A program made the translations under genes and the position numbers. A stretch of DNA of 62,974 nucleotides, the filler included, from Octopus bimaculoides (Eukaryota), in the NCBI RefSeq assembly GCF_001194135.2. It is 6 parts of 6 records of this genome, joined end to end, with 100 filler letters (N's around TTAATTAATTAA, not from the genome) between each part and the next. Parts side by side here need not be neighbours in the genome. Positions count along the whole stretch, not along the records: positions 4,444 to 14,438 come from NC_069000.1; 5 more parts are not named here. The stretch is one strand, 5' to 3'. This document shows, piece by piece, positions 1-62,974 of the stretch (its first letter is position 1; every line of letters begins with the position of its first letter). Below the pieces are notes generated by a model. It saw only the letters and a program-made list of their open reading frames with translations, ran no database searches and was not told the origin of the DNA.

Positions 1-50
<50 letters not shown>

Positions 51-689
51 TCATACCTAACTTTCTGTATCTGTGCTTGTGTCCATCTACCTTGTTGAGA
101 TGTTTGTATACATGCAATCTACATCAGTAGCCCTTTGCATGTATGTATTTTATTGAGGTATATACATCCAAACAGTTACTTTCACATGAACATTATGGAA
201 ACAAATAGAAATTAATCAAAAAATTTTCTTCACATTTTCATGTGAGACAAGTTAATATGAAGTCTAATGATTTTATTTCTTTTGTGTGGTTCTTTTTTTT
301 ACAAAGTAATAAGACATTCTTTTATTATATTTATTGCTTAAGATACTAATGAAAATTAATATTGTTATGAATTTGAAATATTTTATCTTAACACAATCAC
401 TTTCAGAAATTAATGTGATGAACTCTAGCATTCTACTCAGAATTATATTAAATGTATCAGTGAGCAGTTCTTATATTTAAATCAAGTCCATAACCTAATG
501 TGACATCATCCTAACAGCTCCTTTTAAACAGAAAGAAAATATCAAAAGAATCAAAATAACAAATGATATAAGCAGTTTCTGATAGAAATGCCAAAGTTTT
601 GGGAAATGTATCTTACAAAACTATTTCTTCTCTAATCATTTCATTCCATTAACTTGAATAAATTCTATATCTTCTATTAATATTATTTG

Positions 690-1082
690 GGGCAGCAGAT
701 TGACAGAATCATTAGAGTATCAGAAAAAATACCTAATAGTTTTTCTTCTAGCTCTTTATATTCTGAGTTCATTCTTCTGGGCTTGATATAGTCAAGTACC
801 AGTCTAGTACTGGGGTAGATGGTATCAACTAACCTCTTGCCCTCAAAATTACAAATCTTTTACCTAAATGAGAAACCAATGTTATTAAGGGTAGTGGATT
901 GGCAGAATCCCTAGAACAATGAACAAAGCAGCTCTTTATGTTCTGAGTTCAAATCCTGCCACAGTCAACTAAACCTTTCATCCCTCCAGGGTTGATAAAA
1001 TAAGTACCAGTCAAATATTGGGTCGATTTAATTGACCAATCTCTTCCCTGTCAAAAATTGCTGACTTTGTCCCTAAATTAGT
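690..1082 (+). mobile_element. Two tandem degenerate copies of tRNA-headed SINE family B
   Basis: Each copy has a GGCAG..GAATC.TTAG head, TTCTGAGTTCA(AAT), AAGTACCAG...GGGT.GAT core; copies at about 690-878 and 890-1082. Confidence 0.7.
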
Positions 1083-2757
1083 ATTAATTATTATCATAAC
1101 TAATTTCCACTGCTAAAGTTAGCAAATCCTCGACACTAACTAATCAGTAGTAATGATAACAACAACGATAATAAGAATAATAATTTTAATTCTAATTATA
1201 GTAGCCAAACACATTTCTCACAAATTTCTTGCTGAATTACTTTTGTGTGTGTATGTTTACACATGTCCATTCTCTATGCTCCTTTCTTTTTATGTGTCAA
1301 TCTATTTGTCAGTCTGTCTATCCATTTTTGTAATGCACTGACTCTAGGTGATATTGAAAACTGCAAACATCACACCAACTCTCTTGATAATTATTAAATG
1401 TTCTATCTTGGAAGTTTTATTTAAAATTGCTTCAGAGAATAGACTCTTTTTTTTTACATCACAAAGCATTTGTGGTGATAATAAAAAATATAATTGTCTG
1501 CTTTCGAAAGCATCTGATGATACCCTGATGGTAACAACTCTAAACCTTTACTCTACAGAACAATAGTTGATTTTGATCTGTGTGAATAATTCTCATCTAA
1601 TATCCACAATTTATTTATTTATTTATTTATTTATTTATTTGTGTGAGTGTGTGTTTTGTTCTTTTTTAATATATTTTGAATATAAATTCTCCATTTATCC
1701 TTGTGCTTTTTTTTTTTTTTCGTTCCTTGCACCAACTTCCCTTCTGTGATAAAAATTGCTTTTAATAAATTTTGTTTTATTTTTATGTTATTTATTGTAC
1801 ATACATACATACATACGTACATACACATATACATACATGCATACATGTATATATTCACTCCTTTTACTTTAGAGAAATGTTGCTAGCTACACTTTGTGTT
1901 CGCCCTCTCTCCGTTGTCTTGCTGTTGTTTTTTTTTTCTTTTATCTCTTGCACTTGCTGTGACAGAGAAAGATGTAAGGATGCTTAAACTGAGGAGCCAA
2001 CAACACCACCAACTTACAGTCAATAGCATACTCATCACTTTACTAGCAACAGCACTACCACCAACAGTAATGCTGGATCAGCACTCTGGTTGTGGCCATG
2101 CTGGCTTTAATGTGGATATTCTTCAGATCTACTTCTTAATGCATGTGATTCCCATTTTGATGACATTAGGAGTTTATAAGGGAGTCCTGGCTGTTACACT
2201 TTGCATATTGCAATAGCCACCTCCCCAGTTCCCTTGAACACTAATCACCATCATTAAGTTGCTACTTTTCTTTTTTTGTCTCTTTTTAATGTGCTTTGCT
2301 TTCCTCTAAATATTTTTGCATCTTATCACTTTTTCTCCTATATTGAAATACCCGTCCCTAAATAATACTGAATTTCTTAATATATTGTTTTTAACTTGCT
2401 TTGTTATTTATCTTCATGTTGTGTGTTTCTTTTTTTTTTTTTTTAAATAACTACCTTTATTTGTTGCTGCTGTTGTTATTGACATTGCATTTCTAAACAT
2501 AACAAGGATATATTGGGGGTTGTGTGTATATGTAAGAAAGAAAAGTGAGAGAGACTGTGTGTTTCTGTATATGTGGTATGACTAGCTTCATGGTCACAAT
2601 GTTAACCACTATATAAAACAAAATGAAAATATTTTCAAGGAAGATGTTTTTTATTAAATATTTTTTAAAAAATATATACACACACATAAACACACACACA
2701 TATACTATATGAATAATACCTGTTTAAAATGTATATGTATGTGTGTGCATATGTATG

Positions 2758-2804
<47 letters not shown>

Positions 2805-3656
2805 ATACATATATATANNNNNNNNNNNNNNNNNNNNNNNNNNNNNNNNNNNNNNNNNNNNNNNNNNNNNNNNNNNNNNNNNNNNNNNNNNNNNNNNNNN
2901 NNNNNNNNNNNNNNNNNNNNNNNNNNNNNNNNNNNNNNNNNNNNNNNNNNNNNNNNNNNNNNNNNNNNNNNNNNNNNNNNNNNNNNNNNNNNNNNNNNNN
3001 NNNNNNNNNNNNNNNNNNNNNNNNNNNNNNNNNNNNNNNNNNNNNNNNNNNNNNNNNNNNNNNNNNNNNNNNNNNNNNNNNNNNNNNNNNNNNNNNNNNN
3101 NNNNNNNNNNNNNNNNNNNNNNNNNNNNNNNNNNNNNNNNNNNNNNNNNNNNNNNNNNNNNNNNNNNNNNNNNTATATATATATACAAACACATATGTAT
3201 ATATATATATATGAAAATTTGTTTGTCAATGCATGTCCCTAAATTCAATATTATCTACCAATGGAGAATTCTTCTAGAAACATTCACACACCTACGTTAT
3301 TTGTTTGTTTACTCCTTCTTTTCATACATGCCAACCTAACATATCATATAGGATAATTATCATGGTTCTGTGTTAAAAATTATTAAAAAGGCCAACATTT
3401 TATACATTTGTTTAATTTTTCTTTATAGGTTAATGTCCTTGTGTGATATCAAAAATATTTGTAAAACTACATATTAATACTTATGATAATACTAAAGCAT
3501 GCTGCCTCACATTTTTTTCATCTTTCTAACAGGTATACATGGTAAATTGTTTTCTCAAATTACATATTGCATATCAACTGCTGTTCCACACAGATCAATT
3601 ATACAGCTTACCTGTTATTGTTGCATGTACATAAACTTATTTATATGTCCCTTTAC

Positions 3657-3699
<43 letters not shown>

Positions 3700-3848
3700 T
3701 ATATATATATATATATATAATTTATATATCATATTATTTATATATATTGTATATATGTATGTCCATGTGAACATATGTGCATGTGTGAGAGATTATGTGC
3801 ATGTGTGAGAGATTATGTGCATATATATATACAGTATATATATATATG

Positions 3849-3904
<56 letters not shown>

Positions 3905-4783
3905 GATACACACATATACATGCATACACACACTCACACATATATCATTGTATGGATACGTGTGTGATTGTATGTTTATATCTAATGCATGTGTGAGTAC
4001 AGGCAGAGAGAGAATTTGGCACTACTTTTAATAAATACTGATTTGATATTGTGTTATTTCATTATATAAGCACATCTTTTGACATAACATAGAAAAAGAC
4101 CATGTGCATATTGTTCAATTCTTCTACTAAAAATAGTGCAATGGCTTATGCTATTAGACCTTTCACTCACCAGATTTCAAGCTGGGCTCAAACTTATCCT
4201 TTCTCATCAACATTTTGTCTCTTACAATCCATATAGACCATATGCAGATCACATGTTACATATTTATACATAAATACCTGCTTATAGATAAATATGTGTG
4301 TTTGCACATATGTCTATATATGTATATATATATATATATATATNNNNNNNNNNNNNNNNNNNNNNNNNNNNNNNNNNNNNNNNNNNNTTAATTAATTAAN
4401 NNNNNNNNNNNNNNNNNNNNNNNNNNNNNNNNNNNNNNNNNNNTTGAATGAAGTTAAAGAAATCAAGTGTAAAACATCTTTATGAATGTATTGAATTATA
4501 TCGTCATGTGACTCATAAAGTGCACATGTAATGACGGCATTATATTATCTCCCTTAGATCGTAAAACAACCACATGCATTATCTCCCTTGCAGTTGCGAA
4601 TCTTTTAACATTAATATTCATACGCAATTATCTGTCATCACAACAAACTGTTTAAAACAGTTACAAAACGATTTATTATGTATGTTTAAAACGTATATAC
4701 AAAAACCACAACTCACGCACGTTGGTGTCTTCCTATATACATGCATGTGTGTGTGTGTACATACAAGAGTTAAAGACTAGAGT

Positions 4784-5138
4784 AGATCCGAGCTACATAT
4801 GTTTCATAGCGAACGGAACTTTGAGAGTGGTAAATATCCAAGTGAGGGGTATATCGCAGGCTAATCATCAGGCGAAAGGAATTTTGATTACATGAAAGTT
4901 TACACTGTCGCAAGGAGACACATGTATTAACGTAGGAGATTCACAAGGAGGTACATGAAAACACACGGTAGGTTCGATCGAATCTGCCGTGTGCTGTCAT
5001 GTACCTCCTTCCGACAATGTAAACTTTCATTTAATCAAAATACCCTTTGACTGACGAGCAGCCTGCGCTATAACCCTCGCTTGAATATTTACCACTTCCC
5101 AGGTTCCGTTCGTTATGAAACATGTGTTGCCCGGATCT
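4784..5138. repeat. Long imperfect palindrome / fold-back (MITE-like) element
   Basis: 4784-4977 is the reverse complement of 4978-5138 about the centre TTCGA|TCGAA, roughly 84% identical by manual alignment, apart from a 33-nt insert (4911-4943) in the left arm bounded by repeated CAAGGAG. Confidence 0.85.
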
Positions 5139-6541
5139 GATCTCTTCAATTCCTTCACTCTTGTATTCTTATTTGCATACCTGGCAACCCTGGTTGCCTA
5201 CCGTGAAATATAAAAAGAATTTTTTTTTCAGCTTATCGTATTTTGATAGCAAAAAAATCCGCAACCTTCCGTCTCAATAAACCACTATTTCCCCTGAAAG
5301 TCGTTTTTTTAATATTTATTACGGACTACTTGAAACTTACTTTCTTCCTACATCTCGATCTATATATAAATATACCTCGACCTATATATAACCTACCAGT
5401 TGCGTACTGGGGTCGATTTAATCGACTGGACCCCTTCCCCAAAATTTCGGGCCTTGTGCCTAGAGTAGAAAATAATGTACACCTTTATCTTCATGGTGCG
5501 GGCAATGTCATGGCAACTCGGAGATTAGAAGACTTAATAAAAGTCAATGCGGTGCCGGGGTAAGTAAAGTCCTTGATGTACTTTAGCGTCTCTGCGTGTA
5601 CAGTCACTGGCTACTCGGGGTCTCTCGATCCGTTAGAAGATCTTGATGAGACGAAACATGTCTCATGCACAAGAAAACCGGTCCACGATGAGTCGTATGT
5701 TTTCAATACACACTCACACACACACATACATACACATACACACACACTCACACATATATATATATATATGCTCCTACTGTCCGTCGCTGGTCGACGTTGC
5801 GTGTGTATATGTTGTGTGCGCCGTGTGTGTATGTATGTATGTATGTGTGCGCGCACACACACATGAATGTATGCATGAGAACGAAACACCACTGAAGCAA
5901 AATACATATACGTACGCATATTCTATGAATATATCCATAGAATATACGGCCCTAATAGGTCTCTCTCTCTCTATCTGTTTATTTATCTATCTATCTATCT
6001 ATCTACCTCACTCACTCTCACACCCTTAAACCACTTAAATTCCCTCTTTCAGTCACTCAGTCCCCTCCTCTCTCATTAGTTCTTAGTCTTTCTCTTCTAT
6101 GTATTATCTTTTCTCACGAAACACTCGACCCTTTTATTAATTTGTCTGTTAAACCAAACCAGGGCAGTCAGATGAATGTATGAAAAAAAACCTGTTTTCT
6201 TCATATTTTTCTTCCTTTCTCTTTTGTTCCCATCACACCCGTCTATACATTTGTACTTATTTATATACTTTTCTAAATCTGGAATTTTTGGAAACAAAAG
6301 AGTTCAGTTTCAGATGAAAGAATTCGAAATAAAACCAAATCTCACGTATTTATTACATTTTAATTACGGTTTTTTTTTTTGTGTTAGTTGTTACGTATTG
6401 AACCACTCCATTTATAACATTCACTCCGATACTCCAGTCGATACTGGATTTGTACATATCCGTTAATTAACTTCGTTAACTAATAATATAATTAGTCACG
6501 AAGAACTATCGCCAAGCATTTATATTTTATTCGGATCAAAC

Positions 6542-6665
6542 ATGACGTCTCGTGGTTATATTACTGTTGGTGAAGGGTCGTCTTGGCGATCTTCAGGTTT
6601 GCCAGCCAAACTGTTGATGTCGATGATGATGATGATACCGATGCTGTCTCCTTACACTTCAGCCA
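6542..6665 (+). CDS. Coding exon 1: N-terminus / putative signal peptide MTSRGYITVGEGSSWRSSGLPAKLLMSMMMMIPMLSPYTSA
   Basis: ATG in CAAACATG context; open for 41 codons + 1 nt; ends at a perfect GTAAGT donor (6666) in phase 1. The hydrophobic Met/Leu-rich stretch ends in T-S-A (small residues at -3/-1). Below the ORF-track length cutoff. Confidence 0.72.
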
Positions 6666-9600
6666 GTAAGTAAAACACAATAAATTTATTTTCTCAACTC
6701 TTAGCTTCTTTCTCTCTTCACCCCTCACGATGGACACTGAATCTTGGGGTCCTTAATGTTAGTCCAGTCGATCCCTCTTCAAAAGTGACTCGGCTGATTT
6801 CTTCCAGAAAGAAAGTAGAGACTAATCGATCCAGTTCGGGACTGGTATATTACTTATCTACTGCACAAGATAAATCTGAACTCAAAAGGACTTAAATTTA
6901 AAGGGCAGAATCCCTCTCCCCTATTCCCAGAACAAATACTTCTAAAGACTCCACAAACACGTCATTCCCATTTCAGGTTAATATATTGTTATATTATCAC
7001 CCAGTAAGTGAGAGATGCGGGGTTCAATTTCCATCACTTACCCTCTTCTTCTTCTTTCATTACGGATTGTGTAACATGATGAACAAAGAAACGAAAGATC
7101 TGAGAAATCGAACGCATTTGATAATCGATGACAGCCAGTAATATTTCTGTAATAACGCAAAACTGAACTAAAAGATATTTTTTCTATTCTATAATAATCT
7201 GTTACAAAATAAGAGGAAAGGTCATTTCTGGACTGTTAATGTATTGAAGACACGGTGTTGTAACTTCGAACTGTGAATACCCATCACTTATTCCTTCATT
7301 TATTTTCTTGAGATTCTTATATTTTATACACCGTAAATTATGATTATTATAAAAATGTTTTAATATTTTAATTTTTCACCCATTCTACTATTTCCCAACT
7401 TACTAAAACTCTCTCCTTCCTTGGTCTATATTTCTGAAACATTTTCAAAATTATATATTTCAAATATCATTGATTTCAATTTTATCAAAAACATTTTTTC
7501 CAAAATTTCAATTTTCTCTACTTCAACTCCTCTTTTTGTNNNNNNNNNNGTGGGGGGGGGGTCTTCAAAAATTTGGCGAATCCTATAATAGACCCTAATA
7601 TGGAATGTCCCAATATGTCTTTTGTTTCTTCTCTTTCATTAATCCCACAGCAACACAAACAATGTTGGTAGACGCATTTGCATCCGGGTCAATGAATCGT
7701 GATGTGCGGAAACTTCTGGGTTTTATCCAACACCGTTGACCATATTGTATGACACCCACAGATGGCAGACCACACACTCACACACACTCATACACACGCA
7801 CACTTACACACGCACACATATATACACGCACACACACACACACGCACACACTCATGCACACTCACACTCACACAAATACACACACAAACACACACACACA
7901 CATACACATATTCTCACAAACACTCACACACATACTCATACATACACATACGCATTCACACATACGTACACACTCACACACCCACTCACTTTCACATACA
8001 CACACATTTATTCAATGCTGGAATGTGAAGTATGTTCTTCGGGGGGATGCAGGTATGGCGAACCTGGAATAATAAATTTGCAGGTCTCAAAGTTTTTCAC
8101 ATTTCAGCGATTTTGTCGGGGTTTTTTGATTGCCTTTATGATGGCCCATCCTAACATGACGGCAGACTACTTCTTTCAATATCAATATAAATTACTTACA
8201 ACCTTTAGCTAACCTCGAAAACAAATGACGATTTTTTAAATATTTCTTTAGGTCACCGTCCCAGAATTAGCAATATTCGGGTAGTTGGTAGGCTTAACGT
8301 TTCTATTCGTAACTTGGCATTTGTTTCTGTGAATATGAAGACGATGTTCAACGCCATTAGAATGCACTGCTGGTTTGTTAGTCCGAAAGATGAGGAATGG
8401 TTGATCATTTTATGCAGGAAGATGGAAGATATCAATCGGTGTAGAACAAAGCAAGGAGAATGAATTGGGAGCAAACAAGAAGTACAGACGACAGAAAATA
8501 ATCAGTACATATTCAGAGTTTACATAAGCTTCTCAGTAGGCTTAGCATAGCGATGAACGCCTTATGGCAGTCTTTCATGTAAAACAAAGATCAAGGAAAT
8601 AAATACAATAACAGCACGACCACATCCTCTTTCTCATTGATCCACAGTACAATGAAATAATGAAAAGAGGCAGTAACAGTAAAGTGTAGTATTATAGCTA
8701 GTGGGTATGAGTTCAATTCCTGAGTTAGTCAATCTCACGCAACGTCTTTGGGTAAAACATTTCAAAAAGCATCAAAATTAATAAAGAGACTAATTAATAA
8801 ATAGAAAATCGCTGATTCAGGTGGAGAACAGAGCGAGGATGATCTAACCCCATGGACTAAATAAAGGGTACGTTACCAGGTTTTGGAAACATTACTTAAT
8901 AGGTGAGGTACCTGAAGATGACCGGACAATACAACAGCCGAAATATTGTGACTATAACAAGCAAGATGAAGAGGACGTTAGTTCAAATATGTATAAAATA
9001 ATGGTAATTCTTGGTCTCAGAAATTCAAACAAAATTTTTTCTCGTTTGTTATGCTATGATTAAATTTTCTTTTCGTTCTTCTTTTCCATCACCCTCTTTC
9101 TTCTTTTCTCTTTTTTAATCCTTCTTTTTCCCCTCTTCTTCTTTCTCTTATACCGTTTCTTTTTCTCCAACTATACTGATTTTTTTCTGTCGTCTGTACT
9201 TCCGGTTTATTCCTTATTCATTCTCTTTGCTTTGTTCTACACCGACTGCAATTTTTCTCCAAATTTTAATAAATCTTCCCTCTTCCATTTTTTCCTTTAT
9301 AGCTATTCAAATGATCGGCTTCTCACCTGCTGATGGTTTCACTATTGGAGCACCAAATGCAATGAACATTTTATGTTCATACGCAACGACGAATTTCATT
9401 TCGTTCCGCCTTATGCAAAACAACAATTCCGTTGTAGAGATGCAATACAACCAAATATCTGAGCGCTTTGAAACTACAAAGAACGAGAAAGATTTCAGAT
9501 GTACTTTAACCCGATCTCCATTAAATTCTGGTATGGTTAGTTGTAAAAAATGGAACCTCACTTGCAAGGATGTGGCATCATACAGATGTCTTTTATCAGA

Positions 9601-11724
9601 CACAGATATTTCCAATCCAGAGCTTCTGAAAGGTCAGTACATCATCCACGTCATTAGTTTTCACTATTCAACATTATTAGTTTTTCGAACTAAGACGACG
9701 AGCTGGCAGAACCGTTAGGACACCGGGTGAAATGCGTCTGCTGCTACGTTCTGAGTTCAAATTCCGCCGAGGTTGACTTTGCCTTTCACCCTTTCGAGGG
9801 TCAATTAAATAAGTACCAGTTACGCACTGGGGTCGATGTAATCCCCACTCCCAAATTTGAGGCTTCGTTCTTCCAGTAGAAAGGATTATAACTTAAACTT
9901 CACAAAATTTATTATTATTATTATTATTAGTATTATTAATAATACTAATACTAATAATAATAATAATAAGGTGGCAATCTAACAGAGTCGTTAGCGTGTC
10001 GGATAAAATGCTTAGCGGTATTTCGTCCGTCTTCGTTCTGAGTTCAAATTCCGCCGCAGTCGACTTTAGTTTTTCATCCTACACTATACTGCACACATAC
10101 ATCCATGCATCCATACTTATATGTGTGTGTATTTGCGTGTATGTATTTATATGTATGTATGTATACATACGTCTTTATGTAGGTATTGTCGCCATGTAAA
10201 CTGTGCTCTACCCTGCTCTAGCAATTCTTTATAAAACAAGAGAGTGAAACCCTTTGAAAATAGCATCTTTAAGTTTCAGAGATGTTCTTCATTTAAAATT
10301 TGTATCAACACTATAAGTTTGTATCAATGCATCCAGCGAATATGTTATTGTGTAATTATTCTTCTAACGTTTATTTTATTTTCAGTGAAATCTTCTATTA
10401 AGAGCCTGGCACTTGCCGAGAATGACTTTCGAATGAGCAGGACAGCTACATTCAAATGCACTGCATATGCTGCATTGCCTTTTCCTGAGGAAATCGTCTT
10501 TCAGTGGACAGTAACAAACAGTAGAAAGGAAGTTGTGAATGAAGACAGAGTGAAAGTTTGGGGTTCTGACAAATGTTATACTGAAGTAACTTCATCCTAT
10601 AAATACGCTGTGCGATTTGATAGCTTTGCGTCCCCTTCAATTATTTCTTGTACAGTATTTAACCAGACACGTACTAATGACGTCAACCCGCCTATGCCAA
10701 GTAAGCAAATATTTTTTATGTTCTATTGCCCACTGTATTTATTCATTTGTGGAGGCGCAATGGCCCAGCGGTTAGGGCAGCGGATCGCGGTTTCGATTCC
10801 CAAACCGGGCATTGTGAGTGTTTATTGAGCGAAAACACCTAAAGCTCCACGAGGCTCTGGCAGGGGATGGTGGCGAACCCTGCTGTACTCTTCCACCACA
10901 ACTTTCTCTCACTCTTACTTCCTGTTTCTGTTGTGCCTGTAATTCAAAGGGTCAACTTTGTCACACTGTGTCACGCTGAATATCCCCGAAAACTACGTTA
11001 AGGGTACACGTGTGACTTTGGAGTGCTCAGCCACTTGCACGTTAATTTCACGAGCAGGCTGTTCCGTTGACCGGATCAACTGGAACCCTCGACGTCGTAA
11101 GCGACGGAGTGCCAACAACAACAACAATTTATTTATTTTTCTCTCAATATATGGAGACGATTGTTATAGGCTACGTGTTGTGTTACGTGCAGTTTGTCTC
11201 TTTGCTGACAGAAAACATTGTTACATTCTTAAGATGTTTATGGTTGAGTGGTTAAATATTGAATGCATTTATAAAACTCTTTGTCTGAAACGGCAGCAGC
11301 AATTGGGTCACATATATGATTGAAACGAACCACTTATTCTTGTATATGTAGCTCATCTGACGTAATTGCTCTTAGTAAATATTTCTAGCCAATGGGAGCA
11401 GTTTGAAAGTAACACGTGGTTTCTTAGTTTGCGTAACAGAATAGAGTTTCTCGTTACGTTTGAAATCACAGAATGCTGGACGTCAGCAGACTGCTATTTT
11501 AAACTAATATATTAAATAAATTAAATATAGTGGACATATATACATCTACGCATATAAGTACATATATAGATAAAAAGAATATATTCATAAATATTTTCCC
11601 TAACTCATCTATATTTTATCTTACAGAGGAATCTGTTGATGCTTCAGCCGGTCTACAGTACCGCAAATGGGTTTTGGTTGTTAATCTCATTCTTCTACTT
11701 CTGACTGTTTCAATTTCTTGCTAG
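6542..11724 (+). CDS. Spliced 4-exon gene encoding a 288-aa predicted GPI-anchored protein with two Ig-like domains (signal peptide - V-like Ig - C2-like Ig - GPI signal)
   Basis: Exons of 124+330+315+98 nt sum to 867 nt (288 codons + TAG) with no internal stop. All three introns are GT..AG and phase 1, and the junction codons read A|CT (Thr), G|TG (Val), A|AG (Lys). Symmetric phase 1-1 exons carrying one domain each are typical of Ig-superfamily genes. No named orthologue recognised. Confidence 0.88.
7770..8007. repeat. Degenerate (CA)n microsatellite in intron 1
   Basis: Directly visible. Confidence 0.9.
8252..8578 (+). pseudogene. Possible decayed Ig-like cassette exon in intron 1
   Basis: Acceptor TTTTTTAAATATTTCTTTAG; phase-1 frame open for 69 codons (HRPRISNIRVVGRL...MHCWFVSPKDEEW...); GTAAAA donor at 8579 gives 327 nt, phase 1-1. 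Three in-frame stops (8461, 8548, 8554). Confidence 0.33.
8830..9010 (+). repeat. Penelope-type repeat relic with hammerhead-like motif (family 1) in intron 1
   Basis: CTGAAGA...GAAATATTGTG...AACAAGCAAGATGA..GGAC...; its 3' half matches the reverse complement of ~30075-30140. Confidence 0.5.
9303..9632 (+). CDS. Coding exon 2: V-like Ig domain (TIQMIGFSPADGFTIGAPNAMNILCSY...KWNLTCKDVASYRCLLSDTDISNPELLK)
   Basis: Long pyrimidine tract ending TTTATAG (AG 9301-9302); donor G|GTCAGT at 9633; 330 nt, phase 1-1. B-strand ILCSY and F-strand DVASYRC (D-x-[GA]-x-Y-x-C motif); lies inside ORF 9227..9718. Confidence 0.9.
9694..10080 (+). mobile_element. SINE family B copies in intron 2 (9694-9887 and truncated 9970-10080) separated by (ATT)n/(TAA)n
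   Basis: GAGCTGGCAGAACCGTTAG...GTTCTGAGTTCAAATTCCGCCGAGG.TGACTTTGCCTTTCA...AAGTACCAGTTACGCACTGGGGTCGAT, shared with many copies in the window. Confidence 0.8.
10386..10700 (+). CDS. Coding exon 3: C2-like Ig domain (VKSSIKSLALAE...TATFKCTAYAALPFPEEIVFQWTV...SIISCTVFNQTRTNDVNPPMP)
   Basis: Acceptor TTTTATTTTCAG (AG 10384-10385); donor A|GTAAGC at 10701; 315 nt, phase 1-1. Cys...Trp...Cys spacing of an Ig fold; lies inside ORF 10244..10828. Confidence 0.9.
10751..11128 (+). mobile_element. tRNA-headed SINE family C copy in intron 3, (AAC)n tail
   Basis: Head GGAGGCGCAATGGCCCAGCGGTTAG (A-box-like) and GGTTTCGATTCC (B-box-like). The body matches the reverse complement of the copy at ~57073-57378. 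Confidence 0.8.
11627..11724 (+). CDS. Terminal coding exon: GPI-anchor-like signal KESVDASAGLQYRKWVLVVNLILLLLTVSISC*
   Basis: Acceptor TTTTATCTTACAG (AG 11625-11626) in phase 1. A small-residue cluster (DASAG), a short polar spacer and then 17 mostly hydrophobic residues running to TAG, with no cytoplasmic tail. Confidence 0.85.
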
Positions 11725-11892
11725 CATCAACTCGTTTTGCACAAAGTTAACAATGAAGGTTTGTAAAGATAAATTTCTTTTTCGTTTTGTTTCTCCTTCT
11801 TTTCTTTCTTCTCCAGCATTTTCTTTCTCCTCCTCCTTATCAGTTTATCGGTCCGCACCCTCCTTCTCTCTCTCTCTCTCTCTCTGTATATG

Positions 11893-11948
<56 letters not shown>

Positions 11949-11955
11949 ATACAGA

Positions 11956-11961
11956 AATAAA
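11956..11961 (+). terminator. Candidate polyadenylation signal AATAAA of the Ig gene
   Basis: First AATAAA about 230 nt after the stop codon; a second lies at 12059-12064. Common hexamer in AT-rich DNA. Confidence 0.4.
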
Positions 11962-12019
11962 TTTATTTCTCAAACGCGTGATAATGCTATAAGGATAAAT
12001 TATAATGCAGAAAAATACG

Positions 12020-13240
12020 TTGCCGGCCAGCCACAGACATCGGCCGTTTAATATATCAAATAAACTAGTTATACAAAAACACCACTCTCTGCCTGGATGA
12101 TGGCCTCGTTAAATCCACAGAAAAGACTGTTTCCAAGGATCAAGCGGTTTCCCTTTGTTTTACACATCACATACAAAATGGCAGCCTTCAACGTGTCTGT
12201 GATAATAAGAAACAACCAATAAGTCCCTCTCTCTCTCACTCCCTTCTTCCTCCTTTTCCCCCTCTGTCTTTCTCCCTTCTCTCTTCCACTGTCTCCCTCT
12301 CTCTATCACTCTCTGTCTCTCTCGCTCTCTTTCTCTATCGTCTTCTCTGTTCCCCTCTCTTCTTATTTCTCATTCTTTCTTCCTTCTCTCCGTCTCTCTC
12401 CTTCTCACCCTTTTTCTTCTTCCATATCTCTCCATATCTTCTCTTCCCTGTCTTTCTCTCTCAACAACTCTCCAGATGTATTAGTCCTGGTGGGTGGTCA
12501 CGTATTTATGAATATTCCCGACCAACAACTGCTGTGACACAAGAACCATGTTGACGAGAATTCAGTCATGCCAAAAACACATGCCGCGTTTTTCTTGGGC
12601 AATCCACCCGCCGAGGGTTTAAAAGTGACCAACAAGCCGATGTAGGTGGTGGCATTGATTCTGGGGTCCAGAGGGAAAGAGTAAATTTTCAAGATATAAT
12701 CCTCATCCCTCACCTCACTACGACCACCAGAGACAATACCGCGAATACAACATTGGGGACTGAACCTACCCATCTCCCGAACATCTGGTTTGCTTTTTGG
12801 TTTTGTTGGAACTTGTTCTTACTTGGGAAGAACCAAAGAACGATTGGTTACCCATATTGCACCAGTTTATTCAAAAGCTCTTCGATCAAGTCTTTCAGTT
12901 CTCCCAAACTCACTAGAAGCCTATACTCATCCTCAGCAACACAAAATACCCTCGTGGGCCTAGTTTTACATTGACACTAAACACATATCAATATGCCTCT
13001 GTATATTTATATATTCTTTGGTGGTATTTCTCTCAAACCCGAGTCTCGTCCCAGTCGAAAGGTTGGTTACTTCCCCTGTTGGTGTGTTCTTCAGTGAGTT
13101 TTCTTTTATCATTCTGTTCTTTGATGTTTGTCCCTCTTAGATTTAGGTTCCACCTACCGACACCACTAGTCTGAGAGACACCATCGAAAGTTGCCCAAAC
13201 CTCCATTCAAAGGATTCCCCCATTTATTTATTTACTTATC
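12020..13240 (-). mobile_element. Highly degenerate 3' fragment of a Tx1/L1-like LINE, interrupted by a pyrimidine tract (~12225-12470)
   Basis: Minus-strand remnants PLNGGLG (~13200) and DCPR...TEF..WFLC (~12540-12605) resemble the GGLG motif and C-terminal zinc knuckle of the Tx1-like ORF2 at 37.8-38.7 kb; many stops and frameshifts. Confidence 0.4.
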
Positions 13241-14403
13241 CGTTTATTTATCTATCTATTTATACATTTATTTATAGATTCCGTTTTATGTTAACTGAAT
13301 TTAGTATCGACCAACGATTTATCCATGGTCCATCTCCAGTACAAGATTCTACAAGATCTATATTAATTTTTTATTACTAATCTTACTTCTTAATTTTAAT
13401 TTATGTAAGTCAGTAACTGTAGTAAAACTAACACTATTAACAATCACACATTTAATTTACTGTAATATATACACAAAATCAAATCTGAATATATTTACAG
13501 TTTCATAAGTTTAAAGCAATCATTTGTTTAATTAAGAAAAGGGTTAGAAGTAAAATTATTTAGGAACTACATCAAAACTATTTTGATTTAAAGGTTAAAC
13601 GTTATTCTTATATGAAATATATTCAATATGTAAGAATCCGTATATAATATAAATAAATGCAGTTGAAAATCAGTCTGTCTTTTGGAGATTTACTTAAGGA
13701 AGATGGCTACAGAGGGCAAGTTCTTTAAATTTACGCTTGACCATTAGTTTTAATAATATTAACTATTCCTATAATCACCGTTGTATTCTATACTGAATCG
13801 ATTCAAAAGCGAACGTCATTTGTATAAACGATCAGTTTGCGGAGAGATAATTTTCATATACAGAACCATGAAGTAGATTGTCCTGATATGTTTCACAGAT
13901 TGTTCAGTTTTTTTTTCTGCTAACTACAAGAGAACTTGTATTCAATCGCTATTTAAATAAAACAAAAACTGGAACTTTGCTTTAATGGGATTAATTGTTT
14001 TTTTCTGTCTGTCTGTCTATCATATACACACACGCACACACAGACATGATTAATTGTTTTAAAACTTACAGTGAATATCAAGTCGAAATTTTACATGTTC
14101 AGTATATTAACAAATGAACTCAGCCCAAAACATTCGTTTGGTCCATGGTACCTTTAAATCATGACAACTGAGAAAAGGTAATGATTATAAGATTATTATC
14201 ACAGATTCCCATATATTGTGGCATGTATTACATAACAATAAATGAGATATAGAATAATGGATATCAACCATTTACAAAACAATTGTAACATCAGTTTGAT
14301 TTTCCCTTTCCTATCCATAATATCCCGGAAACAGCTGTAGGACTATTTCATTATAAATGTCCTGAAAGCTCCTCACAGCCTTGGGTTTGTTATCTCATTC
14401 TAT

Positions 14404-14438
<35 letters not shown>

Positions 14439-16964
14439 NNNNNNNNNNNNNNNNNNNNNNNNNNNNNNNNNNNNNNNNNNNNTTAATTAATTAANNNNNN
14501 NNNNNNNNNNNNNNNNNNNNNNNNNNNNNNNNNNNNNNATATATGCCAGATTGAGTTCATTTTCCAGATCTTCACAAACAGCTGCCAATCATTGCAGAAT
14601 TGTTCCTTGTTTATTTTACATTTTTGTTAATGTGTGGAGATATCATTGCAATCAGACCCATTTATCCGAACCTTTGGAGAAAAAACAAAAAAGAGGGTCT
14701 GAGTATAAGTGTATAAGTGATTTTCTGGCACAAAGGTGGCAACACACAGTAGAATATGATGGGATATATTTTGATAAATAGTTGTTTCTTGGTCAAGAAA
14801 TGTTTTGCAACTAACGATTAAATAAAATTGTCTTCGTCTCTTAGGCTCGTTAGAATAAGAAATAATGTCGTTTGTAAAAGTTAAGTCTGCAAGGAGAAGG
14901 TTGAAAGTTATGAAACTACATGTTTATTCCCTGGTTGTGGTTTCTGGTTCAATAAGAAAAATTAGCACTGATCTTTAAATTAATAACAATACATCATATC
15001 TATAATTTGGTTAGTTATTAGGGATCTTAGATACATTAACAGATTATGAGAAGATTTCTGCTAAACAAAGTCAGCACCTCTTTGATCCACTTACCTCTGA
15101 CATTGATCGTTTCAGGATGCTTTGAGCGTGTACTGTGTGCATTTGGGTTTTAGGTCTCACGTATCACTAACGTCATGGCTTACTTCTTATCCACGAGTTG
15201 CAAAGTAAAGTGATGTTTATTGTATCTTTTCAACAATTACTTTAACATATATCAAGATAGTTATTTTTTTTAACCTCTTTACTCTAGAGCAGTGTGGTAA
15301 CTTGAATTTCACAAATCATCGATCTGCTCCTACATGCCTGCTCGTGTGGACAATTTTCTAGATCTTGACATTTACACATTGTAGTGGTAATATTTTATTT
15401 TTATATTGGTGAAAAGAAATTTATTGAAAGCAACATGAGCTGAATATTTGTCCAATATTTTATCTGTGGCAAAATCATAAGTATTTAGAAGCATTTTAAA
15501 TGCTAAAGCAACGAATGGCAAGCCATTACAGAAACTCTTGCATGATCAAACTTTGACACACCCGAATTTAACATATCTTTTTACACATTTACGTCTACGC
15601 CTGACTGAATTCTAAAGAAAAAGAAAAATTCCAAGAAACCTAGTAAAAATCCCTAGAATAACATTTTATCAAACCACAACGTACAACCACATAATCCCTC
15701 AATAGGTTCTAATATGATACTTTTGAGGACATTCTGAAACAAACAGGTACACAAATAATTATCGTTCTAAACATCTCTACCTGGAACTCGAAAGACGAAA
15801 TCTTGCCAAAGAGTGTATAAATGCAAAGGGAACCTAGATAAATCAGAATCAGAGAAATAGTAACAAGCAGATATTTCGATGTCATTGAAAACAACGTTGT
15901 CTTTGTAAAGGTTTACTATGTATGTATAAATGTAGGCATAAATGTATTCATGGGAGGAAGATACGGATCATAGGAACACAGAGAAGACAGGAAAGGACAC
16001 ACATGAACGTCGATAAATTCACAACCTTTCGGTTATCGACCCAAATTCATCTCAATTTCTGTATATGTTCAGAGCCCCACCCATTTATATATGTGTGTGT
16101 GCTTATATATATATATATATATATATNNNNNNNNNNNNNNNNNNNNNNNNNNNNNNNNNNNNNNNNNNNNNNNNNNNNNNNNNNNNNNNNNNNNNNNNNN
16201 NNNNNNNNNNNNNNNNNNNNNNNNNNNNNNNNNNNNNNNNNNNNNNNNNNNNNNNNNNNNNNNNNNNNNNNNNNNNNNNNNNNNNNNTATTTGTTTCATA
16301 TGCATGTGGTTGTGGGCAGGTTTTCAATCAATGAAACTCGAATGAAGAGGCCTTGGAAATCTGTTAGATTTTTTCTGCACCGCTAATCGATTCTCTTTGC
16401 ACAATGCGTATCATGACGCTTTGTTCAATCTTGCAGAACTGCAACATTGCAAGGGTTTTAGGAAAATCTGTTATTACATTGCACAATACATCTATGATAA
16501 TATGGACAGATAAAAATACGTAGAATTGATTTAAGAGAAACATGTTTCATTTCATTTTCCTGTTATATTTTCTCCTTTTCTCAATTTTTTTTCGGAGTAT
16601 TCACATCTATCGACTGTGTATAAAAGTTCATAACATTCGCTCCCTGTCCGAAACACACATTACCTGTTCATATCAGGTTGCTGTGTTTATTATAAATAAT
16701 CCCTTGTGATGTTTTCATTTCAAAAGTGAGGATCTATTGTACTTTGTGTCATTTTTGAGTGGCTATCAGAGCATTCCATTCTGCGGTAAATAGAGAGCTT
16801 TCTTTAAACAACATTACTGGCATTCATGGGAATGTAGTATTTTGTGGATAGTTTTGGACAGCATTAGTTTAAGATGATGCATGTCATATATTCCACACTT
16901 GTGCCATAGATAGGCACCCAATGTTTCTTTGTCCAATGACACTAAGCTACAGATCACCAATATC

Positions 16965-17372
16965 CTTTTCTATTGTAGGCAAAAAACCGAAATATAAGGG
17001 GTGGTGGCCAGTCGATTAGATCTACTCCAGTGCGCAACTGGTACTTAATTTATTGACCACGAAAGGATGAACGGCAAAGTCGACCTTGGCGGAATTTCAA
17101 CTCAGAACATAAAGACAGGGAAAATACTGCTAAGCATTTCACCCGCATGCTATCGTTTCTTTATTTCTACTCTAGGCAAATGGCCCAGAATTTGTGGGGA
17201 GGGAGCCAGTCGATTAAATCTCCTAGAGTAGGCTACTGGTACTTAATTTATTGACGCCGAAAGAATGAAATGTAAATTTGACCTCGGCGGAATTTGAACT
17301 CAGAACATAAAGACAGACGACATACCGCTAAGCATTTCGCCCGGCACGCTAACGTTTCTGCCAGCTTGCCGC
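16965..17372 (-). mobile_element. Two tandem SINE family B copies (about 16965-17160 and 17161-17372)
   Basis: Each contains CTGGTACTTAATTT...GACCT.GGCGGAATTT.AACTCAGAAC...GCTAAGCATTTC, the reverse complement of the family B core. Confidence 0.8.
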
Positions 17373-19214
17373 ATTAAGCGCTCACCTGTTTCACCATGCG
17401 TTTATATAGATTTCGCGAGCTTATGATAATTACCTCCCATTCCCTCTGGTTAAAAGCTGTCATCAATATTATTTTCGAATTTTTTATGTGGTTACAGTAA
17501 TTTCTCTTCCTCACGTTTGGAGAGAATATGCTCCAACGTGTATTTCTTTTCATTTTCGAACAATCTCACATTTAGGTTATTAGATATTTCCTTTCGTGGT
17601 GCCATCTTCTGTCATATTGCACCAGATCGATCTACGTGTTCTGGGAGGACCAGTCGATATGTTAAAAGCTAGGTGTCACCCTGTTCCCTATTACAGATCC
17701 AGTAGCATGTAACCATTTCACATTTGGCAATTTGAAACAATTATTAAGTTTCAGCTTCATTTCAAATTTACACACAACACTCATTTTAGACCCATTAATA
17801 TACGCCATTTTCATTCTCTTATATTTCTTACAATAGTAGCTCAATAGATTCTCCACAGTAATATCTATATTAAAATATGTGTCCACGTCGCTGCCTATTC
17901 AGCATTGACACACGCTTACGTTTCTATTAATGTTGTAATTTAACGTCAACTGAACGTGAGTTCTCAAGAGACAAACCTATTAATCCGCCATCTACATAAG
18001 ACCGATTCAAAAACTAAGGCATCTAGATGACAAGAGAGAACTCTTTCTCTGAATTCAACATATTCATGCACGAAACGCTGTTTTTATATTCTCCTGAGTT
18101 GCAGATAAAGAAAATATTCCAAGTGCTTTTAAATTCAGCATATTTTAATAATATATTTATTTTGTATACACGGCAGTTATACATTTGGTAAAGCTGCACT
18201 CAAATCAATAGAACACAGAAGTAAAATGCGGAAGTGTAACAAGAAATACTACATAGACCCAAGCCACTTATTGTGACTGGACATCTTTTTTTTATTTCTG
18301 TATTCTCACAAGATTTACAAATACATAACGTAGTGTCGCGCTGTAGCAGGTTGTTTTATGTTCCATATAGTATAAGGCTGTGTAGAACGATGATGACATT
18401 ATGCATTTGTGTTTGAGACGGCGAACTGCGGCATCGTTATCGCTGAACGAAATGCTTAGCGGTATTTCGCCCGTATTTCAATAATCTATTTATTTTGTAT
18501 ACACAACATTTATACATTTGGTAAAGCTGCTCTCAAATCACTACGTTTTATATTTTACGTTATCATCATTGCATTGAAGGTTACTACACACGCTCTACTC
18601 TACAGTATATATTTAATTTTTATTTCATATATACTGCCGTTATAGACCATCATCTAACAATTATACGTTGGCTTACTTATATTCCATTTTGTCTGTTGTG
18701 TCTATTTCACATAAGAAATAGTTTGATTTGTTATTGATCGTGTTGTCTCGGTGTTACATAATCATAGCTCTGATCGTTAACCATGTTAATTCAGAGCTAT
18801 ATAAAAGGAAACAAAAACGTTTCTGCCAGAAATTTGAACTCTTTCCTCTCTAACCGCCACAAGTCAAGAAGTACTAATATTGTTGGAGTAAATCATACGC
18901 GACTAGGGTCTCAGACGATAGGAGTATAGTCAAAATCTGAAATATGGAACTGCACGACAAAGAGTGATGTAAAGTAACCGATAAGACTGCATAGGCAAAG
19001 TACGAAAAAGAAATAAGTTGAATCATAACTGCAGGTTATGTGGCTGCATTTTGTATATATATGTATAGAGGAAATGCAGAAATGAATTCAATGCATTCAT
19101 TCAGAGAAAACAACGGTCAGAATGTAGTGAATTAAATAAAAGAAAATTCACTTCGAAAATACTTGCATTTCGAATTATTTACGGAATTTGACAGCAATAT
19201 ATATTTTGAAATTT

Positions 19215-19411
19215 TGCTACAAAGGCAACCATTTTGGGAGTGGGAATGAGTCGATTACATTGACCCCAATGTTTCACTGATACTTAATATATCGACCCCA
19301 AAAGTATGAAACGGAATTCGATCAAGACGGAATTCGAACTCAGAACGTAGCGACGGGCGAAATACCGCTAAGCATTTCGTCCAACGAAAACGATTCCGCA
19401 GTTCGCCGCCT
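19215..19411 (-). mobile_element. SINE family B copy
   Basis: GTCGATTACATTGACCCC...GAACTCAGAACGTAG...ACCGCTAAGCATTTCG...TTCGCCGCC. Confidence 0.75.
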
Positions 19412-19501
19412 TAAACACAAATACTTAATTTAATCAGAGTTCTATATAGGCATATACTATATGGAACATTAAAAACCTGCTGCAACACTTCACTACTTAA
19501 T

Positions 19502-19558
19502 GTGAAAATACAGAAATAATACGTGAAAATACAGAAATAATACGTGAAAATACAGAAA
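19502..19558. repeat. 21-bp tandem repeat GTGAAAATACAGAAATAATAC, about 2.7 copies
   Basis: Directly visible. Confidence 0.9.
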
Positions 19559-21588
19559 AAAAAATAAAAGGTCTCAAGTTACAGTAAGTGTCTGGTTCGA
19601 TGTAGTTTTTTCTCGTTACACTTCTGTATTTTAATAAAAAAGGACATTATTGAAAAATAATATAACGATAATCTCAATTTCACAACTAAACACAGAAAGA
19701 TGTATGCAGCATGATAATTGCTGCAATACAATAGTTAATTATACTCGGAAAACGTACAATTAACAACTACTTCGAAATGAAGGTATTTTTTAACGTTGAA
19801 AAGCAACGTCCAGTGACTCAAAGTAGGTACGGCATTTAGTCGGGGATCGCTAAAATTAATATAATATAAGAAATACGACACAATACAGTCTAGAGTGAAT
19901 ACAGTCGTCAACAGTGAATGCTAGAACAATGCTTAGTGTTTTCCTATAAGAATCTTTACTCTCTATTGTTTTAAAGTTTCAGTCGCTCAGTGAGATTAGA
20001 TTCCTGCAACGGCACTTTTTGCGGTTATATGTGAGCAGACCAATAATTTTTCAACTCCCCCAAATAAAGCCGTCATCATATATGGAATACATTTGTCATA
20101 AAATCAATACGGACACCTCAGACAGTGTAAAATGAAAAGAATAAATATGCATGTAAGTATTGTGTGGGAAGGGAAAAATGAAGCCATGAATTCAATAAAC
20201 ACGTTCTATAAAAATATCGACAAATGTGTCAAAGCAGACATTTACAACACGGTCACCGATATTATTCACAGTTCAATCAATACCCAGAACAAATATTTTC
20301 GAACAGTTCATGTTTACAGTTAGTTTTAAATTATAGAGAATACCCCACTTCTTACTTAATCAAAACGGCTTGCATGATTGTATCACTTTGGTGATTCACA
20401 TCTTTTTCTTTTGGTTACATATTCCACAGCATATTTACTTTTCTGGTTTGTGTTATTGACAACATCTTAAACATGGCGCACATGCTATTTGAAGATGAGG
20501 TTAAGGAGTATTTCTTCCGCTGTATTTCTAGGTTTTCAATATTCCATTTCAGACTTAGCAATCGGTTATCACGAAAACACCTATCTTTGTTTACAAAGCA
20601 AAAGGTTATTCTTTAACGTATAACAATCTGAAATACATTAAAAGTAGAATAAATCTACCCTCAAAAAAATTGATTAAAGTTACCATTTTCATTACTAGTC
20701 TACGCGCAGTAATACTACAAAAGCCATGATGACCTCAATAACCAACCATCTTAAAAGCAGCAGAGTAAAAATGAAAACATATTCTGTAACATCATGAAAA
20801 CTAGGAGTTAGTAACAATAAAAACAACACCATTGTAATCAAATAAACCACATCAGATATACAACTAGTATCAACGACATGAAACATTTCACTTTTCCCAT
20901 AAAAAAAGCAAATATGTCCTCTACATTCAGTTTTTTATGGCTACTTCGCAGACAATAAACGTTGGTAGAACAGCTTACCAGTATCACAATAGAGCAGGTA
21001 AATGTAAATATACACACACCACATACGCTATCGCAAAACATTCCCCCATATACATGTATGCATATGTGTATATATAAATAGTATATATAAATAGTATATA
21101 TAAATAGTATATATAAATAGTATATATATATNNNNNNNNNNNNNNNNNNNNNNNNNNNNNNNNNNNNNNNNNNNNNNNNNNNNNNNNNNNNNNNNNNNNN
21201 NNNNNNNNNNNNNNNNNNNNNNNNNNNNNNNNNNNNNNNNNNNNNNNNNNNNNNNNNNNNNNNNNNNNNNNNNNNNNNNNNNNNNNNNNNNNNNNNNNNN
21301 NNNNNNNNNNNNNNNNNNNNNNNNNNNNNNNNNNNNNNNNNNNNNNNNNNNNNNNNNNNNNNNNNNNNNNNNNNNNNNNNNNNNNNNNNNNNNNNNNNNN
21401 NNNNNNNNNNNNNNNNNNNNNNNNNNNNNNNNNNNNNNNNNNNNNNNNNNNNNNNNNNNNNNNNNNNNNNNNNNNNNNNNNNNNNNNNNNNNNNNNNNNN
21501 NNNNNNNNNNNNNNNNNTATATATATATATATATATTGATAAGTATATATATATATATCTTATGTCTGGGTGTGTGAGTGGGATTTTC

Positions 21589-21626
<38 letters not shown>

Positions 21627-24600
21627 AATATAGGATATAGGTCTAAATACATTCACACATGCATATATACACACATTCATACAACCTACATAATTTATGT
21701 ATTTTTCACAGCTGCTACATCATATGTAAATGTATTCGAATAATAGTTTTTCACAATTTTATATATTTCTGATCTGAAAATATTTCTCGATTTATAGTTA
21801 TTTAGTTGCAAGCGCTCTGTTTCTCAGAGCAAATATGTACGCATATCCAGGTTAGAGAGAATTTTACACGACTGTATGTCAAGATATAAAATGTTAAATT
21901 ATAATGAAAATATACAAAAAACAAAAAAAAACACAAAAATAATACTTGTCGGAGGAACCTTTGTGTTTAGCTATGATATAACTGTCATTTATATGAGTGT
22001 CACGTCATACAACGTATAATGCTGTCCAATGAAAAAAAAAAAGAAACTTATATTAGACATGTAAAGTAGTACTCTACCGTATGTTAGTGTGTATTTTCAG
22101 GAAGAACGTCTACCTGAAATATATTCATTCTTCTCAGACGATAGATTTTATATAGATATTCCCAAAGCAATAAATACACTAATATTTATTATTATCATGA
22201 ATATATTTTTTCAGTAGACATAGGTTTATTATGTTATTTTACTGCGTAACCGAGCGCAGCACCGCACGCCTTGTGTAGGGACACAGTTTTCTTTTGTTTG
22301 TAGTTTCTATTATATAGTCTGTATGTGCGACGTAAAATATGGAAGTCGGCAAATTAGTAACATCTAAAGCGACACATAACATATTGTGTCGTACTGACGT
22401 AGGATTGGTTTCTGCTATCTGAACTCTGAGTTCAAATCCGACCGACAGTAAACATGGTTTTTATTAATATAGGGCCAGTGAATTACGATGGCCAACATCA
22501 CCATTCTTCCTTTCTCTTTTCCTCTACTTTTCTCTCGCTTCCTTTTTCTATTTAGCTTCTACTTATAACATCTTTGTCTTACGTATCCGACTTGAGTCTT
22601 ACGTTATGGTTACAGTGTCTCTGGCATTCCCGGTTACATACACTTGACCCAGAGAGACAATTCAGTTTGTTAATCGAGTGATATTCACACATTCTACGCC
22701 ACTAGACTGTCCAGATGGTGTCGATGCAAACCAGCGTTTCCAGTGTATATATAAATAAATGAATAAATAAAACGAATGAAAATGTGATACTTTTCATGTA
22801 CTTTAGAATCATTTGTAGTTCGTAGGCTCATGTCTTCAAAGGAGTCGGTGATCGACAGAAGACAATAGACAAGAAGTTTATCTTTGAAATTAAGACATTC
22901 TCGTCATGCAGCGATGTCGTTGGGCTTTAGTATTGTCACCAATAGTAGTTTTGTTGTTGTGATGTTGTTTAATATTTAATGTGAAAACTTCCGGAATATT
23001 ATGTTTCAATAAAAAGGCCGCGAGATGGCGTAGACGATAGTATTTTGCGCTTAGTGGCATTTCGTCCGTTTTACGCTCTGTGTTTCAACTACACAGGTCA
23101 ACTGTGCATTTCATTCCTTCGATAGAATATGCCATAATTGTGCACTGGGGATGGATGAGATCGAGGTTCCTCGCCTTGTACCAAATTTGGAATCGATATT
23201 ATGCCTCATTAATAACGTGGCAAATATTTGAAGTTAACAAAAATATTTATATTTGATGCTTGCTGCTTTGACAATGATTTGAAAAAAAATACTGGTCCTA
23301 GTTTTTGCTGTTTCCTGCAACAGATTGCGTTTATCGGCGGAGGTATTCCACCAGTTTCATTGTATAAACCGTTGACGACCCTCATATAAACACAATATGT
23401 GTTCCAGTATAAATGTAGTTGTGTCATGTTACTTGCTATAGTACATGATGTAAACAAATATGTAATGACATGCATTAACAATACTCAGAATAGACACAAT
23501 TATGAAGATGGGATGACTTTGATTTCGATTAAAATTCGGGTAATAGGTATATTGTAATTCGGATAATAAGCAGATGTAAATTATTCATATAGATTTAGAA
23601 ATTCTCATTTACTAATACTTAGCTTGTCATATGCTACAAGGACGTATGCTGCAGATAACACCTTTTAGCATTAAGGTTTCAGTTATTGAGATTTAATAAT
23701 GAATAATAAATTAATTAAAAATGCAAATTTGGCAAGGAATACGGAATTAACGGCGGGACGTGTATCGATTTCGTGAAACCGTATAGAAGACTATCCCTTG
23801 GCTGTTAATTCGATTATGACTTCTGTTAGCCAAATACTTGTTCCTAAATTTAGATGTATAATTGCACACCCATGAAGAAATTATTCAATTTAATACGTAA
23901 TATTCCCTTGAAAGGTTTTTGAGAAAACCAGTATATTGGAGAAACTTCGTTGTCATTTAATATCTTTAATGAGTAGACGGTAGTTACATGAATTTTATTT
24001 GTTCATTACGTACCTAAATACGAAAGAACTTGTCATTTGTACACCTCTGACTAAAGAGGGAGATTGGGAGTACATTCTGGTGAATGTAATGTTGTTTATG
24101 TGTGAATGAGTAATTTCCAATGGACCGACATACATGAATTAGTTGATTTGAAACTATTTATTATTTCATATTTAATGTTGTTTTCTCAGGCATCGTAATT
24201 TACTTTTGACCTGAAATGCACTCTTCCCGCGTGTATGTTTAGTCTTCTAATAAAATACATTAAAATATTGTTCTCTCACTGAAGATGTTATAGTAAATCT
24301 CCATCTATCGTAAAAAGTTAGTTCTTTGCAGATACGTCCGGAGAAGATACAGGAGCATTGAGATGTTTCCAGTTATTTTAAATATTCAAGCCAATATTTC
24401 AGTCACATTAAATGTCTTTTTTTTTTGTAAATACCATAGATAGTTGATTATCAGCAAGGAAATGCACTGTGCCGGCCTCAACATTTTGATGTCGGACAGA
24501 ATACCTCTTATAATTTGTTCTGGTCCTCTATGTTCTAATTTCTAAGCCGTTTTTCAGCCTGGAATCGATAAAGCAATGCGCCTGTAAAATTTGTTGATCA

Positions 24601-27436
24601 GTGCAAAATGAGACTCCTTCATCTATCATACGAGGGAACAGCTTGTACAACCAAAATATCAGCCCTAAGGTGATACATCGCTTGGCGTACACGGATGTCA
24701 CCTCGATATTATTGACAATGCATCCCCCAAATATCTCATGGATCCCACATATGTGCACACATTCTCAGATTTTCTTTCTTTCTTTCTTTCTGTCTTTCTG
24801 CCTTACTTACTTTATAGGTGGACACCATTCAAAGACAAGTTGCAAAAGTACATCATGATAGTCTCAGGAAAACCACAATCAGCGAATTGACCTCGATTTT
24901 CGATATCTAACTGAATGTTTGATACTTTTTATCTAAACATAAAATATAAGTATTTTCCAAAAAAATTCCCTCGGTGTGAATATCGCTTTTTATAGTACGT
25001 AAACACTTTCTATAGCACGTTTCATAAGTTCTAAGATAGTATGTATTAATAAATAAACGTGTCTCTAAGCTTTTTTTCATATGCATCTGTGTTTGGTTCG
25101 ACGTATTCTAGGCATATAATACAAGATGAATAACTTTTATCTGTATTAAAAAGAAGTTTGTAAAGTAGCGACACAATATATACGATAATATGTGAAAATA
25201 AAGGAGCAACTCAGAATGACGAAACTTACGTAATACATAATTGTAAATATTTACCATCGTATTTATCATTTATATGGTGTTCGAGATATAATGACATGGC
25301 ATTATGTGAAGTTCAAACACGCATGATTCGAAGGCAAAATTCTATTAGCGTTAACAAGTTACATGGTTACACAAATTAAAATATTGTGAAATAAATGAAA
25401 ATACAATAGTGAAAATATGTTGTTCTTAGCGCAGAGTTTATTTTCAAGTTGTTAGAATTGTTAGAGTTACATTGATCTGCTTCAAATTTTAGAGGATTTG
25501 AGGATGGGCCTGTGAGATGTAATAGAATAGTTGTAGGTATTTATGTGCTCTGAATATATGTGTTTCCGTTCATATTCACGCACAAATCTTACCATCTCAT
25601 ATCAAGAAAAGACGTAGAAATTACTGCAAACAAACGAGAGAATAAATTTGTGGAGGTAAATATTTTCCAGATATTGTCTGTTACATCTCATACGTATATA
25701 TCGCTTTGTAATATAGAAGATATTCCAGTCATTGTCATTCCTCTTATTTCGTATTTTATTTTTTCATTCATTTCCCAGTATGACATGAGTGGGTATCTTT
25801 CCTATGTGTAAACGACATACATTTAGTATCAAAGTTAATTACAATTGTACAATATCATTAAATATATATTACGCATTAAAGTAATGACGCGAATGCCATG
25901 GAACTATTTATGTATATATTTATATTTTTATTGTTTCGCGTAGATAATATTCATTTTTGAAAACAAAATGTGTTTTTCTTAAGATTATTCGCCAAATAAA
26001 ATAAGGCTTCCTCGATATCTTGTATCTCCGACTTAACCGAGCATTATAAAATGTTCGTGGGAATAAATTGTGATTCAAATACGAATTACGCATAGATCAT
26101 AACTCTTATTGAAGAGCAAGGTGACACTCATAAGCAAATGTCTCCTAAAATTGCGTTCTCCTTGCTCAAGTAATACAAAAGCTGACACATCAAAAGCTTT
26201 CACTGAGAGTGTGTGGTGGCTTTTGTTCACAGACTATTACTTTAAACACATTTCAGGCAAATAGATTGATAATCAATTTTAGAGATTTATAATCAATATC
26301 AAATAATTAAAAGTAATTTTTAAATTAGAATCACCAAAAATTTTAAATTACCATGTATGGAGTAATGAATAATGTGTTTGGGGATTTCAATTGACGATGA
26401 AACTTATAACTGCTATTTTGATGTTGCTATGGGCGCAGGCAAAGATGCTTAACAGAAGATGTCTTTAACGATACAAATATTGAGAATATATATAACAAGA
26501 AACAATTTTATTTAGCTCTAAACAAAAAAATATTTAAAAGGCAACTTTATTAAAAAACATCAATGTTTAGAGGCTTCTAATGTAAACTAGATTTAGTCAA
26601 TGAAAATTGGATGGGAAGAATTACATTTTTAGATTAAATTGGAACGATACGAACGCTACTGCTGTTGCAACACTTAAGATGCGCTTTCAGTTACGCATAC
26701 CGAGATTTTCTACAGTACGGCAAACTTCCACTACACCAGTCAATTGTCTATTCACTATTTCTATACACCGAAGCACGTATTTCATTTCACCGGGTGGAAG
26801 TCTTCTAAACGGTGTGTCTATATTTCACCAGAATCATTAAAGCGACAGCGTTCATAGCAATCAGATATTTATTTCGATTTTATTTAATAGAAGTTCATGA
26901 AGTGATTTTATCTCAGACAATTCCACAGCATCGTGCCTTTTAACGGTTTGTATACATTCAGGCTAAAACACAGATGGTGATTTTAAATTAATGTTGCTTT
27001 AATTTCTTCTATCGTAGATTAAATAATTTCTAACGTTAATTTCACACTTGAACAAATATTTCATTATGTAGAGGCCAATATTCAACTTATGCTCAACAAT
27101 CGAAAAGGAGACACAAAGAGTGGGAAGTAAAACGCGGGTGCGATGTGGGCGAAAAATCGAACAAAATAATCGAAATATGCGTAATTAGTTTTCGACACGA
27201 ATACATTTGGGAAAATGAAATAGTATCAATCTATTATTAGTCGCGTCTAAATTAACAACAAATTGTTTATATTTCAAAAATTACTTTGGCGCACTTATAA
27301 TAAGATTAATGCTTGCTTGGTCCTTTTTCATATCAAATTTGTTGATTCAAGAAATATAGGTCTTTGAAAATTTAATCATTTATTAAAATTGCAGTGTCAC
27401 TGAAATGTATAGGGGTGTGTTATGCGCAAGTATATG

Positions 27437-27508
<72 letters not shown>

Positions 27509-29241
27509 TTCACTATATTTCCCCTCGTTCTGGTCTAACGACCTTCCACCCTTCCACGTTTCTTTTCCTTCGGTTTCCATGTATGTCTCCACTGTCCTGC
27601 TTTTGCTCTCAACTTCGACCTTCTAAAACATCCCAAATTTATTTTGGAAGTTACAGGAGCAACTGTCATTCAAGACGGATATTGTTGAATGATCGAAATG
27701 AAGAGTGGACACATATCCGACAATTGATAAAGGGTCATTTTTTGTGTTACTTGTCCTGTCTTTTTCACTCGTTTGCGTATTTCACTCATTTGTTTTTCGA
27801 ATTTCATGTTCGTTATTGTTAGTGACGTCCTGTACCCATATATGCACAATTATATGTATATAAATCCAAAACACAGAACAAGAATGTAACGAATGACAAT
27901 GAAAATATACGAACAGATGGATGATACAATGACGGACAGGAAGGGCTGGACGGAACAGTCGTGGCTTTCTATTTGCCAGTCAAGCCTCCAATTATCACCA
28001 CAATTTCGGCCTGTTACACTTGAGATTATGCAAAGGGTATTACATCTGAATAAATCACTGTCTGGTCAACTATTCAATCAACAACACTCGTCCTATTACT
28101 TTTAGAGACAATAATGATTTCATCATAGGCTTGCCATCTCTACTCCAGGTTTGTTTGCCTTAGTAGCAATTCTCTGCACCACTGTTTCCCGCCACATATA
28201 CAATAAAAACTAAAATCGCACAATATATTGTAGATACATGTTCAAAGATTTCGTATCCTAATTCGCAAAGTTCTGAGTCTCAGGGTTAAAAGGAAACAAA
28301 GATGCATACACTTTTCTACACGTTTAATGCTTAATGTAATGTTTAATTTCATGTTAAACAAATATATTTTTGGGACAAACAAATCACATGAAATGTATCC
28401 TAAATATCGAAAAGTATAGTTGTGAATGAAAATTGTGCGCACTGTGGCATTATACATCATTAATATATTTTCAAAAACATATAATTACCAGCAGCTCTGA
28501 ACGTTACAAAATTGTAAAAATTACGCTAGGCTTATATCTATGAATGTTCGGAATTATATTTTGAATCACAGAGCTTACTGACCTTGATAGATTATCAAAT
28601 TACCCTCTGTGTGAAAATACGTTGTGGAGAGACAGTAAATATAGAAGCAGTATTATAAAAGTGACTGTTGCATATTTTTGAAGGATATCTCTTTTTATGA
28701 CGACATTCTTAATATAAAATCATAAAGCAAATATTCACGTGTTACATTGTAATAAAGCTTAAAGAATTTTATATGGAATGCCTGAACAACGGCACTAACA
28801 TAATACATCTTCAGGACCTAGCAATTATATATTAATTACAGGCGGTAGATTCAACTGGCAATGAAGACCTCATAGATTACGATGACTACATAATTCCACG
28901 TCAATACATCATTGCAATTTGAACGAAATTTATTGAAAGCAATTGCTGTATCATTGTCTCAATGATTATACAATTTCTCATCTGTCAAATTCTAATAATC
29001 CACCCGACAATTAAATCTTCGAAGCAAAATTAAAATGTCCAAGGAAATAAATTGTTTTCTTCAGTAATAATACATGTTAATTATGGTTATTCATATAAAC
29101 GATTTTAATAATATAGAGAACACACGCTAAAACTGTCAAATATGTGCACATTTACGGACGCCCTCCCAAACTACGATACATGCGTACACATATATAAAAA
29201 TATCCACGTATGCGTATGTGTACGTGTAGGTGTATCTGTAA

Positions 29242-29284
<43 letters not shown>

Positions 29285-29739
29285 CACGCACACACATACG
29301 TATATACATACACACATCTCAGCGTGTTTGTGTCTACGTATGGCCATCTAATGTGTTGAAGGCCTGAATACTTTATGTAATGTAATCTATTATATGTATG
29401 TAATTAATTAATACAATGAAATAAAGTAGCCAGTAAATCTTAAAATGTTAATAAAGACAAAATAGAGTTATTAGGATTCTATATAGCAAGAGTTGCCTTG
29501 CCGTTTTCAATTAACTAATTGATAATCATACCGTTATTAAGATAAATCATTTACATATGATCAAGTTGATTTCCAGAAAACCACGCTACCGATTTGGCTA
29601 CCATTACACTCGCATCACGATTTGTTAACATAGTTTTCTTTTAAAGGAACCAGGAGTATCATAAATGGTGAATAATATTTTTCAGCGTGTTTCGGTATGG
29701 TAGACCTTCAAGGCATCAAAATTTATTTTGTAAATATTG

Positions 29740-29950
29740 ATTTCAAACTTTGGCCCAAGACCAGAAATTTCCGGAGAGGTAATAAATCGATTACATGGAA
29801 CCCAGTACCTATTCTGGTACCTATTCTGTTGATTCTGCAAGGGTGAAACGTAAAGCCAACATTAGTAGAATTTGAATTCAGAACACAAAGCAAGATGAAA
29901 TGTCGTTAAGCGTTTTGTTAGATATGCGACATATTCTGGCACTTAGCCGC
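29740..29950 (-). mobile_element. Degenerate SINE family B copy
   Basis: TCGATTACAT..AACCCAGTAC...GAATTTGAATTCAGAAC...CGTTAAGCGTTTTG. Confidence 0.6.
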
Positions 29951-32900
29951 TTTTGATAGCTTAAAACTTGCTTTCAAATTTTGACATAAGACCAGCAATA
30001 TTGGATGAGGCGTTAATTCTATTATATCAAGCCCACTGCTTAAATAAGACGTATTCTATCGGCATTATTTACATTAATTTCATTATTTACATTTGACGGA
30101 CATTTGTCCTCATCTTGTTTGTTGTTAACACAACGTTTCAATAATTCCGCTGTAAATGTTTCTTCTTTTGCGGTTATATCGAGTAAATTTATGTATATAT
30201 TTTATGTATATGGAGAACAGCTGTTCTGTAATACAAACTCCGATAAATACAAGGTTGTCTTCCAGTTTTACCTGTTCCACTCTTTTATTTCATACCTTTT
30301 ACTTTTCATTACTTTTATCAGTTGCAAAATGTTAGTTCAAAATAATAAAATAACTAAATTGATATTCGACATTTCCCACTAAACATATTTTCATGTTCAA
30401 CAATTGAATACACTTGACGTCCGATGTTTCCAATGCATATATTTATGAGTGCGAGTGTGTGTGTTTGTGCGTGTATATNNNNNNNNNNNNNNNNNNNNNN
30501 NNNNNNNNNNNNNNNNNNNNNNNNNNNNNNNNNNNNNNNNNNNNNNNNNNNNNNNNNNNNNNNNNNNNNNNNNNNNNNNNNNNNNNNNNNNNNNNNNNNN
30601 NNNNNNNNNNNNNNNNNNNNNNNNNNNNNNNNNNNNNNTATATATGTATATATATGTATATTTTGGATATATAAGAGTTAATATAATTTAAAGTAAACTA
30701 TTATAATGTTTCACCAAAATAGTTACCATGATGTAACCTATAAAATACTGCGTTAAAACGATATGAAAGAAATAGTCTCGTATTTAAAAAACAAATCAGC
30801 TCAAAGATGAGAAAATAATATTCATTTGAAATATTTTATAACTGGAATATTTATTATAACATAAAAACTTAACTCATAGATCATGATATATTTAATGCCT
30901 CCGCCATATTAAGGTTTCTACTTCAAAATATTATACTGAGTTGATGATGTAACAATGCTATGAAATATATGAATCATTAAAGCAATGAATGTCATAAAGT
31001 AAAAACATATATTTAATGCAGCTGTTTAGATATTATTTTTTTTTATGGGAAGTTGTGTTGAGGTATATTTCTCAAAGACAACAAACTTTGATTAATTTCT
31101 TTCGAAAATTGTTTGATATTGTCTAGACACAACAGCTTAGATGTACAAAATTAATCTTAGCTGTAACTATATATAATATGACACGGATATTTTCTGTAGA
31201 TAATTGCAGGAATTACAATTTCGCATGAAGCCGCAAAATCAATATTAGAGATTAGTCTACGCGTCATACAATTCGTATTAACCATTTGCATTTAAGCATA
31301 CATATATCAAATATTATTAGAATTATTTGTCGGTGTTGTCTCACGATATTAGAACAGATACGGTTAGTTTTAAATGTTTGAATTCTGTTTAACAGAATTG
31401 AAATCATAGCAATATGTCAAAAGAGATCAAATTTTAGCGTAAATTAGCAATGCAAGCACTAAATATTTCCTTCATTTTCTTTTAACAGTTTTTAAGAATT
31501 TATCATTTATCTCATTTGGAAGAGAGATGCCGTTTTCGGTAGTGTGTGTGTGTTTCTCTTTGCCTATTACCTTTCATAAGCACATAGTTTTCTTATCATT
31601 TTCAGAAAATTATATTTTAATTATGTAGCATAAAGATGCCTTTATAGGAGTAAGAAAATGATTCATTTAAACATACAATTCAAAATATACAGTAACTGAC
31701 TTTTATTTTCAAAATGTTTCAGTCATATCAGAAGTATCTGATTGATGATTAATCCTAAGAATATGGGGATATTGTGAGAGTTGTGTGCCAATTAAATCAT
31801 AATATATTCAGTTCCATTTGCATTTGATAATAAATTAGATTTATTTATTGTTTGGTTGCTCGTAGATATGTGCTCCAATAGTTTATTGGTTAAGTTTACT
31901 AAATTTAGCATCCGAATACGGGGATTTAGTTTTCATTTAGACGATATCATTTTGATTATCTCATTCATCCCCATTTATGAATATATTTTTTTATTTACGT
32001 TTTTGCCCGTTACTTCTTTTCTTCAGTCACCTGGATATTATTTTGTCTTGCTTTCAGAAATCCAAATTTGAAAAAGGTTTATGCCGTATTTCCTTTCGAC
32101 AACTATTTATTTATTTTCTTCTAGTCTTTCGTCTATTGTTTTAAGGTTGGACATAATTTTGCAGAAAACTTTTGCTCAGTTGAATGAATCGTTAGTAGAG
32201 TGCATGTCGCTGGTATATAATTCGATGCAGGTGTGTGTGTTAGTGTGTGTGTCTGTGTGTGCGCGTATCTAAGAAGGATTTTATACAAGCATATTGGTAC
32301 TTATATAAAAAGGATTCAATTTCGTCCTTCCTCTACCTGCGCATTGCATCAATAATGCAGTTTGATATTCAAATCTTTTGATTAAATTGTTTTTGAGCAT
32401 TCATCTTATTTACTTCTCAGAGATAACAGGGAATATTTTGTTTGCCTTTTTTCTCTATGAAATTTATTTAAACAAAAATATTTCAGTACTGAATAATAAG
32501 CCCGAAACTACAAACTCATATTGACAAAACTCTCGACGGGATGTCAATTCCGGTCGAGGCTATTAACGTTGCAAAGGTTAATACGTGCATCTTCGAAGTC
32601 GTTCAGAGATATCGTAGCTACGAAATATGTGTGATAAGTTAAAAGATACCTGAACTGCTCTAAATTATATTGTACACATAAGAAAACTGTATTATTGAAA
32701 CATTGTTACATGGTTCCTTAGTATACTAATTTATGTACCATTTTGTATATATTCGTATTGCTTTAAGTATAACAGAGTATAGATAATATATGAGGATAAT
32801 TTTAAAAGTGAAAGTTTTCATCCTTAAACGAAATGACGTTTCAAAACTTGTAACATGAATATTTTATAATCTATTTTACCTTAGCTATAAAATTCAAAAA

Positions 32901-33332
32901 ATTAAGTCCCTGGATACTATTATCTCACGAACAAGAACTCATAAGCATTTTGTCAGGTGTCCCTGTTGTATCAGTAACAGTTCGTAATATTTCATCTTCA
33001 TTGGACACAAGTCTGGCAAAAGGTTTCGCATTATATGTGAGTGTACAAGTGGTACTCAAAATAAAATTGTCTTAGCAAGCACACAACACAGCGCAATGTT
33101 CGGAATCGACTCAAATTACTTTCAATTCTATGTGCAAGTCCCCACACCGAATAAAAAAAGAAATACGTCGTTACAAATATCAACAGCGTGGTGTGATCTG
33201 GTGAAATGTTCCATCAACATAACTTTGAGGTGGTAAAAATTTCATTTAAGTGAATTATCACATTCACAAGAATGAACATAAGGAGTGTACTTGTAGATTC
33301 AGGTCAAATATCACAGTTCAGGAAAATATACA

Positions 33333-33363
<31 letters not shown>

Positions 33364-34076
33364 ATATATATATATATATATATGCGAGTAAAAATAAATA
33401 CAAAAAAGGTGTTTTTTTTGTATGATTGTGTATAGAGGAATATATCATTTTGCTTAAAAGAGTTCCAACACTGTCTGTTTTTTATGTTTTATTTATATTC
33501 CTGCAGAACTAATGTGGGGTATAGAATAGGGAATATGCAATATATAATATGATATACAATATCCAATATAAAATAAAATAAAATAAAAATGGATGGCACC
33601 ATGAAAGAAAGTATTGAATGTAGATGAAATATTGAGTGTTCAATATAAAGGATCAAATATATAAATATATAAATATAAATATNNNNNNNNNNNNNNNNNN
33701 NNNNNNNNNNNNNNNNNNNNNNNNNNTTAATTAATTAANNNNNNNNNNNNNNNNNNNNNNNNNNNNNNNNNNNNNNNNNNNNCATATGTATATATATATA
33801 CATATGTATATATATATACATATGTATATATAGAGTGATATAGACAGCATGAGGCATGTCACCACTAGACTGAAACAGCTGTAAGTCATTATCCCATTTT
33901 CTGTCACCATATTTCATTTTTGAATTACTGATATGACATAATATGTCACATGTGTTTATATGTTGTTATCATTGTCCTTTTAGTAAACAAATAAACAAGT
34001 AAATTGACACAAAACAATGTCTGCAAGTTGATGAATACCACCTATTCCCCTCCATTTTCTTATTGCTATATATATA

Positions 34077-34698
34077 GGCACAGGAGTGGCTGTGTGGTAA
34101 GTAGCTTGCTTACCAACCACATGGTTCCGGGTTCAGTCCCACTGCGTAGCACTTTGGGCAAGTGTCTTCTACTATAGCCTCAAGTCGACCAAAGCCTTGT
34201 GAGTGGATTTGGTAGACGGAAACTGAAAGAAGCCCGTCGTATATATGTATATATATATATGTATGTTTGTGTATCTCTGTCCCTCCAACATTGCTTGACA
34301 ACCGATGCTGGTGTTTACATCCCCGTAACTTAGCAGTTCGGCAAAAGAGACAGATAGAATAAGTACTAGGCTTACAAAGAATAAATCATGGGGTCGATTT
34401 GCTTGACTAAATGCGGTGCTCCATCATGGCTGTGATCGAATGACTGAAACAAGTAAAAGAGTAACAGAGAGGGTAGAGTATATATATCTGTATGTATGTA
34501 TGTATATGTTTGTGTGTCTGTGTTAGTCTTACCAACATCGCTTCCCAACCAATGCTGGTGTTTTTATGTCCCCGTTACTTAGCGGTGCAGCAAAAAGGAC
34601 TGATACAATACGTACTAGGCTTAGAAGAATAAATCCTGGGGTTGATTTGCTTGACTAAAGGTGGTGTTCCAGCATGGCTGCTCTCAAATGACTGAAAC
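34077..34698 (+). mobile_element. Full-length SINE family A (34077-~34468) followed by a headless second tail copy (~34495-34698)
   Basis: tRNA-like head GGCACAGGAGTGGCTGTGTGGTAAG...GGTTCAGTCCC, internal TA/TG microsatellite, tail CTTGACAACCGATGCTGGTG...GACTAAA.GCGGTGCTCC...GACTGAAACAAGTAAAAGAG; many copies in the window. Confidence 0.88.
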
Positions 34699-36751
34699 AT
34701 CATCATCATCATCATCATCATCGTCTAACGTCCACTTTCCATGCTAGCATGGGTTGGACGATTTGACTGAGGACTGGCAAGCCAGAAGGCTGCACCAGGC
34801 TCCAATCTGATCTGGCAGAGTTTCTACAGCTGGATGCCCTTCCTAACGCCAACCACTCTGAGAGTGTAGTGGGTGCTTTTACGTGCCACTGGCACAAGGG
34901 CCAGTCACACAGTACTAGCAACAGCCACGCTCAAAAGGTGTTTTTTATGTGCCACCTGCATGGGAGCCAGTCCAGCGGCACTGGCAACGACCTCGCTGGT
35001 AATGATTACGCTCTAATGGTGCTATTTACAGGCCACTAGCACGGAAGCCAGACAGCTGCTGTGGCAATGAACACGCCCAACAGTGCTGTTAGTGCTTCAC
35101 TGGTGCAGGTGCCAGTCATCAAATATGGTTCAATTATGATTTCGATTTCACTTGCCCCAACAGGTCTTTGCAAGCAGAGTTTAGTGTCCAAAGAAGGAGA
35201 GGTTGACATGGGTGCCAGTCGTCGGATTTGGTTCGATTTTGATTTCCGATTTCAAATTCACTTGCCTCAACATGTCTTCACAAGGAGAGTTTTTAGTGTC
35301 CAATGAAATAAAGATACGAATAAGTGAGCTGGTTGCACTTCCGGCAGAGGTCACAGATTATGTTCTCACTTGCCTTGCCGGGTCTTCTCATCTACTGCAT
35401 ATTTCCAAAGGTCCTGGTCACTAGTCATTGCCTTGGTGAAGCCTAAAGTTTGAAGGTTGTGCTTCACCACCTCATCCCAGGTCTTCCTGGGTCTACCTCT
35501 TCCACAGGTTCCCTCAACTGCTAGGGTGTAGCACTTTTTCACGCAGCTATCCTCATCCATTCTTGCTACATGTCCATACCAGCGCAATCGTCTCTCTTGC
35601 ACACCACAAATGATGCTTCTTAGGTCTAACTTTTCTCTCAAGGTACTTACACTCTGTCGAGTATGCACACTGACATTACTCATCCATCGGAGCATACTGG
35701 CTTCATTCCTTGCGAGCTTATGCATGTCCTCAGCAGTCACGGTCCATGTTTCACTGCCATGTAGCATGGCTGTTCGTATACANNNNNNNNNNNNNNNNNN
35801 NNNNNNNNNNNNNNNNNNNNNNNNNNNNNNNNNNNNNNNNNNNNNNNNNNNNNNNNNNNNNNNNNNNNNNNNNNNNNNNNNNNNNNNNNNNNNNNNNNNN
35901 NNNNNNNNNNNNNNNNNNNNNNNNNNNNNNNNNNNNNNNNNNNNNNNNNNNNNNNNNNNNNNNNNNNNNNNNNNNNNNNNNNNNNNNNNNNNNNNNNNNN
36001 NNNNNNNNNNNNNNNNNNNNNNNNNNNNNNNNNNNNNNNNNNNNNNNNNNNNNNNNNNNNNNNNNNNNNNNNNNNNNNNNNNNNNNNNNNNNNNNNNNNN
36101 NNNNNNNNNNNNNNNNNNNNNNNNNNNNNNNNNNNNNNNNNNNNNNNNNNNNGAGCAGGGCCATCTACCTGAAGGGGTTTGTGTTTTGTCTACCTTTCTA
36201 CTTATTAGGACTTTGGTTTTAGCTAGGTTGACTCTAAGGCCCTTCGATTCTAGTCCTTGCCTCCACACCTGAAACTTCTTCTCTAGTTCTGATAGTGACT
36301 CAGCAATTAGCGCAAGGTCATCAGCATAGAGGAGCTCTCAGGGGCATCCTATCTTGAATTCCTGTGTTATTGCCTGGAGGACTATGATAAATAGGAGGGG
36401 ACTGATGACTGAACCTTGGTGGACCCCTACTTCTACCCGGAATTCTTCACTGTACTCGTTGCTAACCTTACTGACAGCGTCTCTGTACATGGCTCACATA
36501 GCTCTCACTAATCATTCTTCTATCTGAATAAACAACCGATCAGAAAGAGGTCTCACATATGATTTCAAAACTAGCTCTCACTAACCATTCTTCTATCCCT
36601 AATTTCCTCATTGACCACCAGATAAGGGAGCGGGGACCCTGTCAAAGGCTTTCTCCATGTCAATGAAAGCCAGGTACAGAGGTTCATCTTTGGCTAGGTA
36701 TTTCTCCTGCAGTTGTCTTACCAGAAATATAACATTGATTCCAGTGCACCC
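34698..36751 (-). mobile_element. RTE-clade LINE, 3' portion (RT to 3' UTR, (GAT)n tail), gap-interrupted
   Basis: Minus-strand VRQLQEKYLAKDEPLYLAFIDMEKAFDRVP, YADDLA, GLRVNLAKTKV, MLHGSETW and GRGRPRKTW motifs; stop at ~35366; tail (CAT)n on the + strand at 34698-34722. Confidence 0.92.
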
Positions 36752-37144
36752 NNNNNNNNNNNNNNNNNNNNNNNNNNNNNNNNNNNNNNNNNNNNNNNNN
36801 NNNNNNNNNNNNNNNNNNNNNNNNNNNNNNNNNNNNNNNNNNNNNNNNNNNNNNNNNNNNNNNNNNNNNNNNNNNNNNNNNNNNNNNNNNNNNNNNNNNN
36901 NNNNNNNNNNNNNNNNNNNNNNNNNNNNNNNNNNNNNNNNNNNNNNNNNNNNNNNNNNNNNNNNNNNNNNNNNNNNNNNNNNNNNNNNNNNNNNNNNNNN
37001 NNNNNNNNNNNNNNNNNNNNNNNNNNNNNNNNNNNNNNNNNNNNNNNNNNNNNNNNNNNNNNNNNNNNNNNNNNNNNNNNNNNNNNNNNNNNNNNNNNNN
37101 NNNNNNNNNNNNNNNNNNNNNNNNNNNNNNNNNNNNNNNNNNNN

Positions 37145-37193
37145 AGCCTTGTGAGTGGATTTGGTAAACGGAAACTGAAAGAAGCCCGTTGTA

Positions 37194-37238
<45 letters not shown>

Positions 37239-37454
37239 TTGTGTGTCTGTGTTTGTCCCCTCACCATCGCTTGACAACCGATGCTGGTGTGTTTACGTCC
37301 CCGTAACTTAGCGGTTCGGCAAAAGAGACCGATAGAATAAGTACTAGGCTTACAAAGAAAAAGTCCTGGGGTCGATTTGTTCGACTAAAGGTGGTGCTCC
37401 AGCATGGCCGCAGTCAAATGACTGAAACAAGTAAAAGAGTAAAGAGTAAAAGAG
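37145..37454 (+). mobile_element. SINE family A copy (5' end lost in gap)
   Basis: GCCTTGTGAGTGGATTTGGTA...GACTGAAACAAGTAAAAGAGTAAAGAG. Confidence 0.88.
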
Positions 37455-37480
37455 TGTATATAGATATCTATCTATATATA

Positions 37481-40400
37481 ACTTCCTTTATTAGCCACAC
37501 AAGTCCAAACACAGAGGGGACAAATACAATGTAGAGCTTTTCTTTTCGAGGTTGGGCAAAAAGAGAAAAAAGAAAAAAATAGGGACAATGATGAAAAGGG
37601 ATGAATATCATTTAGGACGTACAAAAAAATCGCCATAATGTCAATATAAAAAACAAAATTCCCAAAAGTGGGGAGGTTCTTCTGTGGAAAGAAAAACCTA
37701 AGAAAAGACCATAGTAACCTCAGGCAATAATGTTATACAAAAACACATTTACAGTAAGTTACTATCTTTTTTCCTTTCTTTTTCTGGTTCATAGGATTAT
37801 GCTCAAGGTGGCTCTGTCATTCACACATGCCATCCTTGCTACATTCACCCATCTTTTATTGAAACATTCACTAGATAAAACTTCCCTCTCTACTCTCACC
37901 TTTCTTTTCAAGTGATACTTGAAGAAGTTGATGAGAGATTGACCAGAGAGGAAAGTGTTTGTCTCTAGGCCTTTCAGACGTGTCCACCATACATATTCTT
38001 TTACCATAGTTAACAAGTATGATGAAAATGGCTCTTCTTTCCAGTTTGAAGGAAGGAGACATGACAATATTGATGATAGACTCGGCTGATAAACCAACTC
38101 GTCCCACATGTGACAGGAGTCGTTCGACATAAGCCCACAGGTCGGAAATGGTTGGACACTGCACGAGTGCATGCAGGTCAGCCCAGTGTTTCTGAAGCCA
38201 TGCCTGTAGAGCTTACCCTGAACGGGTAGCGCTTCTCGGTAGCACTGCCAGGCCAGGGATCTCTGGAAGTTGTCCACAAGTCCCGGCCCGAAAGTTGTCT
38301 TGAACAGGTGGGTCAGGTATTCCCCATCGATGCCCAGGTTCTCCCCGAGATTGTCGTTCTACCTCCCCTCTACTAATCTGTTATAGAATGCTTTCGTGGT
38401 GATGCAGTCACTCAAGGTCGACCAGGGACGACATAGTTGCTTGAGAGCAAAGCGACACTCGCTGTGCCATTCGCCCTTCCTCAGCCTCTTTTTAATCCAT
38501 GACTGCAGTTCGGTCATGGAGACAAGTTGTGGAAAAGCGCGCCTCACAAATGGCAACCACACCTGTTTACCATTGTCTACGTAGAGCCAGAGATGTCGCA
38601 GTTTCAGCACGTGTCTGTGCATCATTAACCACAGCATGCCAGCCCTCATACCTTTGTTGGTAGCAAATGTATCGCCTGACCATCAGAACGCTTCCTTTCT
38701 GCAAGAAGCAAAGAGGATGCGTACCAGTTTGGTGATGGTAGGGTGGGAACAAAGCACGACAGTCAGGCAGTAGTAGATGATGTATGTGTTCGCCACCTCC
38801 GTCTGACCTTTGCAGGACAGCTTCCTCTCGGCCCATTGCCGGGTGAGATTGGCCACCCTACTCGTTATTTTGTCCCAGTTCTTCTCCATTTGGAGGTCCA
38901 GACCAAACCAGACCCCGAGCAACTTGACCGGACCGTTGGTCCTGCGTCCCACGATGGAGGTGCTGCAGGACGGTATGGGCTTGCTTCTCCAGGTGCCGAG
39001 CCACAAGCCCACTGGCTTTTCCTGGTTAATTTTCACTCCTGTTACCGCTTCGTAGTCTTTCAGTGTCTCGCTGACCAGCTTGATGCGGTCGTGGCTAGAC
39101 ACTATGACAGTGATGTCGTCCACGTATGTGGACACACTCGTCCTGCATCCCAATTCTCGCAGGATGCCCCTCTGCTTTGCCAGCTACTGCAGTAGTGGCT
39201 CAGGAGTGATGAAAGGAGGCATCCCTGACGGACCGAACATGCAATGTCGAATGGTGTCAACAGATGCCCATTCACGCGAATTACCGAATGGATGCCTTTG
39301 TATAAGGGAGCAATCCAGCTCCGGAAAACGGTACTGAAACCGGCCACTGAGGACAGCATCCAAGTATCCATGGTCTACCCTATTGAAAGCTTTGGTTTGA
39401 TCCAAATTGATCAGTGCCCTACCCATGCCAGGTTCCTCATGCGCTATATCATAGACACGGAAATTAAGGAACCTGGCATGGGTAGGGCACTGATCAATTT
39501 GGATCAAACCAAAGCTTTCGATAGGGTAGACCATCGATACTTGGATGCTGTCCTCATAATGGCTGGTTTGTGCCTCTTGCACAGCTCCAACATCTTCATT
39601 TCTTAGAGCATGCATCCTAGCCCTGGCAACGCACCCTTCGTGTATGCCGTTGAAGTGTTGGCCGAGAGCCAACCTCGCCGCCAATACACTGGATGCGATG
39701 CCACTTCTAGTTTCTTAACTAGGTCACCCTCTATTTTGTTTCTATCTATTGCTAGCGCTTTGCTATACCTAATTGATTCGGCTTTTATTGAGATCTTGAG
39801 GCCAACCACCACTTGTTATTGATGATAGCTCCCTTCATGGCCCTCTTCACTAGCATGCTAATCTGGTCTCTGAAAACCTGTCTTGACGGGAAAGACGCGA
39901 TCAGTTTCCAGTAACTGGAACCCTACCTATGTGCCTTATCTAAGTCTAGCGTACATGTCACAAGTGTGATCCATGTAGCTGATTATGTGGAATTGTGGAC
40001 ACCCACTATCTCTATCTACTGTCCTACACAGTATTCTATTTAGATACGATCTTGACAACCCAATGTGGTTGCTCCATGTCCACGGTGCGTTCGAGTGGTT
40101 GAATCAGAACCTGTCAGATAGTTGAAAGCATCTGAGCAGGTTTTTGAGGCATTTGCAACTATTACTATCTCTGCTCACATAGTCTAGATGTGTGTCCAAG
40201 GTAGCATTCCAGTCCCCCACTAAAAGTAAAGGACAAGACGTTCCTAGGAATACTTCTAGATGTCGAAAGAAATCTGACAGACCTGTTAAAGGCAGTGCAT
40301 AGACTGATATGAGTTGAAAAGCACACAGATTGCTACTGTCAACATCCAGGACAACCAATCTACCTTCCGGGTCTACGAATATTGTCTTTACTATGAGATC

Positions 40401-41850
40401 CAGACTCTAGTAAAAAACTACTGCTGTGCCACTACTGCCCATTCTCAGCAGACATGGAAAAAAATAAATGTTAAACTGTCCGCCAAACATGGACTCTAGG
40501 GCCCGTGGATTATGGAGTCTAGTCTCACTTATGGCTATGACTTCTAAATTGTGTAACTTTATGTAATTTAAGAGGTGCCCTTGTTTCCAAGGGCACCTCA
40601 AGCCATACGCATTCACACAACCAATCTTGATCATAATCCTAATGAGGTGTGTGTTTTAAAATACTAACGAAAGGAACTTTGAAAGTTTTCGTGTCTCCTC
40701 CTTCGGTTTTTCCTTGAGGAGTTCACAATAAAATTTTTTGAAGAGTACTTCTGACATTTTTCAACTGCATCGAGGTACATGGATTTTAGTGTGTAGTGCA
40801 GGGTTGGTGTGATGTTGGTGTTGTGTATGGGTGGTTGCTTGTTTTTATGTTTTCATGAGTTAAGTTTGTTTTTGTGTTGATGTATTCCATCAACTCTGTA
40901 TTTCTCGTATTTATGGCTGTAAGCATCGTCACTGCATGTGTTTTTGTGGTGTTGGTGTTGTTTGTGCTAGTGTTCAAAATGTTTTCAGGAGTTGTGCATC
41001 TCCCTGCTTTGTTTGCGTTTGGTTTTGATCTTTTCTTGCTCCTCTTCCTCCTTCCTTTTCTGGTTATTTGCCATTCCTCACTACTTTCGTCTTCTGACAA
41101 AATTTCTGAGGATTCGGAAGGCGGATAAGGGCATATTGTAAGTGTTTATGTGTGTTTGTGTAAGTGGTTGTGTTGTTGTTTTCGTTGATGTTGGTTGTTG
41201 ATTGTTTGTGTGTGGTGTATATGATATAGAAGGGGAATCAATTTTTGTATTTTCTTAGTTTTTCTGTTTCTTTAGTTCTTGCTGTTGGTGTTTTTCCTAG
41301 TGCTGTTGTTTTCTCAATTGTTGGTGTTGGTGGGTTTGGTTGGTGTATTTCTTTTGTTGTACTCCCTTTATTGTTTATCTTCTGTGTCGATGGTGGTGTG
41401 GGTAGTAGAGCATTTTCCAGATTTTTCTTGTTGTAGTGGTGGTTGTTGTTGTTGTTCTTGTTGTTTTGTGGCAGTTGGACACTTGCTTTTTAAATGCGTT
41501 TCACTGTTGCACAGATAACAGCGGGGCCTCCTACTTTCTACCACTACATATAGTTTGTGGCCATCAGTTAGCTCGATGGAATTTGGAATTTTGTTGATGG
41601 ATTCCTGATCGATTTGTAACAGCATTTCGATCGCTTTACCCATCCAATTTTGCTGTTCTAATACAGAAATTTCCAGTATGTTGCTCTCCTCCATTTCACA
41701 ACAGATGGCAGATGTTAGCCATTGTGTCTCTATTTCTGGAGGCACATTTTTTATTATGACTTTAGTCACTCTTTGGCCTAGATAAGTTGGTATCATCACT
41801 AACTCATTGCAAAGCATTTAGAGTGCAGTAAAAACATACAGAATTGGCCC
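37481..41850 (-). mobile_element. Near-full-length, inactivated Tx1/L1-clade non-LTR retrotransposon (ORF1 zinc knuckle; ORF2 APE endonuclease, RT, C-terminal zinc knuckle)
   Basis: ORF1 41368-41817 contains CYLCNSETHLKSKC (CX2CX4HX4C). APE motifs KIGCVNAYGL, ISETRL and VGDWNA at 40.1-40.6 kb; RT motifs LDQTKAF.RVDH, VRQGC.LS and YVDDIT; AATAAA at the 3' end (37487-37492) next to (TA)n. Many frameshifts. Confidence 0.92.
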
Positions 41851-42355
41851 CTAGAGCAGTGCAAGAATGTTATTTCCTTGGAAGAGTCATCGATTACCTT
41901 ATTTCCAACCACCGGCCGAGTATACATGTGGAGACAGTCAAAACAAGCATAAAGGAGGATCTGTAATGATCGGTGGGNNNNNNNNNNGGGGGGCTATATC
42001 TTGGAAATCTGCCAGCCCAATGGTTTCCCTCCATGGCAGAATTAATAGTCAAGACTATTTAAGCATTTTATCTGATCAAATTCATCCTGTGGTTGCAGAA
42101 CTGTTTCTGGAGGGAAACACAATCTTTCAGGATGATAATGCACCAATCCACACAGCTAAAGTTGTTACTGAATGGTGTGAGGAACATTCTAGTGAAGTTG
42201 AACATATCTGGCAACCACAGTCTCCAGATCTCAATATTATTGAACATTTATGGTGCATTTTAGAAAAACAAGCAAGGAGTTGATATCCTCCACCATCATC
42301 ACTACAAAAACTGGAGACTGTTTCAGCTGAAGAATGGACAAAAATTCCTTTGGAA
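41851..42355 (+). mobile_element. Tc1-family transposase catalytic-domain fragment
   Basis: KH.GGSVMIGG-ISW, FQDDNAPIHTAK and SPDLNIIEHLW motifs. I count 35 residues between the second D and the E in this copy. Confidence 0.9.
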
Positions 42356-42385
42356 NNNNNNNNNNNNNNNNNNNNNNNNNNNNNN

Positions 42386-42624
42386 GGTTGTCAAGTGATG
42401 TTGGAGGGACAAACACAGACACACAAACATACACACACACATACATATATATACATATATACGACGGGCTTCTTTCAGTTTCCATCTACCAAATCCACTC
42501 ACAAGGCTTTGGTCGGCCCGAGGCTATAGCAGAAGACACTTGCCCAAGATGCCACACAATGGGACTGAACCCGGAACCATGTGGTTGGTAAGCAAGCTAC
42601 TTACCACACAGCCACTCCTGCGCC
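42386..42624 (-). mobile_element. SINE family A copy (3' part lost in gap)
   Basis: Reverse complement of the family A head and body, ending ...CACACAGCCACTCCTGCGCC. Confidence 0.88.
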
Positions 42625-42734
42625 TACATATATACGTATATATCTATGTATATATATCTATATATCTATGTATGTATGTATGTATGTATGTATGTATCTA
42701 TCTATCATATCTATCTATCTATCTATATATATGT

Positions 42735-42915
42735 ATATATATAGTGAGAATTTACAAAAAGACGAAGACGGGTGTGTAAACAACAAACAGATGTATTAGT
42801 TTAACGCTTGGGAAGTGAGAGTCTTTTACATTTCAAGCCTACGCTCTTTGACAGAAAGGAACACAGAAATAAACAGGGAGAGAAAATAAAAAAGGTCTAG
42901 TGGCTAGCGATCTAT
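42735..42915 (-). repeat. Penelope-type short repeat carrying a hammerhead-like motif (family 2)
   Basis: Homologous to 62090-62240 (GAAGACGGGTG..AACAACAA...GTATTAG...CTTTTAC.TTTC.AGCCTACG.TCTT.GACAGAAAGG). The Penelope assignment is inferred from the hammerhead motif. Confidence 0.6.
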
Positions 42916-42974
42916 CATGGCGATATCTATCTATCTATCTATCTATCTATGTATATATATATATACATATATAT

Positions 42975-45900
42975 ACATCATGATCATCATTGTTTAACGT
43001 CCGTTTTCCATGCTGGCATGGGTTGGATGGTTCGACTGGGGTCTGGGAAGCCAAGAGGCTGCACCAGGCCCCAATCTGATCTGGTAGTGTTTCTACAGCT
43101 GGATGCCCTTCCTAACGCCAACCACTCCGAGAGTGTAGTGGGTACTTTTTACGTGCCACCGGCATGGGAGCCGGTCAAAGCGGCATTGGCATTGGCCACG
43201 TTTGGATGGTGGTTTTAACGTGCTACCGGCACGGGGGTCACAACTACAATTTTCATTTGATTTGATTTCGATATTGCTGTTGACGTACTTGACTCAATTG
43301 GTCTCCTCAAGCACACCATGTCGCCCTACAATCCAAGGTACTTTGGAGTGGGCTGGTTATGCGACACTGGTGTGGAATCACTTTATTTGCAGGGTCTCCT
43401 CAGTCACAGCATACCTCCAGAGGTTTCGGTCATTTGTCATTGCTTCTGTGAGGCCCAACGTTTGATGGTCATGCTTCACCACCTCATCCCATGTCTTCCT
43501 GGGTCTCCCTCTACCCCGGATTCCTTCCACTGTTTGGGAGTGGCACTTCTTCACACAGCTCTCCTCGTTCATCCACAGTACATGACCATACCAACACAAA
43601 CGTCTCTCTTGCACGCTACATCCGATGCTTCTTATGTCTAACATTTCTCTCAGGGCACTTACACTCTGTCGTATGTGCACACTGACATTACACATCCAGT
43701 GGATCATGCTAGCTTCATTTCTTTTGAGCCTACGCATGTCTTCAGCAGTCATGGCCCATGTTTCACTGCCGTGAAGCATGGCAGTTCGCCCACATGCATC
43801 ATACAATCTACCTTTCATTCTGTGCGAGAGGCCCTTTGTCATCAGTTGGGGCAGAAGCTTTCTGAACTTTGCCCAGGTTATTCTTATTCTAGTGGCAATG
43901 CTCTCAGAGTATCCACTCCCACTACAGACTTGGTCACCTAGGTAGCAGAAGCTATAAACTAGTTTCTCCTCCCAGGCATGTGATGGAATCTGTTTTCTGA
44001 ACATCTTCGGTGTTTATTGCCTTTGTGCATCTGCTGCACACAAAAACTATCATCCTGGTTAACCTTCCTTTGATGATGCTGCACCTCTTATGTGTCCATA
44101 GCTTTCACTGGGTACATCTTATTGAGTTTCTACCTACACTTTTTCTACAGATCAAGCAGGGTCACCTATATAAGGGTGTGTGTGATGTGTTCGCCTCCCT
44201 ACTTACTAGAGCTTTGGTCTTTGCAACATTGACTCTAAGGGCCTTCGATTCTAAACCTTGCTTCCACACTTGAAGTTTCTTCTCTAGTTCTGGTAGTGAT
44301 TCTGCTATGAGGGCCAGGTCATCAGCATAGAGGAGCACCCAGGGGCAACCTGTCTTGAATTCCTCTGTTATTGCCTGGAGGACTTTTACGAATAAGAAGG
44401 GGTTGAGGGCTGATCCTTGGTGGACCTCTACCTCTACCAGGAATTCTTCACTATACTCATTTCCAATCCTAACCCTACTAACGGCATGTCTGTATAGGGC
44501 CTGTACAGCCCTTATTAACCATTCGTCAATCCCCAGTTTCTGCATTGACCACCAGATTAGGTATCAAGGGACACTGTCAAAGGCTTTCTCCCTGTCAACA
44601 AAAGCCAAGTATAGGGGTTTATCTTTGGCTAGGTATTTCTCCTGCAGTTGCTGTACCAGGAATATAGCATTGGTGGTGTTTCTACCAGGCACAAAACCGA
44701 ACTGCATCTCATCTAAGCAGACACTCTCCCTAATTATTTGGGCTATGACCCTCTCCATGACCTTCATCATCTGATCTAGCAGTTTGATACCCCTGTAGTT
44801 AATTCTATCTAAAGCATCACCTTTGCCTTTGTAGCAGTTGACTATGGTGCTGCTATGCCAGTCATTGGGTATGACTCCATCATGAACTACCTGGTTTACA
44901 ATATGGGTGACTTAGGCTATAGCCCACACCACCAGATGTTTTAAGCATTTCAGTGATTCCTGGTGGGCCGGGGGCTTTTCCTGGCTTCATATCCTTAATT
45001 GCTTTATCTACCAAGGTGCTGTCTATTTGGATAGCTGGTCCCTCTGCTGGATCAACATTTGGCAGGCTCTCCTCCTCCCATTCATTCTCCACATTCGGCA
45101 GTCTTTCATAATGGCTTCTCCAAGCCTCTTTCTTTTCTGAATCATTAAAAGCAAATGCACCATCATCTGTGCGGAAACATTTCTCTCCTGTGACATCACA
45201 ATTTTCTCTCACACACTGTCTTGCAATCCGGAATACTTCAATTCTTTGGTTTCAATGTTGTTGGACATTGGCAAACTTGTTTTTTTCTGCTTTGCCCTTG
45301 ACTAGATATACCTGTTGCTCAGCCTCCCTTTTGGCTTTCTGGTATGGTTCCCTGCTACCCCCACCCTTCCAGGCTTTCTAGGCCTGTTTCTTTGCTCTGA
45401 TGTCTTTATCTACTGCATTATTCTACCACCACATTACTCTAGGTCTGGAAGGGACTTTGCATCATCTGCAGACTTGGTCTGTGGCACTCAGTAAGCTGTC
45501 CCGTCAGAATTTCCAGTTACCTTCTATGTCCAAGGACTGTAGCTCATCCTCCCTCTCACCAAATTTCTTGATAAGGATGTCCCTAAATCTCTGACCATGT
45601 GAAGGGTTCTTTAGCTTCCAAATTCTTCTCTTTTGGATTGGTCTGCTTCTTGGCATCCTTCTGGTCTCGAGTTGAAAGTCACTAATGACTAGTCTATGCT
45701 GGGGGNNNNNNNNNNNNNNNNNNNNNNNGGGGGGGGGGGGTGCATTCCTCACCTAGGAGGGTCTCTGTATTTAAGAGCAACCCTACGTCCTGCTGTCTGG
45801 TGAAGATGAAATCAATCTGGCTAGTAGAGTCACCTGATTGATAGGTTATCAGGTGGCTGTAGATTAAAAGGTTACATGTATCACAGAACTCCAGTAGCTT

Positions 45901-46060
45901 AGTTTCCTCATCTTTCTGGGAACCAATACCATGGCCCCCATGTACACCAGTGAAGATACCGGATTTCCGCCCAACATGCCCATTAAAATCACCAGCTGCA
46001 AAGATGAGGTCACTGCCATTTGTCCTTGAGGTAGCGTGTAGAAGGGTATCATAAAAATGG
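42975..46060 (-). mobile_element. RTE-clade LINE, long copy (endonuclease remnant, RT, 3' UTR, (GAT)n-like tail)
   Basis: Minus-strand QHRLVISDF, KPGKAPGP, QFGFVPGRNTTNAIF, EKAFD, HQGSAL.P.LF, LLYADDLAL, YLGD and GRGRPRKTW motifs across ORFs 43378-45752, with frameshifts. Confidence 0.93.
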
Positions 46061-46199
46061 TCCTTCTGATATATATATATATATATATNNNNNNNNNNNN
46101 NNNNNNNNNNNNNNNNNNNNNNNNNNNNNNNNTTAATTAATTAANNNNNNNNNNNNNNNNNNNNNNNNNNNNNNNNNNNNNNNNNNNNGCAACTCCATT

Positions 46200-46611
46200 T
46201 AATTGAACAATGCAATCATTACATCAATTTTAAAATGCAGAGCAATCCTCGGCTGCACAAAGACATGGAATTTAATTAAATTAGAACAGATGGACACATT
46301 AGTATAATTACACCTGAAATCTCCAAGAAGTTAAGGAGATAGACAAAGAACATGTTGCCTCTACTACAGCATAGAAGTTCCTGTCTTGTTTTCTTTTCCG
46401 TTTGTTTTCCTGTCTTGTTTTCTGTCCACCACTACATTCCTCAATCGTACAAATTTAATTTCTGTATACAAATTTAATTTGTGGTCCGTGGGAAGAGCCA
46501 TTTTAACAATGCGTTCTGCTCTAACTCTTCGAAATGCCTGTGTTAGAATGGGGGCAGCTGATGAAGGAAAATGTTCTCTATGTGGCCTGTGTGTTTTCTG
46601 TACTCTGGTTA

Positions 46612-46659
<48 letters not shown>

Positions 46660-46990
46660 TATTATGCAAAACATAATTTAGATTCAGTTGAATAAGGTAC
46701 TTAAATTGAGGTACCTTGTTAGAACGAACTAATCTGCACACTCGGACAATATCAGGTGAATCTCAAACACTATGGAGAATTCCCCACCTGATATTCTTGT
46801 AGTGTATGAAGATAACACGTCCTAACTTAGTGGACAAATCCGCTCTTGTTTGTTCAGACATGTACTTTATATAAATCAACTGGATGTCTTATAAAACTAT
46901 TCCGCACATGCAATAACAGCCATACCAACAATCCAACACACCTCTATCATCAGCTACTCCACGGATATAGTATGGAAAGATACTTTCCAT
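46200..46990. repeat. Probable degenerate Penelope-type/unknown interspersed repeat
   Basis: Non-microsatellite, repeat-like sequence with stem-loops (GAAGAG...CTCTTCGAAA at ~46491-46533; AATATCAGGT...ACCTGATATT at ~46748-46795) and CTGATGA at ~46558. Family not confirmed. Confidence 0.3.
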
Positions 46991-47095
46991 AAAACTTCCA
47001 AAGTGCAGATTCCAGGGTAGGTGAGTAAAATATGAGTAACAATGACGTATAAGTGTCCATAATGAACTGACACTTATATATCTTTGTTACTCATT

Positions 47096-47160
<65 letters not shown>

Positions 47161-47175
47161 ATGCATGCATTCATA

Positions 47176-47339
47176 CAGAGCCGGCTCAAGGTACCAACAA
47201 CTCAGAGAGTTGACCTGGGCACCATGTGCTCGGGGCCACGGAGGAGGGCGTGACAAAGACAAAAGAATTTTCACGACGGTCAGCTTGTACACACCAAAGT
47301 TCAGCTTGCTCGGTGCCAGCAACCCTATGGCCAGCCGTG
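47176..47339. mobile_element. Possible hAT-like MITE (~165 bp)
   Basis: Imperfect terminal inverted repeats CAGAGCCGGCTCAAGG ... CCTATGGCCAGCCGTG; GC-rich island in microsatellite DNA; no clean 8-bp TSD seen. Confidence 0.35.
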
Positions 47340-47879
47340 CATGAATGAATGCATGCATGCATGCAGGTATGTATGTATGAATGTGTGAACGCGTGTGTAT
47401 GTATATAATAAAATGTGTAAAAGCTTGGGCGGGCTTAAAAGTCATATAAGGGCATCACATGGCAACAATCATGAATCATTTCAATCTTCTTGGCAATGGC
47501 TTTTCTCGTGTAACGAGGATACAACTGTGTGATGTATGTACACACACACGTACACACATTAATCACAGAGAGAAAGTTGTTATTAATTAATAAGTAAATT
47601 TAATCAAATTAATCATGTTCAGAGTGGTTTCATGTTCAGAGTGGTTTCAACTACTTTCAGAAAGACAACCAAAATATACATACCGTGTGTGTATGTGTGC
47701 ATATATGTATGTATGTATGTATGTATGTATATATATATGTATGTATGTATGTATGTACGTATGTATATATACACACACAAATACGCACATAATATATGCA
47801 ATTATACATACCTTAGTTGTTTAGCTTTAGTTTTAGCTGGATGCTTGCTTGAGTTGTTTGTTTGAAAAGTGCGCACGTG

Positions 47880-47893
47880 GTAACCTTGGCAAC
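47880..47893. promoter_or_regulatory. RFX X-box-like motif GTAACCTTGGCAAC directly after E-box CACGTG (47874-47879)
   Basis: Matches the consensus GTNRCC-N2-RGYAAC exactly; function untested. Confidence 0.35.
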
Positions 47894-48754
47894 GGATTAA
47901 CTTTCTAGTTTAATCTCGTTTCCTTTCGTTCTTTCCTATTTATTTCACGTGCAGTTTTTTAGTTGCTAGTAATTCATTGGTTGAGCTATACAAGGATTAT
48001 ATAGAGAGAGAGAGCTGGGGTGGGGGGAAAAGGTGGGGACAGGTAGTTAGATTCTATATTATGTAATTCATTACTTGTTGGTCAGTGCGTGTCGAGGTTT
48101 ATCAGCGCATCAAAATGCAAAGACACATTTGGTACTCAACCACACTTTAATTAACAGGCGTGAGAGGCTAGCCAAGACGGAGGATATTCTGCGTTCGTGG
48201 CGGGGGGGGACAGCTACCCACCATCTCACCCCTTCTTGCTACACGTCTGCTAGTGATTTAACGGACCGCGTAGAGAGTATCTGATACTATGAAGAATGGA
48301 TATATTTATTAATATATATATAGCAGTCAAAGATCCTTCCTTATGTATGACTTTCAGTTTTATGCTGGCGAAAGAAATCACTGGAGAATTTTTTATTTAA
48401 ATAATTGTTAATGCACCGCATTCGGTATCGATGACGACGCGTTGTAAACATCCGGTTACAGTGAACGCTAGCTAATACAATTCTTCGCCGCAATGTCTGT
48501 TGTCAACTTTGAAATTACGATAAGGTTTAACATAGAAATTTTATATACACTCTCTGATACGTATTAAAAGTTCTACAATTTGATTTAATTTTACATACCA
48601 CTACTTACAAATATAATACCATATATACATATATAAAATATAGGAATTAGTGATACAGTGAAGATGAGTTATGTTTCCTTTAGATCCGCTCTTTTATACA
48701 CGTGTTCTCCACGGTGGTGTGAAGTTAAAATGTGTATGTGTATTCCTATCGTTT

Positions 48755-49135
48755 ATCTTTTGTTTGTTTCAGTCATAAGACTGCGGCCATGCTGGGGCAC
48801 CGTCTTGAAGAATACTGTTAGTCGAATGCATCGACCCCAGTGCTTATTTTTTTAAAACCTGGTACTTATTCTATCGTTTTCTTTAGCTGAACGGCGAAGT
48901 TATGGGGACGTAAACACACCATCACCGGTTGTCAAGCGGTAGTCAGGGGACAAAGACACGCACAGATACATACATACGACGAGTTTCTTTCAGTTTCCGT
49001 CTACCAGATCCACTCAAAGCTTTGGTCGGCCTGGGGCTATAGTAGAAGACACTTCCCCCAGCATACCATGCAGTGCGACTGAACCAAGAATCATATGACT
49101 AGGAAGCAAGATTCTTATCACACAGTCACGACTGC
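48755..49135 (-). mobile_element. SINE family A copy
   Basis: GTTTCAGTCA...GCGGCCATGCTGG.GCACCG...GGTTGTCAAGCG...TCTTTCAGTTTCCGTCTACC...GAACC.AGAATCAT. Confidence 0.85.
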
Positions 49136-49156
49136 ACTTGTAGACTAGAGTTAGGA

Positions 49157-49993
49157 ATTTTCTCGTGCACAAAAAAAAAAAGAAAGAAAATTACTTTGGA
49201 AATTTTTGCACCAGTAGGTCATGTCAGTTTCCAGCTGTTACGCCCTTGGTGAAGATGTGTAATGTATGCTTATCAGATTTTCATTTTCACCAAATGCAGC
49301 AACCGGACATTTTGCATCAAATTTTGTTAAAATCTTGGTGATACTCATGCTCAAACCATACACAAGATTCGGCAGACCTTTGGTAATGACGCCATGAGCA
49401 AAACTCAGATCAAGGAATGGCACAACCACTTCAAACATTGCCACACCTAAGTGAAGAGCAAGGCACATTCAGGCAGGCCATCCACAATCCAAAATGAGGG
49501 GCTGATGGAGATGGTTTGGCAAATACCTATGGAAGACCATCATGTAACAATCCAAGAAATTGCTCACAAAGTAGGGATAAGCAAAGGATCAGTACGTTTC
49601 ATTTTAATGGAGGATTTATGAATGCAGAGAGTGTTGGTAAAATTTGTCCCAAAGGTGCTGGTGGAGCAACAGAAGCAACTCTGTATGGAAATAACTCAGG
49701 ATATGCTGGATTGTGCAAAACCATGACCCAGACTTCATGAAGACCATCATCGCTGGTGATGAGACATAGGTTTATCATCTCTGCTCAGTGTGTGTGAAAA
49801 TGAAAATCTGACAAGCACACACTACACATCTGTATTCTAAACAGCCAAGAACTTACATGGCCTACTGGCACTAAAATTTTCATGCAAGCACAAGATGAAT
49901 GATGTCACTTCCAACCCAAAATATTTTGCCCATGTGGCATTAGTTTTAGCAAGAGAAAAAATAAAATCGGATACATTTTGAATGCACCTCATA
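49157..49993 (+). mobile_element. Defective mariner element: 5' half of transposase plus an inverted second 5' end
   Basis: Plus strand encodes FCIKFC..., SGRPST, KFVPK and IIAGDET with stops. 49776-49991 is the reverse complement of the element's 5' leader and ends in a TIR-like CGGATACATTTTGAATGCACCTCA followed by TA. Confidence 0.85.
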
Positions 49994-50399
49994 CATATTG
50001 GATTGTAACCTTTGATAGAGAGAACGATGGTCACGCTGGAGCATCTTTGATCATAAGTCTACTAAATGAAGATAGATTAGCTTCATCAACAGCAACAGCA
50101 CCGTCGCTACTGTAACAAATAGAGCATATGGTAATATTTTACTATTTTACTTATATAATTTCAGAATTGTATTTGCCTAGCAAACATACAAAAAACTGTT
50201 AACTTCATTTAAACGTTTATTATTTGGTGTCAAAATTTTCATTTCATCACTCTTGTGGAAATTTCGTCAATGACCAACGTCGCAGTTGGTGCAACAAAAT
50301 TCTTGACACAAAATAGTATAAATGTTTAAGTGAAGTTGACAACTGTTGTGTATTTTTGAATGGATTTTCAATACTGAAAGTGGTTTATATAATTGTTTC

Positions 50400-50570
50400 T
50401 CATCTAGGTACAAGGCCATCAATTTTGAGGGAGGAGGATAATCAATTACATTGATACCAGAAAGATGAAAGACAAAGTTGATACTTCGCAGAATTTGAAC
50501 TCAAAATGCAATGAGTCAGAAGAAATGTCACAAAGAATTTTGTTCAACTTCCTATTGATTCTGCCAGTTC
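50400..50570 (-). mobile_element. Degenerate SINE family B copy
   Basis: GATGAAAGACAAAGTTGA...GAATTTGAACTCAAAA...GATTCTGCCAGTTC. Confidence 0.6.
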
Positions 50571-51189
50571 AGTTAATTTTATTAAACTGAGTGTTGGTGG
50601 GTATTTTTCAGACTTTCACATTAGTCCTTTAGCATTCAGGATTATTCTGTTAAATTATTCACGTTGTTTTCAATTAATCATGTATTATTTCATAGCTTTG
50701 AGATTTCAATGGTTTGGTCATATATTTTTAGAATGACATTGTAGGAAAGCTGTGAGAAGCAGGATCTAGCCAGTTTGAATATAAAACTGGTAGAATATGT
50801 GGGCCAGACACAGCTTTTCATATATTAATGGGTTAAATGTGTACAACATTAAAAAAATATAGATTAACAATAAACAAATTACAGAAAATTACTCTGGATT
50901 GAGATGATGATTGTTCTGGTGAAAGAGGCCAACAATTTTTCTGATGGAAAGTTGAACATCAATGAAGATATAAACTAACTATACTTATTCAAGGAGGGTA
51001 GCTGTGGTCTTTAGAATTTATTTATGTCATATGAAACATGCATTGTGACACTGAAGCAGCCGGGGGGAAATACAGGAGGAAGAAAACATGTATGGAAAAT
51101 TGATAAGGAGTTTACAAATCTAGTACCCAAGATACTCTTCCTGTTTTATACCTATTGTTAGTGAAACAATAGGATATATACCAACCTAC

Positions 51190-51395
51190 ACTGGCAGAAT
51201 TGTTAGCCTGCTGGACAAAATGCTTTGCAGTATTTCACCCGTCGTTTAGTTCTGAGTTCAAAATCTGCCAAGATCAACTTTGCCTTTCATCCTTTCAGGG
51301 TCGATGAATTTAGTACCAGTTGCATACTGGGGTCGATCTAATCGACAGGCGCTCCTTCCCCCACAATTTCAAGCCTTGTGCCTATAGTAGAAAGG
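51190..51395 (+). mobile_element. SINE family B copy
   Basis: CTGGCAGAATTGTTAGC...TTCTGAGTTCAAAATCTGCC...GTACCAGTTGCATACTGGGGTCGAT...CCTATAGTAGAAAGG. Confidence 0.8.
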
Positions 51396-52644
51396 ATATA
51401 TATACCAACCTGCCTGGAGAAAAGCATGACTGAATTTTGGTTCTTGGAGAAGGAATGTGACTCTTTAATTCATATTCTACAAATGATCGAGATTATCTGA
51501 GATGACAAAAATCTGCAAGATTTTAAAAAATAGTAAACTTCCTTAAGGTGTAAAAGATGGTGAGCAAAACAAAGAGTATTTCATTTACGACCTTGCTACT
51601 AGGTAGGTGTCCAATTAGAATTAAGTGTAAATTAAGAAGAGAAAAGAAAATATACATGCAAACATACACACAGATATGCATGCATATACCTACATACATA
51701 TGTAGGTACATACATATAAACATACATACAGACATACGTACATACATATATATATATGTACACATGCATACACGCACACATACATTCGTACGTGCGTACG
51801 TACATACATACATGTATGCATGCATGCACGAATGCACACACATACATACATATATAGTTCTTATTGGAACAGAAAATTATTTTATGTCCCAATATCGTAA
51901 TTTCTTCGGATGTGCATTTAAGATTTGGCTTTCCTTCATTTGTCATAATTGTTTAGTTTTATCTCAGCTCATCCAGCTGAATCGTTCACATTCTATTCTC
52001 ATCAAAGTTTCTGTTCCCATTTTTAGACAAACACCATACAAAGAAAAAGAGGAATAAACATTTTATTACGACAGACAGAGGGAGAGAGTGTGTGTGTGTG
52101 TGTGCAGACGCTTGCAAAGACACCTGAGAACTGACAGAGCTTCAGAAAAAAGTATGATACAAGGGAGAACACTCTTATAATACTTTAAGGTAAATATCAA
52201 AGAGACGAAAATTATACACAATCGCTAATACATAAAGTACTCCGAAGAATACGCATTAAATGGTATTCTCGAGATTTTTTTTTTTTTTCAACAAATATTC
52301 ATAAAATTACGAATAATTTAGGGCTGTGACAGAAGAGAAGTAAATAACTTAAACGATATAAACAAAATATGGCAAATCTGGAAATGTTATTACATATATA
52401 CTCTTCCTTTATTTTAGCCTTTGTGTGCATGTAAAGAAATTGTAATTTAACTGGTTTGTTTGGTCATTGGGGGAAAATGTCATTTGGTATTTCTTATGGT
52501 TCTGAGCTCAAATCCTGCGGAAGACAACTTCGCTTTTCATTCTTCAGGGATCGATAAAATGAAATATTTGTCTAGTAATGGACAGGATTTACATGACTAA
52601 TCCCTGCCCTCCCTACATGTGCGTGTGGGGAGAGCAGTCTAATG

Positions 52645-52890
52645 ATTGTTTCAATCATTAGACTAAGACCATCCTGAGGCACCGCTTTGAAGAACTTTTA
52701 GTTGAATGAAACGACCTCAGGACATTTTTTTTTAAAGCCTGGTACTTAATCCATCGGTTTCTTTTGCCGAACAGTTAAGTTGTGGGTACGTACACATACC
52801 GACACCGTTTGTCAAACGGTGGGAGGACAAATACACACACACACACACGTGTGTGTATATACGACAGGCTTCTTTCAGTTTCCACCTACA
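52645..52890 (-). mobile_element. Partial SINE family A copy
   Basis: TTTCAATCATT.GACT...GCACCGC...CCTGGTACTT...GTTTGTCAAACG...TCTTTCAGTTTCC. Confidence 0.7.
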
Positions 52891-52959
52891 AAACCATCAT
52901 GTGATCTAGCTGGCTGCATGTATAAACTCATGAATTTTTAACTTCTAACATATTCATTA

Positions 52960-53580
52960 CTAGACGTGATTTACTGCATTGACTGTTTACAAAAGAAAGA
53001 TGCTGGTAATATAACTGGTGACTGAGAAGAAAAAACTACTGAGTCTTGTAAAAGTTTAATATCGTGTTTGATTGTCCAAAGTTGTTTGTTGCTCAAGATG
53101 ATCTGTCCGAATGTCCAAGGTGCTCTTTTCTTAGTGGTTCGCCTTCTGTGAGTGCCCAAGGTAGTCTATGCAAGTGCTTGAGGCTGTCTGGTCTTAGAGG
53201 TCTGCCAAGGCCATCTGGCTGAGTTAGGCACCAAATGGTCTTTAAAGGATGAAAAGAGAACAAATTCTAGATCACCCAAAGAAACAGATCATGCCACAGC
53301 TTCACGCTGATTGGTTGATTTATAGATCAATCACATGAAACCGTGATGGCTTATTTGTGATCCTTAACAGAACATCTTATATTTGGGGTTTGAATCCCTA
53401 TATATCACACCAACCACAAACCAAATGTATCTGTTCACCTCCAACAATAGAGAGCAGTTACCATGTTCCATTCTGTAACAGCCATTTCTGAAGAGTGCAA
53501 GGTTACATAATCAGACTGATATCTAACACCCTGTTGAACCCCCAGTGCAAAACCAATTGGTAACATCAACCATAATGGAT
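52960..53580 (-). mobile_element. Possible decayed Penelope GIY-YIG endonuclease fragment
   Basis: Minus strand reads HLVCGWCD then (frameshift) YIGIQTPNIRCSVKDHK*AI, resembling C-x2-C...YIG.T...R..EHK.AI; heavily disrupted. Confidence 0.3.
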
Positions 53581-53639
53581 ATATAATACTGTACACTTCG
53601 ATTAATATCTATCTATATATATATATATATATATACATA

Positions 53640-53919
53640 TCAGTGCCCCTGGACTGGCTCTTGTGCCGGTGGCACACAAAATACACCATTTTGAGCGTGG
53701 CCATTGCCAGTACCGCCTGACTGGCTTTCGTGCGAGTGACACGTAAAAGCACCCACTACACTCTCTGAGTGGTTGGCGTTAGGAAGGGCATCCAGCTGTA
53801 GAAACTCTGCCAAATTAGATTGGAGCCTGGTGTAGCCATCCGTTTGCACCAGTCCTCAGTCAAATCGTCCAACCCATGCTAGCATGGAAAGCGGACGTTA
53901 AACGATGATGATGATGATA
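53640..53919 (+). mobile_element. 5'-truncated RTE LINE 3' tail with (GAT)n end
   Basis: GAGTGGTTGGCGTTAGGAAGGGCATCCAGCTGTAGAAAC...GGAAAGCGGACGTTAAACGATGATGATGATGA is the reverse complement of the tails at ~34700 and ~42975. Confidence 0.88.
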
Positions 53920-54544
53920 TAGTAANNNNNNNNNNNNNNNNNNNNNNNNNNNNNNNNNNNNNNNNNNNNTTAATTAATTAANNNNNNNNNNNNNNNNNNN
54001 NNNNNNNNNNNNNNNNNNNNNNNNNATATATATATATATATATATATAATGTATATATATACAGGTAGGTTATATAAATGTATATACACACTTATATGCA
54101 TATGTATGTGTGTCAGATGAATAAAATAAACAAAGTGCTAGGAAACTGACGTGTTGACTTAAAAAGGTATTAGTGACTACTTTCTATGTAGTCTCTTTTC
54201 CCGCCGTTCCCACTCTTTTTTTTTTCTCTCTCTGCCCAAATCTCCTTCTGTGTCTCTTTCTTCCAGCCCTCTTCTTCTCAATCTTTCCCCTGCTATCACT
54301 ATTATTAATCTCACTCTACCTGTCAACTCCATATCAGTTTCTGCTTATTTTATATCTTTACTTTCCTTCTTTTTTTTCCACTTCCAACCGGTTTTTAATA
54401 CCATTCGTGCTTCTTCGCCGATAACGTCGCCAACACTCTGTCACATACCCAACATCGACTTTACAATCCGAATAAGATGTCTACTCTCAGTCGCTTCAAG
54501 CGCGACGGCGAAGGCCACCATCATTTTATGACCATTAATGCTAT

Positions 54545-55331
54545 TTCTTCTTCTTTTTCTTCTTCTTCTTCTTCTTCTTCTTCTTCTTCTTCTTCTTCTT
54601 CTTCTTCTTCTCCTTCCTCTTCTTCTTCTTCTTTTTCTTCTTCTTCTCTTCTTCTTCTTCTCTTCTTCTTCTTCTTCTTCTTCTTCCTTTTCCTCCTCTT
54701 CTTCTTCTCCTTCTTCCTCCTCCTCCACTTCTTCTTCCTCATCTTCTCCTCTCCTTCCTCCTCCCCATCTTCTTCTCCTTCCTCCTCCCCATCTACTTCT
54801 TCTTCTTCTCTTTCCTCCTCCCCATCTACTTCTTCTCCTCTTCCTCCTCCTCTTCTTCTCTCTCTCCTTCTTCTTCTTCATCTTCTTCTTCTTCTCCTCC
54901 TCCTTCTTCATCTTCCTCTTCTTCTGCTGATGCTGCTGCTCCTAATATTACTGCTACTACGACTACTTTCTTTGGGTTGGTACTTCGTGAACCCCATGGG
55001 CTCAAATTCATCCTATTATACCTCGTTTTGTATTCCTGTTTCAACCGCATCGTCTCATTTACTTTCTACCTTCCAAATTCAGTTTATCAACTTTACAAAT
55101 CGTTCTCCCCTTCCTTAGTACTTAATTCCCTGCCCTATCCCTCCCTCACCCTCCCTCTTCTTCTTTCTTTCTCCTCTGTCCCTCTTCTCCTTTTCTTTTT
55201 TTCATTCTCTCGTGCTCTCTAACACCTCCGACCACCAACCCTCCTTCTCTTTCCTTTTCGTTTCTCTGTCTTATGTTCCTGTTTATATCTCTCTTTCTCT
55301 TTCTCTCCCCCTTCCAAACCTCTCCTCCCTC

Positions 55332-55364
<33 letters not shown>

Positions 55365-55430
55365 TTCTCTTTCTCTCCCCCTTCCAAACCTCTCCTCCCT
55401 CGCTTTCCATTCCAGCCCTGTGCCTTTACT
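54545..55430. repeat. Long homopyrimidine/homopurine low-complexity tract: (TCT)n/(TCC)n then (TC)n-rich
   Basis: Directly visible; source of the poly-E/K/R/S/L ORFs in the track. Confidence 0.95.
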
Positions 55431-55634
55431 CTTTTACTCTTTTACTTGTTTCAGTCATTTGACTGCGGCCATGCTGGAGCACCGCCTTTAGTCGAGCAAA
55501 TCGAACCCATGACTTATTCTTTGTAAGCCTAGTACTTATTCTAGCGGTCTCTTATGCCGAACCGCTAAGTTACGGGGACGTAAACACACCAGCATCGGTT
55601 GTCAAGCGATGTTGGGGGGACAAACACAGATACA

Positions 55635-55733
<99 letters not shown>

Positions 55734-55900
55734 GTATATATATATGCATACATATATACGACGGGCTTCTTTCAGTTTCCGTCTACCAAATCCACTTACA
55801 AGGCGTTAGTCGGCCCGAGATCATAGTAGAAGATGCTTGCCCAAGGTGCCACGCAGTGGGACTGAACCCGAAACCATGTAGTTCGTAAGCAACTCCTACG
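55430..55900 (-). mobile_element. SINE family A copy with expanded internal (CA)n
   Basis: Reverse complement of the family A tail (55430-55625), about 110 bp of (CA)n, then body and head to ~55900. Confidence 0.88.
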
Positions 55901-56198
55901 CCTCTCACATTTTTTAAACTTTTCTTTTCTATTGCCTTCACCCATTTCCCCGCTTCCTCTTCCTTCTCTTCCTATGTCCTAACTTATAATATACTAACTC
56001 AATTCACAGTACTTCTTCACTGACGAAGCTTAACGAATGCACACATTTCCGAAACACCGTAGCCATGCTGTAGAACTCCGAGTGATTTCAATTATACAAT
56101 ATTCTGCTTTTAAGCTACACAAATGGTCCACAAACAAAAAAGAACTTAGCTCTTTATCATATGTGGAGTACTGCATCCTCCATGATGGACCCCATCTC

Positions 56199-56251
<53 letters not shown>

Positions 56252-56546
56252 ATATATATGTGTGTGCGCGCGCACACACATACACACAAACATGCATATA
56301 TATTTGCACGTATACATATATGTATAATATATATTACGTAAATATGTATGTATAAATATACATGTGTATATACATATATATATATATTAATACATGTGTG
56401 TGTGTGTGTGTGTGCGTGTGTGAGTACACGTATATAGATACATATAGATACATGTGTATACATACATATGCATTCATGCATATATGTATATACATATATT
56501 TAGATATACATACGTGCATGCATATGTGTGTGCTTGTGTGTGTGTG

Positions 56547-56577
<31 letters not shown>

Positions 56578-56592
56578 TTGTATGTGTGTGTG

Positions 56593-56623
<31 letters not shown>

Positions 56624-57072
56624 ATGGGGTGGTACATATATGTGTGTCATCGTAATCGAAAGCATCTTTCAACAGATGATGTATCCCAGTCGTAGGCAAG
56701 CGCAGCCTGCAGGACGCCTGCAGAACGCATGCGTGTAGCATTCTGAATGAAACACTAATTAAAAAAAAATTGCCTTGAATACTTTTACTAGAGCGCTCTG
56801 TCTCATGTGGCCCACATCTCGAAAAAGTTGCCCATGTTTGATGTATCCAAATTCTCTAGAGAGCCTACATCAATGCCAACTGTGACAGGCAGCATTTCTC
56901 CCTTGAGTATTGTCATGATAACAGAAATAGTTACTGTCGATAATCTATCCATCGTCTTATACTCTGGACGCCTCGAACATGACATACTAAAGTATAGACT
57001 ATTCTGGTATTTAATTCTTTTATTCCTTTAAAGGTTTCATTCATTGGACCGAGGTCGTACTGGGCAACTGCT

Positions 57073-57378
57073 GTTGTTTGTTTGTTCCTTCTCGAGCCAT
57101 ATCTGGCTCATATGGGCCGGTTTATCGGCTTCACTGGCGAAAGGTTCACCACCTGGACAGGACGCCAGTATATCGCAGGTGAGCTGCTAGATGCAGGAAG
57201 AAAGAGTGGCAGAAGGTTGTGGTGAGAGAGTCAGCAGAAGTTCGCTATTACCTACTGTCGGAGCCGCGTGGAGCTTGGGTGTTTCGCTCATAAACACTCA
57301 CATCGCACGGTCTGAGATTCGAACCCGCGATTCCACGACCTTGAGCCCGCTGCTCTAACCACTAGACCATATGCCTCC
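57073..57378 (-). mobile_element. tRNA-headed SINE family C copy, (AAAC)n tail
   Basis: Reverse complement begins GGAGGCATATGGTCTAGTGGTTAG...GGTTCGAATCTCAGACC...GTGAGTGTTTATGAGCGAAACACCCAAGCTCCAC, matching 10751 onward. Confidence 0.8.
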
Positions 57379-57931
57379 ACTACTGGACAATAAATGAGTC
57401 GCAATTATCTTAGCATTTATTTCAGTCTGTACTTACTTTATTCATTTATATTTTATTGAATGGTTAAGTTATCTTTTATTATCGATAGTGCTATGTCAAA
57501 AATATAACACATTGTTCTTTTCCGTATTTGTCGCTGTTGTTGTTCTTGCTGTTTATATATATATATATATATATATATNNNNNNNNNNNNNNNNNNNNNN
57601 NNNNNNNNNNNNNNNNNNNNNNNNNNNNNNNNNNNNNNNNNNNNNNNNNNNNNNNNNNNNNNNNNNNNNNNNNNNNNNNNNNNNNNNNNNNNNNNNNNNN
57701 NNNNNNNNNNNNNNNNNNNNNNNNNNNNNNNNNNNNNNNNNNNNNNNTTTTGTGAGATATATAATTTTTATCTTACTAAAATTGACTTGAAACCATGGTA
57801 CAGAATATAGATCGGTAATTGTTTTTATTTTTCATTCCCTTTCGAAATTATCCCTACTTTTTGTGGTATGTAGTCTTGCTGCTATTTCTAGCGGGTTAGA
57901 TGTCCTATTACAGGCATCTCTGTATTTTAAA

Positions 57932-57969
<38 letters not shown>

Positions 57970-58182
57970 GCATCGGATCCTCCCTGATTAAGTAGACCCA
58001 CGATCAAAGACGTCCTGTCCATGTCCACTCATCCTTACTTTCCCTTACCAACTAAAAAGATCAGTCAACCTACGATCTCAAATCAGACCCTATCATTTTC
58101 AAATAAGGGGAAAAAAAATTGTATACGTGTCCAGAAAAATGTAGTCCTCGATATACTAATCCTGAAACAAATTTGACAAAAC

Positions 58183-58620
58183 GCAGGTGTGGTTGTGTGG
58201 TAAGTAGCTTGCTTACCAACCACATGGTTCTGGGTTCAGTCCCACTGCGTGGCAGCTTCGGCAATTGTCTTCTACTATAGCCTCGGGCCGACCAAAGCCT
58301 TGTGAGTGGATTTGGTAGACGGAAACTGAAAGAAGCTCATCGTAAATATATATATGTGTATGTGTGTGTGTAGATATGTATACGTGTGTGTGTATATATG
58401 TATATGTGTGTGTGTCTGTTCATGAGTCTGTGTTTCCCCCCACCCCACCATCGCTTGACAACCGATGCTGGTGTGTTTACATCCCCGTAAACTAGAGGTT
58501 CGGCATAGAGGCCGATAGAATAAGTACTAGGCTTACAAGAATAAGTTCTGGGGTCGATTTGTTCGACTAAAGGCGGTGCTCCAGCATGGCCACAGTCAAA
58601 TGACTGAAACATATAAAAGA
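58183..58620 (+). mobile_element. Full-length SINE family A copy
   Basis: CGCAGGTGTGGTTGTGTGGTAAGTAGC...GACTGAAACATATAAAAG. Confidence 0.88.
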
Positions 58621-59218
58621 AAGAATAAAAACAATAAAATGGAAAAAGCCGGTTCGGTTACGGTTTGAAACTTTTCGTATAAATAACTTCACTTAGGTTT
58701 GAACTGAGGTTAAAGACATAAACAACAACAACAACTGCAGTTTGTCAGGGCTGTGGGGATTGGGTGGGCTTACAATAAAGCTTCGTTGCCTGAAAGAAAA
58801 ATGCCCTTGCAATAGATAGCTGCGTCCTTTGTCATGCTGAGTTCAAAACCTGCTCGAGTACACTCAGCCTATCGTCCTTCCGAGCTCGATAATTGTGCTG
58901 ACTCTGATTTAGTCAACGATAACCCTCACATTGAATGCGAGATAACAACACAGAAACAGTCGTGGAAATGTAATAGTAGCAGCGTCGATCATATTCCGGC
59001 CACAAGTACACATAACACACGCGCACGCATACATTTATATCTAGGTGCGTATATGTGTGTGATTGTGTGAGTGTGTTTATATATGGATTTGTATGTGCGT
59101 GCGTGCGTGTGAGTGAGTATGTGTATGTGGGAGTGGGTGTGTGCTAGTGTACGTATTAGCATATATGTGGAAATATGTATACATAGGTAAGTAGTTGGAT
59201 GAATTGGCAGGTACGTAC

Positions 59219-59219
59219 G

Positions 59220-59282
<63 letters not shown>

Positions 59283-59396
59283 TCAGAGAGACAGTCAGGG
59301 ATAGATCGATAGATAGAAAGGCAGGTAGGTAGAGAGACAGACGGGGGGGGATAAATAGATAGGTAGGTAGACAGACAGACAGACAGATAGACAGAC

Positions 59397-59454
<58 letters not shown>

Positions 59455-59475
59455 TTAGGTAGATAGATAGATAGA
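59219..59475. repeat. (TAGA)n/(CAGA)n tetranucleotide microsatellite
   Basis: Directly visible. Confidence 0.95.
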
Positions 59476-59775
59476 TGAAAAGCTAAATTTGGCAGTGGTT
59501 AAGACTTTCACTTTACAAATGCGTAGCCCAGGTTCGATCCCTCTGCACAGTCTCTTTGGCGAAAATCATCTATTATACCGTCAACATGCGAATGGAATTT
59601 GGTAGATAGAAAGTGTGCAACCGCTCCTCGTATGCATACATAAACACATAAGGGATATTTGGGCTAATTTTGACTCTTTGCATGAAGGGAAAATAAAACA
59701 CAATCTCCCATTCAAAAATAAAAGCATAATAAAACATAATATGAAAAAATTTCAATATGGCTAGGAGATAACAAT

Positions 59776-60330
59776 TTACTCAAAGTAACCAGCTCCAGCT
59801 TCGTTGCACCACAGCCTCAAGACAGCTCCGGAACCCATTTTGTATGCGTTCGTCGCTGTATCCCTGAGAATATATTTGGACACCTCCTTGACCTTGGCCG
59901 TCGGCTCGGCATTGGTGTTGCAAGCAGAGCTGTCGGTATGTTTCTCAACAGCGCTCCACACATTGAAATCCATGACATTGCAATCGAGGGTGATTAGGAG
60001 GTCAGAAATTAAGATTGTTGATGCCGTAGAAATACTCCGACAACTACTTCTGACTCTTTCCAGAGGTATAGCAAGAAGTCGTATCCTACTATCACAGCTA
60101 TGGCCTTCCAACAGCAACCCTCTCCAGCCAGGGATTGACCAAATTCTCAAGCAGCTTCACGTAGCCTTCAGAATTGAGCCTAAGACCCTGTTCAAAGATG
60201 ACGGCGTGACGTCACCTTTGCATGAGACACACCGAAAGACCATCACAGTTCCTTCCAATTCCTCCATGTCAGCTAACTTTTTCTCAAATACAGATTTAAT
60301 CCTTATGCCCTGCAAAGCCGTTCGTTGTCC
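59776..60330 (-). mobile_element. DD37D (maT-type) Tc1/mariner transposase C-terminal relic
   Basis: Minus strand VMVF.CVS..GDV, then D-TTSCYTSGKSQK...PPN..DCNVM-D. After repairing one frameshift I count 37 residues between the second and third D; ends AGYFE*. Confidence 0.85.
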
Positions 60331-60404
60331 ACCAATTTATCAAGCTGTTCCTGAAAAAGAAGACAAAAAACTTAATCAAGTTTAGCCGGCAAACTCTTTA
60401 GATA

Positions 60405-60563
60405 TATAACTGTGTAGTAAGAAGCTTGCTTCACAACCACATGGTTCTGGTTTCAGTCCAACTACATGGCACATTCAGCAAGTGTCTTCTACTATAGCCA
60501 CGAGGCGATCAAAATCTTGTGAGAGGATTTAGTAGACGGTAAGTGAAAGAAACTTGTGTGTGC

Positions 60564-60605
<42 letters not shown>

Positions 60606-60686
60606 NNNNNNNNNNNNNNNNNNNNNNNNNNNNNNNNNNNNNNNNNNNNNNNNNNNNNNNNNNNNNNNNNNNNNNNNNNNNNNNNN

Positions 60687-60729
<43 letters not shown>

Positions 60730-61910
60730 TGTGGTCTGATCAATGAGTATCCGGACTGTTGCCATAGTAACAAAGCTAAAGCACACAGCGTAAAGCCACT
60801 TGGTACAGATTGGCTTTGAACTCTGCTCTGTATGCGCACTAAGTTTTAACCTCCTAGCTTATTCTCGCTGTTTACACCAGCGCTTGGAAGGAAGGTGTGT
60901 GGCGGGTGATCGTCGCAATGACCATAACAGAAAGTTGAGCAGAGAATCTGCATCAATTTTTGCAAAAATCTTAGCGATACTTGCTCAGTGGACAACGCAA
61001 AAGTTGCAAGTAGTTTTCATCGTTCTCGATACAGTCGAGGAGATCTTATGCAACTGAAACCCGAGTGTCCTTTTGGTCAGCTGAAAGCAGTTTCGGCACA
61101 AACTTGGTAGACACGTATCTCATACCCAAATCTTCAATGATAATGGACTGAACTGAACCGTAACTAATCTGCACATCCTCTGATAACTCACGGATGGTGA
61201 TTCGAGGATTTCCCCCCACAACGGCACACACATCTACGAAGTTTTTTTACAGTCCTGCTAGTTGCAAGTCTCCCAGAGCGTTCGTCAATATCGACATTTT
61301 TGGCGGCCATCTTGGAAAGGTCTGAACCACTCGTACACTTGTATGTGGCTCATAAACTTCTCTCCATACACTTTCTGCAACTTCGCGTGGGCTCCTGAGC
61401 AGTTATCACCATGACAACTTTCTCTGTTATGGTCAATGGGACGTTCACACTTTACACACGTTCGTTCCAAGCACTGCTGTAAACAGCAGAAGTGAGCTAG
61501 ACCGTTAAACTTAGTGTGCATGCACAGCAGGGATCAACATCAATCTTTTCCGAGCGGTTTCACTCCGTGTGCATTTGCTTCGTTAGTATGAATAGGTGTC
61601 GTGGTCATAAAAGCCAAGTTAACCCAAATGTTAACCGGATACTTCTTGATCAGAACTCGTATATATATATGTGTGTGTGCGTAGGTGTGTGTGGGTGAGT
61701 TTGTTTGTCCCCAACCACCGTCTGACAACCAGTGTTGGTGTGTTTACGTTGTCGTAATCCAGCGGTTCGGCCAGCATAAAAGAAAGATAGAACAATTAAC
61801 AGGCTTTTAAAAAATACGTACAGGGGTCGATCATTCGGCTAAAAATTCTCCAAGGACGTGCCCATGCATGGCCGCAGTCTAATCACTGAAGTACGTAAAA
61901 GATAAAAGAT
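60405..61910 (+). mobile_element. SINE family A copy split by the mariner insertion (head ~60405-60555, tail ~61670-61910)
   Basis: Head and tail are collinear, same orientation, and meet the mariner at the SINE's internal TA microsatellite (a gap lies at 60606-60686). Confidence 0.72.
60730..61659. mobile_element. Mariner-derived element made of two inverted 5' ends, flanked by TA
   Basis: Left TA-TGTGGTCTGATCAATGAGTATCCGG versus right CCGGATACTTCTTGATCAGAACTCG-TA. The left arm carries a transposase start (EQRICINFC); the right arm on the minus strand carries HIQVYEWF, TIRELSEDVQISYGSV and KFVPKLL. Confidence 0.88.
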
Positions 61911-61912
61911 CA

Positions 61913-61952
<40 letters not shown>

Positions 61953-62040
61953 CATACATACATCTATATATATATACAGATATATATGTGTGTGTGCGGG
62001 TGGGTGGGTGTATGTATGTATGTATGTATGTACTACATAC

Positions 62041-62071
<31 letters not shown>

Positions 62072-62089
62072 CTTAAGTATAGTTGAAAT

Positions 62090-62240
62090 TTATAGAGCGA
62101 CAAAAAGATGAAGACGGGTGTATGAACAACAAGCAAGTGTATTAGTCTGACACTCGGGAAAAAGGAAAAAGGCTTTTACGTTTCGAGCCTACGTTCTTCG
62201 ACAGAAAGGAAGAAGGAAAAAATAAACAGAGACAGAATGA
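62090..62240 (-). repeat. Penelope-type short repeat carrying a hammerhead-like motif (family 2)
   Basis: Homologous to 42735-42915; contains CTTT-CTGTCGA-A-GAA-CGTAGG-CTC-GAA-ACGT-A-AAAG on the minus strand. Confidence 0.6.
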
Positions 62241-62390
62241 AATTAACTTGTAGATTTCAGCGGTTGAAACATGTGTTGCGCACAATAAAATCTATTACAC
62301 ATTCCATTTCCTATCATATGCGGTAAATCTACGGATAAATATGCCAGTGCTTTATTCATCACCTACTTATACATTTTGTATAATTTTCCC

Positions 62391-62425
<35 letters not shown>

Positions 62426-62974
62426 CAAAAAGCAAATACAAATAGAAAAATTAACTAAAGTCCGAGGAACATTCATAGGTGATATTATTAGGCTGATGTT
62501 CAGTGAAGAAAAACATGTTATAGTGTAAAAATATAATGTTTCCGACATAGANNNNNNNNNNTATATACATATATATATATTTGTTTTGCAAGATTTTTTA
62601 TGTGAAATCGTGTGTTGAAACAGATGTTGTTGTACTTGGGGATGGTCATATTCCCAGTTTAGCCAATAAAAACACGCACTGTATATTTGGTGTTAACTTG
62701 CTTCAGTTTTATATTACATGATATTAATGAAAAATACAAAATGGTTGATAGTTAGCAAGGTGAGACACACATAAGATAGAAGAAAGCAAAGAACCACTGA
62801 TGAGGTCACAGAAGTGTGACGAAGGAACTCTGGCCGAAATAGGATTAATGTAATATAATGTAATATAAAACTGAAGCAAATTAACACCAAATATACAGTG
62901 CGTGTGTTTTTATTGGCTAAACTGGCAATATGACCATCCCCAGGTACAACAACATATATATATATATATATATA

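What the first reader, a model, noticed from the sequence alone, without database searches (positions are those of the whole stretch)
6542..11724. Hand-assembled two-Ig-domain, GPI-anchored cell-surface protein of no recognisable named family
Seen: four exons splice in frame (all phase 1) into 288 aa, with a signal peptide, V-like and C2-like Ig domains, three N-glycosylation sequons (NNS, NLT, NQT) and a GPI-type tail. Known: small GPI-linked Ig proteins (IgLON, Dpr/DIP, contactin types) act in neural wiring, and lineage-specific Ig proteins act in invertebrate immunity and allorecognition. I do not see close similarity to those families. Inference: a lineage-specific cephalopod recognition molecule, possibly one member of an expanded or diversifying family.
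Basis: partly seen in the sequence, partly recalled or inferred. Interest (0 to 1): 0.8.

Follow-up and report, generated by a model that had tools for sequence, protein, structure and literature searches.

The report
Octopod-specific two-Ig-domain GPI-type surface protein gene

Summary
The four-exon model (6542-6665, 9303-9632, 10386-10700, 11627-11724, + strand) reproduces exactly. All introns are GT/AG and phase 1, giving 288 aa plus a stop codon. The protein is 100% identical to NCBI's "uncharacterized protein LOC106882738" of Octopus bimaculoides. The 10-N gap lies in intron 1. Both of its flanks align in the same order and orientation to the gapless O. vulgaris orthologue, so the reading frame is unaffected.

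Pfam finds nothing in the protein. AlphaFold2 predicts two beta-sandwich domains, and Foldseek's best matches are V+C immunoglobulin modules (butyrophilins, Fab chains; E about 1e-8). Domain 1 is V-like. Domain 2 is Ig-like, but neither C1-set nor C2-set can be assigned. The C-terminus has the layout of a GPI-attachment signal; this rests on my own heuristic only.

A profile search finds about 40 family representatives, and every one identified is from an octopod (Octopus species and Argonauta). O. bimaculoides has at least 15 loci, and every one with an assembly position in the look-up lies on this one chromosome, some in tandem. Eight cysteines are near-invariant, which implies an interdomain disulfide. 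Pairwise dN/dS is 0.70-0.79. This shows rapid evolution, but positive selection is not shown. Function and expression were not tested. No paper mentions the family. A strongly conserved 160-nt non-coding block lies in intron 3.

The parts
6542..6665 (+). Exon 1 (124 nt, ends in phase 1). It encodes M1-A41: a long conserved n-region (res 1-23), a Met/Leu-rich hydrophobic core (24-35) and YTSA|T, the likely signal-peptidase site at the exon boundary.
   Evidence: Searches give the sequence, the donor gtaagt and the Kozak A at -3. One search shows the hydrophobic window at residues 22-35. predicts a helix at 22-35. One search shows shorter family members starting at the equivalent of M26-M28 and ending in YTSA. 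Exon 1 is the best-conserved coding part (87% aa identity to the orthologue). Cleavage is inferred from the -3/-1 rule and was not run through a predictor.
6666..9302 (+). Intron 1 (2637 nt as assembled). It contains the 10-N assembly gap at 7540-7549, a CA-rich array at 7771-8006 and an inverted-repeat pair at 8426-8507 / 9174-9255.
   Evidence: Both gap flanks are colinear with the gapless O. vulgaris intron 1. tblastn finds no family-like exon in the intron.
9303..9632 (+). Exon 2 (330 nt, phase 1-1), which is domain 1: a V-like Ig domain (res 42-151). It carries C66...DVASYRC137 (spacing 71), the extra cysteines C108, C122 and C129, and the sequons N82 and N126.
   Evidence: The AF2 model gives pLDDT 85-90 here and nine strands. 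Foldseek aligns the whole model on V+C modules. The cysteines are near-invariant across the family.
10386..10700 (+). Exon 3 (315 nt, phase 1-1), which is domain 2: a divergent Ig-like beta-sandwich (res 152-256). It carries C176, W192 and C240 (spacing 64), the extra cysteine C215 and the sequon N244.
   Evidence: The D2-only AF2 model has pLDDT 87.9 and pTM 0.78, with seven strands and a short E-F helix. Foldseek matches are weak (E>=1e-3). The family profile aligns this domain with the light-chain constant domain.
11341..11500 (.). Conserved non-coding block in intron 3, 127-286 nt upstream of the tail exon. It is invariant or nearly so across six gene copies and contains TGACGTAA, CCAAT and CACGTG.
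   Evidence: The central 100 nt are 98% identical to the orthologue, against about 84% for the rest of the introns. Mean column identity is 88% over six copies from paralogues that are only 48-71% identical as proteins. There is no open frame. There is no Rfam match that means anything and no compensatory pair.
11627..11724 (+). Exon 4 (98 nt including TAG at 11722-11724). It encodes the stalk and a GPI-type C-terminal signal: the small-residue cluster D261-A-S-A-G265 (candidate omega site), the spacer LQYRK, and an 18-residue hydrophobic stretch W271-C288 that runs to the last residue.
   Evidence: The pattern is conserved in the subfamily (S-A-x-x-G ... Y-x-K-W-[IV]-L-x-x-N-L-I-L-L). Other family members instead have a TM segment plus a cytoplasmic tail (P0015, P0027). 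GPI attachment itself is an inference.
11956..12064 (+). Two AATAAA hexamers (11956 and 12059), which are candidate poly(A) signals 232 and 335 nt after the stop. A (TA)30 array at 11887-11946 lies between the stop and these hexamers.
   Evidence: These are motif occurrences only. There is no transcript evidence.

Best explanation
This is an intact four-exon Octopus bimaculoides gene (LOC106882738) with the classic immunoglobulin-superfamily layout. The exons are signal-peptide, V-like domain, second Ig-like domain and tail, and every intron is phase 1.

The inferred pathway of the product is as follows:
- It enters the ER through a long signal peptide, cleaved after YTSA41.
- It folds into two tandem beta-sandwich domains carrying three N-glycans.
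- Its 18-residue C-terminal hydrophobic peptide is exchanged for a GPI anchor at the D261-G265 small-residue cluster.
- The mature form is a glycoprotein of about 222 residues on the outer leaflet of the plasma membrane.

Eight near-invariant cysteines suggest four disulfides:
- C66-C137, the canonical pair in domain 1.
- C176-C240, the canonical pair in domain 2.
- C108-C122, across the D-E hairpin of domain 1.
- C129-C215, by elimination, which would staple domain 1 to domain 2 and make a rigid V-C rod presenting the membrane-distal V-like face.

The protein has no cytoplasmic part. It would therefore act as a surface ligand, or as the binding subunit of a receptor that signals through a cis partner. 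Transmembrane paralogues with cytoplasmic tails exist.

The gene is one member of an octopod-restricted, tandemly duplicated, rapidly evolving family. That profile is typical of recognition genes facing a changing partner (immune, self/non-self, gamete or environmental recognition) rather than of conserved neural-wiring genes.

Shown: the gene structure, the identity with the RefSeq model, the predicted fold, the family size and its taxonomic range, and the evolutionary rate.
Inferred: signal-peptide cleavage, GPI anchoring, the disulfide map and the recognition role.
For: Gene model: with 100% identity to the NCBI model. The exon structure is conserved in the orthologue and in a paralogue.

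Fold: AF2 gives pLDDT 77 overall and 85-90 in the domains. The top Foldseek hits are BTN3A/BTN2A1 IgV-IgC ectodomains and Fab chains, over 225-255 aligned columns with E 1.5e-8 to 8e-7. The family profile matches kappa light chains from the V-domain F strand through the constant domain (E 6e-6). That alignment puts C129 on rabbit-kappa C80 and C215 on C171; that C80-C171 is rabbit kappa's natural interdomain disulfide is from my own knowledge.

Cysteines: all eight are near-invariant in about 50 family sequences. C108 and C122 are in register across the predicted hairpin 106-113/117-125.

Membrane topology: the only two hydrophobic segments are 22-35 and 271-288. The second reaches the C-terminus and follows a small-residue cluster and a 5-residue spacer.

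Family: 50 representatives at E<=1e-3 and 40 at E<=1e-10, and every one identified is from Octopus or Argonauta. A neighbouring paralogue fragment lies 4.6 kb downstream, tail to tail. Tandem units are present in L002, L004 and L005.

Rate: dN/dS is 0.74, 0.70 and 0.79 in three pairwise comparisons. dN is 0.164, against an intron divergence of about 0.18.
Against: - This protein gives no Pfam Ig hit even at E<=10.
- Domain 2 modelled alone matches solved structures only weakly, and the matches are a mixed bag of Ig-like sandwiches (GH2 domains, ASF1, C-lambda).
- The signal-peptide core is Met-rich and only moderately hydrophobic (mean KD about 1.9), and the n-region is unusually long.
- No dedicated signal-peptide or GPI predictor could be run.
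- No model coordinates were available, so Cys-Cys distances were not measured.
- No transcript, tissue or binding data exist here, and no paper was found.
- A dN/dS near 1 is also what relaxed constraint would give.
Confidence: 0.72

Rival explanations
1. The C-terminal hydrophobic stretch is a true transmembrane anchor, making this a type I protein with essentially no cytoplasmic tail, and is not a GPI-attachment signal.
For: The segment is 18 residues, predicted helical (261-287) and very hydrophobic (mean KD up to 3.3). Most paralogue tails end in a single Arg (AISR), which could act as a minimal stop-transfer residue. Other family members are clearly TM proteins (P0015, P0027).
Against: No residues follow the hydrophobic stretch in this protein. 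The conserved small-residue cluster and short polar spacer just upstream fit the omega-site rule (the rule is from my own knowledge). An Asn (N276) sits in the middle of the segment. The true TM members have RKK stop-transfer motifs and long tails, which this protein lacks.
Confidence: 0.15
2. It is a neural wiring or adhesion molecule that works like IgLON, Dpr/DIP or CD2-type proteins. In this reading it forms homophilic or heterophilic trans pairs between neurons, and the family expansion supplies a surface code, analogous to the octopus protocadherin expansion.
For: It is a small GPI-type Ig protein with a membrane-distal V-like domain. Tandem clustered expansion resembles octopus clustered protocadherins (PMC10084454, read). 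Having many paralogues with variable domain 1 fits a code.
Against: No sequence relationship to these families was found. There is no expression evidence. The evolutionary rate (dN/dS 0.7-0.8) is much higher than is usual for wiring receptors (own knowledge). The family includes secreted and mucin-stalked forms.
Confidence: 0.2
3. It is a decaying or functionless duplicate in a gene cluster. The open frame would survive only because the duplication is recent, and the RefSeq model would be a prediction without real expression.
For: dN/dS is close to 1 in parts (domain 1 at 1.2 against the orthologue, domain 2 at 1.1 against the paralogue). Many neighbouring family models are fragments or merged models. 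No transcript evidence was seen here.
Against: The ORF and all six splice sites are intact in both O. bimaculoides and O. vulgaris after dS of about 0.22. All eight cysteines and the framework residues are retained. Whole-gene dN/dS against the paralogue has a bootstrap interval below 1 (0.52-0.97). Exon 1 and an intronic block are under clear constraint.
Confidence: 0.07

Closest known systems
Butyrophilin / B7-type IgV-IgC ectodomains (BTN3A1/2, BTN2A1)
   Same: These are the best structural matches to the whole model (8zhr_F E 1.5e-8; 4f8q TMt 0.52). Both have a membrane-distal V-type domain followed by a constant-type domain on the cell surface, and both belong to clustered multigene families with roles in immune recognition (own knowledge).
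   Different: Identity is only 11-14%. Butyrophilins are vertebrate type I transmembrane proteins, most with a cytoplasmic B30.2 domain. This protein has no TM-plus-tail and no B30.2, and it has extra cysteines that those proteins lack.
Antibody kappa light chain V-C module, especially rabbit kappa with the C80-C171 interdomain disulfide
   Same: It is the best sequence-profile match in the PDB (E 6e-6). The alignment is colinear from the V-domain F strand (xLxCeDxAxYxC) through the constant domain. The family's two 'odd' cysteines fall on the positions of the rabbit interdomain disulfide.
   Different: The match is weak and partly driven by the cysteines themselves. This protein has no J-like segment, no evidence of rearrangement and no pairing partner, and it is membrane-anchored. 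The resemblance is most likely convergent or generic to the superfamily.
CD2/SLAM-family GPI-linked members (CD48, CD58 GPI isoform)
   Same: The architecture is the same: signal peptide, V-like domain, second Ig domain and GPI anchor. Both are small adhesion or recognition ligands from tandem gene clusters (own knowledge).
   Different: CD2-family V domains lack the canonical B-F disulfide, which this protein has (C66-C137). None of them appears among the PDB profile matches at E<=0.01. They are vertebrate-only.
Drosophila Dpr (two Ig domains) and DIP, and IgLON (three Ig domains, GPI)
   Same: They are small Ig-only surface proteins, often lipid-anchored, and they occur in expanded families that form recognition codes.
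   Different: No similarity was detected. Pfam I-set, V-set and ig models do not hit this protein. The family profile search retrieved no such protein among the hits that were identified, and the PDB profile search shows only light chains. IgLONs and DIPs have three domains. Those families are conserved across wide taxonomic ranges and evolve slowly.

Membership tests
Immunoglobulin superfamily (Ig-like fold) | Two-sheet beta-sandwich with a B-strand/F-strand disulfide and a C-strand aromatic residue | tested here: met
   AF2 predicts two sandwiches. Foldseek returns 1211 PDB matches at E<=1e-3, led by V+C Ig modules. The C66/C137 and C176/C240 pairs, F76 and W192 are conserved.
Immunoglobulin superfamily (Ig-like fold) | Match to a curated Ig-domain sequence model (Pfam ig, I-set, V-set, Ig_2, Ig_3 or C2-set) | tested here: not met
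   The window protein gives no Pfam family even at E<=10. Among 29 family members only 1-3 give weak hits (best: ig at 4.8e-5).
V-set Ig domain (domain 1) | About 65-75 residues between the cysteines, extra C'/C'' strands, and a D-x-[GA]-x-Y-x-C motif at strand F | tested here: met
   The spacing is 71. The motif is DVASYRC (131-137). Nine predicted strands lie between residues 42 and 152. The curated V-set model does not hit, so this is V-like by structure only.
C2-set (or C1-set) Ig domain (domain 2) | Seven-strand constant-type topology assignable to one set by its sheet arrangement or by close structural neighbours | tested here: inconclusive
   Seven strands are predicted at pLDDT 87.9. 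The best PDB matches reach only E 1e-3 to 1e-2 and TM 0.4-0.6, and they mix GH2 Ig-like domains, ASF1 and C-lambda. The sequence profile aligns with C-kappa, which is C1-set. No coordinates were available to read the sheet topology.
GPI-anchored proteins | N-terminal signal peptide, plus a C-terminal signal made of small omega/omega+2 residues, a 5-10 residue polar spacer and a 15-20 residue hydrophobic end with no cytoplasmic residues | tested here: met
   My own heuristic scan finds D261-A-S-A-G265, the spacer LQYRK, and the hydrophobic stretch W271-C288 running to the last residue. It also finds a hydrophobic core at 22-35 with YTSA|T. NetGPI, PredGPI and SignalP were not available.
GPI-anchored proteins | Actual lipid anchoring (PI-PLC release, anchor mass spectrometry) | not testable with these tools
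   This needs an experiment.
IgLON | Three I-set/C2-type Ig domains plus GPI, with recognisable orthologues across bilaterians | tested here: not met
   The protein has only two domains. No I-set hit. No IgLON appears among the identified profile hits or the PDB profile matches.
Dpr / DIP | Sequence membership of the arthropod Dpr (2 Ig) or DIP (3 Ig) families | tested here: not met
   The domain count equals that of Dpr. However, no arthropod protein appears among the hits that were identified; beyond the octopod hits, those identified were generic IgSF (obscurin, a snail CADM2, a mussel peroxidasin-like protein). The PDB profile search shows only light chains.
Contactin | Six Ig domains plus four FN3 domains plus GPI | tested here: not met
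   The whole protein is 288 aa with two domains.
Butyrophilin / B7 | IgV-IgC ectodomain, then a transmembrane helix and (for butyrophilins) a cytoplasmic B30.2 domain | tested here: not met
   The ectodomain fold matches, but the protein ends at the hydrophobic tail with no cytoplasmic domain. Identity is 11-14%.

The most novel reading that the evidence does not exclude
The family is an octopod invention: a clustered, rapidly diversifying V-C receptor/ligand system, with GPI-anchored, transmembrane and secreted forms, used for self/non-self or conspecific recognition. Possible settings are haemocyte immunity, gamete recognition, or the skin-sucker self-recognition of octopus arms. The V-like domain 1 would be the variable binding face, and a light-chain-like interdomain disulfide would have evolved independently of vertebrate antibodies. 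The highly conserved intron-3 block would be a shared control element that sets which tail is used, or coordinates expression of the cluster.
Probability: 0.1. Interest if true: 0.75.

Novelty: new member of a known kind. Interest (0 to 1): 0.4.

Why it matters
Cephalopods lack antibodies, and little is known about their surface recognition molecules beyond the protocadherin expansion. This analysis defines an undescribed, octopod-restricted Ig family. It has a distinctive eight-cysteine signature, tandem genomic clusters, alternative anchoring modes and a near-neutral evolutionary rate.

That gives concrete candidates for immune, self-recognition or reproductive recognition studies in octopus. 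It also gives a testable structural prediction (a V-C interdomain disulfide) and a testable regulatory element.

On present evidence, however, this is one more lineage-specific IgSF expansion. Such expansions are common in invertebrates, and the gene itself is already annotated.

Tried and rejected
- Pfam scan of the protein at E<=10: nothing.
- Single-sequence PDB search: only marginal Ig hits, E 0.08-0.5, spanning the domain boundary. These were not used as evidence.
- Rfam at gathering threshold and a tRNA scan over the whole piece: nothing. The SINE-like repeats are therefore not recognisable tRNA genes.
- Literature searches by LOC identifiers, by UniProt accessions and by topic: no paper on this gene or family. 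The one relevant review only covers octopus protocadherins.
- D2-only structure search, meant to settle C1-set versus C2-set: the model is confident but the matches are weak and heterogeneous, so the question stays open.
It was re-run without that fragment.
- Structured-RNA hypothesis for the intron-3 conserved block: z = -2.7 on the + strand, but no compensatory pair, several broken pairs and a positive covariation term. The only Rfam hit was a meaningless mir-297 match at E 0.36. Rejected for lack of support.
- Extra or hidden Ig exons in the introns or near the gap: none found by tblastn with the whole family.
- Positive selection: not demonstrable from pairwise dN/dS, because the intervals include 1.
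- Three-Ig and chimeric family models (P0004, P0005): the first is an annotation merge of neighbouring four-exon units. The second appears to be one, judged from the sequences and from the adjacency of the two genes in O. vulgaris. Neither is taken as a real architecture.
Full report
**1. Observation**

The exons are 6542-6665, 9303-9632, 10386-10700 and 11627-11724 on the + strand. They join to 867 nt, which is 288 codons plus TAG.
- Splice sites: donors are gtaagt, gtcagt and gtaagc. Each acceptor follows a pyrimidine tract. All three introns are phase 1.
- Start codon: the ATG has A at -3, and an in-frame stop lies 26 codons upstream.
- Sequons: N82-N-S, N126-L-T and N244-Q-T are present.

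The window piece is identical, base for base, to Octopus bimaculoides assembly GCA_001194135.2, chromosome CM046620.1, at about 43.96 Mb. It is bounded by assembly gaps. The 288-aa product is 100% identical over its full length to NCBI's "uncharacterized protein LOC106882738". The hand assembly is therefore correct, but the model was already in RefSeq.

**2. The gap**

N 7540-7549 lies in intron 1, 875 nt after exon 1 and 1754 nt before exon 2. Its true length cannot change the reading frame.

Continuity was tested against the O. vulgaris locus L003, which has no N.
- The whole gene is colinear with that locus.
- The last block left of the gap (7174-7321) maps to L003 11699-11845. The first block right of it (7771-8056) maps to L003 12846-13149, on the same strand.
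- The O. vulgaris interval contains no family-like exon.
- The orthologue's exons are 118/330/318/98 nt, all phase 1.
- None of the eight closest proteins has an indel at the exon 1/exon 2 junction.

The two sides of the gap therefore appear to be in the right order and orientation. At most a few hundred intronic bases are missing.

**3. What the protein is**

Sequence models are nearly silent. Pfam gives no family at E<=10. A single-sequence PDB search gives only marginal Ig hits.

Structure prediction is clearer. AlphaFold2 on an eight-sequence alignment gives pLDDT 77 overall and 85-90 in two beta-sandwich domains, at residues about 42-151 and 152-256. It also predicts helices at 22-35 and 261-287. 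Foldseek against the PDB returns 1211 matches at E<=1e-3. The top matches are butyrophilin IgV-IgC ectodomains and Fab chains, aligned over 225-255 columns at E 1.5e-8 to 8e-7 and 11-18% identity.

Domain 1 is V-like for three reasons:
- the cysteine spacing is 71;
- it has the DVASYRC motif at strand F;
- nine strands are predicted.

Domain 2 was modelled alone and is confident (pLDDT 87.9, pTM 0.78). Its best PDB matches, however, reach only E 1e-3 and TM 0.4-0.6. They mix glycosidase Ig-like domains, ASF1 and C-lambda. It is an Ig-like sandwich with C176, W192 and C240, but I cannot call it C2-set. By sequence profile it aligns best with the C1-set constant domain of kappa chains.

Each domain is one exact phase-1 exon, which is the classic IgSF gene layout.

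**4. Cysteines**

The family has eight near-invariant cysteines: 66, 108, 122, 129 and 137 in domain 1, and 176, 215 and 240 in domain 2.
- C66-C137 and C176-C240 are the canonical pairs.
- C108 and C122 face each other in register across the predicted hairpin 106-113/117-125.
- That leaves C129 and C215, one in each domain.

The family profile's best PDB matches are rabbit and disulfide-engineered kappa light chains (E 6e-6). In those alignments C129 falls on kappa C80 and C215 on C171, the positions of the natural rabbit interdomain disulfide (the rabbit disulfide is from my own knowledge).

I therefore infer an interdomain C129-C215 bond that rigidifies the V-C unit. This is an inference. 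No coordinates were available to measure distances, and the cysteine matches themselves inflate that alignment score.

**5. Targeting**

The protein has only two hydrophobic segments.

The first is at residues 22-35. It is Met/Leu-rich, with mean KD of about 1.9, and is followed by YTSA|T at the exon 1 boundary. Shorter family members start at the equivalent of M26-M28 with an ordinary 16-18-residue signal peptide ending in YTSA. The 23-residue n-region here is conserved down to Argonauta, so it is probably translated.

The second segment is W271-C288. It runs to the very last residue and is preceded by D261-A-S-A-G265 and the spacer LQYRK. This is the textbook layout of a GPI-attachment signal (the rule is from my own knowledge). 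The pattern is conserved in the subfamily. Other family members have a TM segment followed by RKK and a cytoplasmic tail (P0015, Argonauta P0027), a Thr-rich mucin-like stalk (P0011, P0023), or no anchor at all.

Signal cleavage and GPI anchoring remain predictions.

**6. Family and range**

The word-indexed search found only eight proteins, all from Octopus. A profile search of 1.84 billion representatives found 50 at E<=1e-3 and 40 at E<=1e-10.

Every family hit I could identify is from O. bimaculoides, O. vulgaris, O. sinensis or Argonauta hians. Beyond about 1e-10 there are only generic multi-Ig proteins: obscurin, a snail CADM2 and a mussel peroxidasin-like protein.

O. bimaculoides has at least 15 loci, in runs of nearly consecutive LOC numbers:
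- LOC106882738 (this gene)
- LOC106878948, LOC106878952 and LOC106878954
- LOC106870302
- LOC128250265, LOC128250266 and LOC128250267
- LOC106880708, LOC106880713, LOC106880714 and LOC106880715
- LOC106882073
- LOC106883640
- the UniProt-only entry A0A0L8G5R9 (P0019)

Eleven of the thirteen loci for which the look-up gave an assembly contig sit on the same 47.9-Mb chromosome record. LOC106878954 lies there too, in L002. LOC106883640 is listed on a 10.7-kb contig.

Local arrangement:
- A second member's domain-2 and tail exons (P0033) lie 4.6 kb beyond this gene's stop, tail to tail, just outside the window piece.
- LOC106878948 and LOC106878954 are 8 kb apart, about 561 kb upstream.
- In O. 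vulgaris the orthologue has a paralogue ending 15.6 kb upstream.
- Another O. vulgaris locus holds two complete four-exon units that the annotation fused into a "three-Ig" protein.

No paper mentions these genes.

**7. Rate of evolution**

I used Nei-Gojobori estimates with a codon bootstrap.

| Comparison | Region | dN/dS | 95% interval |
|---|---|---|---|
| Window gene vs O. vulgaris orthologue | all | 0.74 | 0.50-1.09 |
| | exon 1 | 0.50 | |
| | domain 1 | 1.20 | 0.63-2.85 |
| | domain 2 | 0.50 | |
| | tail | 0.71 | |
| Window gene vs paralogue LOC106878948 | all | 0.70 | 0.52-0.97 |
| O. vulgaris orthologue vs that paralogue | all | 0.79 | |

For the orthologue pair, dS is 0.22 and dN is 0.164. 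That dN is close to the intron divergence of about 0.18 implied by roughly 84% intron identity.

The protein thus changes at nearly the neutral rate while keeping its cysteine and aromatic framework, its ORF and its splice sites. This fits a mixture of constrained core and fast or positively selected surface. Positive selection itself is not demonstrated.

**8. Mechanism proposed**

A rigid, glycosylated V-C unit is tethered by GPI to the outer leaflet and presents its distal V-like domain. It would act as a ligand, or as the binding part of a receptor that needs a cis partner. Paralogues supply TM or secreted versions.

Lineage restriction, tandem expansion and the high rate point to recognition of a changing partner (immune, self/non-self or gamete) more than to conserved neural wiring. 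This ranking is an inference with low certainty. The rivals are a TM anchor, a wiring code and a decaying duplicate. They are listed with tests in the Rival explanations section.

**9. Comparison with known families**

By function and shape the protein resembles butyrophilin/B7 ectodomains, light-chain V-C modules and GPI-linked CD2-family members. It is not a member of any of them, nor of IgLON, Dpr/DIP or contactin. The domain number, the tail or the sequence tests fail in each case (see the membership table).

It is best filed as a new, undescribed family within the immunoglobulin superfamily.

**10. A by-product**

The last 290 nt of intron 3 are conserved in every subfamily copy examined. 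The block at 11341-11500 is 98% identical to the orthologue over its central 100 nt, and it has 88% mean column identity across six copies whose proteins are only 48-71% identical. It is better conserved than any exon.

The block has no open frame, no convincing Rfam match and no covariation. It contains TGACGTAA, CCAAT and CACGTG motifs. I regard it as a cis-regulatory or splicing-control element of unknown role.

**11. Verdict**

- The gene is already annotated, but the family is uncharacterised.
- Interest is moderate.

Noticed in passing
window 11341-11500 (intron 3); also L003 18423-18576, L002 13535-13700, L005 29325-29495, L004 36919-37085 and 19350-19505: A non-coding block of about 160 nt just upstream of the tail exon is more conserved than the exons. 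Its central 100 nt are 98% identical to the O. vulgaris orthologue, and mean column identity is 88% across six paralogous copies. It contains TGACGTAA, CCAAT and CACGTG. It has no ORF, no meaningful Rfam hit and no compensatory base pairs. It is probably a shared cis-regulatory or splicing-control element.
   Followed up: partly
L001 19783-20478 (- strand), about 4.6 kb beyond the stop and outside the window piece: The domain-2 and GPI-tail exons of another family member (P0033, 130 aa) lie tail to tail with this gene. Assembly gaps flank them, so the rest of that gene is probably unassembled.
   Followed up: partly
L004 10001-40198, L005 10001-29723 and protein P0005: Public gene models in the cluster are often merges of neighbouring four-exon units. 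O. vulgaris P0004 ('three Ig') spans two complete units. O. sinensis P0005 appears to join domain 1 of one gene to domain 2 of the next. P0008 skips domain 2. Because all introns are phase 1, any exon combination stays in frame, so real read-through or exon-swapped transcripts cannot be excluded.
   Followed up: partly
window 4779-4924 / 4998-5143: A long hairpin-forming inverted repeat lies about 1.4 kb upstream of the start codon. It has 146-nt arms that are 82% complementary, with a 73-nt loop. It is probably a MITE-like element.
   Followed up: no
window 9688-9843, 9950-10080 (intron 2) and 10751-11112 (intron 3): These are interspersed SINE-like repeats with many copies in the O. vulgaris locus. 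The 362-nt copy in intron 3 is absent from the orthologous O. vulgaris intron, so it was inserted in, or lost from, one lineage. ARAGORN and Rfam do not call them tRNA.
   Followed up: partly
window 7771-8006, 11887-11946, 12230-12470, 14406-14438, 5700-5880: Several microsatellites are present. A CA-rich array of about 235 nt sits just right of the assembly gap and is a likely cause of the gap. (TA)30 lies 160 nt after the stop codon. A CT-rich tract lies downstream. (TA)n ends the piece. CA/TG arrays lie upstream.
   Followed up: no
window 8426-8507 / 9174-9255 (intron 1): An inverted repeat pair lies inside intron 1 (82-nt arms, 85% complementary, 666 nt apart). The second arm ends 48 nt before the exon 2 acceptor. 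It is also present in O. vulgaris. It could bring the two ends of that stretch together in the pre-mRNA, or it could be a transposon remnant.
   Followed up: no
window 11627-11701, alternative frame of exon 4: The O. sinensis isoform model P0005 reads the tail exon in another frame, giving a different, non-GPI C-terminus. In the window that frame is open from 11627 and stops at TGA 11699-11701. No suitable alternative acceptor was found here, so this may be an annotation artefact.
   Followed up: partly
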